From IMG/VR virus record IMGVR_UViG_3300020331_000002: DNA of 64,000 bases. The stretch is one strand, 5' to 3'. Both the position numbers and the translations under genes were made by a program. Shown piece after piece: positions 1-64,000 of the stretch (position 1 is its first letter; each line of letters starts with the position of its first letter). This DNA is from a virus. Taxonomy: Duplodnaviria > Caudoviricetes. A model generated the notes under the pieces. It worked only from the letters and a program-made list of their open reading frames with translations, searched no databases and had not been told where the DNA came from.

Positions 1-668
1 AGTTTTTCAGTAAGGATAAAAAACCACACGTTGTTAGCCGCTACGCTACCCGCCTCAAGCACAACAAGAAGCTGATTCTCAGAACCGGTGTTGTTGGCTT
101 TTGTGGTGAGTTTTATCCCTACGCTTACGCTAACATCATGGACTATTTCGATCACGACTACGAATCCGGCGAGTACTTTTATTCGTACGATGAGTTGGTT
201 GAATTCATACGTGGTTATTTTCCTGATTATGTTAAGCGCGTCAAGGGAATTGATCTACTAGATATACCGAACGAGATTCATCGCTGGCACGCTGACGAAT
301 TACATGAACATTTTATCGGAAAATACACCAAGCTTGAGTCGATATTCAGGGATCGTGGAATAGCGTACTTTGATATATCACCTAACCAATCGTACCATTA
401 CGGTGTTGGGTTCGTTAAGTACCCCGAACTTAAGAAGCTTAATTTTGCACGCGTGGTTGACCCGTTTACTGCGTTCCAGAAGATAGAGCAGTTTATTACC
501 GGTGTGCTAGGTGTAGGTGAGCCCGAAACTGTAGAAATAGGTGATACATACAAGCGCGACGCAAAAGGCTTTGATGAGTGGAGTTTCAAAAACCAGCCGC
601 CCATGCCCGGTAAGAGTCGCAAAATACGCAAACAAAAACGTAAACTAAAAGGCCGCAACAATGGGTGA
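1..668 (+). CDS. conserved phage hypothetical protein, 5'-truncated (frame open from window start)
   Basis: Frame of ORF 138..668 has no stop back to position 3 (…GVVGFCGEFYP…); C-terminal DPFTAFQKIEQFITGVL…KGFDEWSFK. Confidence 0.7.
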   Translation, partial: FFSKDKKPHVVSRYATRLKHNKKLILRTGVVGFCGEFYPYAYANIMDYFDHDYESGEYFYSYDELVEFIRGYFPDYVKRVKGIDLLDIPNEIHRWHADELHEHFIGKYTKLESIFRDRGIAYFDISPNQSYHYGVGFVKYPELKKLNFARVVDPFTAFQKIEQFITGVLGVGEPETVEIGDTYKRDAKGFDEWSFKNQPPMPGKSRKIRKQKRKLKGRNNG

Positions 669-1035
669 TTTGATTTACGAGTATGAATTAGGTAAAGCAT
701 GGGCGAAATGCTACTTGGCTTCCTACTACGGGTGGTCAGACCGTAGCACCGGTGAAGACAAAGAGTTGTTTTTGATTTACAATGCTTTCCGTTCATCGAG
801 AGTAGTTTCTGTTAGGTTTTCACATGTTGATTGTCCGAATAGCCGCGATAATGCTACCAGTTTGGTATTACATCTTGGCCCGAGAACCGAAGACTTGATA
901 GAGGCTTTGCAAATAGAAATATTGCAAGGCCGTTGGCCACATGCTGGCATTACCAGCATAATCAAAATGATAAAGGCAGAATATGATAAACAATGTGGCA
1001 CTGAAGCCTGTGCGAGTCATAGTAGAGACGACTAA
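661..1035 (+). CDS. hypothetical protein
   Basis: ORF track; overlaps stop of upstream gene. Confidence 0.6.
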   Translation: MGDLIYEYELGKAWAKCYLASYYGWSDRSTGEDKELFLIYNAFRSSRVVSVRFSHVDCPNSRDNATSLVLHLGPRTEDLIEALQIEILQGRWPHAGITSIIKMIKAEYDKQCGTEACASHSRDD

Positions 1036-1420
1036 TGATTCTTTTAGTATCGATGCCTATGTCATTTACGAGGATGGCGCCGAGACATTAGCTCTAAGGA
1101 TTGATCGTGTTGAAGAGCGAGTGCTGTATGAGGAACTAGCGCGGTCAGTCGATTTAAGTGGTGACACTTCCTCGCTACTATATGTCGTGAACCACACCGC
1201 AGCTTATTTCGGGGAGGATTACGAGTTGTGGTGTAGTGCCCCGGCCTCTCCTGAACACTTCAGATATGCATCTCGCGGAATGCGTCTGGAACATATGTTG
1301 ATGAAAGCTGGACTAAAGAACCAATACAATAACGGCATAATATTGTTTGAAAACTGGCGCACTCCAGAACAGCGCGACGAGGCAGTGACTCTTTTAAAAT
1401 TACAGCACGGTGGCGTATAA
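983..1420 (+). CDS. hypothetical protein
   Basis: ORF track; start uncertain. Confidence 0.55.
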   Translation: MINNVALKPVRVIVETTNDSFSIDAYVIYEDGAETLALRIDRVEERVLYEELARSVDLSGDTSSLLYVVNHTAAYFGEDYELWCSAPASPEHFRYASRGMRLEHMLMKAGLKNQYNNGIILFENWRTPEQRDEAVTLLKLQHGGV

Positions 1421-1455
1421 AGTCTTGCGCTTAACCGACAGACGTGCTGTAATAA

Positions 1456-2229
1456 TTACCAATGTTTCCAGAACTGCCACCAGGGCGCTTTTTTCTTATC
1501 CGGTACACTGTCGGATGGTTCAGAGGGAGCGGGCTTTTCTGGTTCATCGTCTTGTGGCGGTTGTGTTTGCTCGACTATCTTCTCCTTGAAAACGATACTG
1601 TCGCTTTCTTGGTCGACGGCACGATCGCCACAAACCTCAATACCACCCCACCCGTCGTCTTTATACAAGTACTGCAAACTGAATATAATTTTACGCGGGT
1701 AATGACGGTTTTCTTCTTTAGCCCAATCAGCACGCGCACTCACATCCTCAACTGAGTTCCAGTATTGATCCCTGTTACCGCCTTGTTGTTCTACTAAGTT
1801 TTTCTCACGGAATATCCACCCAGCGCCGCCGTTATACGCTGCGAGACTAAAGCCGTAATCGTTACATTCGTCTATGGCAGAAATGCGCCTCTTTAAGTCG
1901 CCCATGTAAAGCGCTTGTGCCTTAATAGCCCATTTAGGGTTCATTACATCGCCGTCATCTAACTCGGGGAACTTGTTGTTGACATAGTCGCGAGTATCGT
2001 CAGTGAACTGTGATAGCCCACATGCATACGGCGAGCACACATCCGGACGCCATGTGCTTTCCTGGTGTATTTGTCCTGCTAGCATGCTGACAGGCGCGTC
2101 TAAGCCAAAGACGTATTGTGCTTCAGCTATCACAGAACGCTTATAACGGTAGGCGTTGTCCGGTATTGACTGTGCGTTTACTGCAAAGCACAGCACCGCC
2201 AGCGCACTAAATGCCCAGCGATACACCAA
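1456..2229 (-). CDS. lytic transglycosylase (SLT domain), probable endolysin with signal peptide
   Basis: GQIHQESTW catalytic Glu motif, GLSQF, LAAYNGGAG, ENRHYPRKI; hydrophobic N-terminus ending A-V-N-A. Confidence 0.9.
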   Translation of the reverse strand: MVYRWAFSALAVLCFAVNAQSIPDNAYRYKRSVIAEAQYVFGLDAPVSMLAGQIHQESTWRPDVCSPYACGLSQFTDDTRDYVNNKFPELDDGDVMNPKWAIKAQALYMGDLKRRISAIDECNDYGFSLAAYNGGAGWIFREKNLVEQQGGNRDQYWNSVEDVSARADWAKEENRHYPRKIIFSLQYLYKDDGWGGIEVCGDRAVDQESDSIVFKEKIVEQTQPPQDDEPEKPAPSEPSDSVPDKKKAPWWQFWKHW

Positions 2230-2524
2230 GTATTACCCCTACAATAATAACAGCTCTACGGATCATAGCGGATCCCGCTAGCTTGCTGAAAGTCGCGTGC
2301 CTATCAGTATCGATTGAGTCGCGCATGTCGGCAGCAATGTTGTGTGGCCTAAAGTTAGGAAACAACATCAAGTCAATGCCGTAGCCTAAGACCGCTGCTA
2401 TCGAAACAAGTGATAATTTATAAAGAACTAAAGGTACTTTGACTGGACTTAGTAATCCTATGGTTACTAATAATAGCAAAGTTACAACGATGAAAGTTAT
2501 TCGTCCTTGGTTAACTGGTCTCAT
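2207..2524 (-). CDS. putative 2/3-TM holin (Holin_2-3-like)
   Basis: VLGYGIDLMLFP…RP and AMIRRAVIIVGVILGVSLGI pattern; directly upstream of SLT gene; start taken at MRPVNQ. Confidence 0.75.
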   Translation of the reverse strand: MRPVNQGRITFIVVTLLLLVTIGLLSPVKVPLVLYKLSLVSIAAVLGYGIDLMLFPNFRPHNIAADMRDSIDTDRHATFSKLAGSAMIRRAVIIVGVILGVSLGI

Positions 2525-2621
2525 TATGTTATGCTCCTTTAAAAGACTATAATATTTAGTCACAAGTGGTTCTTAATATGGCACGCCCTGTGTGTCGCAC
2601 ACTAAGTAACCATTAAAAGAG

Positions 2622-2906
2622 GTGAATATGAAACATTTAGGAAGACTTGATCAATGGTTTCGTGTCGGCGTGGACGGCCCGGGAAAATCGGTTATATTCG
2701 GGGTAATCAGCGGTAGTGATGTTGCTGAAGATGGCGTGAGCTATTGCACTGGCGCAATACATATCCTTGATCACACAAAGGATTTAGCAATAACAGCCGA
2801 TGGCCATTTTACACTTGGCGACAAGAACGATGACGAGGCGATTCTTGACGAGATACTCAAGAGTTTTAAAATTTATGAACACAAGGATTCACTAACCTAC
2901 CTATGA
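2622..2906 (+). CDS. hypothetical protein
   Basis: ORF track, AGAGG RBS. Confidence 0.6.
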   Translation: MNMKHLGRLDQWFRVGVDGPGKSVIFGVISGSDVAEDGVSYCTGAIHILDHTKDLAITADGHFTLGDKNDDEAILDEILKSFKIYEHKDSLTYL

Positions 2907-3259
2907 ACTTGGAACCAAGTAACAGACGTATACTCTTAGAAGACTTAACACCTCCACTAGTGTTCGGATACGCATGGGGATTTTTTGGGTTATATGTCGA
3001 GATGTCTTTCGGCCCGTTTTTCACTGGCATGGGTGCCATAGTACTCGGATGCGTTGAATTGGCAAGGTATAGACGATCACGCCGCAAGCACTTGAAGCAA
3101 ATGCGCGACTTGGCTAATATTGCGAGAAAGTGTCACGGCAACACATCACTCTCGTATTCAGTCGACGACGGACAGTATTACCTGCACTCGCTAGAGTACG
3201 GGACAATATGGTTTGCTGACAGCGAAGGTCAGGGATTCTCTGTTTATAACCGTTTATAA
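2903..3259 (+). CDS. hypothetical membrane protein
   Basis: Two hydrophobic segments; ATGA overlap with upstream gene. Confidence 0.6.
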   Translation: MNLEPSNRRILLEDLTPPLVFGYAWGFFGLYVEMSFGPFFTGMGAIVLGCVELARYRRSRRKHLKQMRDLANIARKCHGNTSLSYSVDDGQYYLHSLEYGTIWFADSEGQGFSVYNRL

Positions 3260-3328
3260 AGTTTTCATCTTGAACGTTGACTTGGTAAAAACCGGTGTTA
3301 TTATGCGGTTTTTACCGGAGGGAATAAG

Positions 3329-3799
3329 ATGGAAAAGGCTAAGGCACTATTCAAAATTAAAGATCGCAATCTGATTGCCGATCTGGATGATACTGTTAGG
3401 CGCTTTGTGACGCGCAAACAAGATGTCAATATTGATGTGACTTGCTGTGAAGAAGTGGAAAGCATTAAAAAGAAGCTTAAGCCCTATCTTCCAGCAAGCG
3501 CACTTCGTTCACTTTATATGTATAGCCCGATGGATCTATCGCAGGGCGTCATCATACATGAAGACCGCGAGTTCGTCGAAAGCACACATCTAAAACCCAA
3601 CGCGTATGTTATTGTTACGCATGCAAGTGACGCACCATCAGCTGGGCCGGACAGCCCGTCTAGTCAACTAATCATTAATTCTGGCAGGCAGCTCTGTGAA
3701 TTAGCAGAAGGCCTCGCATTCAGGTTCAATGCAACAAAACAACACGGCCTGATCAACAATTCTACCTTACGTATGTTGGTCCTGTGGTTCGCTAAATAG
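3329..3799 (+). CDS. hypothetical protein
   Basis: GGAGG RBS; upstream TTGACT-16-TATTAT. Confidence 0.65.
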   Translation: MEKAKALFKIKDRNLIADLDDTVRRFVTRKQDVNIDVTCCEEVESIKKKLKPYLPASALRSLYMYSPMDLSQGVIIHEDREFVESTHLKPNAYVIVTHASDAPSAGPDSPSSQLIINSGRQLCELAEGLAFRFNATKQHGLINNSTLRMLVLWFAK

Positions 3800-3825
3800 T
3801 CACTAAAGCAGTAAGGTTTGAGTAT

Positions 3826-4074
3826 ATGTCACATTGTTGGATCAAGTCATCTAATATTACAAAAGCGCTCCATAATTTGAACTGGTTTAGAAACACAGGT
3901 AAAGTGCCCGTAATAGCCTGGGCAATTGATATGCCACTCGGTTGCCGCCATGTATTAATATACGAAGAAGGTAGCGACAAAATTAGAAAAGATCCGCATC
4001 GGTCCACACATAGATTTGAATTTGTGTCTGAAGATGAATTCAGGGATATTGTTGAAGAAAAGTTGTTATCCTAA
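3826..4074 (+). CDS. hypothetical protein
   Basis: ORF track. Confidence 0.5.
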   Translation: MSHCWIKSSNITKALHNLNWFRNTGKVPVIAWAIDMPLGCRHVLIYEEGSDKIRKDPHRSTHRFEFVSEDEFRDIVEEKLLS

Positions 4075-4118
4075 AATTCAGGTGTTATAGTTTGTTTAAC
4101 CACAAAAAGGATAATACT

Positions 4119-4247
4119 ATGAAAACTATATTACGATGGCTTGAGAATCTATCACCCTTTGCTTATATTGTATTACTCGCGGCATTAGCGGCCATTGGCA
4201 TGACAATCGGTAGCTTTATTTCGTTTTTTATTGCATCGGGGAATTGA
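4119..4247 (+). CDS. 42-aa small membrane protein (not in ORF track)
   Basis: AAGGA RBS; MKTILRWLENLSPFAYIVLLAALAAIGMTIGSFISFFIASGN; TTGTTA-17-TATAGT promoter just upstream (4062-4090). Confidence 0.6.
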   Translation: MKTILRWLENLSPFAYIVLLAALAAIGMTIGSFISFFIASGN

Positions 4248-4249
4248 GT

Positions 4250-4567
4250 ATGGAACCTGCTGTTATACAAGTACTGTTAATCGCGGCCGGTTTGTTCGTA
4301 GGCTTTGTGTTGGCCATGTCTGCACATCTTTGGCTTCCTAAGCTGTTTTGGGCTGTACTCAAGCGAATGCCTCTTGCTGCCGCCAAAAACACGGTAGTTG
4401 GTAATACCCCGGATCAACGTGCGCGAGAGTTTATTTGTAGAGTCGACGGATGTATAACTGTTGGGTCATACTACGGTATGGCACAAGCAACCTGCAGGCG
4501 CTGCGGGCATAAAAACGCATGTGCTGGCACACACGTTCCTGAATGGCGCGACCCATCACTGGAGTGA
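4250..4567 (+). CDS. membrane-anchored protein with Cys/His cluster
   Basis: N-terminal TM segment; CRRCGHKNAC. Confidence 0.55.
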   Translation: MEPAVIQVLLIAAGLFVGFVLAMSAHLWLPKLFWAVLKRMPLAAAKNTVVGNTPDQRAREFICRVDGCITVGSYYGMAQATCRRCGHKNACAGTHVPEWRDPSLE

Positions 4568-4631
4568 TTTAAAAAATACTAATCTTCGCCCTGCTCGTAC
4601 TAAATACCACTAAAAATAGTATGAGTATCAC

Positions 4632-7600
4632 ATGCAACGAATTCAAAATGTGGTTGCGCTCGGGACACCGGGCGAGCCTACCCCTATACCTGAAATTACA
4701 ATAGACGACGGCTCTGTCGTTGAAGGCTCCGGCACCGGCTCAACAATGCTAGTGTTTCCTATTCGCCTAACTGCGCCGTCTAATGCGTCAGTGCAAGTAT
4801 CATTTTCTACCGAAGTAACGGGTTCAGCTGCTAATGAAGCAACACCAGGCGACGACTATGATGCTGTATCCGGTGCTGTGTATACTATATCACCTGGACA
4901 AACTCAAGTAAATGCCATGGTCGCAATAAATCGTGACTTTGATGCAGAGTATGACGAATTTGTGCAAGCCCGTATCACATTTGTTTCCGGGCCCGGAAAC
5001 ACCACTATTGCTCGTAGCGTAGCCCGTGGCATTATCACAAATGATGATGGATCGATCGGCAACCCGTATACCGTTTCGCTATCTGGCAGCACAGTTACCG
5101 AGGGCGCACCCGGTGAGCATCCAAAATTAGAGTTTGTGGTTGATTTCGGCGCAGTGACTAACGTGCAGACAAGTTTTGACTTTGAAACACTACCAACCGG
5201 CACGGCTACTGAAGGTGTTGATTATCAGTATACCCAGACTACTGTGATCCACCCAAGCGGGTCTCGCTTTGCTTACGTGTATGTTGATATTATCGGCGAT
5301 GATGTTTTAGAAAGTGACGAGACTGTAGACGCCAGAATTTATAATTTAGTGGCGCCGACCGGTTCTACTATATCAGTAGACACCGCTACAGGTACAATAA
5401 GTGACAATGACGCGCCCTACGCTGTATCATTAGCTACTCACAGACCTTCAGAAACCGACAATGGCGCCGGGGTGTCTACTGCGATGTTCAGATTGATAGT
5501 ATCAGCACCAAACTACATCAGCGCGCCGAGGCGCTCGGGTGGCACGGTCAAATTTAGAACTCTGGATTCTGGCACAGCTACGCCGGGCGTTGACTTTGAG
5601 CCAGTCGATAATTATGTGGTGACTATCCCTGACGGATCAGTATATGCGTCTGATAGTATACCCGTTCGAATATACGGGGACTATAGCCCGGAGTCAGACG
5701 AAACGGTGGTTGGTGAAATATATGATTTGGACACTACTGATAACAGAGCGTTTATAGATACGGCACAAGCATCCGCAACTATTGTAGATAATGACCAGTA
5801 TGCGCCTTATCGTGTGGTACGAAGAAGTACATTGTATGATGAAGATGACGGGTCAGCTGTATTTCGCATAGAAAACACTAATCCGACCTCAAAGCCATTC
5901 GACGGTGCTACTGTTCAGATAACGTTTGAAACTTTTGTAAAAGGTGTTGCTAACGAAGCAGTACCGGGCACTGACTATGTGGCCAAGACCCAAACAGTTA
6001 CCTTTACTGATTCTTCTGCTACCTTTTTTGACATACCTGTTTCGCTTATAGACAACGAACAGTTAGATGGCAATAGGCAGTTATACGCAAGAATTAAAGA
6101 TATGGTTACTAACGATCCACGTGCTCAACTAGCATCAACCGAAACATACACGACCATACAAAACGAAGATACTGCATATTTTCCGTTACTGACAGGCTCT
6201 AGTCAGTCTGAGAGTTCGTCTAACTTGGTGTTTACTGTGCGAGCGTACTTCGAAGACGTGAACGGTAATTATGTTGGGTATAGTTCACCGCCTGAGCCTA
6301 TTACGGGTATGTTTAGAACGCTAGTACCAACACAAGCACAGATAGACAATCAGAACTATGCGGAGCCTGGCGTCGACTTTACGCCGGTAAATACCGGGTT
6401 CACTCTATCCGGATCGTCAGTTAACATAATTGTGCCTATTATTTCTGATCTTGACATTGAATCAACTGAATCTGTTATGGGTGAGATTTATAATATCCAG
6501 TCAGACTCACCTCGTGTTATAGTGGATAGAGTAGCAGACCACTCAGCTACTGGTACAATTACAAATGACGATCAACCAATTGTGTTTACTGTTGGTTACA
6601 CGGCATTAAATGTGTCTGAAGGCGATCCGGGCGATAACAGTAAAGCGAGATTCTACGTAACAAGTAACCGCGCTGTGGCGCCCGGTAAAACGATTAATGT
6701 GCGGTTGACTACAACGAGTAACGATCGTGGCTATACATACAGCGCAGGTGAAAGACTAGCAGTCGCAGGCGTTGACTACACTGCTATTGACCAAACACTG
6801 ACTTTTACTAATGCAGACGGTGTAGTAAGCGACTCAAGGAAGTTCGTTGATGTGCCTATTATCGACGACAACATAGAAGAAGAAGATGCGTTGGTGTTTG
6901 TCGAGATAGCAGAGATATCAGGCGACGACCCGCGCGGCGAAACTTCAACTAGTCGTGAATATGCTTGGGTACGTATTACAGACGAAGACTACCCGGCATT
7001 GCAAGTGACATGGCCTTACCCGGCTAATACTGGTGAAGAGTACTCCGCAAATCAACAACGAACGTTTTCTGAAGAAATAACAGTAAGCGGCGGTGACGGC
7101 AATTACTCCCATGTGTGGTATGTCGACAAGCCGTCACTAGTTACCGAGTTTAATGGTAATCTGCTTACTAACTATACCGTTCGTGTTAAAGAGTTCACAG
7201 GTGCAGACGAGCTCATAACAGTAGGGTTAGATGTTAGTTCCACTGACGGTCAAACGGTAACGAACACGACCACTATTACCGCACTATCGCTGGGCGCACC
7301 GATAACATATGATAGAATGACCGTTATAGAGAGCCCATGGGCTCCTGAATATGTGTTTGATATCGGCTCGCCTTATCGAAACACGCGGGTATCTGCAAGT
7401 AAGCCGCCATGGAGTACGCCACCTACGCCGTCTGATCCCAGTGAGGCAGCAACAGGCAGAGGCATAAGTGTTATTGAGTTTGACTCGGCCATTAACTTGC
7501 GTGCTGTCAAGTTCCTAGTAGGCGCCGACGGCGCAGGCGAACCGACTCGTTTCAGAGTAAGGTACTGGACAGGCACTGAATGGGCTATAGCACATGGCGG

Positions 7601-7745
7601 ATATTACTTTTCTCGGAATTCAGGAAATACCGTTCAAATTCTTCCACTTAACTCGGTGACTACTACTAAGATAGAGATAGCTACCGGCAACGTGCCATCA
7701 GGTACAGTTTTATATATGACATATATTGACATATATGGTACTTGA
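4632..7745 (+). CDS. Calx-beta repeat protein (probable virion surface/adhesin), possible C-terminal discoidin-like domain
   Basis: About five repeats of TAT(P)GxDY…I(I)xDxxxExDE…ATGTIxDND; upstream late promoter TACTAAATA. Confidence 0.85.
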   Translation: MQRIQNVVALGTPGEPTPIPEITIDDGSVVEGSGTGSTMLVFPIRLTAPSNASVQVSFSTEVTGSAANEATPGDDYDAVSGAVYTISPGQTQVNAMVAINRDFDAEYDEFVQARITFVSGPGNTTIARSVARGIITNDDGSIGNPYTVSLSGSTVTEGAPGEHPKLEFVVDFGAVTNVQTSFDFETLPTGTATEGVDYQYTQTTVIHPSGSRFAYVYVDIIGDDVLESDETVDARIYNLVAPTGSTISVDTATGTISDNDAPYAVSLATHRPSETDNGAGVSTAMFRLIVSAPNYISAPRRSGGTVKFRTLDSGTATPGVDFEPVDNYVVTIPDGSVYASDSIPVRIYGDYSPESDETVVGEIYDLDTTDNRAFIDTAQASATIVDNDQYAPYRVVRRSTLYDEDDGSAVFRIENTNPTSKPFDGATVQITFETFVKGVANEAVPGTDYVAKTQTVTFTDSSATFFDIPVSLIDNEQLDGNRQLYARIKDMVTNDPRAQLASTETYTTIQNEDTAYFPLLTGSSQSESSSNLVFTVRAYFEDVNGNYVGYSSPPEPITGMFRTLVPTQAQIDNQNYAEPGVDFTPVNTGFTLSGSSVNIIVPIISDLDIESTESVMGEIYNIQSDSPRVIVDRVADHSATGTITNDDQPIVFTVGYTALNVSEGDPGDNSKARFYVTSNRAVAPGKTINVRLTTTSNDRGYTYSAGERLAVAGVDYTAIDQTLTFTNADGVVSDSRKFVDVPIIDDNIEEEDALVFVEIAEISGDDPRGETSTSREYAWVRITDEDYPALQVTWPYPANTGEEYSANQQRTFSEEITVSGGDGNYSHVWYVDKPSLVTEFNGNLLTNYTVRVKEFTGADELITVGLDVSSTDGQTVTNTTTITALSLGAPITYDRMTVIESPWAPEYVFDIGSPYRNTRVSASKPPWSTPPTPSDPSEAATGRGISVIEFDSAINLRAVKFLVGADGAGEPTRFRVRYWTGTEWAIAHGGYYFSRNSGNTVQILPLNSVTTTKIEIATGNVPSGTVLYMTYIDIYGT

Positions 7746-7879
7746 TTTATGAATGAAAATGCCTTATTATAGATTCTAACAACAAGATTGGATAAAAAGT
7801 AAAAATTATCCAACGACAAAACAGAAAGCAAGTCCTAAGAGACTGCCAATAATAATAACAATAATAAGGCATTTTGCAC

Positions 7880-9157
7880 ATGACTGACAATACACCATAC
7901 GTACCCGATCCATCTGAGTTTGCATCCATGTTTTTAGGTGTGGCGATGAATTTAAAAGAGCGCCAAAAACAACAAGAGGCCGACTATGTTGATGTGTCTA
8001 AATTCATTACCATGAATGATCGTGATAATGATTTTGACATAACAAAACGATCGTCCATGCACTTCTTAGGACACGATGCCCCGAACGGTTATGATATCCT
8101 CCCGGCTGTTGATTTAGGCGGCCTAGCCAACACAGATAAAAACGGGTACGATATGTTTATGCAGGTAGATGGCAGAATTGTCCCGGCCGAATTAAAATCC
8201 ACATCACTTAGTCCGACTGACCGTAATAACGAATATTGCTTAGACGTAATGTCGCGACTATGCAAGCGTGTGGCATCCGGTGATTCATTTACGTTAGTGC
8301 CGCTTGAACAAGCACTAACTATCAGTTTTAAAATTAAAACCCACTCAACCATGATGCTGAAACACTGCGACTGTTACTTGTACTTATTTGACGGTGACGC
8401 TCGTTCAGATGTTATCCAAATTTGGAAAGTCGCTGGTGACCGCATCCTGGCATTCTTAGAAGAAAGACTTAACTTTGACAGCAAAGGACGTTTAAGAGGC
8501 GGATCCGGCGCGGTGAGTGTTCCTTTACAATTCTTCATAGACAACGGGTATGTAGTTCCGCCAATGTCAAGCAAGCAGTACGGTTGGGAGAATGCTCTTA
8601 GAGTATTACGCGAGCACTGTGACTATGACTTTAGAACAGACCAGCCAGGCCAGAAAAATGGCGAACAATTTATCAAGTATTTGTCACCGGCACTAGATAA
8701 AGAAACAAACGAAACATTTAAACAACTACTAGAGCACCGCGGTCCTACCGACTCCGAAACTAAGTTTGCAATTAACAAGCTACTTACTGAACGTGGTCTA
8801 GACACTAGTCGTGTAATTATGACGGTGGTTAACAAAACCAAAGACGGCAAACGTATGTACTTTATGTCCGGGGCACTACAAAAGAAAGGCAAGCCCGGCG
8901 ACGTGTTAATGATGCTTATGTACGAAGACATCTCCCAAAAAACATATATGGCGGTTGTACCACACCACGAGTATGTCACTACGTATAACGGCCGCTTGTA
9001 CCTTAATCAAGCCGACGGTACTTATGCACCTCGCCCAAGACAGTCTAAAAGGGGCGATACTCTTGAAATGTATAACTTTCTTGTAAAAGATGTACATGAC
9101 GCACTTGAAACAATTGAAGTGTATTTGAACGAAGAAGCGCCTGCTTCTGATAAATAA
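7880..9157 (+). CDS. putative PD-(D/E)xK nuclease
   Basis: GYD(x10)ELKST motif; otherwise unassigned. Confidence 0.45.
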   Translation: MTDNTPYVPDPSEFASMFLGVAMNLKERQKQQEADYVDVSKFITMNDRDNDFDITKRSSMHFLGHDAPNGYDILPAVDLGGLANTDKNGYDMFMQVDGRIVPAELKSTSLSPTDRNNEYCLDVMSRLCKRVASGDSFTLVPLEQALTISFKIKTHSTMMLKHCDCYLYLFDGDARSDVIQIWKVAGDRILAFLEERLNFDSKGRLRGGSGAVSVPLQFFIDNGYVVPPMSSKQYGWENALRVLREHCDYDFRTDQPGQKNGEQFIKYLSPALDKETNETFKQLLEHRGPTDSETKFAINKLLTERGLDTSRVIMTVVNKTKDGKRMYFMSGALQKKGKPGDVLMMLMYEDISQKTYMAVVPHHEYVTTYNGRLYLNQADGTYAPRPRQSKRGDTLEMYNFLVKDVHDALETIEVYLNEEAPASDK

Positions 9158-9183
9158 AAACTATAAAAAGAAGGAAACTGAAA

Positions 9184-9456
9184 ATGTCAGACGAAAGACC
9201 AAATGTACGCCACTATAACCAGGAAGACAAGGAGCGCCTCAAAAAGCTGGTTAGAGAAGGGGTAGCGGTGAAACAAGAAGTTAAGGACCTTAACGACGGT
9301 TTAGCCGACGCGGTGAAGGCAGTTGCTGAGGAACTAGACATTCCTGCATCGCAGCTGAAGAAAGCGATTACTATTGCGCACAAACAGAACCTAAGTGATG
9401 AGCGTGCTAAGTTTGAAGAAGTCGAAGACATCTTAGAAACTATAGGATTCAAGTAA
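9184..9456 (+). CDS. dsbA: T4 DsbA-like dsDNA-binding protein
   Basis: 90-aa helical protein: KQEVKDLNDGLADAVKAVAEELDIPASQLKKAITIAHK. Confidence 0.7.
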   Translation: MSDERPNVRHYNQEDKERLKKLVREGVAVKQEVKDLNDGLADAVKAVAEELDIPASQLKKAITIAHKQNLSDERAKFEEVEDILETIGFK

Positions 9457-9457
9457 A

Positions 9458-9793
9458 ATGAGCCAAGACACACAACACACTCTTATCAGTACTGCTGAAG
9501 AAATTGAATCGAACCAAGAAGCTGCGGCATTTGCGAGCAAGCTTTACAGCGACAACGATGACTCTACTGTTGATATTGACTTAACTTTCGATACTCAACG
9601 AGTTCTTATCGCGACAAAGCTGAGCGAATTAATTAGTGAGACATCACGGCGACATTTCGTTAGCCAGCTACAGAAACATGGTGATGTGTGTCTTGCAGCC
9701 GGTGAAGCCATACTAAACGAAGGCATCATCGACACACTACAAGCCGCAATTGACCACGGTGTATTTGACACAGACGAAGGCAGCGAAGAATGA
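9458..9793 (+). CDS. hypothetical acidic protein
   Basis: ORF track, tightly packed operon. Confidence 0.6.
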   Translation: MSQDTQHTLISTAEEIESNQEAAAFASKLYSDNDDSTVDIDLTFDTQRVLIATKLSELISETSRRHFVSQLQKHGDVCLAAGEAILNEGIIDTLQAAIDHGVFDTDEGSEE

Positions 9794-10758
9794 GAAAGAA
9801 CGTACTTGTGCTGGGCTTAGGAATAGGCTCAGTTTATGTTGACGAATTGTCCAAGACCCATGATGTGGACACTCTTGACAATAATCCGGAGTTAGACACG
9901 ACATACAATGAGTTATCTGATCTTGAGGTCATTGATCGCAAGAAGATGTACGACATTGCTATTGTGTGTTTGCCTAATTTCCTACACGAACCAGCAATCG
10001 AAGCGCTGCGAGATTTGGCTGATATCATCCTTGTAGAAAAGCCAGGCTTACCATCTCTTCCTGAATGGCAACGCATGCGCACTGAATGTGAAGTTGAAGG
10101 CACACGACTAGTGATGGCCAAGAACAACATGTACAGAAAAGGTTTAGGTGAGTTCTTTGACTTGGTTGATGTAATGATCGATCATGGCAGCGTCAAAAAG
10201 GTCTGTATTAGTTGGGTCAACAACGCCCGTATTCCTAATCCCGGATCATGGTTTACTGACAAAGACAAAGCCTGGGGCGGCGTTGGCCGCGATCTTATGC
10301 CGCACTTGTTAAACGAACTATTCATGACAATGTACACCGATCCTGCAGATGAGCCATGCGACTGGATCAAGTCCGCAAAACTCACACAACGCTACGATAT
10401 AGACAGCGCATCAAAGTTATGTGGTGATCCGGAATACGCGAATGGTGATGCCACAGGCGTTTATAACGTAGACGATCGAGCTGTGATAGTTGCAGAAGAC
10501 GACGGTGTGGAATACCATCTCACTGCTGACTGGGCACACGACTATGGCGCCGAAGATGTAGGCATATCAGTTGAGCTTACCGAAGGTTATATGCTGTATC
10601 GTTTAGGCTTATGTCCTAACGAGTGCTACGGTGATATGGTAAACACGATGCTCGCGTTTGTTGACGATCAAACATTCTGGGAAGAACAAGCCGAGATTGA
10701 CGATTTCACGCTAGGTGCAATCGACTATTTGTATGAAAATGGAGGCGAAAATGTCTGA
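9790..10758 (+). CDS. Gfo/Idh/MocA family NAD(P) oxidoreductase
   Basis: VLGLGIG Rossmann motif, CLPNFLH, LVEKP, WGGVGRDLMPH. Confidence 0.9.
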   Translation: MRKNVLVLGLGIGSVYVDELSKTHDVDTLDNNPELDTTYNELSDLEVIDRKKMYDIAIVCLPNFLHEPAIEALRDLADIILVEKPGLPSLPEWQRMRTECEVEGTRLVMAKNNMYRKGLGEFFDLVDVMIDHGSVKKVCISWVNNARIPNPGSWFTDKDKAWGGVGRDLMPHLLNELFMTMYTDPADEPCDWIKSAKLTQRYDIDSASKLCGDPEYANGDATGVYNVDDRAVIVAEDDGVEYHLTADWAHDYGAEDVGISVELTEGYMLYRLGLCPNECYGDMVNTMLAFVDDQTFWEEQAEIDDFTLGAIDYLYENGGENV

Positions 10759-11713
10759 GAAGATTAGATACCTGCACGCCTATGGCGACAGAAAGATTGT
10801 GTTTAGTGAAATAGACAAACCTTCTTGTCCTGATAACGGCGTATTAGTAAAAACTATTATGACTGGTGTATGTCGTTCAGACGTAGCACAGTACCTTGGT
10901 GATGAAAAAGGCGTGCCGTTTGGTATGTTCGGTCACGAAGGTCTTGGCGAAGTAGTTGAGATTGGTAAAGATTGCCATAAACCGGGACTAAAAATCGGTT
11001 CTATAGTCAGCACTTGGAGCGACCCCGCGTATGCTGATTACTATCCGGCCAAGATGAATGAGTTTGTTATTGTCCCGGAAGCTGATCCTAAGTATATCTT
11101 GCAGCCGGTGGCATGTGCGATCAACATTCTCATGCAGACTATTAAATTCATGGAGCGCATGAATTTAGAAGGCGAAGAAATCCTGCTTCTTGGCACTGGC
11201 TTTATGAGTACTATCATCGGTGACGCTGCTAAAGCCCGCGGGATTGACATGACTGTCGTCGGTCGCGCTAATACCGAGAAGTGGGATTCGCTTGGTTTTA
11301 AACGTTACGACACCAGTGCTGAATTGTGTGACGAAATAAAAAATAAAACGCGTAAAAATTTTAGTGTAGTCATAGACTTATCGTCAAAAGAAGAAAACTT
11401 TTACGCCATTTCTGAAACCCTTGCTGGTGACGAAGCGTTAATATGTTATGCAGGCACTCCTATGAGTGATGTGAAAACAAACTTCTTTGCCAACTGCTGG
11501 AAATGTCATACGTTAATTATGCCTAGCCCCAGAAACCGTGACTTTAATGATAGTATGGCAGAGTCTGCGAAACTTATTGAAGAAGGTGTTCTTGACACAG
11601 AAAAGCTTTGGACTTGCGGTTATACCCGTGATGTTGAAGCTGACGTGATTCAAGCATTTGAAGACGGGTCTGAAAGGACACCGGATTATATCCGGGGCTA
11701 CATTGTCTGGTAA
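10751..11713 (+). CDS. Zn-dependent medium-chain dehydrogenase (sugar/polyol type)
   Basis: GVCRSD and GHEGLGEVVEIG catalytic-Zn motifs, LLGTGFM nucleotide-binding motif; no structural-Zn lobe. Confidence 0.88.
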   Translation: MSEKIRYLHAYGDRKIVFSEIDKPSCPDNGVLVKTIMTGVCRSDVAQYLGDEKGVPFGMFGHEGLGEVVEIGKDCHKPGLKIGSIVSTWSDPAYADYYPAKMNEFVIVPEADPKYILQPVACAINILMQTIKFMERMNLEGEEILLLGTGFMSTIIGDAAKARGIDMTVVGRANTEKWDSLGFKRYDTSAELCDEIKNKTRKNFSVVIDLSSKEENFYAISETLAGDEALICYAGTPMSDVKTNFFANCWKCHTLIMPSPRNRDFNDSMAESAKLIEEGVLDTEKLWTCGYTRDVEADVIQAFEDGSERTPDYIRGYIVW

Positions 11714-11721
11714 GGTAACTA

Positions 11722-14655
11722 ATGTATATTGACGCAATAAAAGACGCTAAGAATAATAAAATACACACGGTCAACAGGGTTAACGGCGAACGAATTTATA
11801 AGTCGTACCCGATCGACTGGTCTTTTTATTACGACGATTCAACCGGCGAACACATGAGTTGGTATAATACACCAGTCAAGAAAGTGGAGCCGACAAGTGC
11901 CGCTGACTTTAAAAAGTTGGTGGGGTCTTTTGGTAATCGTAGACTTTACGAGTCTGACGTTAACCACGTGTTTAGATGCTTAGAGCAGCATTACCCTGAT
12001 ACGAGTCAGAGTCCCGACTTGCATGTTGCTTTTTTCGATATCGAGACTGACTTTGACGAAGAAATGGGATATTCGTCACCGACAGAAGCATTTAATCCTA
12101 TTACGTCAATTGCTGTATACTTGCAATGGTGTAATACTATGGTGTGTTTGGCAGTGCCGCCTCCTACGTTATCGTGGGAAGAGGCAAAAGCCATTGCAGC
12201 GCAGGTCCCTGATGTCATACTGTGCGCCACCGAGAAAGAAATGCTACAAGATTTCTTGAGCATTATTGAAGATGCTGACGTATTGTCTGGCTGGAACAGT
12301 GCAATGTACGATATTCCGTACACTATTCACCGCTTGCAGAAAACTATAGGCGGCGAAGCTGCACGACAAATGTGCCTTTGGGGACACATGCCACAGCGCA
12401 AGAAAGTGAATCACTTCGGTAAAGAAGAAGTGACATATTCGCTTATAGGACGACAGCATTTGGATTATCTTGATCTGTACAAGAAGTACACGTATGAAGA
12501 GAAACAAAGTTACAAGCTGAACTCAATTGCTGAAGCCGAGTTAGGCGAGCAGAAAGTCGAGTACCAAGGCACGCTTGATGACCTGTACAAGAAAGACTTT
12601 AAAAAGTTTTTAGAGTACAACATTCAAGATACCAAGCTACTTGATAGCCTAGACGAAAAGCTCAAGTATATTGACCTGGTTAACACCATTGCACACAACA
12701 ACCAGGTGCCGATCCAAACAGCACTGGGCACAGTGTCTATGATGGAACAGGTCATCACTGTTGAAGCACATAACAACGGGTTTATAGTTCCGGACAAACG
12801 TAAAGATATTACGGACGACGGGCAAGCCGCAGGCGGATGGGTTAGTAGGCCTAAAAAGGGATTACACCGCTGGGTAGGCAGCTCGGATTTGAACTCACTT
12901 TATCCGTCAGTTATCCGTGCATTTAACATGAGTCCTGAAACGATTGTTGGGCAAGTAGATATGTCTTACACTCGTAGTTGTGTTGAAGAATATATCGCTA
13001 AAGGATCCAAGTATACATTCTCCGGCTGGTGGAATGATCGTTTCAATATTCTTGAAATGGAAGCGTTTTATGACGGCAGCAAGACTACGCCTGTTAAACT
13101 ACACATTGAAGACAACGGCAAGAAGGGGCCTATACTTGATATAACAGGGCGTGAATTACGTGATGTTATTTTCAGTGAAGATCATGACTGGTGTATAAGT
13201 GCTAACGGGACTATATTTGATAATAGTCGTCAAGGTACTGTGCCCAGCTTGCTTTCAAGATGGTATAACGAACGTAAACAATTACAGAAAGTAATGAAAC
13301 GTCTAAAGTTCCTTGCAGCGGCCAACTATGAAGTGCCCAGCGATCTAGTTGCGCACTTTGCAGCTGATGAAGAAAAAGAACTTACCAAGAACGACGTTTA
13401 CGACTTTCCGCTTGATGCGTTTGACGAGATGGTCAACAACAAAGACGTTGAGACACTTAAAAGCTTTATGGACACATGGGGCTTGACTGTACACAACGGC
13501 CACTTTGCACCTTGTCCTGCTTGGAAGACTGCGTACACGTATGCCTGTGACTATTGGGATAAACAACAATTAGTTCGTAAGATTAACCTGAACTCGTGTT
13601 ACGGCGGACTATTGAACGCGCACATGAAGTTCTACGATCAGCGAATTGGTCAGAGTACTACGCTAAGTGGCCGTTCAATCACACGTCACATGACTGCTAA
13701 GACTGCTGAATTGCTTGAAGGCAAATACGACATAGAAGACGTGAAGTCTATTATCTACAACGATACTGACTCTGTGTATTTCTCAGTATGGCCTGTAATC
13801 AAAGACAAGGTAGAAGCGGGTGAAATGGAATGGAACAAAGACATAGCTGTGAAGCTGTATGACGATGTATCCGATCAGGTGAGCGATACTTTCCCTGAGT
13901 TCCTTAAAACGAAGTTTAATGTACCCGAACACCGCGGTTCTATTATTGCAAGTGGGCGTGAAATTGTTGCTGAGTCTGGATTGTATATTACCAAGAAACG
14001 TTATGCTGCTCTAGTGTATGACGATGAAGGTGTTAGACGCGATACAGACGGCAAGCCCGGTAAACTAAAAGCCATGGGTCTTGACTTGCGACGAAGCGAC
14101 ACCCCTGTTTATATCCAGGAATTTTTAAAAGAGATTCTGTTGGATACGCTACAGAACAAAGGTGAAAGCTATGTCGTTGACAAGATACTTGACTTTAAGA
14201 AAAACGTACAAGGCAAGCTCAAGCCGTGGCAGCGAGGAGTACCGAAAGCTGTAAACGGCATGTACAAGTATACCAAAAAGAAAGAACAACACATCGAGAA
14301 TCTGATGCGCGGTGTGAAGTCATCCTTGGCTATCCCGGGTCACGTACAAGCTAGTTTCAACTGGAACGAGTTGCTTGAATCCAATGGCGACATGGAGTCT
14401 ACTAAGATAACAGACGGCACGAAAGTTATTGTATGTTACTTAAAGACTAACGAGCGCAACTATACGTCTGTTGCGTACCCGGTGGACCAGTCACGTTTAC
14501 CTACTTGGTTTACTGATTTGCCATTTGACGTTGATGACATGGAAGAACGTGTTCTTGACAAGAAAGTAAGTAACTTACTTTCGGTGCTTAAGTGGGACTT
14601 AAGCATGGCTAGTAAACAAGGCGAGGTATTTGGTAACTTGTTTACTTTTAATTAA
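11722..14655 (+). CDS. polB: family B DNA polymerase
   Basis: Exo FFDIETD, GWNS; pol motifs SDLNSLYPS, KINLNSCYG, YNDTDS, KKRY. Confidence 0.98.
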   Translation: MYIDAIKDAKNNKIHTVNRVNGERIYKSYPIDWSFYYDDSTGEHMSWYNTPVKKVEPTSAADFKKLVGSFGNRRLYESDVNHVFRCLEQHYPDTSQSPDLHVAFFDIETDFDEEMGYSSPTEAFNPITSIAVYLQWCNTMVCLAVPPPTLSWEEAKAIAAQVPDVILCATEKEMLQDFLSIIEDADVLSGWNSAMYDIPYTIHRLQKTIGGEAARQMCLWGHMPQRKKVNHFGKEEVTYSLIGRQHLDYLDLYKKYTYEEKQSYKLNSIAEAELGEQKVEYQGTLDDLYKKDFKKFLEYNIQDTKLLDSLDEKLKYIDLVNTIAHNNQVPIQTALGTVSMMEQVITVEAHNNGFIVPDKRKDITDDGQAAGGWVSRPKKGLHRWVGSSDLNSLYPSVIRAFNMSPETIVGQVDMSYTRSCVEEYIAKGSKYTFSGWWNDRFNILEMEAFYDGSKTTPVKLHIEDNGKKGPILDITGRELRDVIFSEDHDWCISANGTIFDNSRQGTVPSLLSRWYNERKQLQKVMKRLKFLAAANYEVPSDLVAHFAADEEKELTKNDVYDFPLDAFDEMVNNKDVETLKSFMDTWGLTVHNGHFAPCPAWKTAYTYACDYWDKQQLVRKINLNSCYGGLLNAHMKFYDQRIGQSTTLSGRSITRHMTAKTAELLEGKYDIEDVKSIIYNDTDSVYFSVWPVIKDKVEAGEMEWNKDIAVKLYDDVSDQVSDTFPEFLKTKFNVPEHRGSIIASGREIVAESGLYITKKRYAALVYDDEGVRRDTDGKPGKLKAMGLDLRRSDTPVYIQEFLKEILLDTLQNKGESYVVDKILDFKKNVQGKLKPWQRGVPKAVNGMYKYTKKKEQHIENLMRGVKSSLAIPGHVQASFNWNELLESNGDMESTKITDGTKVIVCYLKTNERNYTSVAYPVDQSRLPTWFTDLPFDVDDMEERVLDKKVSNLLSVLKWDLSMASKQGEVFGNLFTFN

Positions 14656-14665
14656 AACGGAATCC

Positions 14666-14697
14666 GACTTGACAAAAACTGTCAAGTCGCGTATAAT
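14666..14697 (+). promoter_or_regulatory. sigma70-type promoter overlapped by a 9-bp inverted repeat
   Basis: TTGACA-17-TATAAT; GACTTGACA-aaaac-TGTCAAGTC palindrome. Confidence 0.75.
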
Positions 14698-14740
14698 ACA
14701 TCAGATAATAATAAGAAGAAGCCTAGGAGCTCACACACAT

Positions 14741-15511
14741 ATGTCTAAAGTAACCTACGAAGGTCTAAACGATCTTCTTCAATTCACTCACCGTCTTGGT
14801 TTCATCCCTGCTGTTAAGCTAACAGGTACAGCGGAAGAGACTCAGGCAGCGTCTATCCTGGAAGACAAGTCTGTTGTCTTTTTTGGTAAACTGCGCACAC
14901 CAATCAGCGAACTACAGGGGCAAGTAGTAGGCCTTTCTCGTATGAACGTACTTGACGGCTTTATGCGTTATCCCGACTTTACACCGACTAAAAACGGTAC
15001 TATCTCGTTCAAGAAAGAAAACCACCCATCTCATGGTGATGTTGTTAGTGAAGTGCACTTTGAAAGTAAAGCTGGTACGACTGGTAGCTATCGTTTCGTA
15101 GGCCGTACTACAATCGAAGAACAGATTCGTGTACCGGAGTTCCGTGGCGTTAACTGGGACATTACCTACGTACCTACTAAAGAAGACTACGAAGACTTAA
15201 AATACCTAGCTGGTATCTTCGCAGCGCAAGAAGCTGTATTCATTCCTGAAATTGCAGGCGATGAACTTGTATTCAGCATCGGTACCCAAGCAAGTGACCG
15301 CACACAAATTCACCTAAACACTGGTGAACTCACTGTGGAAAACACGTTGAAAGGTAATTTGAGCTGGCCGCTAGATAAGGTACTAACTATTCTAGCTAAA
15401 GGCATGGACGCAGAGTGTAAGATGTTTATTTCTTCAGCCGGTGCGCTTAAGATTGAGATCGACACTGGTGTTGGCCTTTACGAGTACATCCTGACAGCGA
15501 AGCCTGTTTAA
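14741..15511 (+). CDS. probable sliding clamp (gp45-like fold)
   Basis: 256 aa, beta-rich, directly after polB; C-terminal GALKIEIDTGVGLYEYIL; start at MSKVTY after AGGAG. Confidence 0.55.
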   Translation: MSKVTYEGLNDLLQFTHRLGFIPAVKLTGTAEETQAASILEDKSVVFFGKLRTPISELQGQVVGLSRMNVLDGFMRYPDFTPTKNGTISFKKENHPSHGDVVSEVHFESKAGTTGSYRFVGRTTIEEQIRVPEFRGVNWDITYVPTKEDYEDLKYLAGIFAAQEAVFIPEIAGDELVFSIGTQASDRTQIHLNTGELTVENTLKGNLSWPLDKVLTILAKGMDAECKMFISSAGALKIEIDTGVGLYEYILTAKPV

Positions 15512-15540
15512 AACAACAATAACAAACACACGAGGCTCGA

Positions 15541-17280
15541 ATGAGTAGAGAAAATCACGATTTGAGTGCCGAGTTTGATGAGCAGAATTACGCGGTCTAC
15601 TTGCCCGCGTTATCTGGCTTTTATACTCAGTCACTTGCTAAGGTTAAAGACAAACCTGAAACTATGCGTAAAGACGGTCCGCCTAAGGGATTCGAATACG
15701 GCTTTGAAGGCTTAGACTTCTTGAGAAAAGAAGACAATTACTTTAGGTACCGTTATGCGCTATACTCTGCAGGTCACGCGCAACTGGACTTAGAAAAAGC
15801 TAACGCTGATTCACCTATGGTGCACGAACGTCCAGACGATACTATTATTGTTGGCGACTCGGGCGGGTTCCAGCTTGCAACTGGCGTAATTAAAATGAAC
15901 TGGGAAAATGCGAAGTCTGCAAATGACCCAGAGCGTGAAAAGTTGTGTGAGAAAATCCTGCGTTGGCTAGAGCATACTGCTGACTGGTCAATGACGCTGG
16001 ATGTGCCGGCCCTAGCGGCAGCGCCACCACTAAACAAAAAGACTGGTTTAACAAGTTTCCAAGATACACTAGATATTACTCTGCTGAATCTTGATTACTT
16101 TATGAAGAATCGTGTACCCGGTGCGACTAAGTTCCTGAACGTGCTTTCTGGCTCCACACAAACCGATCTTAAGCGTTGGTACGACGCGGTAATAAAGTAT
16201 TCAGATCCAGAGCAGGTAAAAGCTATGGGCTATACAGAAGACCGCACACTGGAAGGCTTTGCATACGCTGGTATTAACGCACTTAATATTGGCTCTGCGC
16301 TTGAGACAACGTGTCGACTAATTGACGACGGCATGCTTAAAGAGTGTGAGTGGATTCACATACTAGGTATTGGCCGCACTGACTACGCGTGTTATATCAA
16401 CTCACTACAACGTGAACTGAATAAACACCATGCGCCTAAACTTAAGATTAGTTACGATGCGGCAAGCCCGTTTGTATCTACTGCGTATGGGCAGTTTTAC
16501 GGTGACGGCACGTACACCAAACACCGCATTGGTTACAACATGGGCAAGGCACCAGACGACAAGCGCTTAGCGTTCTGTGAAGATCGCATGCCGTGGAACA
16601 ATCCTATTATGAACCGTTGTCGTATTAATGACATCTGTGTTCGTAAGCCGGCGTATGCTGAGGTCAACGGTGAACTACTATTCCCGCGACAAAGCAAGTT
16701 TAAAGACAAGAAGAAAGCTGAGGCTGAAAACGAAGTGTTCCTAGCTGAGTTTGAAGATCAGATTAATGACTTGCGCGAAGCAGGGGTAGAAGCAACGTTT
16801 TATCCGCCAGAGCTTAATCGCCAGGATAAAGAAACACGTACTTCATGGGACATTGGTTCTTACATGATTATGATGGGTCACAACGTGTGGACACACATTG
16901 ACTCAGTAACACAAGCGATCCGCTTAGGCAAGCTTGAAGCACATAACTACCGTGATGTGTCGTGGCGCGACTGGATGCCCGGAAAGGGCAAGAGTTCAAC
17001 TAACGCTTTCGCTGAATATGTGCCCGGCTCTGTTATCTACTTTGATAGCTTGTGTCGCGACTTGTTTGATCCAGCGCGTACTAGCGAAGAACGCATGCAA
17101 ATTCTTAAAGAAGCGCAACCGTTCCTCAACACTATTAACGCACGTAACTTGGGATCGGGCAATGTGTTCGACAGCTTATTTGATATAGGCGACGAAGGCG
17201 CGACTGACCCTGAAAGCTCTTATGCTAGCCTCGATGATGAAAAGATGGTAAATCTGGAACAGCATCAAGACGACTTGTAA
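15541..17280 (+). CDS. dpdA: TGT-fold guanine transglycosylase, DpdA-like (7-deazaguanine insertion)
   Basis: GDSGGFQ signature, MTLDVP, WIHILGIG, SYDAASP; adjacent to queE. Confidence 0.8.
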   Translation: MSRENHDLSAEFDEQNYAVYLPALSGFYTQSLAKVKDKPETMRKDGPPKGFEYGFEGLDFLRKEDNYFRYRYALYSAGHAQLDLEKANADSPMVHERPDDTIIVGDSGGFQLATGVIKMNWENAKSANDPEREKLCEKILRWLEHTADWSMTLDVPALAAAPPLNKKTGLTSFQDTLDITLLNLDYFMKNRVPGATKFLNVLSGSTQTDLKRWYDAVIKYSDPEQVKAMGYTEDRTLEGFAYAGINALNIGSALETTCRLIDDGMLKECEWIHILGIGRTDYACYINSLQRELNKHHAPKLKISYDAASPFVSTAYGQFYGDGTYTKHRIGYNMGKAPDDKRLAFCEDRMPWNNPIMNRCRINDICVRKPAYAEVNGELLFPRQSKFKDKKKAEAENEVFLAEFEDQINDLREAGVEATFYPPELNRQDKETRTSWDIGSYMIMMGHNVWTHIDSVTQAIRLGKLEAHNYRDVSWRDWMPGKGKSSTNAFAEYVPGSVIYFDSLCRDLFDPARTSEERMQILKEAQPFLNTINARNLGSGNVFDSLFDIGDEGATDPESSYASLDDEKMVNLEQHQDDL

Positions 17281-17295
17281 GAATAAAATATATTT

Positions 17296-17321
17296 AAAAA
17301 GCGCCAAACAGGCGCTTTTTT
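17296..17321 (+). terminator. intrinsic terminator (bidirectional type)
   Basis: AAAAAGCGCC-aaaca-GGCGCTTTTT. Confidence 0.85.
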
Positions 17322-17388
17322 GTTGCAATTTTTGGTAGTTCTGCTATACTACTTAAAACCGTAGAATAAAAATTATAAGGTTGTGTAA

Positions 17389-18294
17389 ATGTCTAAAGAA
17401 TATAGATATACTGAAATTTTTAGAAGTTTGCAGGGTGAAGGCATGTACACCGGCGCTAACACCGCTTGGTTACGTTTCTTTATGTGTAACTTGGAGTGCC
17501 GTGGTTTCGGACAACCGGAGCCAGCTAATCCAGAGTCTTACTACCCTGTGGGCCAGACTATTGATATCACTGATATCACTAGCTTAGATGATGTACCGGT
17601 ACATGAGTACGGTTGCGACAGTGCTTACTCTGTTGCCAAGCAGTACAGAAACCTTGCTATGAAAGGTACTGCTGCTGAAATTGCGGACAAGATAACTGCG
17701 ATGCTGGCCAATGACTTTAATCCAGATGGGTTGTTTTTAAATCCGCATACTGGCTTAGACACGCATATGGCATTTACTGGTGGCGAGCCCATGATGCAAC
17801 AACCAGCCATAATCGAGATTATGGAAGAGTTTAATCGCAGAAGTAATCCTATCCGTTACATGACTATTGAGACCAATGGTACACGTAACTTGAACGGGAA
17901 GTTTGGGTCTTATATTGCGGAGCAACTTCTCTGTTCAGAATTACAAGAAGTGTTCTGGTCAATTAGTCCTAAACTAAAGCACGTATCGGGCGAGGATCTT
18001 GAAAAAGCGATCAAGCCAGCAGTGTTGGCAGCTTACGCTGATACGTACGATCACGGACAATTAAAGTTCGTGTTAAACAACGATCCCACAGCATGGCGTG
18101 AGTTGCACTCGGCAATTAAAAAGTTCCGTGATGTTGGTGTCGATTGGCCTGTATACATTATGCCGGTTGGTGGTCTTAAAGAAGATCAAGAATGTGACGC
18201 AACACGTAGAGTAGTTGAACGCGCATTATACGAAGGGTTCCATGTCAGTGGGCGCTTGCATGCGCACATCTTTGGTAATGAACACAACACGTAA
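17389..18294 (+). CDS. queE: 7-carboxy-7-deazaguanine synthase (radical SAM)
   Basis: EIFRSLQGEG, CX3CX38C cluster, FTGGEP, IETNGT, SPK, SGRLHAHIFGN. Confidence 0.92.
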   Translation: MSKEYRYTEIFRSLQGEGMYTGANTAWLRFFMCNLECRGFGQPEPANPESYYPVGQTIDITDITSLDDVPVHEYGCDSAYSVAKQYRNLAMKGTAAEIADKITAMLANDFNPDGLFLNPHTGLDTHMAFTGGEPMMQQPAIIEIMEEFNRRSNPIRYMTIETNGTRNLNGKFGSYIAEQLLCSELQEVFWSISPKLKHVSGEDLEKAIKPAVLAAYADTYDHGQLKFVLNNDPTAWRELHSAIKKFRDVGVDWPVYIMPVGGLKEDQECDATRRVVERALYEGFHVSGRLHAHIFGNEHNT

Positions 18295-18307
18295 TAAGGA
18301 CGAGGAC

Positions 18308-18514
18308 ATGGCCATGTTTTACGACGATGTTAGCTATGATGTGCTTAGCGAGTCAGGCGGCAGAATTGACTGGCTCGAGGAAGACTTAGAAAAAGCAGAG
18401 GAGCGAAATAAAAAGCTCTTGGAAAAATTAGAGTTTATATTGGAGAACTCTGAAGAAGCCCGCGGCCTGGCAAACGTCTGGGACGCCTCGATCAAAATAC
18501 AGAAAGGTGGTTAA
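18308..18514 (+). CDS. small coiled-coil protein
   Basis: GAGGA RBS; start corrected from ORF track. Confidence 0.65.
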   Translation: MAMFYDDVSYDVLSESGGRIDWLEEDLEKAEERNKKLLEKLEFILENSEEARGLANVWDASIKIQKGG

Positions 18515-18515
18515 C

Positions 18516-18668
18516 ATGATGTTCGAAGAAGATGGTCCTGACACTGTTTTTAAAGGTAGTAAATCAAATCACGACCTTGAAGAAGAGAACCGGGAGTTGA
18601 AAGCACAACTCGACGCACTTACTGAGAGACTCGATAAGCTCGAAGAGAGGATTCAAAATGAACGATGA
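18516..18668 (+). CDS. 50-aa coiled-coil protein (not in ORF track)
   Basis: MMFEEDGPD…LKAQLDALTERLDKLEERIQNER; fills gap in operon. Confidence 0.55.
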   Translation: MMFEEDGPDTVFKGSKSNHDLEEENRELKAQLDALTERLDKLEERIQNER

Positions 18669-19023
18669 TGACGTTTTCAAACCCGGTGATATCTGGAAAA
18701 GATCACTGCAAAAAGCAAGTGATAAGTATGACCCGTGGGCGGACCAGCGTGCCGCCGACTATATGTCAGAAACCATAAGAAAACAGCGAGATAACGATTT
18801 TAGGGATTTCCTGTTACACGGTTTATACAAGTCTGAGGAAAGCGCTGCTACCAAACGCGTCAAAGAAGCAGAAGAGCGCTACCAACGCCTGCACCGTGAT
18901 TTAAAAGACCTTCTGGATATGTGCCCAGAAGCGCAGGACGCTTGGAATAAGCTAATGGGAATCAGACGTTTACAAGGCGAGGACGAGTACAATGACAGTA
19001 TATCCAAAAGATCCGGAGGTTAA
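18658..19023 (+). CDS. coiled-coil protein, paralog-like to 18308 gene
   Basis: EERYQRLHRDLKDLL…EA vs EERNKKLLEKLEFIL…EA. Confidence 0.6.
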   Translation: MNDDDVFKPGDIWKRSLQKASDKYDPWADQRAADYMSETIRKQRDNDFRDFLLHGLYKSEESAATKRVKEAEERYQRLHRDLKDLLDMCPEAQDAWNKLMGIRRLQGEDEYNDSISKRSGG

Positions 19024-20011
19024 GCCGGGCCCAAGTATCGGAGGCTACATTAACGTGCTCGGCTTCATTAAAAGTTACGGTAATGAATTCGGCATTGCTG
19101 ATTACATAAAATCCGTAGAAGATCAACAAAAGCCTGCTATGATAGCAATCAAAAAGGCTTGCGCCAAGTTTATCCCTGTTCTTAAAAACGAAAACCGTTT
19201 TTACACAGACTGGGCAGCTTACGTGATTGGTAAGAAACAACACATTCGGACTGTATCAACTGATAAAGCTCTTCAATCAGCGTTTCAGTACATGGATAGT
19301 TTTGATGGATGATAAACATGTAGAGCGATATACTCGTTTAGTCGAATGGTTTGCGAGTCGCTACCGTATTTGCCAGTATAACCGCAACAACCTTATAGCC
19401 TTTCAGATATGGTCGTTGTCGCACCTAGAGCACGAACAATGTCTTACTAATGCTGTGGCTGTATCACGCGAAGCTAGTGTTTTAGAGAAACAAGCTAAGA
19501 AGACTAAATGCGAAAGAGTATCTCCCTTTTGGGCAGAAAGACGTGTTCTTACCGCACTATTCAGGAGGTTTTTAGAAAAGTATGGCAACAAATAATATAG
19601 GCGAGGCCCAACGTATCCGACATGAAAAAGCCATCTTTGACACTGCGCGTGAGCTGCTAATCGGTTACACCCGAAGCGGTAAGATTGCTGTTCCGATGCA
19701 GGTCGAAGAGATTTACGATAGTGCGGTAGTGCTGCACAAAAAATTCCAAGATAAATTGGAAGAAAGTGAGGACTGGAGAGATGACTAAGAAAGCATTCCA
19801 ACCGGCTGCGCCAATAATGAGTGTTGATATGGCGCTAGGCGAAGCACCGGGCCTAAATAAATTAGAGATATTTACTCTTCACATTGCTAGTGGATTGACT
19901 TCTGCGAACCAGCAAGCAATCAATAACATGGCAGCTAGGCAAATAGTAGCCAGCGCGGTTAATTTATTAAATGCTGTAGAAGAAAAAGAAAAAGAACTAC
20001 GAGGCGAATAA
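18992..20011 (+). other. run of four small hypothetical CDSs (18992-19312, 19305-19595, 19582-19788, 19781-20011)
   Basis: Overlapping, tightly packed ORFs. Confidence 0.55.
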
Positions 20012-20012
20012 C

Positions 20013-20546
20013 ATGGGATTATTTTGGCTGTGGCCAAGACATTGGGGATTGCGCGGCCGCGACAGAAAAGAAGCACGTATTAGATACAATGCTAAGTCTG
20101 ACTACGATGCTGAACTGGAAATCATTAAATTGGATTTCCCGCAATTGTTTGATGAGAATCTCGAACAAGACGAGGACGAAGACTTCATCGCAGCTGAACA
20201 ACGTGCGTATGACGAAGCTGTTCTTGACGTGCAACTGAAGCACGGCAAGATACGCAAGAAGGAATACGACGAAAAAATGAAAGACATGTCGGGTGAAGGC
20301 TGGGTTAAAGTAGTCGGGGTAGAGTATAACCCTGATAAACCCGAGCAAGCAGGCATGGTGCTGGACTATAACGAGCAGTTTGTTATAGACTTACGGGCAG
20401 CCGGTTACGAAGGCCAAACAGATGACGATGTAGTGTCACAATGGCTGGACCATTTATTCCTTAGTTCTCTTGTAGAGGACGTTGATTTGGAAATCGCAAG
20501 CGACATAAAAACACAACTAGAAGCCGCTAGACGGGGGAAACGATGA
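20013..20546 (+). CDS. hypothetical protein
   Basis: ORF track; coupled to rnh. Confidence 0.65.
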   Translation: MGLFWLWPRHWGLRGRDRKEARIRYNAKSDYDAELEIIKLDFPQLFDENLEQDEDEDFIAAEQRAYDEAVLDVQLKHGKIRKKEYDEKMKDMSGEGWVKVVGVEYNPDKPEQAGMVLDYNEQFVIDLRAAGYEGQTDDDVVSQWLDHLFLSSLVEDVDLEIASDIKTQLEAARRGKR

Positions 20547-21547
20547 GCAAAAAGAGACTTTACATACTCGTAGACACTATGAACATGGCGTTCAGGGCAC
20601 GACACGGTGGTAGCAAAGCTGCCGACATTGATCAACAAATCGGTATGAGCATGCATATTATGCTGACTTCTATCGCGTCCTGTGTGCACCGCTTCGGGCA
20701 AGACACAGAAGCAAGGGTAGTGTTCAACTTCGAGGGGAAGTCCTGGCGTAAGAAGGTTAGTGCGCAATACAAAGCAAACCGTGACTTAAAGAAACTAGAA
20801 CGTACACCGCGTGAAGTGGAAGAAGACGAATTGTTTATCGAAGCAGTAGAAAGCTTCAAGGAGTTTGTCACCGAAAAGACTAACGCGATTTGTCTTCAAC
20901 ACGACGAGCTAGAAGCCGATGACTTTATTGCATTCTGGATTCAGCACCACCCGGATGATGATCACATCATAGTAAGTACCGATTCTGACTATAAACAGCT
21001 TATTGCCGAGAATGTTGATTTGTTCGACGGTGTTCGTGACTATTTGTACACAATAGACGGCGTGTTTGACAACAAGGGCCGACCGGTAGAAAAGAAAGGT
21101 GTGCCACTTACTGTTGAACCCGAATACGAATTGTTTATGAAGTGCATACGCGGCGACAAGTCAGACAATATCTTTTCTGCATACCCGGGCGTCAGAGAAA
21201 AAGGCACCAAGAACAAAGTGGGTATCCGTGAGGCTTTTGAAGACCGTCACGACAAGGGTTACAACTATAACAACTTCATGTTACAACGTTGGACAAATCA
21301 CGAGGGCGAGGAAGTAAGAGTAAAAGACGCTTACGCCATGAACCGTCTTTTAATTGACCTAACTGCGCAGCCTGAAGAGTACAAAGTCAAAGGCGCGATT
21401 ACCATTGAAAATGCCAAGAATGCCGAGCCAATCCCGGCTGCATCAATTGGTTTTAACTTCATGAAGTTCTGTCAAATGTGGGCACTAAACCGCATTGGTG
21501 AGAAAACAGACTTCTTTGCTGGATTGCTGAGCAAAGGCTACCAGTAA
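20543..21547 (+). CDS. rnh: 5'-3' exonuclease / T4 RNase H-like
   Basis: ILVDTMN, YKANR, LEADD, STDSDYKQL, GDKSDNI. Confidence 0.93.
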   Translation: MSKKRLYILVDTMNMAFRARHGGSKAADIDQQIGMSMHIMLTSIASCVHRFGQDTEARVVFNFEGKSWRKKVSAQYKANRDLKKLERTPREVEEDELFIEAVESFKEFVTEKTNAICLQHDELEADDFIAFWIQHHPDDDHIIVSTDSDYKQLIAENVDLFDGVRDYLYTIDGVFDNKGRPVEKKGVPLTVEPEYELFMKCIRGDKSDNIFSAYPGVREKGTKNKVGIREAFEDRHDKGYNYNNFMLQRWTNHEGEEVRVKDAYAMNRLLIDLTAQPEEYKVKGAITIENAKNAEPIPAASIGFNFMKFCQMWALNRIGEKTDFFAGLLSKGYQ

Positions 21548-21595
21548 ACTTTTCCATTAAATACATACCTATAATAAAAACAATAAAGGTACACA

Positions 21596-22108
21596 ATGAC
21601 AAGCAAGTTTTATCAAGTTGAAGAAAATGCGTTAATGGTTGTTGACGGTGAAGAAACCCGTCTTATTGTCGAAAACCCAGGCATCGGTCTCGTGTTTATG
21701 GGCAATGACTCTGTTGAGATGTACAACGACCGAACATCCTTTACAAAGGCAACTGGTGTGGAACTAAACAACGTTCGCACTAAAACGCTTCCTGAAAAGT
21801 CTCAGCTGTATATTCGCGGCGTTAAAATGCCTGCTACTGGCGAATTTTATCTACCAACGCCTGAATATGCAAATAAATATAACTTGCCGTTATTTAGGAA
21901 AAACGAAGTTACCGACATCCACTTTGTTGCGGGTATCTACTTGCTTAAAGAAGGTGAGGGCAAAGTAACGCCTAAAGATACCCCGAAATTAGACACGCTA
22001 CTTGACGCGGCTGAAGGATACGAAGGCCCGTTTAAAGATATGCGCAAAGCTCGTGATAGAGCGATGGTTCTACGAAAAGAATACAAAAAAAGGACTAGAA
22101 ACACATGA
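21596..22108 (+). CDS. hypothetical protein (late promoter TAAATA at 21558)
   Basis: ORF track. Confidence 0.65.
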   Translation: MTSKFYQVEENALMVVDGEETRLIVENPGIGLVFMGNDSVEMYNDRTSFTKATGVELNNVRTKTLPEKSQLYIRGVKMPATGEFYLPTPEYANKYNLPLFRKNEVTDIHFVAGIYLLKEGEGKVTPKDTPKLDTLLDAAEGYEGPFKDMRKARDRAMVLRKEYKKRTRNT

Positions 22109-22329
22109 ATAAGATTGTAGTATATACCAAAGACAACTGTAAATTCTGCACCAGAGCCAAAGAGCTACTGGAGTCACGTGGATTAGAATATGATGAAATC
22201 AGTTTTAATGATCCAGACGTGTTAGCAGAGTTCAAAGAAAAGTATCCAATGGCGCGTACTGCACCTCAGATCCTTATCGACGGTGAGCGCATCGGCGGAC
22301 ACACTGAACTGGTTCAGCTATTGGGCTAA
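22105..22329 (+). CDS. grx: glutaredoxin
   Basis: CKFC, TAPQI, IGGH. Confidence 0.95.
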   Translation: MNKIVVYTKDNCKFCTRAKELLESRGLEYDEISFNDPDVLAEFKEKYPMARTAPQILIDGERIGGHTELVQLLG

Positions 22330-22332
22330 TTA

Positions 22333-24006
22333 ATGACAATACGTGATGCTATAACAACGCATACGAGCAAGCCGGGCGATGCGTGGGCGAGATCTAATAT
22401 CTTACCTACGAAGCCTGGCTTCGTTCTTTTTATGCACGACTCAAAACCAGACCTCGAACACCTTGACTTCAGACATGCCAATGTAACACTGAAGGCAGGT
22501 CACCACCTTAAACCAGACAAACATGGCCACCGAGCTTTATCCGCCGCCTGCGGACAGTACGGCACAGCTTGTGATATAGACGTTGACTTCTACGCATTTG
22601 ACCGTAACAGTATTACTGAACTGATCGCGTCGTTTGAGATGTTAGTTCGTGATGCGGTGAGCGACCCAAGACGAGTTGCGGTTTCTGTTAACTGGCAAAT
22701 CACCGACGCAGTGTACGCAGAAAATGCAGATCGTTTAGACTACTGTTTTCGCACGCTTGCTGACGCCAATGTACCTGTATTTGTCGCAGCCGGTAACATG
22801 GGGACTGACCTTGTCATATACCCGTGTAACCACAAATCAGTAATAATCACAGGCTCTCATGACAAAGACGGTATGATAAGCCTGTTTAATAACACGCCTG
22901 AATTAATACGAGTGTTTGCGCTAGGCAAGGATGTTCGTGTCGCGTCCTTAGACAGCCGTACAGGGTACACAACTGATAGTGGTACTAGCTTTAGTAATTC
23001 AGCAGTGGCTGCGGCTATGGCTTACTACGATACCGTAGACGAGTTGTTGGCTGCATCGATACAAAATACGTTGAACTGGAAACGAGCTAGCCTTAACAAA
23101 CTAACATCCAGAGCATTGTTTTGTGGTGATCTTGATAGAACACGATCAGTCAATAACGTAACACATGGCAACACTGAACTCAAATACGAGGACGGCCTGC
23201 AGATTATCGTACACGACTTCAACACACGTAACTATTCAAGTGATAAGACGCATGTTGAATACTGTGTTGAACACATAAACGAAAAGCTTGCTGGCGAAAA
23301 CGTTTGGATACCTATGTCTGGCGGCCTTGATAGTGAGTATGTGATGCACTGTGCTCTGCAATCAGAAGCAAGAGTGCGCCCTGTAATTATGCGGTACATG
23401 TCTGATTTCGGTAAGCCGCTTAATGAATACGACTACAAGAACGCCATAGCCTACTGTGAAGCAAACAACTTAGAACCACGATTTATTGATGCAAAGATAC
23501 GTGAATTGTTTGATAACGGTGAGTACTGGTATTTTGTTAAGAAGTTTATTACCCGTAGCCCGCAACTCGCAGCGCACCTGTGGATGATCAATCAACTAGA
23601 TGCCAACTGTATATTACCGGGCGACCCACTAACGTTACACGGTTCTGGCAACATAGGCATACAACCGTATGACTATTACTGCTATGACAGGATGTTTCAT
23701 AGTAAGCATATGACGAGCAGTATAGCTAGGCTACACACTGCATCGGGCAACATAGTTAAAAAGAGTTTAGAAATTACGGCAAGCTTGGATCCTGCAATGG
23801 CGCCTGCAGAAAGAAAGCATGCGTTCTATTCTCGTTGTGGTATGCCTGATACCGCGCCACGGATTAAGTACACTGGCTTCGAAAAAGTGCGTGAGGAGTA
23901 CGACAAAAAGTACAGCGCAATAGATTATTTTAATCGCAAGTTTAGGATGCCAGCAAAGCACCTTCACACCTACGGGAGTAAGTTTTTCTATGACGGACTT
24001 GACTAA
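22333..24006 (+). CDS. S8 subtilase domain fused to PP-loop (adenine nucleotide alpha hydrolase) domain
   Basis: MHDS (Asp), DKHGH (His), VAAGN (oxyanion), SGTSFS (Ser); then PMSGGLDSE. Confidence 0.8.
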   Translation: MTIRDAITTHTSKPGDAWARSNILPTKPGFVLFMHDSKPDLEHLDFRHANVTLKAGHHLKPDKHGHRALSAACGQYGTACDIDVDFYAFDRNSITELIASFEMLVRDAVSDPRRVAVSVNWQITDAVYAENADRLDYCFRTLADANVPVFVAAGNMGTDLVIYPCNHKSVIITGSHDKDGMISLFNNTPELIRVFALGKDVRVASLDSRTGYTTDSGTSFSNSAVAAAMAYYDTVDELLAASIQNTLNWKRASLNKLTSRALFCGDLDRTRSVNNVTHGNTELKYEDGLQIIVHDFNTRNYSSDKTHVEYCVEHINEKLAGENVWIPMSGGLDSEYVMHCALQSEARVRPVIMRYMSDFGKPLNEYDYKNAIAYCEANNLEPRFIDAKIRELFDNGEYWYFVKKFITRSPQLAAHLWMINQLDANCILPGDPLTLHGSGNIGIQPYDYYCYDRMFHSKHMTSSIARLHTASGNIVKKSLEITASLDPAMAPAERKHAFYSRCGMPDTAPRIKYTGFEKVREEYDKKYSAIDYFNRKFRMPAKHLHTYGSKFFYDGLD

Positions 24007-24397
24007 AGAAAAGGTATACGAGTTACTAAGCGGAGAAAACGATTTCAGTATTTTTGCCAGTCAGGATTCTTGGTTATTAACACCCGCAGCGTTTCGTGCG
24101 TTGCGGGAGAAGATAACAGCATATAAGCTGGAGTCAGATCCTAGTATGATGCTGATTAATCGTGATGTGATACGCTTATCGCGCACAATGCGCGAGCCGT
24201 ATTATATCCAGTACCCTAATGACAAGCGTAGAACAGTGTCATATGGCAGACGCAACGGCAAATTAGCTAGGATATATTCTGGTGTTGATGATAATGAAAA
24301 GCAAAGCGCCGTGGTGTGGGTGTTCAACTTTAATATGGCAGCAACGGCAAAAGTAATGGGCGATTTCCGCCCATTACTTGATCAATTAGACTATTGA
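23990..24397 (+). CDS. hypothetical protein
   Basis: ORF track; overlaps the fusion gene's stop. Confidence 0.55.
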   Translation: MTDLTKEKVYELLSGENDFSIFASQDSWLLTPAAFRALREKITAYKLESDPSMMLINRDVIRLSRTMREPYYIQYPNDKRRTVSYGRRNGKLARIYSGVDDNEKQSAVVWVFNFNMAATAKVMGDFRPLLDQLDY

Positions 24398-25444
24398 TAA
24401 TATTAGTGTTTCTCTTGTAAGCTTGCCGTTCATTCTAGCGTCAAGCTTATCTACTCCCTTGTAGTACTTCTTTAATTCCTTAGCATCAGTGACCCCAGAC
24501 ATCTTTTTCTTATAGTCTTTTAAGTCAACACGCTTACTTCTTGAATCAGTACTAAAGCTGATTAGACTAGAGCCTTTTACGCTTAAGCCATTCGCATCTT
24601 CAGCATAGTACACGCCTAGTTTATTGAGACGAGTATCAAATACCCATACTTCCTTGGAACCGATAAGTGTTTTTAGGTCTGCGCTTTTAACGCCGATCTC
24701 ACTCCATCCAGGCCTAACTTTAAGTGATTTTATTAGCTGAGCAGGATCCTTGGGCGTTACTTGTTTGCTGTACAAGTATCTAACGTCAGTTAACAACTTG
24801 TCGTAAACCTTAGCCAAGCGTTTGGCGTTCATGCGAGTAAAGTTATCACCTATAAGTTCATAGTCGCTATCGGCTTCTATGGCGTTATTAACATTAGCAA
24901 GTTCTTCGCCGTAAACTGCGATTAGCATCTCTAGGGCTTTTGCTTTAGGATCATGTGGTGCAAGAATAGTAACAAAGTCGTACTTGGGGTCAAGTAAAGT
25001 CGTATCAATGATCATACCATCAATGATATTGTCAATCTCGCCCGAAATTTGTTCTACTTGCTTTTGAGCAATTTGCTCAGCTGAAGGCTTTTTTACTTTT
25101 GGTTTGCTGTCCTCCTCGACAGCGACTATGGACTGTGACTTTTCGATAACTTGATCAACGTATTTCCACAGGGAGCCGTATTTGTCGGGAAGTTCTGCGC
25201 CGCTATTAAGTGCGTAAAGGTATTTGCCTATTACTGCGAATTCGTAATCGGGCAGCTGGTCCAAGTCTTTGGTTACAGACGTGCCTTTATTCTCTCTGGC
25301 CCAGCGAAGGGTTTCGGTTTTGAGTTTCTTTTCCAGCACTTCGGACTGAGCCCAGTGTAGCCAATGTCGCCATTGTTTAAGGCATTCAGGGCTATTAAGC
25401 TCAGTCTTGGTGAAGCGCGGTTTAGTTTGTAATACTTTTGCCAT
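24386..25444 (-). CDS. conserved T4-like-phage hypothetical protein, late
   Basis: EVWVFDTRLNKLGVYYA…LSVKGS motif; GTAAATA upstream. Confidence 0.65.
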   Translation of the reverse strand: MAKVLQTKPRFTKTELNSPECLKQWRHWLHWAQSEVLEKKLKTETLRWARENKGTSVTKDLDQLPDYEFAVIGKYLYALNSGAELPDKYGSLWKYVDQVIEKSQSIVAVEEDSKPKVKKPSAEQIAQKQVEQISGEIDNIIDGMIIDTTLLDPKYDFVTILAPHDPKAKALEMLIAVYGEELANVNNAIEADSDYELIGDNFTRMNAKRLAKVYDKLLTDVRYLYSKQVTPKDPAQLIKSLKVRPGWSEIGVKSADLKTLIGSKEVWVFDTRLNKLGVYYAEDANGLSVKGSSLISFSTDSRSKRVDLKDYKKKMSGVTDAKELKKYYKGVDKLDARMNGKLTRETLILSIV

Positions 25445-25585
25445 AATTTCCGTCTGTGTGTTTTAATTATAGTTATTTACGATGTGCTATGATGCTCGTT
25501 CTCTAATCATAGTCACATAAGCAAACAATAATCTCCAGTCATTGCCTGACTCGCTGTGCTAGCAGACATGTACTATCGCAGATAC

Positions 25586-25612
25586 TGAAGAGTCGCTTTA
25601 AGCGACTCTTCA
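25586..25612. terminator. 12-bp perfect hairpin
   Basis: TGAAGAGTCGCT-tta-AGCGACTCTTCA. Confidence 0.7.
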
Positions 25613-25652
25613 AACATCAGAATAGAACCATACCTCTTTATATATTTCAAGG

Positions 25653-26321
25653 CTAGGTGCCTGTCCCGGTGTTTATTCTCCATATGTAAAGTGAATAATT
25701 CCATATCGAGGCCTTAGAACCGGATAAACCGGCTTTCAGTTGTACATCGATTGTATGCGTGCCTTCAGCCAATGTTAGGATAGAAAAGTCATTGTAGCCG
25801 CGTTTGATTGGAGTTCCGGTAGACATGTAGTCGCCTGTAACAAGGTCGTCATTGGTGTCGGCGATTTCGTTTAAGTCTGTGGATGAATCTAACCGTACTT
25901 TCCAGCCGGCTACATTTTGCGAATCGCTACAATTGTAATTAAACCTATAGCCCACAAAGTAAGTACCGCCACCAACAGGCACACTAAATGTGTTTGACGG
26001 TCCTGTTGTCCACGCATCAGAGGTCACGGTAGTCAGTGTCGGTGCACTGAAATAATTAAAGCCTGTAAGCTCTTGAAACTCGAGTGAGGCGATGGCGGTA
26101 TTGACATATTCTTGTGTGGCGCTCGAGGCACTAGCAAGGTCTAACCAATCGGTGTTAAGCTCGTTCCTGAATTTTATTGCGCGTGTGGTTGAGTTAATCC
26201 AGACACTTCCAGCGATGACACTAGTAGGTTCTACAGGAGTGTGGTAAATTTTCGGGCTTTTAGATCCAATTTGTATTTCGGATTTAACAGTCCCAGTAAA
26301 AGCAAGGAATTTATCACTCAT
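25653..26321 (-). CDS. probable virion structural/fibre-associated protein
   Basis: GSVWINS, ATQEYVNTAI fibre-like motifs, beta-rich C-terminus; ATAAATA late promoter. Confidence 0.6.
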   Translation of the reverse strand: MSDKFLAFTGTVKSEIQIGSKSPKIYHTPVEPTSVIAGSVWINSTTRAIKFRNELNTDWLDLASASSATQEYVNTAIASLEFQELTGFNYFSAPTLTTVTSDAWTTGPSNTFSVPVGGGTYFVGYRFNYNCSDSQNVAGWKVRLDSSTDLNEIADTNDDLVTGDYMSTGTPIKRGYNDFSILTLAEGTHTIDVQLKAGLSGSKASIWNYSLYIWRINTGTGT

Positions 26322-26613
26322 ATCACATTTATTCTTTTTGTTCTTATATTTATCGTGTCCTAAACCTTGAATAGTAAGTATTATACTGGAGTATAATCAA
26401 CTAGGCAAAGGCCGAACAGGAATAGTGTTTTTCGAGAGTTTGTCTTTGAGATTTGTCTTTTTATGTTGTATGCACTTACCACAAGCCGTACCAACCAAAT
26501 CCTTTTTGCTAGGCGGGTCGCTTTCCTTAACTGCATGACAAATACAAAGGTATGCCATTTTATTCCTCTCTTATTGTTATTTAATACCAGCTCAGATGTA
26601 GCTGTGTCAGAAA

Positions 26614-27414
26614 TTAATCACTTAAGTACAGTTCGTTTTCTAGCTCTGCTCTGTATTCTGGATCTCTAATCGCCCGTGCGTATCTGTCTGGATCATACGA
26701 ACTGACTTTACCTGCCAAATAGTACTGATGGGCTTTTATGTTTGATAACTTGCGAGTAACCTGTCCTTCACTCATTATACCGGTATGGTGATAATGTGAT
26801 TTTTCCATATACCTTAGTACATGGTCAAGTATCATCGGTGTGTACAGTATGCGGTTTCGGGTTGCTGTGTGGATCAAATGTCCGAAACTAACTTCTCGTT
26901 TATGTGCATTTCCGAGTGGTCTTGAAACAGTCACATAGCGCTTTATATAAAAACTCTTGTGTAGACGATCGGTGTTGTTTTTTACTATGGTTTCATATGC
27001 ACATTGCATGAGGTTCGCAAAAAACTTGGCGCGATCGCCGGCCACGCCGTAATACGGGCCGTCAAGTCTTATCACCTTTTTCGACATGAACTGGAAAAAC
27101 TCATGCTCTTCTAGTAATAAGTACTCACCGACGTGACAGTAATATGGTATTCCTATTCCCATCTTCGCTATAGAAGCGAGAGCATTAGCTGTCTTTACCA
27201 TTTCTTTAGGACTAGGAATATAACCGTCACATACGGCGCTAAGGTCTAGGTCCGGTGTACACAATGAAGTGCCTAGCCGCATTGCTTGCCAATGTTGGTG
27301 ATTGCTACCCGACGAATAGTAGTCGAAACCAGTCAGTGATCCAGGCCTACATAACCGAGCTTTCGCTAGGTCTATGTCGATACCGACTTTCTCGAAAAGT
27401 TCACGATATGTCAT
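26614..27414 (-). CDS. hypothetical protein
   Basis: ORF track. Confidence 0.6.
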   Translation of the reverse strand: MTYRELFEKVGIDIDLAKARLCRPGSLTGFDYYSSGSNHQHWQAMRLGTSLCTPDLDLSAVCDGYIPSPKEMVKTANALASIAKMGIGIPYYCHVGEYLLLEEHEFFQFMSKKVIRLDGPYYGVAGDRAKFFANLMQCAYETIVKNNTDRLHKSFYIKRYVTVSRPLGNAHKREVSFGHLIHTATRNRILYTPMILDHVLRYMEKSHYHHTGIMSEGQVTRKLSNIKAHQYYLAGKVSSYDPDRYARAIRDPEYRAELENELYLSD

Positions 27415-27452
27415 GCATTACACTCTGTTATGAATAGCTTGGCTAAAAACAC

Positions 27453-27611
27453 TTAGCAAAATGCCTTTAGCCAAGAATCTTCACGACCCTTGTGTTTGCG
27501 CTTTCTGTTATACTTGGTAGCGTCTTCTTCAACACGCTTCCTAAACATCGGAGTTCTTACCACTTGTTTAATGGCGCTTGGTTGGCTATGTTTAACTTTC
27601 TTCTTGCCCAT
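27453..27611 (-). CDS. arfA: ArfA-like alternative ribosome rescue factor, 52 aa (not in ORF track)
   Basis: MGKKKVKHSQPSAIKQVVRTPMFRKRVEEDATKYNRKRKHKGREDSWLKAFC aligns by eye to the ArfA AI…PLFRQRVE…Y.RK.KH pattern; GGAGG RBS; stop codon lies in a 15-bp hairpin. Confidence 0.7.
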   Translation of the reverse strand: MGKKKVKHSQPSAIKQVVRTPMFRKRVEEDATKYNRKRKHKGREDSWLKAFC

Positions 27612-27653
27612 AATTTCCTCCTGGCGTTAGAAGAGGGCATTGTATTAATGCCC

Positions 27654-27929
27654 TTACATTAGAACTGGTATGATCATCAAAGTCAACATCAAAGCGTAGA
27701 AAATTATCCGTAGGTAGATATTAGTCTTGTGCTTGAATGCCTCGAACCTTTCCAGATACTCGGCCACTTTGCGTGCTGACGGCAGTGCTAGTAACACCGC
27801 AATAATACCCACAAAAGCTTCTAGATACACCGTTAGCACTACGGCAGCGATACAGAGTACCACAACAATAATGCCGTGGCCTATACAGTCTACGGTTTCT
27901 TCGTCTAAGTCGCTGAATAAATGATTCAT
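27654..27929 (-). CDS. small membrane protein
   Basis: Multiple hydrophobic segments. Confidence 0.6.
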   Translation of the reverse strand: MNHLFSDLDEETVDCIGHGIIVVVLCIAAVVLTVYLEAFVGIIAVLLALPSARKVAEYLERFEAFKHKTNIYLRIIFYALMLTLMIIPVLM

Positions 27930-28058
27930 AATTAGCCCAGTTCTTCTACTAGGTTGCTGTAATGCATAATTGTTTTTGCATGAAGCAACGCGTTTTCAAT
28001 ACTAAATGAGTAGCATTCCAAAAAGGCCACTGCATATATGTATATATCCATAACAAGA

Positions 28059-28388
28059 TCACTCCATCGGCGGCACGGTTATTTTTCCTTGAAACGCAAG
28101 TAGAGCAATGGTTTCTGGCTCTATCTTAACAAACGTTTCACGGGTTTTATTAGACGCCCGGTTAGAGTGGCTAGGGGTACCAACTCGCACAGATGATCCT
28201 ATCCACATAGAAGCGCCGGAGGCAGTAGGCTTTTTGATGCGGCCCAGCTTTAAACCCGACGACTTGTAAACACTCACAGCAACTATGTCGCCTGCACGTA
28301 TTTCATTTCCGAGACAGTCAGTCCCTACTTCATCTGATGTATCTGACATAAGTTCCTCAACTTTTTGGCGATATGATTTTTGCGTCAT
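28059..28388 (-). CDS. hypothetical protein
   Basis: ORF track. Confidence 0.6.
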   Translation of the reverse strand: MTQKSYRQKVEELMSDTSDEVGTDCLGNEIRAGDIVAVSVYKSSGLKLGRIKKPTASGASMWIGSSVRVGTPSHSNRASNKTRETFVKIEPETIALLAFQGKITVPPME

Positions 28389-28720
28389 TACTCTTCTTTA
28401 AGATTCAGGAGGACAGGAGTGTCAAACCCGCCTCGTATTTCTCTCTTGTACTTACGCTTATCTTCAATGCCGGTCTCAGAAACCTTACCAATTTTGATAA
28501 TTGCTGCCAAAACTTCAAACACGTCGGCTAGCTCTTCTTCAAGCGCGTCAGTATCACCGCGATAAATTTCAGCCAGAACTTCTTCGACTTCTTCGTGCGC
28601 TTTGTCACATAGTAAGGCAAGGTGATCTTGAGTGGTAAGCTTGTCTACTGGAAGTAGAGGTAGTGGGTCAGATGCAATATCGGGGATTTTATCCCTGATC
28701 AATTTATGCGGGTATTTCAT
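28388..28720 (-). CDS. MazG-like / PRA-PH family nucleoside triphosphate pyrophosphohydrolase
   Basis: KLIRDKIP, EEVEE, EELADVFEV, KREIRGGF. Confidence 0.85.
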   Translation of the reverse strand: MKYPHKLIRDKIPDIASDPLPLLPVDKLTTQDHLALLCDKAHEEVEEVLAEIYRGDTDALEEELADVFEVLAAIIKIGKVSETGIEDKRKYKREIRGGFDTPVLLNLKEE

Positions 28721-28773
28721 CAGATATTCCTCTTGTTATTATCTCCTTATTATAAGGCAAGAGGCTGTCAAAA

Positions 28774-31700
28774 TCAAGACTTGGTTGAGAACTTTCCGGA
28801 AAATGTGTCTTCGTGTAACGAGTTTGTGAGGTGACTGATATACGCCATATCAGCCGCACGCACTGCGATCATGTTTTCGACATAGTCGCGCATGTCATGG
28901 GCATCGATAGCCTGATCTAAGGTGCCTGCGAAGCTGCTAATCATAGGTATGGTAGACACACCCGTATAGACAGCGACTCTGGCCTGATCTTTAAATTGTT
29001 GAGCTACTTTTATGCCATCAGCCATCTTTGTCTCCTTGCTTGTTGGATAAAAACCCGGGTATCAGATCCAAGTATGCGTCGGTGATAGGACACCCTAACA
29101 ACCTCAAACGAGCAACTGTTTCGGTATCCATCTTCATTGCGCCTTTGCCTTTCCAGTTATCGTACTCGTCATCTACCATACAAAACGGCAGATACTTTTT
29201 CCAGCGCATATATTCATCAACATCGTGTCTGATCATCGGGTGCATCAGAGGTTTCAACTCGTCAGCACTCATTTTACCGCGCAATAAGGCTTCCGTAAAA
29301 GATCCCGGACTCACACCGTAAATCCAGAACATTTCAACAGCCGAACAAATGTTTGTGTCTAAGCTAAATTTTAAATCGCCCATGTGAACTCCAGATCACT
29401 ATCAGAAATCGGCTCGCCGTTCTTGTGCATCATCTTAATAATTTTAACGTAATCCTCGCGCAGCCTCTTCAGTTTATCCTCGCATTCTTCGCGTATAATA
29501 GATATAGTCTCGTCGAGATTAGATTCCAAAACGCCGGTTGCCATAGTCCAATAATTTCTTTCTATAAAACATTCACGTATCCGGCGAAGTGCCTGCGCGT
29601 CTGTCACTTCTACTTTGACATGCTCGACATAATGCGCACGTAATGCGGCTAGGCGTGATGTAAGCGTATCGGCTATGGATTTGTCAATAAACATCATCGC
29701 GTCGGAGACTACTTCTAAATCAAGGATAGATGTGCTTCGGGGATATTCATAATCACCGTCCTTTTCAATCATGCCAAGTATAAAATGCAAGTTATCCATA
29801 TCTTTTTGGATTAGGCTCACATATGGATGTAGTGGATCATTGCTCATTGATATGCTCCTTTACACCCTCGGTTAATGTTTGTTTAATTTTGGTAGCCAAG
29901 TTCCAAAATTTCTCTGCTAGTTTTTGTTCCAACGCATTGTGTTTCAACGTGTAGAGGTCTTTTCTTATTACTTGTCTGCGCAATGACTCTATCATCCCGG
30001 TACTTCTTCTGAGATCAAGGTGGTGCTGGCGTGTCACCGCTTCTTGTGAACCATCTAGAACACTGCGTGATGCCAAGGCATGTGAGTATGCATCATACAA
30101 ATCAATATAGGCACGAATCGCGTCAATCGTCTCTTGCCATTTTAGGGTGTAATCGAGGTTTTCAATCAAAGTTAGCCTAAACGGTGCAGACGCGAATATA
30201 CTGTCGCTCTGGTTGACACCGTCAATCTTTGAAACCATAGCGAGTGCATCTATCAGATTAGACCTTAGTTGCTTGGTATTCATTATTGTGTCATTCCTTC
30301 TGCTATTTTATCAGCCAACGTTCGTACTTCGTTAGTGAGAACTTCGTGCTTGAGTGTCCATTCACCTGATGTCATGAGTTTCTTTATCGCAATCGCAACC
30401 AGCATATATGCGGTAGTAGGCGATACTCGAGTTTCAAGACGCTTGCATAATAAAGCAGGATCACCTAGTATGCCGTTGTCCATCAAATTCAACTCACCAA
30501 GTAACGCCTTGCACGTTTTGTCAAATTTAGCAACGTCAGTTCCGCGGCCGTGGCGTGCAACGCCCGGGTAGGTTTTAATGATATAATTAACGTAAGGCTG
30601 CACAGCGAATAAGTCATATCCAATCGGATCAGTTGGTCGTGTAAATTTATGACGTGCTAATTGCAACGCGCACAAATCAACCAACATATTAGATGAGTGG
30701 GCACGTACCTTGCGCCGCATTTCGAGGCCAAAGCCGTACAGCTTACCGAGTCTCTCGCATAATCGATCAGCGTTGTAGGCAGCTATACGAAACCGGGCCT
30801 GACCTAATATGAGGTGGCCGTTGTCGCGTCTGACATCGTCGATTAACTCACGGTCGTCAGCTGTGAGTTTTTTATACTCGGCTGGGGTATCATATAACCA
30901 CCCTAACATAGCGTCGACAAACACCAACAAGGTGTGCCGGTATGGCCTTTTAGACATTTGCGCATTCCTTCAATACAGAGTCGATGTGTGTCACTGCCTC
31001 TTCAACTTGCTCTTCGACGGAACCGTTGCACTTGCCTTCTTTGCGCAATTCGACAACTAAGTCGTATCGTTCCATAGGTTGAAGATGATTGATCCAAATA
31101 GAATACGCCGGGTCAACTAAATCAACCGGTGTGCCTAACTCTTCAAACAATTTTTGATCAACTGCTTTGCGTGCCTTCTCTGCACTAAGTATTCTGTCTT
31201 TAAAAATCATCTTATCACCTTTCATCTATTAAGCAAGAATTAAGTTTCTCGCTACTGTTAGATATTATAGGGCAACTCAGTCAGAATAGCAAACTTATTT
31301 TCAACAAGGTCTTCTATTAGTGCAACTCTTTCTTTTTTAAGTATCAAGATAGCTTCTTCTATCACAGCATCAAGCTTTTGGCGTGCCAACTCCAGCTGTA
31401 TTGTCCAGCCACCGTCAGCGCCGAAGTCAACTATGTCACTGCAAAAGTTACCGGTATACTCTAAACCTGCATCGAATATAAAATCAATAAACTCAGTACA
31501 GCCGCTTATTATATCCGCTGCCAAATGAGCGTGCTTTGTGCGGTTTAAGAAAGTCCATGAACACAAGTCGTAATTGATTTGGTCATAGTCATAGTAGCCG
31601 TTGATTTTGGTTTCGAGTCTGGATATCAACGTGGAATATGCCACCTCTTGACGCGCTATACGACAAGCTCGTTTAAATTGCTGAGAGCCGTATTCTTCAT

Positions 31701-32031
31701 CCAGTAACTGTACCGCTTTGATAATAGTCCCGAACGCTAGCTTATTTGAGATACCGATCTCATTCTTGGGCGCCGTCTGTGCTACCGTGCCCCACGTAGG
31801 AAACGAGTCGCCTGACATTCGTGTGTTGGTCATAAGCCGAGAAATCGTATACGCCTTGTTTTCGAAATTGCGCCTGATCACGCTTCCTTGGTCTACCTTA
31901 CCGGCGTAAAAATGCAAGTATCGAATATACCAGAACGTGCGATCACCGGCCCAACAAACCATAGGCGATGGATCGAAATGATTTAAGTTTCCGAGGTTGA
32001 GTATTAGTAACTTATGTTTTTGGATGTTCAT
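28774..32031 (-). other. run of seven hypothetical CDSs (28774-29025, 29018-29383, 29371-29847, 29837-30283, 30283-30957, 30950-31225, 31258-32031)
   Basis: Abutting minus-strand ORFs in the ORF track. Confidence 0.6.
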
Positions 32032-32575
32032 TATATCGTGGTAACCCTAGTACGGCAAGCATATGGTCTATTTCATCTTCCGTCATAGCGGCCATGTCTT
32101 CAGCAGCCGGAATGTAAATATCATCAACAAAATTCTTGATGTGATCTCGCTCTCGCTTCGTTGATTCAAGAAGGTGATCATTATCACGAACAAGTATAGT
32201 CCTACGACCGCGTGATGTGATCCAGTTACGTGTGCGCTTGTGTATGTTAGACGACAACATCGCTAAGCTTGTATAGCCGCGGTTTGCTAGCCTGATAGCA
32301 TCAAATGCGCCTTCACTCAAAAATATAACCTCTGGACTCCAGTGAAAAGTCTCCATACCAAACAACGGCACCATGCCTTCCTTGCTTGATTTCGAAAAGT
32401 ACTTGCTATTTGAATCAGTTGTGTCTTTAGACCCATTCGGGTAATATTGTAATATACCGGCTAGACGCAACCTATCATCAGCCAACCAAAACGTGACTTT
32501 GTCAGCTTCGTCATCAACATGACAGTGGTACATATCCACGTCAAGATGTCGTTGCTTCAAATGTTTTCTTATCAT
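32012..32575 (-). CDS. small TOPRIM primase-like protein
   Basis: IFLSEGAFDA, LVRDND. Confidence 0.75.
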   Translation of the reverse strand: MIRKHLKQRHLDVDMYHCHVDDEADKVTFWLADDRLRLAGILQYYPNGSKDTTDSNSKYFSKSSKEGMVPLFGMETFHWSPEVIFLSEGAFDAIRLANRGYTSLAMLSSNIHKRTRNWITSRGRRTILVRDNDHLLESTKRERDHIKNFVDDIYIPAAEDMAAMTEDEIDHMLAVLGLPRYNEHPKT

Positions 32576-33153
32576 TCCAAACCTAACTCTTCAGTCAATT
32601 TTAGTTGGTCGATTAATTTGCGCATACGCTCACGCGGGCGCAATTCGGAAATTTTTACTTCGGTACGTTCGTCCTGAAATTGATTTCCGCGGTGGATGTA
32701 CAGTAGCGACTTGTTTTTGTCGTAGTAAACATCGTGAGTATCATAGTGCATGAGGAACTCAATATCCTCCCATGCGGCGTACTTATTGCCGAAATTAGGC
32801 GTGCGCTTTCCCCTGCGATACATGTTTACCGCAATCTCGTTCAATTGTCGTGCATAGCGACATATTCTAGGAGCGCCACTGACTTCTTTAGTCCAGTAAC
32901 GGACTTGGCCGGGTGTAAGTGTTCTATACTTTAAAAAGTACTCGGCATGTTGTGTACCGATAAAAGAATCGAACGAAGTAAACCCACGTCCGTTATGTTC
33001 AACGGTAGTAGCTGCTTCTTTCTCGTCTTCAGTTTGACGGTTGTACAGATTTACGAGTGCTTTGCCTATATAAACGGAGACGTAGTTGGTGCCCTTTTCG
33101 GACAATACCAGTGCCATGCTTTCGCGACTGATAATAGTGTGTTTGACTGCCAT
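32572..33153 (-). CDS. hypothetical protein
   Basis: ORF track. Confidence 0.65.
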   Translation of the reverse strand: MAVKHTIISRESMALVLSEKGTNYVSVYIGKALVNLYNRQTEDEKEAATTVEHNGRGFTSFDSFIGTQHAEYFLKYRTLTPGQVRYWTKEVSGAPRICRYARQLNEIAVNMYRRGKRTPNFGNKYAAWEDIEFLMHYDTHDVYYDKNKSLLYIHRGNQFQDERTEVKISELRPRERMRKLIDQLKLTEELGLE

Positions 33154-33233
33154 AGTTTATACCTGTTAAATTGAATGTTTATCAAATTGTAAGGTATAAA
33201 TTGACCAAAGTAAAGAAAAGATTGAATAAAAAA

Positions 33234-33477
33234 TGGCACACAAGGTAAAAGTAAAAAATCAAAAATCAAGGACTAGGCCTTCAACGGCGCACGCCCACAA
33301 CCCAAAGCATACTATCAACTAATCAAAGGACATCATTATCGATCAAAAATCACATGTATTGGCTTGCAATATTCTAATATTCGATTTATCAATATCCTGC
33401 GGAAAGACTAGTAATCTACATTTAGTTAACTCGTATACGAGTAATAGGTTTTTACTTTTATTATTCCTAGTGTGCCA
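33234..33477 (-). ncRNA. candidate structured intergenic RNA closed by a long terminal stem
   Basis: TGGCACAC/GTGTGCCA plus TAAAAGTAAAA/TTTTACTTTTA end-to-end pairing; no convincing ORF. Confidence 0.4.
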
Positions 33478-33548
33478 AAATCGGGGCCAGAAACGATCGA
33501 AATCACGCCCCTATCTAACAAGGTGCCTAAGCACCCCGTGAGAATTCG

Positions 33549-34133
33549 TTAAACTATTTCAAATTCACGTAGTGTGTCGATAACGTCATCTGACAGTGTG
33601 ATTTTGTTTGCAAGGTTCAGCTCAAGAAGCTCTTCGTCAATTTCACGAAGTCTGCGCTTCTTCAAGTTAATGATGTCTTTGATACGGCTAACATGATCTT
33701 CCGACATGATGACCACATCAGCTGTACCGGATCGGTAGTTAAACTCGTCCGAGTTTGTGCGCTCTGCTTTTGACTTGATGCGTTGATCTAATTCATCAGG
33801 GCCCGAAATCAGTGGCTGATGAATGTGGCGCGGGTCGAAGCGCTGTAGCATTTTAATTACTTCTTTTGCTTCGTTGTACTCAGACAACAAAACATTAATG
33901 CCGTACTTGGCATTTGCTAGCGACAGTTCTTTTCGGATGAAAAACATTGCTGCCGTTACTTCTTCAATTTTTTCGATAGTGTTCCAGATACTATCTGACG
34001 CCTTTTGCGCGGACTGCACTGCCTTTTCCGGACTGTCGAGTGAAATTGACTTAGACATAGCAAAGTCAGTGTTGTGTAGTTCAGCTGACAGTAGCTTCGC
34101 CAGGGCTGAAGCCTTCTTTAGATTTACTTGCAT
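33549..34133 (-). CDS. coiled-coil hypothetical protein
   Basis: ORF track; TTGCAA-16-TATAAT upstream. Confidence 0.7.
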   Translation of the reverse strand: MQVNLKKASALAKLLSAELHNTDFAMSKSISLDSPEKAVQSAQKASDSIWNTIEKIEEVTAAMFFIRKELSLANAKYGINVLLSEYNEAKEVIKMLQRFDPRHIHQPLISGPDELDQRIKSKAERTNSDEFNYRSGTADVVIMSEDHVSRIKDIINLKKRRLREIDEELLELNLANKITLSDDVIDTLREFEIV

Positions 34134-34320
34134 CGGATTTCCTTCCTTTATAATGAATATTGAATCGCACGTGATTTCTGCGAATTACTTTCTTTTTCAT
34201 TTATTTTTCCTTATTATACATTATTAATTTTCAGTTGCAAGACCTTTTTGGGCATTTCTTAAAAGAAAAGTGAGTAGGGAATCTGACTTACTACCTACTC
34301 ACTACCCGGATTGTGAATTA

Positions 34321-34734
34321 CTACTGCGCAGGAGTAGTATACGCCTCACGTTTTCCGAACATGATACGTGTGCTATCTCTGCGCTCATAGAAACGTCCAT
34401 TTTCTGGGTTGCGTTCGACCAAAATAGGTCCGTTAGATTTCATTTTAAATACATGTTTCTCACCGCTTTTGTTGCGGGTAATTTTGTATTCCTGGATAGT
34501 TGCGTGTTTGCCGTTACGATCAGTTCTCGTTGCGCGGTCTTCTTGAACCACTACATAAGAAAATCGACCATGTGTAAACACGTCTATTACCGTGGCTGGC
34601 GTCTTGCCTTTCCACGTAACTAAGGTTGCTGGTTCGCCTATTTCGCGACCCTGTACAGGGTCAGGCCTCGGCTGTATTGGTGCTTTGATAGCTACCCCCA
34701 CACCCTTAACCACATTTACTCGAATATTAGACAT
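34321..34734 (-). CDS. hypothetical protein
   Basis: ORF track, GGAG RBS. Confidence 0.65.
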   Translation of the reverse strand: MSNIRVNVVKGVGVAIKAPIQPRPDPVQGREIGEPATLVTWKGKTPATVIDVFTHGRFSYVVVQEDRATRTDRNGKHATIQEYKITRNKSGEKHVFKMKSNGPILVERNPENGRFYERRDSTRIMFGKREAYTTPAQ

Positions 34735-35104
34735 ACAAAAATTTCTCCGTGTTGTGTTAATTACACTGAGATTATTATACAGAAACGACCATAAGTCAAC
34801 AAATTTCCTTAAAATAATTAAAAAACTTCGAAGACAAATTACGTAATGTTAACTCTGATTATTTGTAGTCATGAACCAGCGCACCAAAAAAGTTCTTAAA
34901 AGTCTGTGTTTAAAATTGTTTTTCACAAACTTAATACTACCAAGTCCCTTGTCGATCTTGTCCGATTCCAGCTTTTACTAGGAGCACCTACAGTGTGCGC
35001 TCGAATAAAACAAAAGTAGCATCCCTGGACAACGTGATATAATATACGAAAGTATATTTGGCCTTGCAAGCATTTTCTGTATGTTTTACAAGGCCGTGTA
35101 TATC

Positions 35105-35569
35105 TTACACTCTACGCCTTATAGACAGCGAAAGTCCAGTCGGTTTTACTTTATGCCACGCACGCACTGCCAAGTAATATATCTTAGCCATATTGAAGCC
35201 TAAGTCCTCCAACATCTCTTTAAAGATTACATCAATCTGCTTGATGGTAACCCATTCCATTTCTTTCGGGTACTCGTCTTTGATTTGGAGAAGAACATCA
35301 TGGACTAACGTGGCACGCCACAATTCAGGCCTTCCAATACTGGTGTCCCACTTGCCGTCCCATGTGCCAATAATCATTGGACCTATTCTGAATTTAGGTG
35401 AAGCACCGTCCCATGCGTATCCCGGATGTACCGTTAGTTCACCGGCTTTTGTTAGTGTTGCTAGAACTTTAGTACCGTCGGCTGTAGTAATGTTGAGGTC
35501 GGTATAAGGTTCTATATCGAAGCTCTCAGAAACATTTTCTGTGAGCGTGTAGAAGTAATTTTTAGACAT
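35105..35569 (-). CDS. DUF1353-like protein, late
   Basis: VHPGYAWDGAS…ATLVHDVL motif; GTAAATA upstream. Confidence 0.7.
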   Translation of the reverse strand: MSKNYFYTLTENVSESFDIEPYTDLNITTADGTKVLATLTKAGELTVHPGYAWDGASPKFRIGPMIIGTWDGKWDTSIGRPELWRATLVHDVLLQIKDEYPKEMEWVTIKQIDVIFKEMLEDLGFNMAKIYYLAVRAWHKVKPTGLSLSIRRRV

Positions 35570-35628
35570 ATCACTTTCCTTAGTTAAGTATTAGTGATAT
35601 TTACTTAGATATGAAAATTGGGGCGGTT

Positions 35629-36834
35629 TTAATCCCAGCCCCAAGGATCCTCCCAGCGCTTGTTAGGTTTGAACTCGTAACAAGTAGTGGGGTCAATTGC
35701 CATTTTGCGACACGCATCGCGTTCATAACAGCGACGGGCGCGATTGTCGTAATGCTTGACGTCGCGCAGATAACCGCGCCAGTGGCCAATATCACGAGTG
35801 TAAGTCCTCATGTAAAACTTTTCGTCAAATTCATAATACCAATGAGAATCAAGACTCTTATTAATTTGACGTTCGATGTGTGCCTTTAGCTCACCTTTCG
35901 TTTTACAGTAATGGCGCTTACGTACAGTTCTAGACATAGTGTCCTCCGTTGAAAATTAATTCAACGAAAAACTAGTGCTGGTCCTAACATAATTTATACC
36001 GATTCAGTTGATTCCGGAACAGGGAATGTAGCGTAAAACATGCCGTCGCCTTTAGTCTGTAACTCAGATCCAAGGTCGCTTAGCTTTACAAATAACCCCG
36101 ATTCACCGGATATTGTATACGCTGTGATTGTGCGCATAGTAATGCCAAAAAGTTGGCTATGATATTCAAGAGTGCAACGTTGCGAGCCTGTAACATCAGT
36201 TAACATCACTGGCGCCATTTTTACATTAGCGTCCGCTCGTAACGTGGTGCCAATCAAACCGTCTTCGATTACTACTGCCGGGAAGGCATTTAAGTCGTAA
36301 TCAATTTGTACTTCTTGCTCTTCCGCTACTACCACTTCTGTCATGTTAAATCCTACGTGTTTGTTAATGTATAGGTATTTAACGTGCGGTACTCAGTGTT
36401 GCGTCAAAAAGTACTCATTTTTTTCGCTTGCGTGCCTTACTGCGTACAGCCTGGTAATAAGATCTTTCATCTTCCTTACTGTCAAATACTGTACGGTAGC
36501 CGAATCCGCGAGTCGAAGCAGTCATTTTGCCGTTATATTTGGCAAGATTACGCGCTTTTGCGCGTAACCTAGCATATTGCTTTCTGCCTGCATGAGTCCT
36601 TATCTCTGGCACAACCGACAATAATATTTGCCGGTTAAACCATTTTCGGATGCGCCTTAGCACTAAAACTCTCGTGAGCGATCAGTCAAAATGATAATCG
36701 CATCAGGGTCAGCAAGCTCTGGTTTAGACTCACGACCACTTACAAATTGCATCTCATTGACACGGCGCAAATAATCCGGCTTGTCTACATGAGAGTTGAT
36801 TTCGCTTATTAAGTCGTCGAGTAATTGATCCATT
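35629..36834 (-). other. four small hypothetical CDSs (35629-35937, 35994-36344, 36415-36663, 36664-36834)
   Basis: ORF track plus a 56-codon ORF MDQLLDDL… read by hand. Confidence 0.55.
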
Positions 36835-36851
36835 TGCCTAAACCCTTAAAG

Positions 36852-37051
36852 TGGTGCCCGGCTTCATTTCATGTATTCTATCCACTAACATCAAAGCCTC
36901 CAAGCGCTATGACTAGTATTAGCAACTAACGCAAACCCAGCCCGTAAGCACTATGTTTTCTATTATATTCCACAGTCAATTCACTACTCGGGGTAGAGCG
37001 TACTAAACATTTAATGATCGTCGTGGACGGGCAGTTGTAAACCCGCCGGGC
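36852..37051 (-). ncRNA. 200-nt RNA with tRNA-like acceptor stem and CCA end
   Basis: GCCCGGC/GCCGGGC 7 bp + A + CCA; own TTGCAA-16-TACAAT promoter at 37071-37098. Confidence 0.65.
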
Positions 37052-37104
37052 GTTGTTAATTAAGCCGTGATTGTAACAAACCAAATCACACTTGCAAGGT
37101 GTTT

Positions 37105-37615
37105 TTAAGAAATCTTGTATTTCAATATCTTGTCTAAGTGAGCACTCATTTGGTTATAAGCTTTGACACTAATGCCGTCGGTGTTATTGCCGATCGCATC
37201 GTCAAGCGCCTTTATTGCTAAGCCTAGCTCAACAGGCACACCAAGCCTTGACGCTTGCGCTTGTCTTTTTGCTGCTAATTCTTCCGCAGCTTCATCCGCT
37301 TGCTTGTCGTGCCAATATTGTTGTCCTGAACTCATAAGCTCATCCTCTTAGTATATCATTCACTTTCATTGTTTTGACTTTACCGCGTCTTTCGTAGAGT
37401 ATAGTCTTCACGCCTATTTCTTGCAGTAATTTGACACACTCTTCATATGCTTCACGCGTTAGGTTCTCGCCATGTGCGCCTGAAATATACACGGTCGTAT
37501 CCGATATATGCTGTATTGTAAAAATACCAGTATATGGTTTACGATCTTCATATCCGTCGGAATCCTCGTATACCCTAATTTGGCTGACTATTCTGCTTAA
37601 ATGTGCGCCGTACAT
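37105..37615 (-). other. two hypothetical CDSs (37105-37335; 37340-37615 with late promoter)
   Basis: ORF track; GTAAATA at 37638. Confidence 0.55.
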
Positions 37616-37647
37616 AAAATATCTCCTATTATAGAGATATTTACCGG

Positions 37648-37887
37648 TTACTCACTCGGGTTCCAAATCCAGAGCATTACTTTTTTGGAAGCCTTGTATT
37701 CAGTCCAGCCTTTTGGTATATCACCAACTCTGCCATTTTTACGCGCTTCGGATGTTGACTTTACCACCTTTAACTCTTTCAACAAGTTAGGTATTGGCAT
37801 ATCATCTACAAAGATAACTTCTTCGTCACCGTACAAGATGTCGAGATCGTTTTGTGTCCACGGACTTGATCTTACTACTACATTCAT
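37648..37887 (-). CDS. small protein resembling the S4-like RNA-binding C-domain of TyrRS
   Basis: LLKELKVVKSTSEARKNG resembles the LL…S.SEARR S4 motif. Confidence 0.4.
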   Translation of the reverse strand: MNVVVRSSPWTQNDLDILYGDEEVIFVDDMPIPNLLKELKVVKSTSEARKNGRVGDIPKGWTEYKASKKVMLWIWNPSE

Positions 37888-38484
37888 TGATTCATGCGCC
37901 TAAAGTGTTTGGCTAAGCTGCGAGTCCTGCACTCTGACAGGTAGCGTCTCAGTTTTGATACTTTTACATGGAACAAATTAGCGGCCTCGGAATCAGTACA
38001 GTCGTGTTCGTTAAGATACTTGGCTGCTCTGCGTACTGCATTACAGTGACGTCTGTACTGCCGTGCCACTTCTTTTTCGGTATGATTAAACTTTTCGGCG
38101 ATGCTTTTTGAGCACGTAACTACCACAGGATCAGAATCGTTTAAGATTGAAATACCTGTTGTGCTCAATACCAGGCGTTCCATTTCCCTGTTTGCTTGGT
38201 AATATTTTCCTGGCATACATCCTCCGTGTTTACTTCACGCCCATTATGCCCTCGATTTCTTTCTTAGACATCATGACATATGTGTTGTCAATTACTTTGC
38301 ACCACTTGCCGTTGATTTTGGTAGCCACCTCACTGCGGTATTGATTACAGCAAGGATCGTGACCATCAGGGAATCGTGCATTAAGGCTCACTTTTTCACG
38401 ATCATGTGGATACGTTGAAGCGTGGTAAACCTCGCCTCGTTTAATCCCTAGTCTCGTGTCGTTTTTCAAAATCATTACTTCCAC
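37884..38484 (-). other. two hypothetical CDSs (37884-38216, 38230-38484)
   Basis: ORF track. Confidence 0.55.
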
Positions 38485-38752
38485 TGGGTATTCCTTTTTC
38501 TAGAGCTTGTATTTCGCCGGTGTCGGTGTCTAATACGTAGACAAATACACGGCAGTATGAACGTATTGTTTCGTCACGGCATTGTTTACGGTCTGTAAGT
38601 GAATCTAACCGCTCGCATCCTGACAATATGGTGTTGAATGCAACGCGGTCTTCTCCGACCACATCAGTACAATCGTGTTCAGTAAATGGATGGAATCGGG
38701 AACAACCGGCGATAAACAATAATGGGACTAACACGCTGAATAGTTTTCTCAT
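38441..38752 (-). CDS. putative lipoprotein
   Basis: MRKLFSVLVPLLFIAGC lipobox; start corrected. Confidence 0.65.
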   Translation of the reverse strand: MRKLFSVLVPLLFIAGCSRFHPFTEHDCTDVVGEDRVAFNTILSGCERLDSLTDRKQCRDETIRSYCRVFVYVLDTDTGEIQALEKGIPSGSNDFEKRHETRD

Positions 38753-38940
38753 ACTTCGCTGCTCCGTTATGAATAAGGCCCGGGCGCTTTGAGCAGAACA
38801 GACGGCCAGTGCTGTATCTACCCATAACGCCCTTGAAGGCATAGAATCATCCCTCTATATGTTTTTTGCGCACGGCATACGCGCCGCGGTGGGATTCGCA
38901 CCCAAATGAAACATGCCAACCAATTTAACTGGTTGAAAAG

Positions 38941-39063
38941 GGTGGAGAGCAAGGAATTGAACCTCATCTTCCGGCTTGGGCTGAATGAAAACATGCTGTT
39001 AGAATACTAATACAGTATTCGTTATTTTCGTGGCCGGCGTGCAACCGTTACACTTTCTCTCCA
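38941..39063 (-). ncRNA. tRNA-like RNA with anticodon loop replaced by ~57-nt insert
   Basis: TGGAGAG/CTCTCCA acceptor, D arm GTGT/GCAC, CCGGC/GCCGG stem, T arm TGAGG-TTCAATT-CCTTG. Confidence 0.7.
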
Positions 39064-39082
39064 TATTCGCTATTATACATTT

Positions 39083-41032
39083 TTACTTGTCGGCGTCAAG
39101 TAGTTTTAGCAAATTTTTAAAAAGTTCTGGGTCTAGTCGTGGGGTTGGTGCAGTGGTTGGTGCTGGCGCGACGCGCACAAACTCGGCTTCTTTATCTCGT
39201 TTGCATGTCATGACACATCCGCATGTCATATCAAAAGCAGACTCGCCGAAGCCGTGACTCACTAAGTCTTCTATTTCGGTGACGCAGTTGCAATTGGTGC
39301 ATATTATCAGTTTATCAGACATTATAGTTGCTCATATAACAGACAGGCTAAAGGTATCGCGGATAGCAGGGCTAAAGGTACTCTATGTCTATTACCTTAG
39401 CACTAGGCACGGTGAACTCGGTCTCGCGATCAGTTATATTACCGAAAATGATATCGTTTGGGTTGAACTCAAACGTTACCAAAATTTCTTCTTCTGCTAG
39501 GCCGCTGTAATAGTCAAGCACATAATCACGGTCAAGTGACATATAAATGCCATTACCGGGCATTCGCATTGTGTCGCCTTTCTTTATATCAAGTACGATA
39601 CGATTGTTAGCGCCTGCGACTACCTTACCGTTTTCTATGGCCATAACTTTATAGCCGGTCATTGTTTGTTCTCCAGCAATGTTTTCGGCCATGCTGCGCA
39701 GTGCAGCTGACAGATCATCCTGAAAAAGTTCATCTAAAATCATACAAGTCCCCGTTAGTTGTTACACTATTTATATGATTTTAGTTGAACGCTTTCAATC
39801 CTGTGCGGGAAAGCGAACAGCTACCTGGTTACCGTTTGTGTCAATGCCATTGGCAGTCCAGGTCTTGTTAATATGATTTTGACGCACCATAGCAGTCAAT
39901 GTCACAGATTCACCGGTAGTGAACTCTACGAACATCTTACACATATGGGTGTCAACGAATTGCAGATCATCAAAGTCCACAGATGCGACAACGCGGGTGT
40001 CATACCCGCGATATCGTTTACTAAACCATTTGAGTGTTATTACTTCCATCAACCTCTCGCTTGTTTCATTGCTTCAATATCATCTTCATCGTACAAATAC
40101 GCATCACCAACAGCGTCGTGAGCTGGGCTACCGTAACGCGGCGCCACACTGTACCATAAATCTGAACGATGTAATTTAGGATAGCGACCTTCAGAAATTT
40201 TATGGCGCATAATTTCTAAGCGCTCACGTTGCAAGTCTAAATCTTCACTTGCCGCTACGTGACGATAACGCTTACCGTTGAATAGTTCAACTTGAAAATA
40301 ATAAACATCAACAATGACGTTGTCACCGTCTTCAGTGTAATGACCGGCTTTGTATTGCTGATCAGAAACAATCTCAAGCGAATGTATTTGAACGCCTTCT
40401 AGGGCCTTAGTGTACTGGTCTGTCATATCGTTTTACCTTGTTTGTTAGCTTACAATAGATATGATAGCGCCTTGAGCGTCAATGTCAAGGCCTTTTTGAA
40501 GAAAAATTAAAAATTATTTCGGTAAACGGTCGAGCACTTCTTTTGCTGCTTCGTCCATCCTCGCATCTAGCAGGTTTGAGATTTCGTTCATGTAACCCAA
40601 GCGCAGATTAACGTCGTGGCCGTCGCAGTCGTTTTCAATGTAACGAAAGCGTTCTTCGTGTAGTTGCTCAGTTGTCATTGTTTGTAACTTTTCTAGTGCT
40701 TTGTTTTTCATGATATTACCTCATTAATTGGGAGGAAGGAAGGGTTGTCAAAACAACCCTTAGCGCAAGTAAGTTTGCTTCAAACTGTCAATCCAGTTTG
40801 TCATGCTTACTAGTTGCTTCTGAGTCATGCGCTCAGTGCCTGCCAATTCAAGCACCTCGTCTAACATGTAACCAATTTGGTCACTGTTAGCGTAGTAAGG
40901 GTTATTTTTGCTCAACACATAGCCAGTGTTGCGAGTACGGCGTTTAACAAAAGCTTTTAGGTCAGCCACAGTGTGCTTCGGCTTTTCAATCAACGCTAAA
41001 TGTTCTTTTTTAATGCTGCTCAAAGTGTTCAT
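39083..41032 (-). other. six small hypothetical CDSs (39083-39322, 39372-39743 late, 39795-40052, 40049-40426, 40514-40711, 40760-41032)
   Basis: ORF track; TATAAATA at 39768-39775; sigma70-type promoters near 40460 and 41075. Confidence 0.6.
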
Positions 41033-41136
41033 AGTGTCTTACCTTTGTTTGTTAAATGTCGTCTTCAGTATCTATATTACTACCTTGACGACCAAAGTCA
41101 ACACCTGTTTGAAAAAATTTCAATTATTTTTCGACA

Positions 41137-41580
41137 CTACTTTAGAAAGCTTTTTGCCATTAAGCTACCAGCAGGAATAATAATATAGTACACCGCGTTG
41201 TCACCGTGTCCCATTTCATTCCAGAAAAACAGCACGTAATCACCTGAGTTTACTTCCTGGATTACTAACGACTCACCGTGCATGTCATTAATGCTGAACG
41301 GATCCGTAGCGGAGTCGTATTGCACGGGCGATGATATAAATTCAAGGCCCTCTCGCTCTACGCCAATTAAATCAGCTATCACTGACTCGTCAGAGTCAAC
41401 AATATAAAGGTAGAAGCTTTCTACGCCGGGATCAAGGTTTATGATACCGTTACATAGCACGTTCGACACCATACCGGGCGGGATAGGGGTATGTAAAACA
41501 GAGCCGGGGCGTATAAAAGAAAGTGACGAAAGTCCTGATCTAACAATGCCATCAACGGTGTTTGCGATTAACTGTGTCAT
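41137..41580 (-). CDS. hypothetical protein
   Basis: ORF track. Confidence 0.6.
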   Translation of the reverse strand: MTQLIANTVDGIVRSGLSSLSFIRPGSVLHTPIPPGMVSNVLCNGIINLDPGVESFYLYIVDSDESVIADLIGVEREGLEFISSPVQYDSATDPFSINDMHGESLVIQEVNSGDYVLFFWNEMGHGDNAVYYIIIPAGSLMAKSFLK

Positions 41581-41640
41581 AATATTACCCTTGTTATAAA
41601 AAAGTTCAAAGATAATATTACATATATGAGGTTTGAACGC

Positions 41641-41803
41641 AAGACTATTCGCGAGTTGCCTTGCCGGTCATTTCTTTCTACCTTCTAGTTGCCATTTAGT
41701 AAGGCTGACCCCGGACCTTCCCCTAACTAAGTTAGGCTAGCTGGTTAAGTAGCTGGCTAGGCTCCACAGCACATACGGCCCCAGTTTGTCGCGATCCGGT
41801 CTT
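41641..41803 (-). ncRNA. candidate ~165-nt structured RNA
   Basis: Ends pair (AAGAC…TCGCGA / TCGCGA…GTCTT); internal CCTAACT/AGTTAGG and CTAGC hairpins; purine-rich GGGGAAGGTCCGGGG. Confidence 0.45.
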
Positions 41804-41809
41804 TTTCGT

Positions 41810-42569
41810 TTAATCTTTGGTTGTCTTTTCAACATCCTCGATGTTCTGCATTACATCTTGCCTAAATGCTTTATACGCGCTCGCTAGCACATCAGGCCGC
41901 GTTAACCCGATCCACCACGACATGATGTTATTGATTCTATTCGAATCGTCAGAGGGAGCCTGCGGCGTTTTAAACCAATGGAATACAGTTAGCATACCCA
42001 ACAGTGTGAAGAATATACCACTAACCGAGAGTAAAAACAAAAATAGTGACAGAATCATAGAACCTCCTTTTCTTTTATTTACTGTCACCAAGCGCGGAGT
42101 TTATCAGTTCTGCCTCGCCGCTTAAAACGATGTCAAATTCAGCTTGCGCTTTCTTGAAAGCTCGCTTCTTTTTCTCTTTGAGCGCGGATATTTCGTCAGC
42201 ATAGACATTGATAAAGTGTGCTTTGCCTTCCGTGTTCAAGAAGTTCCATAAGTAGAAGACTGACACAAAATCATTATACGGGTTGTCAAGCTTTGCGCGT
42301 ATTACCTGTACTGTATTAAAGTACTCAACACCGCCGAGATCGTATACGCGAGCTCCGGTGATTTCGATATTATAATCTTTATTTTCGTGACGAGTCCAGC
42401 CATTACTTTTGCCAAGAAAATCACCCTCGACTTCAGTAAACTCGATATCAAAATATGACATGAATGTTTTCATTTCAATACGAGTCGGCTTCTTGAAATT
42501 GATTGTATTCCTATCAACAGCACCGGCGATAGTCTCAATACCAGGCGATAGGCTAAAAGCTTCTTTCAT
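41810..42569 (-). other. small membrane protein (41810-42058) and hypothetical protein (42075-42569)
   Basis: ORF track; GGAGG RBS before 42058. Confidence 0.6.
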
Positions 42570-42587
42570 TACTTACTCAATAAAGGC

Positions 42588-42663
42588 TGGAGCACACTGC
42601 GGGATTCGAACCCGCGTATCTGGATTTGCAATCCAGTGCCTATATCCTCTCGGCCAAGCGTGC
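42588..42663 (-). tRNA. trnC: tRNA-Cys(GCA)
   Basis: Full cloverleaf, CTGGA-TTGCAAA-TCCAG, CCA. Confidence 0.92.
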
Positions 42664-42670
42664 TCTATGA

Positions 42671-43731
42671 TTAAGAACTAGCAGATGCAACAAGCGCAAC
42701 GGCGTCAACTAGTGCAAGGATTTCATTTTCAGTTTTGTTTTCCAAATTTTCAAAACATAGATCCATTGACACACAATCTACGAACTGAAGCTCAAATGAG
42801 TCAGTCATTGTCGGAATTACACCGACGTGAAACATGATCGGTGCCTTACCGCGAATATGTTTAGTCAATTCGTTAAAGAATTCTTTCGAAATAATCTTCT
42901 TGTTTGGCATCTTTTTTCCTAGTATGTACTTACGTCTTGAGCGAACTCGTCGCCAAACCCAACCAATAACTCAGTCATGTTTTGGCAATCAAGATAGTTG
43001 GCAGCGTGCACGTCTGCAAATATAGCAACGTCGCCGCGCTCACGGGGCTCTAACATTTCTGTCGACTTAACTAAAGTTTCGACGTCCATTTCATAGTGTG
43101 CTTTAATATACGCGCCGTTTACAATGCTTCCTAAGCGCTGGCCATCGGCGTTGCCGCCATATAACATGAATTCTTCAGCGACGTAGTTACCTACGGGCAT
43201 CGAGAAAGACTCACTATCGATTACTGCAATACGGTATTCGCCGATTTCGCATACTAGCAGACCGTTCAAGCCGTTCAGGCCTTCGTGCTTTGCTAGATCA
43301 GCCGGGTCGAGCATAGATATAACTTCGTCTATGTGTTCTTGGCTTTCGCATAGTGCAAGGCTTGTGCCGTCAGCGCCGCTGATGTCGAGTGTAAAGCTAG
43401 TAGGCGGCTTTACGTTAGGTTGACAGTAATACGTGCCTTTGAGGTCAAGCTTACTGCCTGGATAGTGGATTTCTACCTTGTGTGGTACGAGTTTCATGAT
43501 CGTTCTCCGTTACGTAAAGCCTAATTACTTTACTATGCACAGTGTAGCACCGGATCCAAATCAGTCAACTGTTTTGTGAAAAATAAATTATTTCTTTTTC
43601 TTCTTTTCTTTTTTGGCTGGCGCTACTTTTTCTTCAACTTTTATTTTAGGTGCGCTAACTGCTTGAGGTTCAATGTTATTTGCAAACACCGATTCTATTA
43701 GTTCAACAAACCATATTCCGTTTTTTCCCAT
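42671..43731 (-). other. hypothetical CDSs 42671-42910, 42919-43497 and a 47-aa Lys-tailed ORF 43588-43731
   Basis: ORF track and manual reading. Confidence 0.55.
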
Positions 43732-43870
43732 ATATCCTCCGTTATTATGATGATGGTGACCCTAGTGAAATTTAAACAAGCTTGATAGGCAATGTTCGAT
43801 TCAGAAGGAGACGGTCTTATAAGTATATACTAGAAAATTTCATTAATTACCGGCATGTGGTGTAAAGAAG

Positions 43871-43991
43871 TGGTAGGGAGTGCAGGACTCGAACCTGCGA
43901 CCCACGGCTTACAAGGCAATAAGGATATGCTGTTAGAATACTAAAACAGTATTCATGTTTACGTTGCTCTACCCAACTGAGCTAACTCCCT
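43871..43991 (-). tRNA. tRNA-Thr(UGU) interrupted by a 44-nt insert in the anticodon stem
   Basis: Removing 43918-43961 yields a canonical 77-nt cloverleaf with ACGGC-CTTGTAA-GCCGT. Confidence 0.8.
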
Positions 43992-44848
43992 AGAAGTTTC
44001 TGATGAACTGTCTTAAGTCTTTGACACCTCCACATCCGAGTATTATTAATCCGCCTAGCGGCACTGCGCTAAAAATACCCACAAGCACGTTAAACGCGAA
44101 ACAGTATATTATAGCCATTGCCAAACCCACATTAAGGGTCAATATGCCTGCCATCAAAAGCATTGCACAAAAACGGATTAATGTTTTAAATGTATTTTCC
44201 ATTTTCTTAGTATGAACCCAAGCTTACTTTTTGTCAAGGAATTTTTTAAAATCACTGTAAATTTCTATGCCAGCTTCTTCAACTTCCGCCTGTGTCAAAA
44301 ACGCAGAGTCTGAGTACAAGGTACCGTCGCGTTTAATGAAGTAAAACCGATCATCGACTTTGCCCAAAACAGCACCCCGGCCCAAAAGTCCGGGCACCAT
44401 ATCAATCAACGAGGCTGCGCCAAACACGGTTGCCTTAAACAGTTCAGCATCAGGCACGATACCGATTAAAATGTCAGTGACGTCATTTATAGTAGCCATG
44501 ATAACCTCACTTAAACTTAACCGGTAGTGTTATATAATTGTTTGTATCGAATTCTACGATGCGCATGAGAGCCCAGCGTTCAGCGATAATATTGCGCTTT
44601 TTCCCTTTGACAGAAAGTTGGCAACGGAAGCGACCGTCCCAGAAGCTGCGCTTGAGCTTCTTTAGCTGGCCGGATTTAATCGAGAACACTTCTTCGCGCT
44701 CAATAGAAACGTAGTATCCGGGCGCATTTGAAATTGGATGTAAGAGATTCGAGTCGTTTAGATCAACGATATCACAGGGCGGGGATAGGTGTTGTTCATT
44801 AAAGCGGTCTAGCGCCGCTAGCACAGCTTCTTTAATTCTTTTAATCAT
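43990..44848 (-). other. three small CDSs (43990-44202 membrane, 44224-44499, 44507-44848)
   Basis: ORF track. Confidence 0.55.
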
Positions 44849-44864
44849 AGTAACCTCGAGTTAA

Positions 44865-44970
44865 GGTTGCCGGGCCAAGGAATCGAACCTCGTTCGGGTG
44901 CATACTTGCGAAGTTTGCTGCGACAAATCTAAACAGACTTAATGGAGTCCCTCAGAATCATTCACCCGGC
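44865..44970 (-). ncRNA. tRNA-like RNA with hairpin-CAGCAA insert
   Basis: GCCGGGT/GCCCGGC acceptor, CGAGG-TTCGATT-CCTTG T arm, no normal anticodon arm. Confidence 0.65.
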
Positions 44971-45015
44971 ATAATAGGTACGTATAAGGATAGTACCTAT
45001 TTGATTAAAAGTCTA

Positions 45016-45486
45016 TTAGTTTCCAGGATGTCTACGATGCCATTCGCGCTCTTGTTCAGCTTCGGCGTCGTCGTGCCATTGTTGCTTTTCGTCACTTGTT
45101 GCTTCGAACTCAATCTCAGAGCCATTCACATCATATGTGACATTGTCGAAATACTTCTCGTTCGTGTCGAAGAATTCCTGCACTTGGTCTGGGTTCGCTG
45201 TGCGCTTTGCTTCGCTAGCCAAACGCTGGATTTCTTTGTCAGTGATGTAATCGTTTGGACCAAACGAATCGGAGTTGGCGATTTCACGATCCATGTAAAT
45301 CTCTACCGGATCCTTAGTGCCTGCCATCTTATTGAGATAACGTAGCATAGATACTAGGAGTTCTGCCACTGCCATGTTTTGACACATGTAGAATTGATCG
45401 TCTACACTGTGGTCAATAACAAGAGCAAGGTCTACGTTTAAAGAGCTCTCCATGAGCTTTGTTGATTTGGTGATTTTATCAAACAT
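45016..45486 (-). CDS. acidic late protein, candidate internal head protein
   Basis: CTAAATA at 45523; N-terminal …KLME. Confidence 0.6.
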   Translation of the reverse strand: MFDKITKSTKLMESSLNVDLALVIDHSVDDQFYMCQNMAVAELLVSMLRYLNKMAGTKDPVEIYMDREIANSDSFGPNDYITDKEIQRLASEAKRTANPDQVQEFFDTNEKYFDNVTYDVNGSEIEFEATSDEKQQWHDDAEAEQEREWHRRHPGN

Positions 45487-45561
45487 TATGAATTACGCCT
45501 TGTCGTTGTGTTTTAACGTGTGTATTTAGCACTCATCAAAACACAACGTCAAGATCTTTAC

Positions 45562-46506
45562 TCATCGTTTTGATTTCTTCTTAGGTTTTGGTCTGTAAGC
45601 TGGTTTTGGTTTCGGCTTAAGCTTTGGCTTTGACGTGTATGATGAAGTCGGCTTCGGAGTAAAAGAACTCGCGGTGGCTTTAGTAACCGGTTTACGGGTA
45701 GTTATTGTCTGATTAGCTTTAGGCGTTTGTGTAGTGGTAGACGATGCTGCTTTGGCATTGGCGTTAGCCGCTGCGCGGTTCTTCTTACAGGTAGTAGTGG
45801 TGCAGTTATTCCAAGCGCTGTCTTTGTTGCCCGTCTTCTTGCTACCCCAGCCACCTTGCGCTACTGAGCTCGATTGTGTTTTGGGCTTCGTGTCGGTTGT
45901 CTTTGGCTTTGATTTGATCTTAGACGACACTGTCTGTTTAGTCTCTGTATACTTACGCTTGCGCACGTTATACATCGCATCGCTCGACGACTTACGTCTA
46001 CGGTAATCAGCCTCTGTAATTGACTTTCCTTCTGACGACGTGTAGTTATTAACAGTGACGTTGGTAGTGCGCCAACCGCCTGGATTAGAGCTTTCCCAGC
46101 TGTTACGAGTTAAAGCATATGCCGCTGACGCTGCTAGAACACCAGTCGCTATCTGATACGACACGTAGTTTCTAGACTGCTGCGCATAAATGCTATTAGG
46201 GTCATGCCATTCCCAGTTACCGAATGCGTTCCAATAACCGTATTGTAGGTTGCCACGGTAATCAACATACGCGCCAGGTGCTACAGGGCGGTTATAATAC
46301 GCCATTCTTTCTTCATGTCTGGATTTGTTTAGTTGCTCGTAATAGCCGGATTCAATCCTTGCTAATTCCAGTTCATGTTGACGTGCGCGTCGTAGCTCTT
46401 TTTCTTCAGCTGTTTCGCATCCGCTTAAGCTTGTACCTACGACTATAATGCAGAATGCCACTACCAAGGTGGTTATTGCGTTCCTTACCGATTTACTGAT
46501 TTTCAT
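45562..46506 (-). CDS. putative lipoprotein with Lys/Pro/Thr low-complexity tail
   Basis: LSGC lipobox after hydrophobic signal; KPKPKP tail. Confidence 0.75.
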   Translation of the reverse strand: MKISKSVRNAITTLVVAFCIIVVGTSLSGCETAEEKELRRARQHELELARIESGYYEQLNKSRHEERMAYYNRPVAPGAYVDYRGNLQYGYWNAFGNWEWHDPNSIYAQQSRNYVSYQIATGVLAASAAYALTRNSWESSNPGGWRTTNVTVNNYTSSEGKSITEADYRRRKSSSDAMYNVRKRKYTETKQTVSSKIKSKPKTTDTKPKTQSSSVAQGGWGSKKTGNKDSAWNNCTTTTCKKNRAAANANAKAASSTTTQTPKANQTITTRKPVTKATASSFTPKPTSSYTSKPKLKPKPKPAYRPKPKKKSKR

Positions 46507-46558
46507 GCTCTTTCCTTATGTGGTGAATGGGGCCGAAGCCCCAAACGTTTTGATTACA

Positions 46559-48541
46559 TTACTCGCCTTTCTTATCCGTAGATAGGAACTGTGCAATGTT
46601 GTTGGTCGTGCCAAGTAATGTGGCTGCCGCTGTGGTGCTTTCGCCACCGTCGCCGCCTACAAATACAGTAGCAGTTTTAACCATCTCTGGGTTCTTGACA
46701 GCGCCGTCTACAGCCATTTTAAATAACACCTGTTCTTGTACTTTCTCTTCACCCATTACTGCTACTAGCTCGCGCTGGCCTTTCGCAGCTTCAATGTCGC
46801 GGTCACGCATACCTTCACCCTCTTTCTTAAGTTCATAAGCGCGGGCGTCAGCTAACTTTTCACGTTCAGATTTGATCTTGTCAGCTGCTTGGTCACGTAG
46901 TTCAGCAGTAACAACGATCTTCTGATTCTCTGCTTCTACACGAGCTGCCTCTGAGTCTTTACGCTGCTCGTAGGTAGCTTGCTCTTCCTTAAACGTGTTT
47001 TGTAACTGTCGAGCGTAGTTAGCACGCATACGCGGGATAAGAGACTCAACTGGTAAGTTAGGATGACCCATAGTCTGGATGTTAATGCCCAGGCCGTAGT
47101 CAGAAACAAACTCATTAAGAGCTGTAATGCTTTCCGATTCAATCTCTGCACGGTTGTTAATCAAGTCAAATAAACGTCGACTTTCTTCAACACATTCTTG
47201 ATCCTTATAAGTACCCGCGGCGTATTTTAGTTTTTTGCCTTCGTACACATCGTTTTCGTAAACGGCACATCGCATGATGTCCTGGCCCTGGGCTGCAATA
47301 CGGAACGTACTTTCAATTGGGTTTTTAAGGAACTGCTCCACCGCATGTAAGCCTGTGTTTCTGTCTTGCACGAAGTCACCAATCGTCGCAACTACTAGCG
47401 GCGCGTCAACAACTTGGTATTTCGTTTTAAGATCAATAGGCACAGTCCAGCCTTCTACCACTACATCAATGGCTTCGCCTTCTGCGTTAGCTGGTTTAGT
47501 GATAGTGTCAGATCCAATAATGTTTTTGATCTTGCCGTCATCTTCCATTTCAAACGATACGGTTTTCTTGACGTATCCGCCGAAACGATCAAAGTCTTGT
47601 TGGCGAGTAGGTACGTGGGTAATCGTATACACTTTAGGGTGGAAACGATACGTTTTAGGCTCAAGGTGTTCGTTCCAAACACCGGCACAGCCCTTAGGTA
47701 CTAAGTAAGTAACCGCGCCATTAAACGAACGTACTTCTCTACGATTATCATTACAAAATGCACTAGGCAAGTCGTCTGTAGCTGAGCGCACAACACCTAC
47801 TTCACCTGTCTTAATGTCTTCCGCTGGGTAGTTTCTAAAGCTGTATAGGATTTTGTTTGCCATGATCACACCACCCGTTACAAGTGTTGATTGATCACCG
47901 CGGTATCCAAGCTTGTTGCCGTCTTTGTCAGTTTTGGATAAGAATGTCGCAGCATCAAGGAATTCGTTTTGGTCCTTCCATTTTGGTGCAAGAATCATGT
48001 CGTCTGACATTGGACGACCATCACGTGTATTCACGATAGCGAAGTGGTTCGCAGGAATGCTGTGAGGCTTGGTCAGGTCAATTTCAGTACCGTTGATCTC
48101 AATCTCGTCTAGCTCGGTATACAAGACATCAATTAGCGGGAACCATTTAAAACCAGGCGTGAATACTGTCGCTTGCGGGCCTTTCATGCCACCAAACGGG
48201 TTCGCTGTCATTGGCTTGGTCGCAACATAGTGTCCAACTGGAAGTGGCTCACCACCATATACACGAGAGAAGTGTTTGATTTCACCATCACTAACGTATA
48301 CTGAGTTGAGGTCAACCATCAACACAATTACCAACACTGCTGCGATCACTGCCGGAAACTTGGAAACGACACGAACGATGCCCTTAGCAACTTTTGCTTG
48401 AGGTGATTCGTTTCGTCTACTGTACTGATCTTGATGCGAATGTTGCTCTGCTTGTTTTTGCTGGTTTTCTCGCTTCTTGCGCGTTAGTGCGAAGTACACG
48501 AGATAGATTATTCCTACGAGTAGGAGTAGTAGCTTGAACAT
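46559..48541 (-). CDS. SPFH/Band-7 (flotillin/stomatin-like) membrane protein
   Basis: Two N-terminal TM segments, PGFKWFP, coiled-coil AEAE-type C-terminus, TVFVGG…LLG. Confidence 0.8.
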   Translation of the reverse strand: MFKLLLLLVGIIYLVYFALTRKKRENQQKQAEQHSHQDQYSRRNESPQAKVAKGIVRVVSKFPAVIAAVLVIVLMVDLNSVYVSDGEIKHFSRVYGGEPLPVGHYVATKPMTANPFGGMKGPQATVFTPGFKWFPLIDVLYTELDEIEINGTEIDLTKPHSIPANHFAIVNTRDGRPMSDDMILAPKWKDQNEFLDAATFLSKTDKDGNKLGYRGDQSTLVTGGVIMANKILYSFRNYPAEDIKTGEVGVVRSATDDLPSAFCNDNRREVRSFNGAVTYLVPKGCAGVWNEHLEPKTYRFHPKVYTITHVPTRQQDFDRFGGYVKKTVSFEMEDDGKIKNIIGSDTITKPANAEGEAIDVVVEGWTVPIDLKTKYQVVDAPLVVATIGDFVQDRNTGLHAVEQFLKNPIESTFRIAAQGQDIMRCAVYENDVYEGKKLKYAAGTYKDQECVEESRRLFDLINNRAEIESESITALNEFVSDYGLGINIQTMGHPNLPVESLIPRMRANYARQLQNTFKEEQATYEQRKDSEAARVEAENQKIVVTAELRDQAADKIKSEREKLADARAYELKKEGEGMRDRDIEAAKGQRELVAVMGEEKVQEQVLFKMAVDGAVKNPEMVKTATVFVGGDGGESTTAAATLLGTTNNIAQFLSTDKKGE

Positions 48542-48631
48542 ATATGCTCCTTGTGTGTGTATGAGTATGTTCGGTTAGGTTTTACATTATAGTCATATAG
48601 CCGTTCTGTCTAGATAACTATGAATTTTTTA

Positions 48632-48898
48632 TTAATACGAACGTCGCTGCCCGGCTCTTATTTGCGAGTAGCCTGACTTGGACTTTACTTCGCCGATGGC
48701 GTCGACACAATGGTTTATCGACTTATCAATGCTGCGGCCTAGCTCATCCAATTCTTCATAGTCACCGAGCTTGGGTTCATGTATCTTGTTAAATCTTTCT
48801 TTAATGCGTGTGAGGTCTCTGTGGATAGACTCCAGCACGCCCAAGTCGCCTGGAGATTCTAAAAGTAGTGCTATTTGTTTGAAATCTTGATTGTTCAT
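48632..48898 (-). CDS. late small protein
   Basis: TTAAATA at 48921; N-terminal …LLLE. Confidence 0.6.
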   Translation of the reverse strand: MNNQDFKQIALLLESPGDLGVLESIHRDLTRIKERFNKIHEPKLGDYEELDELGRSIDKSINHCVDAIGEVKSKSGYSQIRAGQRRSY

Positions 48899-48956
48899 TT
48901 GTTATCCTCAATTAGCACAGTATTTAATTAACTGCGCACGGATAACGCCGTATCAG

Positions 48957-50898
48957 TTACCAATCAATGTGCAAATCAAGCATTTCGCTGTATACAAAAC
49001 CGTCTTCTTCGTCATACGAATCGTTGAGCTCAGAGGTATACCTTTTGATTTCTTCTTCTTCGAAGCCAGCACGCTTCATGACATCGGCAATTGCGTCAAT
49101 CGCTTCTTGCTTATTTTTACATTCAACAAAGCCGTCTTCAACTGATAAAATCATTTCAAGGTCGTAGCTACCATCGTTTGGCAGGTCTAAAATAATAGCG
49201 TCATTGGCGTCAATAATTTTAAACGTGTTCGGTTGTGCCATTTTTTTTGCCTTGTTTTGTTAAGTTCGTATACATTATAGCTATTTGATGCTCAATGTCA
49301 ATACCTGTTTGAAAATAATTTCAAAATAGAAACAAAAAGAGCCCTGTTAAAAACAGAGCTCAGTGTAGTATGAAGTTATATCACGCCAGTGTTATGACGT
49401 TACCCTTACGGACTGCAAAGCCTTCATTCAAAACGCGATGCACCCAGCGTATTGCTGTTTTTTCAGTGCAGCCAAACTTCGCACTAACTAGGCCGCGTAC
49501 TTGCCAATCAAAAGCTACAAACTCAGTTTCTGACAAAAACTCTGCTACTGCTTGAGGGTTAAATTTAGCCATTTTTGACACCCTGTGTTGTTAAGTTCGT
49601 ATACATTATAGCAATGTGAACACCAAACACAAGGCCTAATTGAATTATTTCTTCTGAATATACTTGTATATTGCGGCGCACTTGCCGAGAACTTCTTCTA
49701 TTTGGTTATCGAGTTCAACCAACGCACGATCAAGGCTAGGGTCTGCAAGGTCAGGCATGTCGTTTTCAAGCTTTTGTTTGGCTGCTTTGATAGCCATGTA
49801 TGTGTTTCGAATTGGCTTGGTTACCGCTGTCGAGCGTTCAGTAATACTACTAATTTTCACGGGCTACTCCGATCTTATTCGCAGTATTTAGCCGCCGGCT
49901 CAGATTACCATACAAATCGCACGCCAGGGACAAGGGTGGGCTCGAGTGCGTCGGTGTCATCGTTAGCATCATGCTCTGCTGCCGTGATGTAGGCATCAAC
50001 TACTTCTAAGTCAACACCATTGCCGATCAGTTCGATTGCTAGTGTGTCAAGGGCTTCTTGCTTTGATTTGAATTTACGTTCTTTCATAGTCTTCACCTTT
50101 CTTTTTAGTACGTGAAGACTATAGCATCTGCCAATTAAACAATCAAGATGATTTAAAAGTAAAAAGATTCATCGTCTTCACGATAGTTTTTAAGGTTAGG
50201 TAGTATTTTGCCGTCGTTGTAATTCTCGGTGATTTCCTTTTTGTATCCCATGGCGCTAGCGCAATAGAATTTATCACCAGGACATAATAGGTAGTTATTG
50301 AGGAAGAACGGTCTCAAAACACTGTCACCGTTGTGCCACGGTTGTGTTTCAATATACCCGTTGCGTTCGAGATGGCCGCGCAGTTTCTGAAAGGCTGGAT
50401 GATAGTCATGCGATACAGACCCAAACGATTCTTGTTTCGAGTTATAGTACTTCAAACCAGAAAAGACACTACATAAGTATTCCGGATTAATAAAGTAATA
50501 CGGAGGACAGTCTAGATCAAGCTCAAGCTGATAATACACACCTTGACTTACTGCGATGTCATGGATTAAGCCTATTGGCACTGCGCCGAACATTCTTCTA
50601 CCCCCGTTACTAAATCTAGCATTGCAGCAAGGAACCTTTCAACATCACACAGGTGCCACATGTTGATATCGACATTTGCGGTGTGCATGTCTTGTCCTGC
50701 GAACACCCATTTCTCAGACACCATGGTGTCTATTTTTTCGATGTTTGTTTTGTTAGTTGTAATTGAAAGGCTGCCACTAGAAGTGACATTTATGATAACT
50801 TTATTCTCGTACAAACGAGATATGATATTTTTGCCCTGTGTATCGGGATAAAAGAACTCGCCCAAGTATATAGGACGAATGAGGTTTGCTACGAGCAT
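48957..50898 (-). other. small CDSs 48957-49241, 49381-49581, 49645-49860 (late), 49905-50096, 50153-50593, 50572-50898
   Basis: ORF track; duplicated leader GTTAAGTTCGTATACATTATAGC near 49260 and 49590. Confidence 0.6.
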
Positions 50899-50920
50899 GG
50901 ATCCCTTCTTGTTATAATAG

Positions 50921-51128
50921 TGGTGCCCCGTGAGTCACTAGACTCATAAATGAAACGACAGGTTTATTGTACTGCCACGCTTAGGAGGCCACCACAGCCG
51001 TTCCCCTAGGTGATCAACGTCCTACTTATGCAGACAGTACATGAGTGGTTAGTCCATATAGCGGCCTACATACTTTCAAACTCAACAGTGACCAGAGAGA
51101 TCATTTCATAAGTGCCATGCACCGGGGC
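50921..51128 (-). ncRNA. 208-nt RNA with tRNA-like ends and CCA
   Basis: GCCCCG/CGGGGC + A + CCA; TGAGTC/GACTCA hairpin at T-arm position. Confidence 0.65.
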
Positions 51129-51265
51129 ATAGAACTTTTACGACTTCTTGTCGTTTTGTTTCTTTTCTAACTCTTCAACACGTTTTGTTAACTCTTTGAC
51201 CTGTTCTATTAATTTAGATACAGGATCTACACCAGCTGTAATCGTTAACATACTTTGTCTCTATT

Positions 51266-51352
51266 TGGCAGTGGGTGTGGGATTCGAACCCACGTGCCCC
51301 GAAGGACAATTGCTTTCCAGGCAATCGCGTTAGACCGCTCCGCCAACCCACT
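51266..51352 (-). tRNA. trnS: tRNA-Ser(GGA)
   Basis: ATTGC-CTGGAAA-GCAAT, long V arm, CCA. Confidence 0.93.
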
Positions 51353-51372
51353 AAAATTCGGATATAAACTTA

Positions 51373-51675
51373 CTACGCTTTGACCACATATGTGATTGAC
51401 ATGTTACTGTTAATCATTGTGGGCGTTCTGTGCTTGGTGCGCTTAAGGTCACCTTTCTTTAACAACCGTTTCAAGTCTGGATCCTTGTCCAGTACAATAC
51501 AACCACGGAAATTTACAGGAATAGCCATACCTTCTTTACAATATGCAAGGATACGGTCTCTGCGCTCCTTGCCGTATGGCGCTCTATAAAGCCATTGTTG
51601 CACTTCTTCTTGTACCTCGAAGCTTGCGGCTTTGAGCCATGCATCGGGGTTACTGATGGTTTCTGCGGTCATCAT
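51373..51675 (-). CDS. hypothetical protein
   Basis: ORF track, GGAG RBS. Confidence 0.6.
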   Translation of the reverse strand: MMTAETISNPDAWLKAASFEVQEEVQQWLYRAPYGKERRDRILAYCKEGMAIPVNFRGCIVLDKDPDLKRLLKKGDLKRTKHRTPTMINSNMSITYVVKA

Positions 51676-51693
51676 AGACTCCCTTAAGTGTTA

Positions 51694-51971
51694 ACCATTT
51701 TGTGTAATACCTCATGGTAGGACCTGATCCCTACTTCGTCAAGCCAAGCTTGATTTACCGGTACCTTTAAACCTGCCTTTCCTCGAGTAAACGAGCACAA
51801 AGTATTACACAAAATGGCACCAGCACCCCGCCGCATTCACAACGCTTATCTGGCTTATCCGCTCCGCATTCAGCGCAGAGACTAACAAGGTGATTACTGC
51901 AACGGTTGACAGGATTAGTAGGATTCCCGGGGTATCCACACCCCGCCTGTCATTGCTCGCCTGCATGGTGC
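51694..51971 (-). ncRNA. two tandem structured RNA modules (51815-51971 CCA-ended; 51694-51817 closed by a 16-bp perfect inverted repeat)
   Basis: GCACCA-T-GCA / TGC-TGGTGC-CA; CCATTTTGTGTAATAC / GTATTACACAAAATGG. Confidence 0.6.
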
Positions 51972-52056
51972 GGTTCTATTAATCCTAGCGATTGAATCCC
52001 GTGGACTGAATTAATCACCAATAGACGCTCGATACCGCATCGTTACAATAATTCGG

Positions 52057-52668
52057 TTACAAGTCGTTTACTTCAACGACTCGTACAAAGTCAATAATAA
52101 ATTGTACAATATAATCCCAAGAATGACCGTTTTCAATGTTGTATTCAGCAATACGACACAGCGCGTCGAGCGTAGCTTCGTATTCTTCATCATCATCACC
52201 ATCAACGGTGCACGTTCCTTCGTCGTACATTTCTTTGGCCGCTTCAAAATCCATTTCCAAGTCGTGTACGAGCATTGCAGCCAAGTCACAATCATGGATG
52301 GCAACATCGTCCATTTCAGCACCGAAACAAATCATATGTTCGTGCACGAACTCATTAACTTCGGGTCTCAGTGAGTCACCATCAGTAAACAAAATGAAGT
52401 AGTCAGCCACTTCAAATACGATAATCTCGTCGGAGCCAATATTGTCGACCAGTGCCTCAATATCACTCTCATCTAACATACCTAAGAAAGTTTGGATATC
52501 AGACTCGTTAGACGTCACATAAACACTAGCATAATCGCTACCTGTCAAAAAAGACGTATCGTCTACGTCACCGCGCACGGTGTCTGAGTCAGCAGGCAAG
52601 TATGATGTATATTCAACATCAAGCGTTTCGTGTACTAACTTACGTTTTTCGGTGGTGAATTCCATCAC
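52057..52668 (-). CDS. highly acidic protein
   Basis: Very D/E-rich 203-aa ORF. Confidence 0.65.
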   Translation of the reverse strand: MMEFTTEKRKLVHETLDVEYTSYLPADSDTVRGDVDDTSFLTGSDYASVYVTSNESDIQTFLGMLDESDIEALVDNIGSDEIIVFEVADYFILFTDGDSLRPEVNEFVHEHMICFGAEMDDVAIHDCDLAAMLVHDLEMDFEAAKEMYDEGTCTVDGDDDEEYEATLDALCRIAEYNIENGHSWDYIVQFIIDFVRVVEVNDL

Positions 52669-52681
52669 GCCTCCAAAGAAA

Positions 52682-52757
52682 TGGTGCCCCCAACTGGATT
52701 CGAACCAGTGACCTAACGATTATGAGTCGTCCGCTCTGCACGCTGAGCTATAGGGGC
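52682..52757 (-). tRNA. tRNA(CAU), Ile2-like or Met
   Basis: GACGA-CTCATAA-TCGTT; resembles ileX-type body. Confidence 0.85.
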
Positions 52758-52851
52758 TTTAGATAACTTCTTAAAACTTGTGTCTATTATACAACCATTT
52801 AGGTTGTTTGCAAGAAAAACTTTTAATTATTTTCCACATTGACACGGTGAT

Positions 52852-52926
52852 TGGAGCGGATAAGGGGAGTCGAACCCCTTCACTACGGCTTGGAAGGCCG
52901 AGGGCGTCACCAGTGAGCTTACCCGC
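52852..52926 (-). tRNA. trnG: tRNA-Gly(UCC)
   Basis: CGGC-CTTCCAA-GCCG, CCA. Confidence 0.88.
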
Positions 52927-52937
52927 GTATTATGTTA

Positions 52938-53387
52938 CTAAGCATGATTCACATAAGCCGTACTAATAATACAAGCAGTGTGATAATCAGCTTCCTGTTT
53001 AAAAGCGTTAAAGAGTTCAGCGTACTGTTCCTTAACAGATAATTCTTGATCCATGTCAGTAATTTTGAAACGACATTTATGACCACACAGCTTCATGCTA
53101 ATTGAACGGCCGATGTCTGTTTTTGGATTACTGTCACAGTAAACGTAAAGGCCAATACGTTCTAGTGCAATACCGCCGCCCCATTCTACGACTAGGCGAT
53201 ACGTGTTATCAATTGCATTACCGCGTATGTTAAGGAAACAACGGGTACTTCTGAACGTAGTGTCAACGTCGACGTTGTACTTTTGCTTGAGTTGCTCAAT
53301 ATAATCGACTAACTGCGCCTTTATAAAAGCAAAGCTGTCAAGTTCTTTAACAGCTTCGCCCATACTAATCATGCCTGGTAATCTCAT
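52938..53387 (-). CDS. hypothetical protein
   Basis: ORF track. Confidence 0.6.
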   Translation of the reverse strand: MRLPGMISMGEAVKELDSFAFIKAQLVDYIEQLKQKYNVDVDTTFRSTRCFLNIRGNAIDNTYRLVVEWGGGIALERIGLYVYCDSNPKTDIGRSISMKLCGHKCRFKITDMDQELSVKEQYAELFNAFKQEADYHTACIISTAYVNHA

Positions 53388-53452
53388 CTTTGTAGCCTTC
53401 TTTCTTAAAGTTCACAAAGAGTATAACAAACGATTCCCAGTTTACAAGACTT

Positions 53453-53998
53453 TTAAGATACTACTTTGACCCACTGGTTATAAAACGCATCGCGACCAAA
53501 GCCAAGGTACATATCGTCACCAACGAGAACAAGAGCTACTTCACGTGAACTTGTCTTAGTTGCGGACGGATTAGGTGCCGCAAGATATTTGCTCCAGTCA
53601 GCACTAACGATACCGTGTTTGTCAAGAACGCTTTCGATATCTTCATAATAAACAACGTTATTGCCGTGGCCTATTTGGCGCCAATTAGAAGGCTTAGTGT
53701 TCCACTCTGCACCCAAGTCATGTAACGCTTGGTAAATTTCACTTACTGCGTCATCGTCTTGTTCTGTTATCGACATTAGCTTACGCATTGCGCTAGGCTG
53801 TTCAGCACTTTCGTCCATATCTTCGCCTATTTCATCAGCCATCATGTCTTCAAAGTCCATAAGCTTATTCATGATATTATCATAAAATGCTTTGACTTTA
53901 TCTGATGATGCTTGATCATCGACTTGAAGCATCAAGTAATTGCGCTCTTTAGTCAGCGCATTATAAGTGGCGTTCGCCAATGAGTTAAATTTTGACAT
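53453..53998 (-). CDS. candidate internal head protein (internal MRKLMSITE motif)
   Basis: Internal copy of the family motif. Confidence 0.55.
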   Translation of the reverse strand: MSKFNSLANATYNALTKERNYLMLQVDDQASSDKVKAFYDNIMNKLMDFEDMMADEIGEDMDESAEQPSAMRKLMSITEQDDDAVSEIYQALHDLGAEWNTKPSNWRQIGHGNNVVYYEDIESVLDKHGIVSADWSKYLAAPNPSATKTSSREVALVLVGDDMYLGFGRDAFYNQWVKVVS

Positions 53999-54038
53999 TC
54001 TGATATCCTATTCTTTTTATTTTTCGTTATTAGGATTT

Positions 54039-54114
54039 TGGAGCGGGTAACGGGGCTCGAACCCGTGGCCTCTACCTTGGCAAGGTAGCGCTCTACCAAC
54101 TGAGCTACACCCGC
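54039..54114 (-). tRNA. trnG: tRNA-Gly(GCC)
   Basis: CTACC-TTGCCAA-GGTAG, CCA. Confidence 0.95.
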
Positions 54115-54122
54115 ATAATTGG

Positions 54123-54371
54123 TTATTCGCCTACGTACTCGTGATACTTTTCACAATGTCGATCTGAACAAGTCTGGTCAGTATAAGTCATAGTACCGCA
54201 TTCAGGACAAGGAATACTTCCTTCTCTTCCTTCACGCACTTGGGATTCGCTTCTGCGAGAACGGCGCTTATCTGAGCTTTCCGGTTGGTTTATGTCAGCT
54301 TGTTGATCGTCGTGGCCCATGCTATCACTTTCAGTAATGGCATTCATAAATTTACGCATTGTATCAGACAT
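54123..54371 (-). CDS. candidate internal head protein with Cys4 zinc finger
   Basis: MSDTMRKFMNAITE; CPEC…CSDRHC; CTAAATA at 54396. Confidence 0.7.
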   Translation of the reverse strand: MSDTMRKFMNAITESDSMGHDDQQADINQPESSDKRRSRRSESQVREGREGSIPCPECGTMTYTDQTCSDRHCEKYHEYVGE

Positions 54372-54394
54372 TAGTATGTCACTCCTATTTTTAG

Positions 54395-54790
54395 TTATTT
54401 AGCATGTTGCTCAAGGACTGATCTATTATCTTCTTCATCCGGATGCTTGTTTCTGCGTGCATCGGCTTCTTGCCTCATACTGACTAAATGCTTGCCGGGC
54501 TTACCGAGTACCACATCGTGAATAGGTTCTATACGTATAGTATCAATAATTTGACAATACTTTGCTCTTAACTCGTCACTTATCTTAGTATACTCGGTAC
54601 GCGAGCCAAAAAAGAAATTACTAACTTCTTTAGGAGATCCTGCGATTAACCATTTTAGATGATTGACTGTTTTACCGATTCTTTCAACTAAATGGCCGTA
54701 ATTGCATCCCGCAACAAGTGAGTCACCGTCTAAAAGAAATTCAGTATCACCATCTTTCAAAGTGTAAACAACGATGTATATTTTGGCCAC
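54395..54790 (-). CDS. hypothetical protein
   Basis: ORF track. Confidence 0.55.
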   Translation of the reverse strand: MAKIYIVVYTLKDGDTEFLLDGDSLVAGCNYGHLVERIGKTVNHLKWLIAGSPKEVSNFFFGSRTEYTKISDELRAKYCQIIDTIRIEPIHDVVLGKPGKHLVSMRQEADARRNKHPDEEDNRSVLEQHAK

Positions 54791-54811
54791 AGTATTGCCT
54801 CGTTAAGAAAT

Positions 54812-54963
54812 TGGGCGAGCCGCCGGGATTCGAACCCGGGAATACAGAATACTTCCGCTATTTGCATTTCACTTGGCATTGTCCGTACCTTTAAACCCCT
54901 CATACCAATACTTGGCTTAAAGAACCGATGCACCGATTCTTAAAGTTGCAAGGAGTCAGCCCG
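54812..54963 (-). ncRNA. 152-nt tRNA/tmRNA-like RNA with G3:U70 acceptor stem
   Basis: CGGGCTG/CGGCTCG + C + CCA; T arm CCGGG-TTCGAAT-CCCGG; no D or anticodon arm. Confidence 0.7.
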
Positions 54964-54973
54964 ATTGTTAAAA

Positions 54974-55053
54974 TGGCGCAGGTGTAGGGAGTCGAACCCT
55001 CAAGTCTCTCGACACGGTTTTGGAGACCGCTTTGCTCGCCAATGCGCACCTAC
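54974..55053 (-). tRNA. trnW: tRNA-Trp(CCA), atypical (V-arm hairpin, weak D arm)
   Basis: GCGGT-CTCCAAA-ACCGT; GTC-GAGA-GAC variable stem. Confidence 0.75.
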
Positions 55054-55242
55054 TTAATTCAAATTACCTAGTATCGCAGTAAGCACGATACCGACTTCTA
55101 GTCCCAGTAAAACGCCTACACAAGCGCAGGGAATCATATAACGATATTCACTCTGCCGTGCATGGACAGGTTTTCTTGCATAGAACACCAACGGTGCAGC
55201 CATGCCTAATAACAATCCGATAATACCGCATACGATTATCAT
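55054..55242 (-). CDS. small membrane protein
   Basis: Two hydrophobic segments. Confidence 0.55.
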   Translation of the reverse strand: MIIVCGIIGLLLGMAAPLVFYARKPVHARQSEYRYMIPCACVGVLLGLEVGIVLTAILGNLN

Positions 55243-55259
55243 AATTCACCCAAATAAAT

Positions 55260-55344
55260 TGGTACGGATGGAGAGACTTGAACTCTCACGTCTTTCGACA
55301 CTGGAACCTAAATCCAGCGTGTCTACCAATTCCACCACATCCGC
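55260..55344 (-). tRNA. trnL: tRNA-Leu(UAG)
   Basis: CTGGA-TTTAGGT-TCCAG, long V arm, CCA. Confidence 0.93.
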
Positions 55345-55348
55345 GTTG

Positions 55349-55948
55349 TTACTTTTTAACTTTCTCGCCGAGCGGAAGATCGTCTAGCTCATACGCTTCG
55401 TAATCGCCGAGCACCGTCTCTGCGTGCTCTATTGCATCTTCCACTGACCAAAACGGTTTAGGTGGTATATCATCTTCATGATCACCTAACCCTTTTGCTA
55501 CGTACCGTCTTGTATCTAACATTAGGTACACATTAAAGCGCTCATACGGGTCTTTGTATTCTATGAATGCCTTAAACTCGTATAAAGGCAATAAATCGTC
55601 TAACAACATATTCGTACATCCTTATGGTATACGAATATTTATGCATTTGATTTAATGCTCGAAAATATCGTCGCAGGTTATTTCACCATCAATTACGGCT
55701 CTAACTAGCGCACGTTTTTCGTCAGCTTTTCCAATAACGGGACAACCAGCAGTTTCAAAGTAAAAATCACACTTATTACAACCTGCGTTGGTTGAGCCTG
55801 ATACAAAATCTTCGAACGTTGGTGTCATCATGGCCAACGCTTGCTCGCGCTGCATATCATACGAAGCAACAACTTTATCAATGGCGGTTGCTAGATGATT
55901 GATGAACCATGCTCGTAGATCATTTGAAATCTTTATACCTTTGCGCAT
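55349..55948 (-). other. two hypothetical CDSs (55349-55609 late; 55652-55948)
   Basis: ORF track; ATAAATA at 55636. Confidence 0.6.
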
Positions 55949-56028
55949 AAGTAAACCTCATGTGCTATCTAAAACATAGCGTTAGTATAAGGCCTTTTTT
56001 AGCATTGTAAAGACTTATCTGGCATAAA

Positions 56029-56059
56029 AAATGCGGCTAACTTTCGTTGCCGCATTTTG
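56029..56059. terminator. intrinsic terminator-like hairpin
   Basis: AAAATGCGGC…GCCGCATTTT. Confidence 0.7.
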
Positions 56060-56080
56060 TGAACTACTTAATTTAATTTA

Positions 56081-56488
56081 CTAAGCAGAACGCATAATTG
56101 TGGCATAAATTTCTAACAGGTCGTTGAGTTGGAAAACTTCTTCTTGTAGAAAGTCGATTGCTTCCATAGCAACGTCGTTGCCGTATCCTACACGCTTAGC
56201 CCAATCAAAAAAGTACTGCTCAACAGCACGGTATTGATCGTCGCTAGCTGTACCGAAGTTAGAGATACCGAATTGCTTGAGGAAGCGGCCAGGGCGACGG
56301 CGTTTCATCTCAGCTGTGATTTCCCACGCTACGTGAACGATTTGCTCAGGCACGCCATAATCGCTAGCAAAGTCCATGACTTCTTCAGACTCAATTGTAG
56401 CGCCAGGCAGGGCAGCAATGTCAGCAGCATATTGACCAACTTCTGAATCTTCTTCAGTCATAAGGTTCATAATTTTTCTCATATCCAT
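56081..56488 (-). CDS. candidate internal head protein
   Basis: MDMRKIMNLMTE; TCGTACTAAATAC upstream. Confidence 0.7.
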   Translation of the reverse strand: MDMRKIMNLMTEEDSEVGQYAADIAALPGATIESEEVMDFASDYGVPEQIVHVAWEITAEMKRRRPGRFLKQFGISNFGTASDDQYRAVEQYFFDWAKRVGYGNDVAMEAIDFLQEEVFQLNDLLEIYATIMRSA

Positions 56489-56591
56489 AAAGCGGTCTCC
56501 TTTAAAATGCTAATTGGAATGGTTGTCGCATGCATATCTCGCATAAATTACAAGAGTATTTAGTACGATATCGCATTGCTAGTTTCGAATA

Positions 56592-56792
56592 TTATCGCCT
56601 TATCAGTTCTACACGACATTTTCGCTTTATTTTGGCAGAAAGTTTTTTTGCTTTGGCCTGTAAGCGAAGCCACTCAATGGCAATTTCGTTGCCGTGGTCA
56701 CTTTCTATATGCAACATTCTTTCTTCAAGTTCGCCGATGCGATCGAGAACCTCAGCTTCCTTCTTAAGCAGTTTCAGGAGTTTATGTGACAT
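56592..56792 (-). CDS. small coiled-coil protein
   Basis: ORF track. Confidence 0.55.
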   Translation of the reverse strand: MSHKLLKLLKKEAEVLDRIGELEERMLHIESDHGNEIAIEWLRLQAKAKKLSAKIKRKCRVELIRR

Positions 56793-56807
56793 TATGTGCC
56801 TATAATA

Positions 56808-56884
56808 TGGCAGGTGCGGCAGGATTCGAACCTGCGACCCTTGGCTTAGAAGGCCAATGCTCTATCCAGCTGCGCTACGCACCC
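56808..56884 (-). tRNA. trnR: tRNA-Arg(UCU)
   Basis: TTGGC-CTTCTAA-GCCAA, CCA. Confidence 0.95.
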
Positions 56885-56896
56885 ATTAAAGATGAT

Positions 56897-57190
56897 TTAA
56901 TCAAACGGCCAGTTCGGGTCTTGTTCAGAGAATTCCATCATAGAGCCATGGAAATCAAGGTTAATTGAACCTACCTTAGCTTCGTGATAAAATATACCTA
57001 TCACCGAGTCGTCTTGGTTGTATATTACCTCAACACGGTGCCCGTCAATTTCTGACTGTTCAATGTCGTCGCTGCTAACCTCCATGGTGAGGTCTTCCCA
57101 ACGACTGTAATTAACTTTTTTGAAGTTTCCGGATTCAGTAAGTGGCTTACCTTCCATCACGTTCATAAATCCGCGCATTGTATCTGACAT
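56897..57190 (-). CDS. candidate internal head protein
   Basis: MSDTMRGFMNVME; CTAAATA at 57216. Confidence 0.7.
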   Translation of the reverse strand: MSDTMRGFMNVMEGKPLTESGNFKKVNYSRWEDLTMEVSSDDIEQSEIDGHRVEVIYNQDDSVIGIFYHEAKVGSINLDFHGSMMEFSEQDPNWPFD

Positions 57191-57460
57191 ATTAAGTTAT
57201 CCTATATAATGTACGTATTTAGTGACAGTGGCTCAACTACTGTATATTAAGACTCACTCTCGTGTATCTTCTTCCACTGTTCAACAGCATCAAAAAACAA
57301 GTCACTCACGGCATCTGCACCGGCGTCTGCAATAGATATCATCGTTTCTGAATCGTTCCATTGCGAGAGCCACTTCATGGTTTCATCAAACCATTTAATT
57401 TTATCTTCGTCTGTCATTATGTATACGCCTTTAAAACAGTACACACTTGCAAATTTAATT

Positions 57461-57544
57461 TGGTGCACGGTGTGGGACTCGAACCCACACGCCTAAGGCC
57501 ACGGCTTTTAAAGCCGCTATGTCTACCAATTTCATCACCCGTGC
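57461..57544 (-). tRNA. trnL: tRNA-Leu(UAA)
   Basis: GCGGC-TTTAAAA-GCCGT, long V arm, CCA. Confidence 0.93.
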
Positions 57545-57555
57545 ATGAAAGACAG

Positions 57556-57987
57556 TTAGATAACTGCCTTTGCGATTGCTGAAGCCGATTTACCGTCGTA
57601 CAAGCCTTCGTGATTAGCTTTAAGGTGCTTCATCACTTGGCCCATATTACAACCAGGGTTGGCTTCTACGAATGAAACGATTGTGCCTCTCAGCTCATCT
57701 TCATTCATTTGTTTAGGAATGTACCCGTTTACCACGTCAAGCTCAAGCTCATAAGCGGCAAGCTCTGATACCTGATTGCGCTCTTTCATGTTAGTGATAG
57801 TTTCATCAATTGACTTGACGAACTTTTTGCACACTTGCACAACCTCTGCATCAGTCGATAGACGCTTTCCATCGTCTAAGCCGATGCGCGAAGCTTCAGA
57901 ATACAACGTGGTTAAAATACTAACTCTGGCGCTGTCTCGTGCTTTCATAGCTGCCATACGGTCAGCCTTTATCTTTTCTATCAACAT
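57556..57987 (-). CDS. yqeY: GatB/YqeY domain protein
   Basis: IKADRMAAMKARD…YIPKQMNEDEL…MGQVMK…DGK. Confidence 0.9.
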   Translation of the reverse strand: MLIEKIKADRMAAMKARDSARVSILTTLYSEASRIGLDDGKRLSTDAEVVQVCKKFVKSIDETITNMKERNQVSELAAYELELDVVNGYIPKQMNEDELRGTIVSFVEANPGCNMGQVMKHLKANHEGLYDGKSASAIAKAVI

Positions 57988-58004
57988 TTCTTTGTTTCCT
58001 TCGG

Positions 58005-58234
58005 TTATGTGCCGGCTACAGTGTCGCGGTAAGCGGTGTCGAGTTTCCCAACAACTTTTACTTTCATAATACGGTGCGGCGGGTAGTGTTCAAAATATTC
58101 TTCGCCTTCGGGGTTTTCAGGATTGTGGCGATAGCCAGTTGCAACAATAGCGGAAGAGTGTTCGCGGGCTTTATTTGCGTTCGCCACGTTGTATTTGAAT
58201 ACTCGGCCATCGTCAATGTAAACTTGGATTTCCA
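58005..58234 (-). CDS. hypothetical protein
   Basis: Start at MEIQVY. Confidence 0.6.
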
Positions 58235-58307
58235 TTAGTGTTACTCCGTGTATGTAGAAATGCAGGATCATGTCGCCAAACACTCACCTGCATTGAGGAC
58301 AAACTAA

Positions 58308-58661
58308 TTAATAATCGTCGGTAGGATCAAACACAAGATAAGTATAACGGCCGCCATATGCATTCACTGTGTGAACACGAGCGTATACGCCGCCTTCAGT
58401 GTCTACGCCACGATTACTACCGTAGGCTACTTGCACCTTAGATCCGTGCTTGGCTTTCACTTTTTGCAAGTCACTGATCAACTCGTCGATGTCATGTGCG
58501 CCAGATATTCTGTCGCCTGCATCTTCGTGCGGTTCATCTTCATCATCGTCTGGCATGTCGTAATCGTCTTCATTAACTTGTTCGACGTTCTCTTCAACAG
58601 CCCTGTTTTGTTCTGTTTCATCGCCAATGGCATCCATCAGCGAGCGCATATAATCCGACAT
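58308..58661 (-). CDS. candidate internal head protein (start corrected to MSDYMRSLMDAI)
   Basis: CTAAATA at 58690 and GAGGAG RBS lie inside the longer tracked ORF. Confidence 0.7.
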   Translation of the reverse strand: MSDYMRSLMDAIGDETEQNRAVEENVEQVNEDDYDMPDDDEDEPHEDAGDRISGAHDIDELISDLQKVKAKHGSKVQVAYGSNRGVDTEGGVYARVHTVNAYGGRYTYLVFDPTDDY

Positions 58662-58713
58662 GTAGTTCTCCTCGTTGTCGCTTTCTTTGTATTTAGCTAC
58701 GACAAGGTCGATA

Positions 58714-58788
58714 TGGTAGAGACACCGTGGGTCGAACACGGAGCACCAGCCTTATGAGAGCCGGGCGAATACCTTCCATTCTGTCTCT
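58714..58788 (-). tRNA. trnM: tRNA-Met(CAU)
   Basis: CGGCT-CTCATAA-GGCTG; AGAGACA/TGTCTCT, CCA. Confidence 0.8.
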
Positions 58789-58794
58789 AGTATT

Positions 58795-58884
58795 TGGCGG
58801 AGAGTACAGGATTCGAACCTGTGCGCCCCTTTCGGGACTCTCGATTAGCAGTCGAGCGCGATAGACCTACTCTGCCAACTCTCC
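58795..58884 (-). tRNA. trnS: tRNA-Ser(GCU)
   Basis: CTCGA-CTGCTAA-TCGAG, long V arm, CCA. Confidence 0.93.
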
Positions 58885-58891
58885 TTTAAAC

Positions 58892-58988
58892 TAGTACCAG
58901 GTACGGGATTCGAACCCGCAGGGTCATTATTGCAGACCGCGACAAGCACTTCCGTGATGCCGCGCCTTCCCATTCGGCGCAACCTAGT
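58892..58988 (-). tRNA. atypical tRNA, CGG (Pro) at anticodon position; A33, 25-nt V region, CTA end
   Basis: ACTAGGT/ACCTGGT, D and T arms intact; loop CACGGAA. Confidence 0.55.
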
Positions 58989-58991
58989 ATA

Positions 58992-59085
58992 TGGCGGTGA
59001 GGGTGGGATTCGAACCCACGGCCGATGTTACCACCGACGTTTGATTTCAAGTCAAGTGCAATAAACCAGACTCTGCCACCTCACC
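58992..59085 (-). tRNA. trnS: tRNA-Ser(UGA)
   Basis: TTGA-CTTGAAA-TCAA, long V arm, CCA. Confidence 0.92.
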
Positions 59086-59241
59086 ATAAACCTTTACAAG
59101 CTGTTTATATCAGCTATAGCTTCTTTGAGAGATTCACGCGCACGTTTTTCGCGCTCGAGTTCTTCAACTCTTTTTTCTAGCTTTTTTACAAGCTTAACAA
59201 GATCACCGTGTGTCATTGTCATTGTGAACCTCTATTTAATA

Positions 59242-59279
59242 TGGCGCCGGCCCTGCGATACAACAGGGGATCACCCGGC
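59242..59279 (-). ncRNA. 38-nt CCA-ended minihelix
   Basis: GCCGG-GTGATC-CCCTG-TTGTATCG-CAGGG-CCGGC-G-CCA. Confidence 0.5.
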
Positions 59280-59288
59280 ATTGTAAAC

Positions 59289-59363
59289 TGGTAGGTTAGG
59301 TGAGTATCGAACTCACTACAACTGCTTTGTAAGAACAGCGCCTCACCTGTCGGCCTCTAACCT
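59289..59363 (-). tRNA. trnV: tRNA-Val(UAC)
   Basis: CTGTT-CTTACAA-AGCAG, CCA. Confidence 0.88.
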
Positions 59364-59370
59364 ATAATTC

Positions 59371-59667
59371 TTAAACTGCTTCGTGTGTAAACTTACACAT
59401 TACTCGGTAGAATATCTGCGTTGCAGCATACTTGTCGATATTGTCAAGAAACATTTGGAAGAACTTCTTCTCCGAGTCACTATTGTCCATAGCAACTGCT
59501 TTATTCAAAGTATCTACATATGTTTCTCTAGGAATCAACATAAAGTTTGCGTATTCTACACGACCCCATTCGATTAACTGCTTAAATGTTTCGGGGTCTA
59601 ACTCCGCTTTAAGCTCGTTGACGCGCTCTGTAAGCTCGTCTATGAAGTTATTTTTGTAATCTTCCAT
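59371..59667 (-). CDS. hypothetical protein
   Basis: ORF track. Confidence 0.6.
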   Translation of the reverse strand: MEDYKNNFIDELTERVNELKAELDPETFKQLIEWGRVEYANFMLIPRETYVDTLNKAVAMDNSDSEKKFFQMFLDNIDKYAATQIFYRVMCKFTHEAV

Positions 59668-59786
59668 AACGTTACTCGTTAAGTTTTAATCTATAATAGC
59701 ACGTCTGTAGAAGCTTACAAGAATAATTTCTACTTTATTTAAAAATAAAAAAGTGCCAAAGTAATTACTACAATGACACCTTAAAA

Positions 59787-59859
59787 TGGTTGCGGGTGCA
59801 GGTAACGATCCTGCCGGTCCTGGGTTATGAGCCCTGGTTGAACACCATGTTCACCCGCG
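59787..59859 (-). tRNA. trnfM: initiator tRNA-fMet(CAU) copy 1
   Basis: C1:A72 mismatch, GGG/CCC anticodon stem; unusual ATCGTTA T loop. Confidence 0.8.
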
Positions 59860-59866
59860 ATAGATT

Positions 59867-59945
59867 TGGTTGCAAGGGCGGGATTTGAACCCGCGTCCGC
59901 TAGGGTTATGAGCCCTGCCATCTGCCAGACTGATTGTACCTTGCT
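59867..59945 (-). tRNA. trnfM: initiator tRNA-fMet(CAU) copy 2
   Basis: 1:72 mismatch, GGG/CCC anticodon stem, CCA. Confidence 0.85.
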
Positions 59946-59951
59946 ATTGTT

Positions 59952-60031
59952 TGGCGCGGCAGGTAGGAGTCGAACCCACATGTTTCCAATTACTCTTTCG
60001 ACTGGTTCGTAGCCAGAGGAGATACAACCGC
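59952..60031 (-). tRNA. arm-rearranged tRNA-Arg(ACG)-like RNA
   Basis: Acceptor, 8-nt linker, CTGG-CTACGAA-CCAG, then GAG-TAATTGG, T arm, CCA; no 5' D arm. Confidence 0.7.
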
Positions 60032-60041
60032 ATTAAACTTT

Positions 60042-60536
60042 TTAACCTTTTTCGTCAAGAAGGATATCTGTTATAATTTCTTCAAATGCGTGGTAGTCTT
60101 CCATACCATCCCAATTGCCTTCGTTATAAAAAATATCCGTCGTTAGTGATACTATCTCGCGTCGACGATTACGTGGCATTGCCTTCCAATCATCTATCGA
60201 AGTAACGCCTTCTCTACGCAAGGCCGACAAAATAGCAACAGAAAAACTGTCATCATTGTTGCCTGACTTATTAGCATCATTTAACACCGAATCTATCATA
60301 TCAGCAAACATTGCTGAATCCGGCATCGCTTCATCGTCAATCCAGCCATGATTGTAAAACAAGTCACTAGCTTGATCGCCGTAGCGATATTTTTCGCGTC
60401 TTGACAACGCGTTCCAGTCAGCCAGTGTGTTGATATTATCACGAGCTAACATCTGCAATACACCTGACTTAACAACGGCATCGTTACCGCTAGTGTCTTC
60501 CATCAAGTTCATTAATTTTCGCATCTGATCTGACAT
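60042..60536 (-). CDS. candidate internal head protein with internal duplicated domain
   Basis: MSDQMRKLMNLME; two similar halves (L.R..I.(T/S)..DW.A..R…D(L/I)FYN.G.). Confidence 0.7.
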   Translation of the reverse strand: MSDQMRKLMNLMEDTSGNDAVVKSGVLQMLARDNINTLADWNALSRREKYRYGDQASDLFYNHGWIDDEAMPDSAMFADMIDSVLNDANKSGNNDDSFSVAILSALRREGVTSIDDWKAMPRNRRREIVSLTTDIFYNEGNWDGMEDYHAFEEIITDILLDEKG

Positions 60537-60545
60537 AAATGTTCC

Positions 60546-61025
60546 TTATTTGATCTGCAATATGCTTGCTACTTGTCGTAATGCGACTTCGCGCATCGCT
60601 TGCGACTTGTATCTTTCTTGCATAAAACTCAAAAGTTGGTTTATGCCATCTTCGAAATCATCATACGCAGAGTTAGGGTCACCAATACCGTAAGCACCGA
60701 TGATAACACCGTTAGCAAAGTATTCACCGTCTTCTGCTATTTCAAGGACTTCGGCTTCTTCTTTAGCTTGCGCGGCCTGGATGACCTTAGTAGCAAACTC
60801 GTACGGAGCCATAGCGCCATATGATAAGAGTTGCTTGCCTACTTTTTGCGTATAAGACTCTACCGAACCTTGTTCTATACCGTATATTAACGCCGACGCT
60901 TTATCGTAAAACTGATCAACTGATATAGCATCAGAGTTTTCCGAAATAGCTGTGTCAATATTTTGATTTAATGGCTCGGATTGACCTTCCATTAAATTCA
61001 TTATTTTGCGCATCTGATCTGACAC
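60546..61025 (-). CDS. candidate internal head protein
   Basis: MSDQMRKIMNLME; GCGTAAATAAGCTATAT upstream. Confidence 0.7.
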   Translation of the reverse strand: MSDQMRKIMNLMEGQSEPLNQNIDTAISENSDAISVDQFYDKASALIYGIEQGSVESYTQKVGKQLLSYGAMAPYEFATKVIQAAQAKEEAEVLEIAEDGEYFANGVIIGAYGIGDPNSAYDDFEDGINQLLSFMQERYKSQAMREVALRQVASILQIK

Positions 61026-61075
61026 TTAGTATCTCCTATAAACTATTCGTATATAGCTTATTTACGCATTTAAGT

Positions 61076-61152
61076 TGGAAGGGGTGGCAGGATTCGAACC
61101 TGCGAGTACCGGGATCAAAGCCCGGGGCCTTAGACCGCTTGGCAACACCCCT
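61076..61152 (-). tRNA. trnQ: tRNA-Gln(UUG)
   Basis: CCGGG-CTTTGAT-CCCGG, CCA. Confidence 0.93.
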
Positions 61153-61158
61153 ACAAAC

Positions 61159-61235
61159 TGGTCGGTGTAAGACGACTTGAACGTCTGACCCCTTGGTCCC
61201 AAACCAAGTGCTCTACCAAACTGAGCTATACACCG
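61159..61235 (-). tRNA. trnP: tRNA-Pro(UGG)
   Basis: CTTGG-TTTGGGA-CCAAG, CCA. Confidence 0.95.
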
Positions 61236-61241
61236 TTTAAC

Positions 61242-61319
61242 TGGTTGTCCCTGCTGGATTTGAACCAGCGATCAGCGATTATCAGTCGCACGCTTTAGAC
61301 CAGACTAAGCTAAGGGACA
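61242..61319 (-). tRNA. trnI: tRNA-Ile(GAU)
   Basis: GCGA-CTGATAA-TCGC, CCA. Confidence 0.92.
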
Positions 61320-61327
61320 ATAAACCT

Positions 61328-62428
61328 TTATCGTTTACGTAGAGTAATCTCAACGCCTTTAATTGCATTGAGTTCATCTACGATTTGTTGAGGATCTACC
61401 TCTATGTCGGTACGACGTCTAGGCACATACTCAATGTCTCTACCTATTAATTGAATACGTTTAGGCAAAACACGCAATATAAACGGACCACCAACCTGTA
61501 GATTTCTATTAGTTAGGTCATAGTAATAACCGAGCATTTTGAGCGCTTTCGCCACTTCGTCCGATACTACTTGTTTTTTCACCTGTTTTGATGGCTTGTC
61601 CGAAACGACATACTCTTCTGCAGGTGTATCGTCGTCATACTCAAGTGCTAACTCAACCACAGCCTTTACGTGTTTCTTTGCAATAAACAAAACGCCGTCG
61701 TCCATGTCATGCTCTTCGTCATCTAATTCAAGATCCGAAACAAGACCAGCGATTTCACTTGCTGACCACCCGGGCATGGTTAATTGTACCATATTACGCT
61801 TGGACTCTCTGACTGACTTTTTCGGACCGTTGCTTTGGCTAGCATAATACTTACTGAACTCTTCGTCAGCATATTCAGCCATTTCTTCAATGAAATCCCA
61901 GCGAGGGCCATCTTCAGCATATGCCAAATCCGGAACTATTTTTGTCAGCACTTCGTTTTCAACTGCCGACCCATCATCATCTAGAATTGCGCGGGTCAAG
62001 TCATGTAAGCGATCTCTGTCGTCGCCAAATAACTCGTTGCCAGCGTCATGTGCCATGCCATCTAATTTAGACATCAAACGGCCGAAAACATGTCTTCTTG
62101 CTTTAGCATGAATGTTCTGCGATTCTTGAGATTGTTCTGCTATTTGTATATCAAACGATACGCTACCGTAGCCGAGCTTGGCAATTGCCCTTTCAACGGC
62201 GTCTTCGTTAGTTCCAGAGAACGTTACAAAAGCAACTAAATCACGGCCTCTTATTTCAGCCTCGTGTACTTGACCGTATTCATCAAGGATATCTTCAATA
62301 GCATAACCGTCGCTACTATCAACACCTGATACGACCACACGGTAGCGGCCTTCTAAGCGATACTCTTCGGCGCTTTCGTTAACACCTTCAACTAAATTCA
62401 TTAATTCGCGCATTTTTTCAGACATCAT
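61328..62428 (-). CDS. candidate internal head protein (multi-domain, acidic)
   Basis: MSEKMRELMNLVE; GCGTAAATAAGCTATAT upstream. Confidence 0.7.
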   Translation of the reverse strand: MMSEKMRELMNLVEGVNESAEEYRLEGRYRVVVSGVDSSDGYAIEDILDEYGQVHEAEIRGRDLVAFVTFSGTNEDAVERAIAKLGYGSVSFDIQIAEQSQESQNIHAKARRHVFGRLMSKLDGMAHDAGNELFGDDRDRLHDLTRAILDDDGSAVENEVLTKIVPDLAYAEDGPRWDFIEEMAEYADEEFSKYYASQSNGPKKSVRESKRNMVQLTMPGWSASEIAGLVSDLELDDEEHDMDDGVLFIAKKHVKAVVELALEYDDDTPAEEYVVSDKPSKQVKKQVVSDEVAKALKMLGYYYDLTNRNLQVGGPFILRVLPKRIQLIGRDIEYVPRRRTDIEVDPQQIVDELNAIKGVEITLRKR

Positions 62429-62472
62429 TGTCTCCCATAAACTATGTCATATAGCTTATTTACGCAGGTAAT

Positions 62473-62572
62473 TGGTGGACCCCCGCGGACTTGCACCACA
62501 CGCCTCAATACTACCCCCACTTTATTTCTTTTAAGACACCGGATTTACAGTCCGGGGTGGGGAAAGGGATCC
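62473..62572 (-). tRNA. arm-rearranged tRNA-Tyr(GUA)-like RNA
   Basis: GGATCCC/GGGGTCC; CCCCAC/GTGGGG stem enclosing CCGGA-CTGTAAA-TCCGG; T arm, ACCA. Confidence 0.7.
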
Positions 62573-62634
62573 TTAATCTGTTACAAAAAACTGTTTTGGG
62601 AGGGGTCGCTACCAACCCCTCAATAAAACAATTC

Positions 62635-63126
62635 TTAAAAGTGCGGGTTTCTGTCATTGTGAACACCGCGTGCAAGCGTCCAAGTGCCTGCGCGTTTATA
62701 AGTAGCAGTGTTGCCTTGACGCCAAAACACTCCGCCGTCGCTTGTTGTAACTTTCTTCATAGTTTTAGAAATCTTTTCAATTGTACCGCACGGATACCAG
62801 TCACCGTTGAAACCGTAACTTACTACGTCACCAATCTTTGGCATGCGCTCTACTGCATAATCATCGTGACGCTCTACAGCAATATAGGTATCACCGGTTT
62901 CTTCACTTAACTGCTCAGCGATTCGTTGCGCAATAAAGCTAGAGCCGCAATAATTAAGGGTAACAAACTGGGTCATTATTTCTTTGTAAAAGTCCGGCGC
63001 TTTTTCTTCATCGCCGCCTGCCATCTTTAGTGCAGTTTCACGGACTTCTTCTGCCCATGCTTCAGTGTAGTCTTCGTTACGATCAATAATGTTACCAGTT
63101 TCTAAATCTACTCTATAATGTATCAT
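62635..63126 (-). CDS. hypothetical early protein
   Basis: ORF track; promoter-like AT tract upstream. Confidence 0.65.
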   Translation of the reverse strand: MIHYRVDLETGNIIDRNEDYTEAWAEEVRETALKMAGGDEEKAPDFYKEIMTQFVTLNYCGSSFIAQRIAEQLSEETGDTYIAVERHDDYAVERMPKIGDVVSYGFNGDWYPCGTIEKISKTMKKVTTSDGGVFWRQGNTATYKRAGTWTLARGVHNDRNPHF

Positions 63127-63227
63127 AATTTGCTACCTTGTGTTTGTTTAATCAACCTACACAGACATAATAGCAAAATGACATTCAAGTACAAGACTTG
63201 TTTGAAAATAATTTAAAATATATTTTG

Positions 63228-63311
63228 CACAGCGGACGGGTCTCGAACCCGCAATGCGATATTCGCGCTGCCTTGAAAGGGCAGTGACTTTACCAGTTTG
63301 TCCACCGCTGT
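63228..63311 (-). tRNA. trnE: tRNA-Glu(UUC) with long variable arm, CCA not encoded
   Basis: CTGCC-CTTTCAA-GGCAG; GCG-AATAT-CGC V stem. Confidence 0.85.
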
Positions 63312-63383
63312 GGAAAATATACTTATTCTGGGCAAAAATAAAGCGACTTAATAGCCGCTTGATCATGGCATTAAGGGTTGTTA

Positions 63384-64000
63384 CTATGCGCGTCTGCGAA
63401 CAGCTATTCCTAGTACCGCTAAAAGCGCAAGCGCTAATGATCCCGGTTCCGGAACCGCTGTTACGCCATCTAACTGCAAATCATATGAACGCTGCATTAG
63501 CCCAGTATCAGGCGATGCAATATTACCGCGCACTTGGATGGCTCCTATATTTGTGAAGTCAGTATTACTAAATTCACTCGAAAGGAAAAACGCATCACGT
63601 CCTGGACGATCAACGCCCGGTATCGGTAACTCAACAGTTTCGGCGGTTCCGTTAGGACCTGACCAAAACGTTACGTCAAACCAAGCATCCAAATCTGATT
63701 CAATCATAGTTGTAATGAATTTTATCGGGCCGCCGATAGCAGTTAAGTCAAGTCCGCCTAAGCCGAAAGGATTAATTGCATTTGATCCGTCAACGCCGTC
63801 CCATTGAATGGTAAACATTGATTCATTACCTGCGCCTGAACTAAAGAAAAAGTTATCAGCCGCTACGTTTACAGAAGCGCCTTGGTTGTACACGTCAACA
63901 ACGCTTGTTATTTCTAAATCTCGTTCTCCACCGATCATAGAACCCAATACCGAGCTAAACAAAGTTTCGCCTTGCATCACTGCTAATGGTCCTTGATCAT
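63384..64000 (-). CDS. PEP-CTERM protein, 5'-truncated by window end
   Basis: C-terminal VPEPGSLALALLAVLGIAVRRRA; frame open to window end. Confidence 0.9.
   Translation of the reverse strand, partial: DQGPLAVMQGETLFSSVLGSMIGGERDLEITSVVDVYNQGASVNVAADNFFFSSGAGNESMFTIQWDGVDGSNAINPFGLGGLDLTAIGGPIKFITTMIESDLDAWFDVTFWSGPNGTAETVELPIPGVDRPGRDAFFLSSEFSNTDFTNIGAIQVRGNIASPDTGLMQRSYDLQLDGVTAVPEPGSLALALLAVLGIAVRRRA

Follow-up and report, generated by a model that had tools for sequence, protein, structure and literature searches.

Two covarying families of probable phage tRNA genes with a rearranged core, represented by tRNA-Arg(ACG) and tRNA-Tyr(GUA) genes of a marine phage

The tRNA cluster of a 311-kb marine phage contains two genes, on the minus strand of the window (the 64,000-nucleotide stretch of DNA analyzed here), in which the constituents of the D arm are present but re-ordered relative to the anticodon arm: a rearranged-core tRNA-Arg(ACG) (59952..60031; 80 nt including the encoded CCA) and a probably pseudoknotted tRNA-Tyr(GUA) (62473..62572; 100 nt including the encoded CCA). 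Both were confirmed at exactly the coordinates given in an earlier note made from sequence alone, and its observation that they lack a 5′ D arm likewise held. The sequence features, the helices supported by covariation, the conserved tertiary and identity nucleotides, the phyletic distribution, an allele swap at the Arg locus, and the filling of gaps in the tRNA set are shown below. We think it likely that both are true tRNA genes of the phage whose core has been rewired, and infer that their products are processed, charged by the host, and used in translation as they are.

Anatomy of the two genes

Each gene displays an acceptor stem, a T arm, an encoded CCA, and a 7-nt anticodon loop with U33 and a purine at position 37 (CTACGAA in Arg, CTGTAAA in Tyr), but the D hairpin expected between positions 9 and 26 is absent. 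The gap between the acceptor and the anticodon stem is only 7 nt in the Arg gene and 10 nt in the Tyr gene, which leaves no room for a conventional D hairpin. ARAGORN called neither gene, and the Rfam tRNA model RF00005 did not match at either, even at E≤10, let alone reach its gathering threshold (29 bits). A scan of positions 58600-64000 with RF02553 (E≤10) also gave no match overlapping them, and a megablast search of the 3-kb region against phage records recovered only matches to ordinary tRNA-Pro genes. Single-sequence thermodynamic z-scores were not significant and no better than shuffles (Arg +0.24, Tyr −0.47); as single-sequence folding was thus uninformative, the case rests on comparative evidence. 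Searches for relatives via the neighboring 366-aa protein and the DNA polymerase turned up a single close sister phage; the few other matches were distant or short contigs.

In the Arg gene (all coordinates descending on the minus strand), the 5′ acceptor strand GCGGTTG (60025..60031) pairs with CTGCCGC (59956-59962) in six of seven positions, the remaining one being a U.U mismatch. It is followed by the U8-A9 linker (TA, 60023-60024), the 5′ strand TCTC of a helix that we term X (60019-60022), and a single C leading into the anticodon arm TCTGG-CTACGAA-CCAGT (60001..60017; anticodon ACG at 60008-60010), whose stem has 4 bp plus a U.U. The loop of this arm matches, base for base, the one in the ordinary tRNA-Arg(acg) of the sister phage. 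Beyond it lie a 5-nt variable bulge CGAAA (59996-60000), the 3′ strand GAGT of helix X (59992-59995), and a D-loop-like segment AATTGGAA (A14, A15, G18, G19, and A20) with the linker ACAT (59980..59991); the gene reads AATTGGA here, so that A20 is present after the GG. The T arm GTGGG-TTCGACT-CCTAC (59963..59979) has a loop meeting the T54-Psi55-C56 and A58 requirements, and the gene closes with a discriminator G (59955) and CCA (59952-59954). The window copy of helix X has only three pairs (CTC/GAG) which, along with the U.U in the anticodon stem and that in the acceptor, are the weak points of this gene.

In the Tyr gene, the acceptor is fully paired (7/7) between GGATCCC (62566-62572) and GGGGTCC (62477-62483). 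A TT linker (62564-62565) precedes the 5′ strand TCCCCAC of its helix X (62557..62563), which pairs with GTGGGGG (62514-62520). The anticodon arm CCGGA-CTGTAAA-TCCGG (62539..62555; 5-bp stem, anticodon GTA at 62546-62548) is directly followed by the 5′ strand TGTC (62535..62538) of a second helix, V, which pairs, with two G.U pairs, with GGCG (62501-62504) immediately before the T arm. Between the two V strands lie an A-rich spacer (62521-62534), the 3′ strand of X, and a 9-nt D-loop-like segment TAGTATTGA (62505-62513). Since the partner strand of X thereby lies inside the loop of the variable arm closed by V, the two helices cross; from this sequence and comparative evidence we infer that the fold is most likely a pseudoknot rather than a nested helix. 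The T arm TGTGG-TGCAAGT-CCGCG (62484-62500) has a non-canonical loop (TGCAA, with G at position 55; family consensus TTCRA), and a discriminator A (62476) and CCA follow the acceptor. The combination of G1-C72, A73, GUA, and a long variable region constitutes the bacterial Tyr identity set. Within its family this gene represents an outlier lineage, common only to the sister phage and identical metagenome copies; its GTAGTATTGA lacks the U-G-G found directly after the 3′ strand of X in most members.

These assignments bear on several claims of the earlier note. The CTC/GAG pairing in Arg held, as did the pairing of the Tyr linker with a strand 3′ of the anticodon arm (TCCCCAC/GTGGGGG). A T arm in both genes held only in part, given the Tyr T loop. 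The D-loop-like reading of TAGTATTGAGG in Tyr partly failed, its GG most likely belonging to the helix TGTC/GGCG that closes the variable arm. The statement that the same rewiring occurs in two isotypes failed, the Arg arrangement being nested and the Tyr one apparently pseudoknotted via the variable arm.

Covariation in two phage families

Comparative searches recovered two covarying families. The first, captured by the model R1 (acceptor, UA, 5′ strand of X, 1 nt, anticodon arm, 4–5 nt bulge, 3′ strand of X, UAAUUGG-type D loop, linker, T arm), includes at least 71 distinct phage sequences with Arg, Ile, and Met anticodons. The window Arg gene scores 85.7 bits against R1, and family members score ≥47 bits, as against ≤30 bits for every ordinary tRNA. 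The layout scan also force-fitted some ordinary tRNAs (e.g., Ser and Val genes), which were removed by eye; on shuffled sequence it gave two matches in 1.08 Mb. When RNAalifold was run on a MAFFT alignment, the acceptor, anticodon, and T stems were found and helix X was not, as X is only 3 bp and MAFFT had split its register; for this reason we used an anchor-based test and model-based alignments. In the former, which is free of pairing assumptions, 37 sequences were fetched by a pattern naming loop motifs only: pairs 2 and 3 of X were Watson-Crick in 37/37, with four pair types each, and 98 of 111 cells were paired, compared with 55.3 ± 4.3 when partners were shuffled (0/2000 shuffles reached 98). 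In the model alignment of the 71 distinct sequences, pairing in X reaches 92% and each of its three pairs shows double changes; the covariation score of X is 0.916, against 0.231 for shuffled partners and 0.11–0.18 for slid ones. Pairing in the acceptor helix reaches 98.8%, and 7/7 pairs show double changes.

The nucleotides expected to make tertiary contacts are equally well preserved in this family: T8, A9, A14, and G18 are each found in 71/71 sequences and G19 in 70/71; R15 is also kept, and AT precedes the T stem in 70/71. The base after the GG tracks the isotype, being A in 64/64 members with an Arg anticodon and T in the 7/7 Ile or Met members; A20 is the main determinant for ArgRS (PMC9976931).

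The second, Tyr-type family (model R2; 54 distinct sequences) surfaced only with a 5′-side pattern in metagenomes; two Tyr-gene sequence patterns run on viral contigs returned only the sister phage, or random and ordinary Tyr genes. The window Tyr gene scores 90.4 bits against R2, a value that is not independent because the R2 alignment includes it. A perfect 6-bp complement of a sequence's own X strand was found in 37/39 metagenome sequences, versus 199/1350 for the strand of another member, and these complements span 16 different triplets. Across the 54 sequences, pairing in X amounts to 94.7% and 5/7 pairs show double changes; between the window phage and its sister, X differs by exactly one compensatory pair. 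The V stem is mostly TGTC/GACG, with the compensations CGTG/CACG, TGTG/CACG, CGTA/TACA, and CTCC/GGAG. Its covariation is thin, being limited to these few cases.

In both families, sliding the partner columns by 1 to 3 positions abolishes the pairing. Together with the 7- or 10-nt gap and the lack of an Rfam match at E≤10, this practically rules out the possibility that these are ordinary cloverleafs whose unusual but conventional D arm was misread, for which the only argument is that bacterial-type tRNAs are, as a rule, cloverleaves. Gene decay and chance resemblance to tRNAs, which the weak single-sequence folding and the mismatches in the Arg stems might suggest, are contradicted by hundreds of compensatory changes across the two families. 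They are also at odds with the shuffled control and with the absence of listed variant letters in the Tyr gene in four runs (two DNA and two RNA-library) in which its flanks vary; hence, next to no room is left for this alternative. The core inference of the earlier note, namely that the D-arm parts are present but re-ordered, is upheld by the covariation of the 71 Arg-type and 54 Tyr-type sequences and by the Arg tertiary nucleotides including A20; the L shape remains inferred.

The covariation also bears on a further alternative, in which the transcript is cut and re-joined into the ordinary order such that the mature RNA is a normal cloverleaf. Permuted tRNA genes do exist in nature, as in the red alga Cyanidioschyzon, and large phages often carry RNA repair enzymes. 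However, moving an internal block would take two cuts and two ligations in a folded RNA that already ends in acceptor ends; X covaries as drawn, in gene order; the family is present in small phages such as SCYZ1 (47 kb; its RNA ligase gene content is unchecked); and no bulge-helix-bulge or circularization signals were seen. We consider this scenario highly improbable.

Allele swap, distribution and gap-filling

At precisely this slot the sister phage G001, which is 99% related to the window phage, encodes an ordinary tRNA-Arg(acg) (L002:8078-8155); the flanks of the two phages are conserved on one side until tRNA position 1, and on the other side conservation resumes at the GCCA end. Public DNA runs show an in-place substitution of the Arg gene by 81 different letters, and one wild sample holds both the rearranged and the ordinary Arg(ACG) alleles. 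Thus, canonical and rearranged Arg(ACG) genes interchange at one slot, an exchange newly observed here. Three RNA libraries cover the stretch, including both loci; these are available as contigs only and give no ends, strand, or level, so that transcription is unproven.

Both families are large and almost restricted to phages, being nearly absent from species-representative cellular genomes. Members sit inside the tRNA arrays of cultured phages of Actinobacteria, Bacteroides, and Pseudomonas, such as the crAss001 type, Streptomyces phage Yaboi, and Pseudomonas phage SCYZ1, where they are unannotated or mislabeled; their GenBank labels read 'tRNA-Val(aac)', 'tRNA-OTHER', or are blank. With ARAGORN and Rfam missing both window genes, the earlier note's claim that scanners mis-call such genes is borne out. 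We found no description of such tRNAs in the literature searched, though most subscription journals were outside its coverage and absence is not proof.

On the phage genome, ARAGORN predicts 23 tRNAs, among which there is none for Tyr, Phe, Trp, or Arg(CGN). The Phe and Trp tRNAs are present as other odd genes; without the window Tyr gene, the otherwise complete set would have no Tyr tRNA, which is also newly observed here. The two elements would supply Tyr and CGU/CGC/CGA, amounting to 43 and 33 codons per 1000, respectively. An unrelated crAss001-type phage has tRNAs for 19 amino acids with Tyr alone missing, and its rearranged Tyr and Arg(ACG) genes lie in annotation gaps of the tRNA cluster. 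Rearranged genes are not always needed to complete a set: Yaboi has them beside ordinary tRNAs, including one ordinary and one rearranged Ile(gat). No TyrRS, ArgRS, or CCA-adding enzyme was found in the window phage.

These observations bear most directly on the strongest rival, that the RNAs are non-decoding tRNA look-alikes, serving either as decoys for tRNA-cutting defense nucleases (e.g., Septu, or retron-Eco7 for Tyr) with the anticodon arm kept only as bait, or as partners of a phage RNA-binding protein. In its favor, the same genome carries other tRNA-shaped RNAs read as Y-RNA-like mimics, so that non-decoding look-alikes do exist here; Yaboi, whose rearranged genes stand beside ordinary ones, also encodes a Ro-like protein; and the single Rfam tRNA match of SCYZ1 (Pro) adjoins its rearranged Tyr gene. 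Against it, a decoy for an anticodon or variable-arm nuclease would have no need of the isotype-specific A20, the bacterial Tyr acceptor identity, the CCA, or the U8/A14/G18G19 core. Moreover, the canonical and rearranged alleles interchange at one slot, the genes fill the only holes in two unrelated near-complete tRNA sets, and any decoy that is charged would effectively double as a tRNA. We therefore regard this rival as unlikely, while noting the counterpoint to our preferred reading that there has been no sighting of these RNAs matured, charged, or on the ribosome.

Proposed architecture, known systems and implications

Under the preferred reading of decoding tRNAs, the Arg strand right after U8-A9 would act as the D-stem strand 22-25, leading directly into the anticodon stem, and its partner (10-13) would follow the anticodon arm and the 5-nt variable bulge. 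A normal-looking D loop (A14 A15 U U G18 G19 A20), a short linker, and the T arm would come next. Helix X stacked on the anticodon stem would approximate the length of the usual D stem plus anticodon stem, and the D-loop-like strand would emerge where G18G19 can reach the T loop. The Tyr gene may apply the same principle to a class II tRNA, with the partner strand and a short D-loop-like piece placed within the variable-arm loop. The host ArgRS and TyrRS would charge the two RNAs. The L shape, processing, charging, A34-to-I editing, and decoding are all inferred, with indirect support from the identity elements, the allele swap, and the gap-filling.

Ordinary tRNA-Arg(ACG/ICG) (RF00005, e.g., the sister allele) resembles the window Arg gene in the acceptor stem, discriminator G, CCA, CTACGAA loop, TTCGA T loop, U8, A9, A14, R15, G18, G19, A20, genomic slot, and approximate length (77 nt without CCA). 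The window gene differs in having the 22-25-like strand before the anticodon arm, with 10-13 and the D loop after the variable loop, and in a junction with three arms instead of four. Bacterial class II tRNA-Tyr(GUA) likewise shares the CTGTAAA loop, G1-C72, A73, and a long variable region closed by a stem beside the T arm, whereas the window Tyr gene has a 6–7 bp helix joining the 5′ linker region to a strand of the variable-arm loop as a putative pseudoknot. The tRNA-Tyr of phage T5, which escapes retron-Eco7 via a distinct variable loop (PMC13096335; PMC11555353), is also phage-borne but still a cloverleaf, while the window Tyr gene lacks the D hairpin. D-armless mitochondrial tRNAs (metazoan mt-tRNA-Ser(AGY), nematode mt-tRNA-Ser) are alike in the absent D hairpin and three arms; in these, loss of the D arm has left a short connector 5′ of the anticodon arm, with tertiary nucleotides eroded and partner proteins adapted (PMC7609411, PMC9427863). 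The phage RNAs do not qualify as this type, as they keep a D-stem-like helix and a D-loop-like segment in a different order and must work with ordinary bacterial enzymes. In the permuted genes of Cyanidioschyzon merolae, whose part order is also non-textbook, permutation affects the whole gene and a normal tRNA is regained through processing; the phage genes differ in having normal ends, swapped inner blocks, and pairing that fits the gene order. The allo-tRNAs (8/4 or 9/3 acceptor/T), likewise non-standard, mined from (meta)genomes, and in some cases found in phages, differ from the phage genes here in being four-armed cloverleaves with only stem lengths altered (PMC5389517). Finally, YrlA-type Y-RNA mimics (RF02553) are also tRNA-shaped RNAs of phages, with candidates in this genome too. 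YrlA-type RNAs carry a Ro60-binding module instead of a working anticodon arm; the window genes, in contrast, have intact anticodon arms and identity elements.

A bolder reading, which we offer only as a possibility, is that the rewiring is a form of immune evasion: synthetases and ribosomes would accept RNAs whose D-stem strands are re-threaded (Arg, Ile) or whose variable arm is buried in a pseudoknot (Tyr), and host tRNA-cutting defenses would fail to recognize them. Among the defenses evaded may be Septu and retron-Eco7, both of which cleave the variable arm of tRNA-Tyr; a nuclease that the phage itself directs at host tRNAs could perhaps be evaded too. The suggestion in the earlier note of resistance to host tRNases remains speculation. 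Were this reading true, the allele swapping at one slot in wild populations would be a mark left by an arms race, and the phage RNAs would be the first non-cloverleaf tRNAs in nature to function on bacterial ribosomes.

Irrespective of that possibility, many phage tRNA sets are under-counted or mislabeled, including those of crAss001-type gut phages and SEA-PHAGES Streptomyces phages, with the result that studies of codon usage and recoding are distorted. With one slot occupied by a canonical allele in one phage and by a rearranged allele in its 99%-related sister, a natural experiment is already at hand, and as several carriers are cultured, the question is directly testable. Should these RNAs prove to be charged and to decode, bacterial translation would not require a four-armed cloverleaf, and there would be at least two further natural ways to thread the same L-shaped core. 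This would bear on the rules relating tRNA structure to function, on orthogonal tRNA design, and on the features that synthetases, EF-Tu, RNase P, and the ribosome actually recognize.

The Arg-type layout and helix X

The Arg element, which we read as a rearranged tRNA-Arg(ACG) of 80 nt, lies at 59952-60031 on the minus strand of the window. It consists of a 7-position acceptor stem, UA, UCUC, C and the anticodon arm UCUGG-CUACGAA-CCAGU, followed by CGAAA, GAGU, AAUUGGAA and ACAU; the T arm (loop UUCGACU) then leads into the acceptor 3′ strand, G and CCA. The Tyr element, read as a tRNA-Tyr(GUA) of 100 nt at 62473-62572 on the same strand, begins with a 7-bp acceptor stem, UU, UCCCCAC, C and the anticodon arm CCGGA-CUGUAAA-UCCGG, and continues with an 18-nt stretch, GUGGGGG and 13 nt; its T arm, whose loop (UGCAAGU) is odd, precedes the acceptor 3′ strand, A and CCA. 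An earlier note had proposed that parts of the D arm are re-ordered around the anticodon arm in both RNAs, and reading the minus strand confirmed the layout it described for both stretches. Its claim that a 5′ D arm is absent also held: the acceptor and anticodon stems are only 7 nt (Arg) or 10 nt (Tyr) apart, which leaves no room for a D hairpin. Equally upheld was its claim that standard scanners mis-call such genes, as neither ARAGORN nor Rfam (the latter even at an E<=10 cutoff) made a tRNA call at 59952-60031 or 62473-62572. Single-sequence folding of either element was no better than that of shuffles; hence, comparison was needed to settle their reality.

We retrieved the Arg family from viral contigs with a pattern comprising only three loop motifs (CTACGAA, ATTGG and GGTTCGA), at spacings exceeding those possible in an ordinary tRNA. 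This returned 72 loci, 53 of which (46 distinct sequences) have a correctly placed acceptor stem and T arm in the same layout as the window's Arg element. As the retrieval included no pairing criterion for helix X, the helix enclosing the anticodon arm, these sequences offer a clean test of it. Thirty-seven sequences share the common spacing; with the UA linker and AAUUGG as anchors, pairs 2 and 3 of helix X are Watson-Crick throughout (37/37), with four pair types each; 98 of 111 cells are paired, as against 55.3 +/- 4.3 when partners were shuffled among sequences (0/2000 shuffles). A covariance model of the Arg-type layout (R1) scored the family at 47 to 95 bits and the window gene at 85.7 bits, versus at most 30 bits for every ordinary tRNA in the same loci. 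Across its alignment of 71 distinct sequences, helix X is 92% paired with double changes in all three of its pairs, and its covariation score of 0.916 falls to 0.231 when partners are shuffled and to 0.11-0.18 when they are slid. RNAalifold on the raw MAFFT alignment recovered the other three stems and no D arm, and did not predict helix X, because it is only 3 bp long and its register was split by MAFFT.

The same alignment shows strong conservation of tRNA core residues, namely U8, A9 and A14 (71/71 each), R15 (70/71), G18 (71/71) and G19 (70/71). An A-U immediately 5′ of the T stem (70/71) could provide the partner of residue 15. In this layout, the strand after U8-A9 enters the 5′ strand of the anticodon stem via one nucleotide, as 22-25 and residue 26 do in a normal tRNA; the strand after the 4-5-nt bulge extends the 3′ strand of that stem, as 10-13 does by stacking; and the D-loop sequence comes next. 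With a 22-25-like strand before the anticodon arm, and a 10-13-like strand and D loop after it, the inner blocks 10-21 and 22-48 appear to have been exchanged in the Arg type.

The Tyr-type layout and its crossing helices

BLAST searches with the Tyr element recovered a relative from Pseudomonas phage SCYZ1 that is full-length and 75% identical, and further relatives in phages Rembedalsseter and Lyrsu01-03. A layout scan additionally detected a Tyr-type copy in a crAss001-type Kehishuvirus, which recurs unchanged in crAss001 itself and about 26 further Bacteroides phage records. Wider retrieval from metagenome contigs with a 5′-side pattern yielded 57 loci, with 46 of the 47 distinct sequences being of the Tyr type. 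The gene's own X strand has a perfect 6-bp complement in the variable region in 37 of 39 analysable metagenome sequences; in the control, using the X strand of a member with a different triplet, a complement was found in 199 of 1350 cases. Sixteen different triplets were matched. In the alignment of a second covariance model (R2; 54 distinct sequences, including the window gene), helix X is 94.7% paired, with double changes in five of seven pairs and 23 to 31 such changes in each of the three central ones. The Tyr genes of the window and its sister phage (G001) differ at exactly two bases, which constitute one compensatory X pair (C-G to U-A).

A second helix, V, is formed by the four nucleotides right after the anticodon stem pairing with the four right before the T stem (UGUC/GGCG in the window; UGUC/GACG in most family members). 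Its compensations are few but consistent (CGUG/CACG, UGUG/CACG and CGUA/UACA, with CUCC/GGAG in the crAss001 type); we interpret it as the stem of a class II variable arm, although its covariation support is thin. Since helix V takes up the nucleotides before the T stem, the 'GG segment' that the earlier note took to be D-loop-like in the Tyr element probably belongs to V, and that part of its description probably does not hold. The V loop contains the X 3′ strand together with a short D-loop-like piece, so that the two helices cross. The window gene is an outlier of the family, in that the U-G-G found after X in most members is missing and T-loop position 55 is G. Separately, a metagenome contig gene (L159:3697-3784, minus strand) has a pseudoknotted Tyr-type body (X, UCCUACC/GGUAGG; V, CGUC/GACG) with the anticodon loop GUUGAGC, read as UGA (Ser); the class II layout may not be confined to Tyr.

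Distribution, tRNA arrays and allele exchange

Family members occur inside the tRNA arrays of cultured phages of Streptomyces (43 records), Microbacterium, Rhodococcus, Mesorhizobium, Bacteroides and Pseudomonas, where nearly all are absent from the annotation. The copy in Rhodococcus phage Trina is labelled 'tRNA-OTHER'; one copy in Streptomyces phage Yaboi (L097:26687-26764, i.e., NC_048730.1 86686-86764) is labelled tRNA-Val(aac) in GenBank and is by the family layout a rearranged tRNA-Arg with the loop CTTCTAA (UCU), while Yaboi's CCU and GAU members are blank in the annotation. The crAss001-type phage, unrelated to the window phage, has tRNAs for 19 amino acids with Tyr alone missing; annotation gaps of 114 nt and 90 nt in its tRNA array accommodate the rearranged Tyr and Arg(ACG) genes. 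In SCYZ1 (47 kb), the only Rfam tRNA match is Pro, and it adjoins the rearranged Tyr gene. The strict Arg pattern, searched in one genome per species across 185,579 prokaryote species, gave six matches, four of them real; all four are on short, phage-like MAG contigs crowded with tRNAs. The literature we searched, including a 2020 review of non-canonical tRNAs, contained no description of such genes, and according to a 2024 paper every known bacterial tRNA is a cloverleaf.

The window corresponds to bases 22685-86684, minus strand, of a 310,672-bp viral record with direct terminal repeats, from a jumbo phage occurring in marine, reef and estuary metagenomes. Its minus strand carries a long tRNA cluster; in the window, ARAGORN called 17 tRNAs (23 in the genome) and Rfam 16. 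The 23 genomic calls lack Tyr, Phe, Trp and a CGN-reading Arg; a scan for an acceptor stem, T arm and CCA recovered an odd Phe gene and an odd Trp gene besides the two elements, and the set completed by these accounts for all twenty amino acids. In the phage's long ORFs, CGU, CGC and CGA jointly account for 33 and UAU and UAC for 43 codons per 1000.

The tRNA-Trp(CCA)-like gene (54974-55053, minus strand, 80 nt), uncalled by ARAGORN, possesses the loop CTCCAAA as well as an acceptor stem, a T arm and a GCCA end; its D arm is very short, and an additional 3-bp hairpin occurs in the variable region. The tRNA-Phe(GAA)-like gene, likewise uncalled, lies just outside the window (whole-genome record G000, 21442-21516, plus strand) and has an ordinary D arm and the T loop GGCGGTA. 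Directly downstream of the Arg gene are two initiator-like CAT tRNAs on the minus strand, both with GGG/CCC in the anticodon stem: that at 59870-59945 has an A1.A72 mismatch (Rfam, 39.7 bits; ARAGORN silent), and that at 59787-59859, uncalled by either program, combines C1.A72 and the T loop ATCGTTA with a D hairpin whose loop measures 3 nt. A 95-nt class II tRNA between two Ser tRNAs (58894-58988, minus strand; loop CACGGAA with A at position 33) is called Pro(cgg) by ARAGORN, and its sister-phage homologue tRNA-Stop(tta); possibly, this is a Ser-type tRNA whose anticodon shifts. A 121-nt tRNA-shaped gene (43871-43991, minus strand) combines normal acceptor, D and T arms with about 45 extra nucleotides in the anticodon region. 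Far from the cluster, a 71-nt tRNA-like gene (G000 204333-204403, minus strand) has the loop CTCTAAA (CUA, amber-reading) and an anticodon arm similar to that of the odd Trp gene. Interleaved among the tRNA genes are three minus-strand ORFs (60042-60536, 60546-61025 and 61328-62428) with a near-identical N-terminal peptide (MSDQMRKxMNLMEG or MMSEKMRELMNLVEG) and no Pfam match; at least two of them (60546-61025 and 61328-62428) have a conserved upstream motif of the form GCGTAAATAAGCTATA...ATAGTTTAT. Another ORF within the cluster (63384-63980, minus strand) ends in a PEP-CTERM sorting motif.

The sister phage, whose DNA polymerase is 99% identical, has an ordinary tRNA-Arg(acg) in the slot of the Arg element: alignment of the flanks runs to tRNA position 1 and picks up again at the GCCA end, and the body between is unrelated. 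In public sequencing runs, 59956-60039 is swapped in place for 81 other letters in one estuary and one marine sample, the latter also containing the window's Arg allele. Given this in-place replacement and the presence of both forms in one sample, the two Arg alleles behave as interchangeable cassettes in wild populations. We infer, without having read its letters, that the 81-letter form is the sister phage's canonical allele. A second in-place swap was seen at the tRNA-Pro tgg slot (61159-61235), where the tRNA-Pro(tgg) sequence of the sister phage is unrelated and where contigs of an RNA-library run (X18) and a DNA run (X12) replace 61164-61238 with 77 other letters. In this phage population, tRNA bodies seem to be swapped precisely between flanks that stay fixed. 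RNA-library contigs from two studies span both the Arg and Tyr loci; because such contigs reveal neither ends nor strand and could stem from DNA carry-over, we draw no conclusion on expression.

Identity elements and predicted function

The base after the GG of the displaced D loop, left unfixed by the search pattern, is A in all 64 members with Arg anticodons (ACG 49, UCU 8, UCG 4, CCU 3) and U in each of the seven Ile- or Met-anticodon members. For bacterial ArgRS the main determinant is A20, a situation unique among tRNA families (PMC9976931). Such an isotype-specific identity base is hard to explain unless the synthetase reads these RNAs, though charging itself remains an inference. The window's Tyr gene, for its part, has the bacterial tyrosine identity set (G1-C72, A73, GUA and a long variable region). 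No TyrRS, ArgRS or CCA-adding enzyme was found in the window's genome, so host enzymes would have to act; this is consistent with the encoded CCA and host-type identity elements of both genes, charging again being inferred.

We conclude that the Arg and Tyr elements are very likely real, selected RNA genes with a rewired tRNA core. The main rival to a tRNA function is that both serve as decoys, which we consider unlikely in light of the identity base in the Arg family; that they work as tRNAs is the likely reading, with processing, charging and decoding all inferred. As tRNAs, they may also bear on host defense. To our knowledge, no nuclease matches the rearranged Arg/Ile type. The tRNA-Tyr of phage T5 resists retron-Eco7 through its distinct variable loop (PMC13096335; PMC11555353); by analogy, a Tyr tRNA with its variable arm tied into a pseudoknot would be an obvious candidate for a comparable escape, a possibility that we infer.
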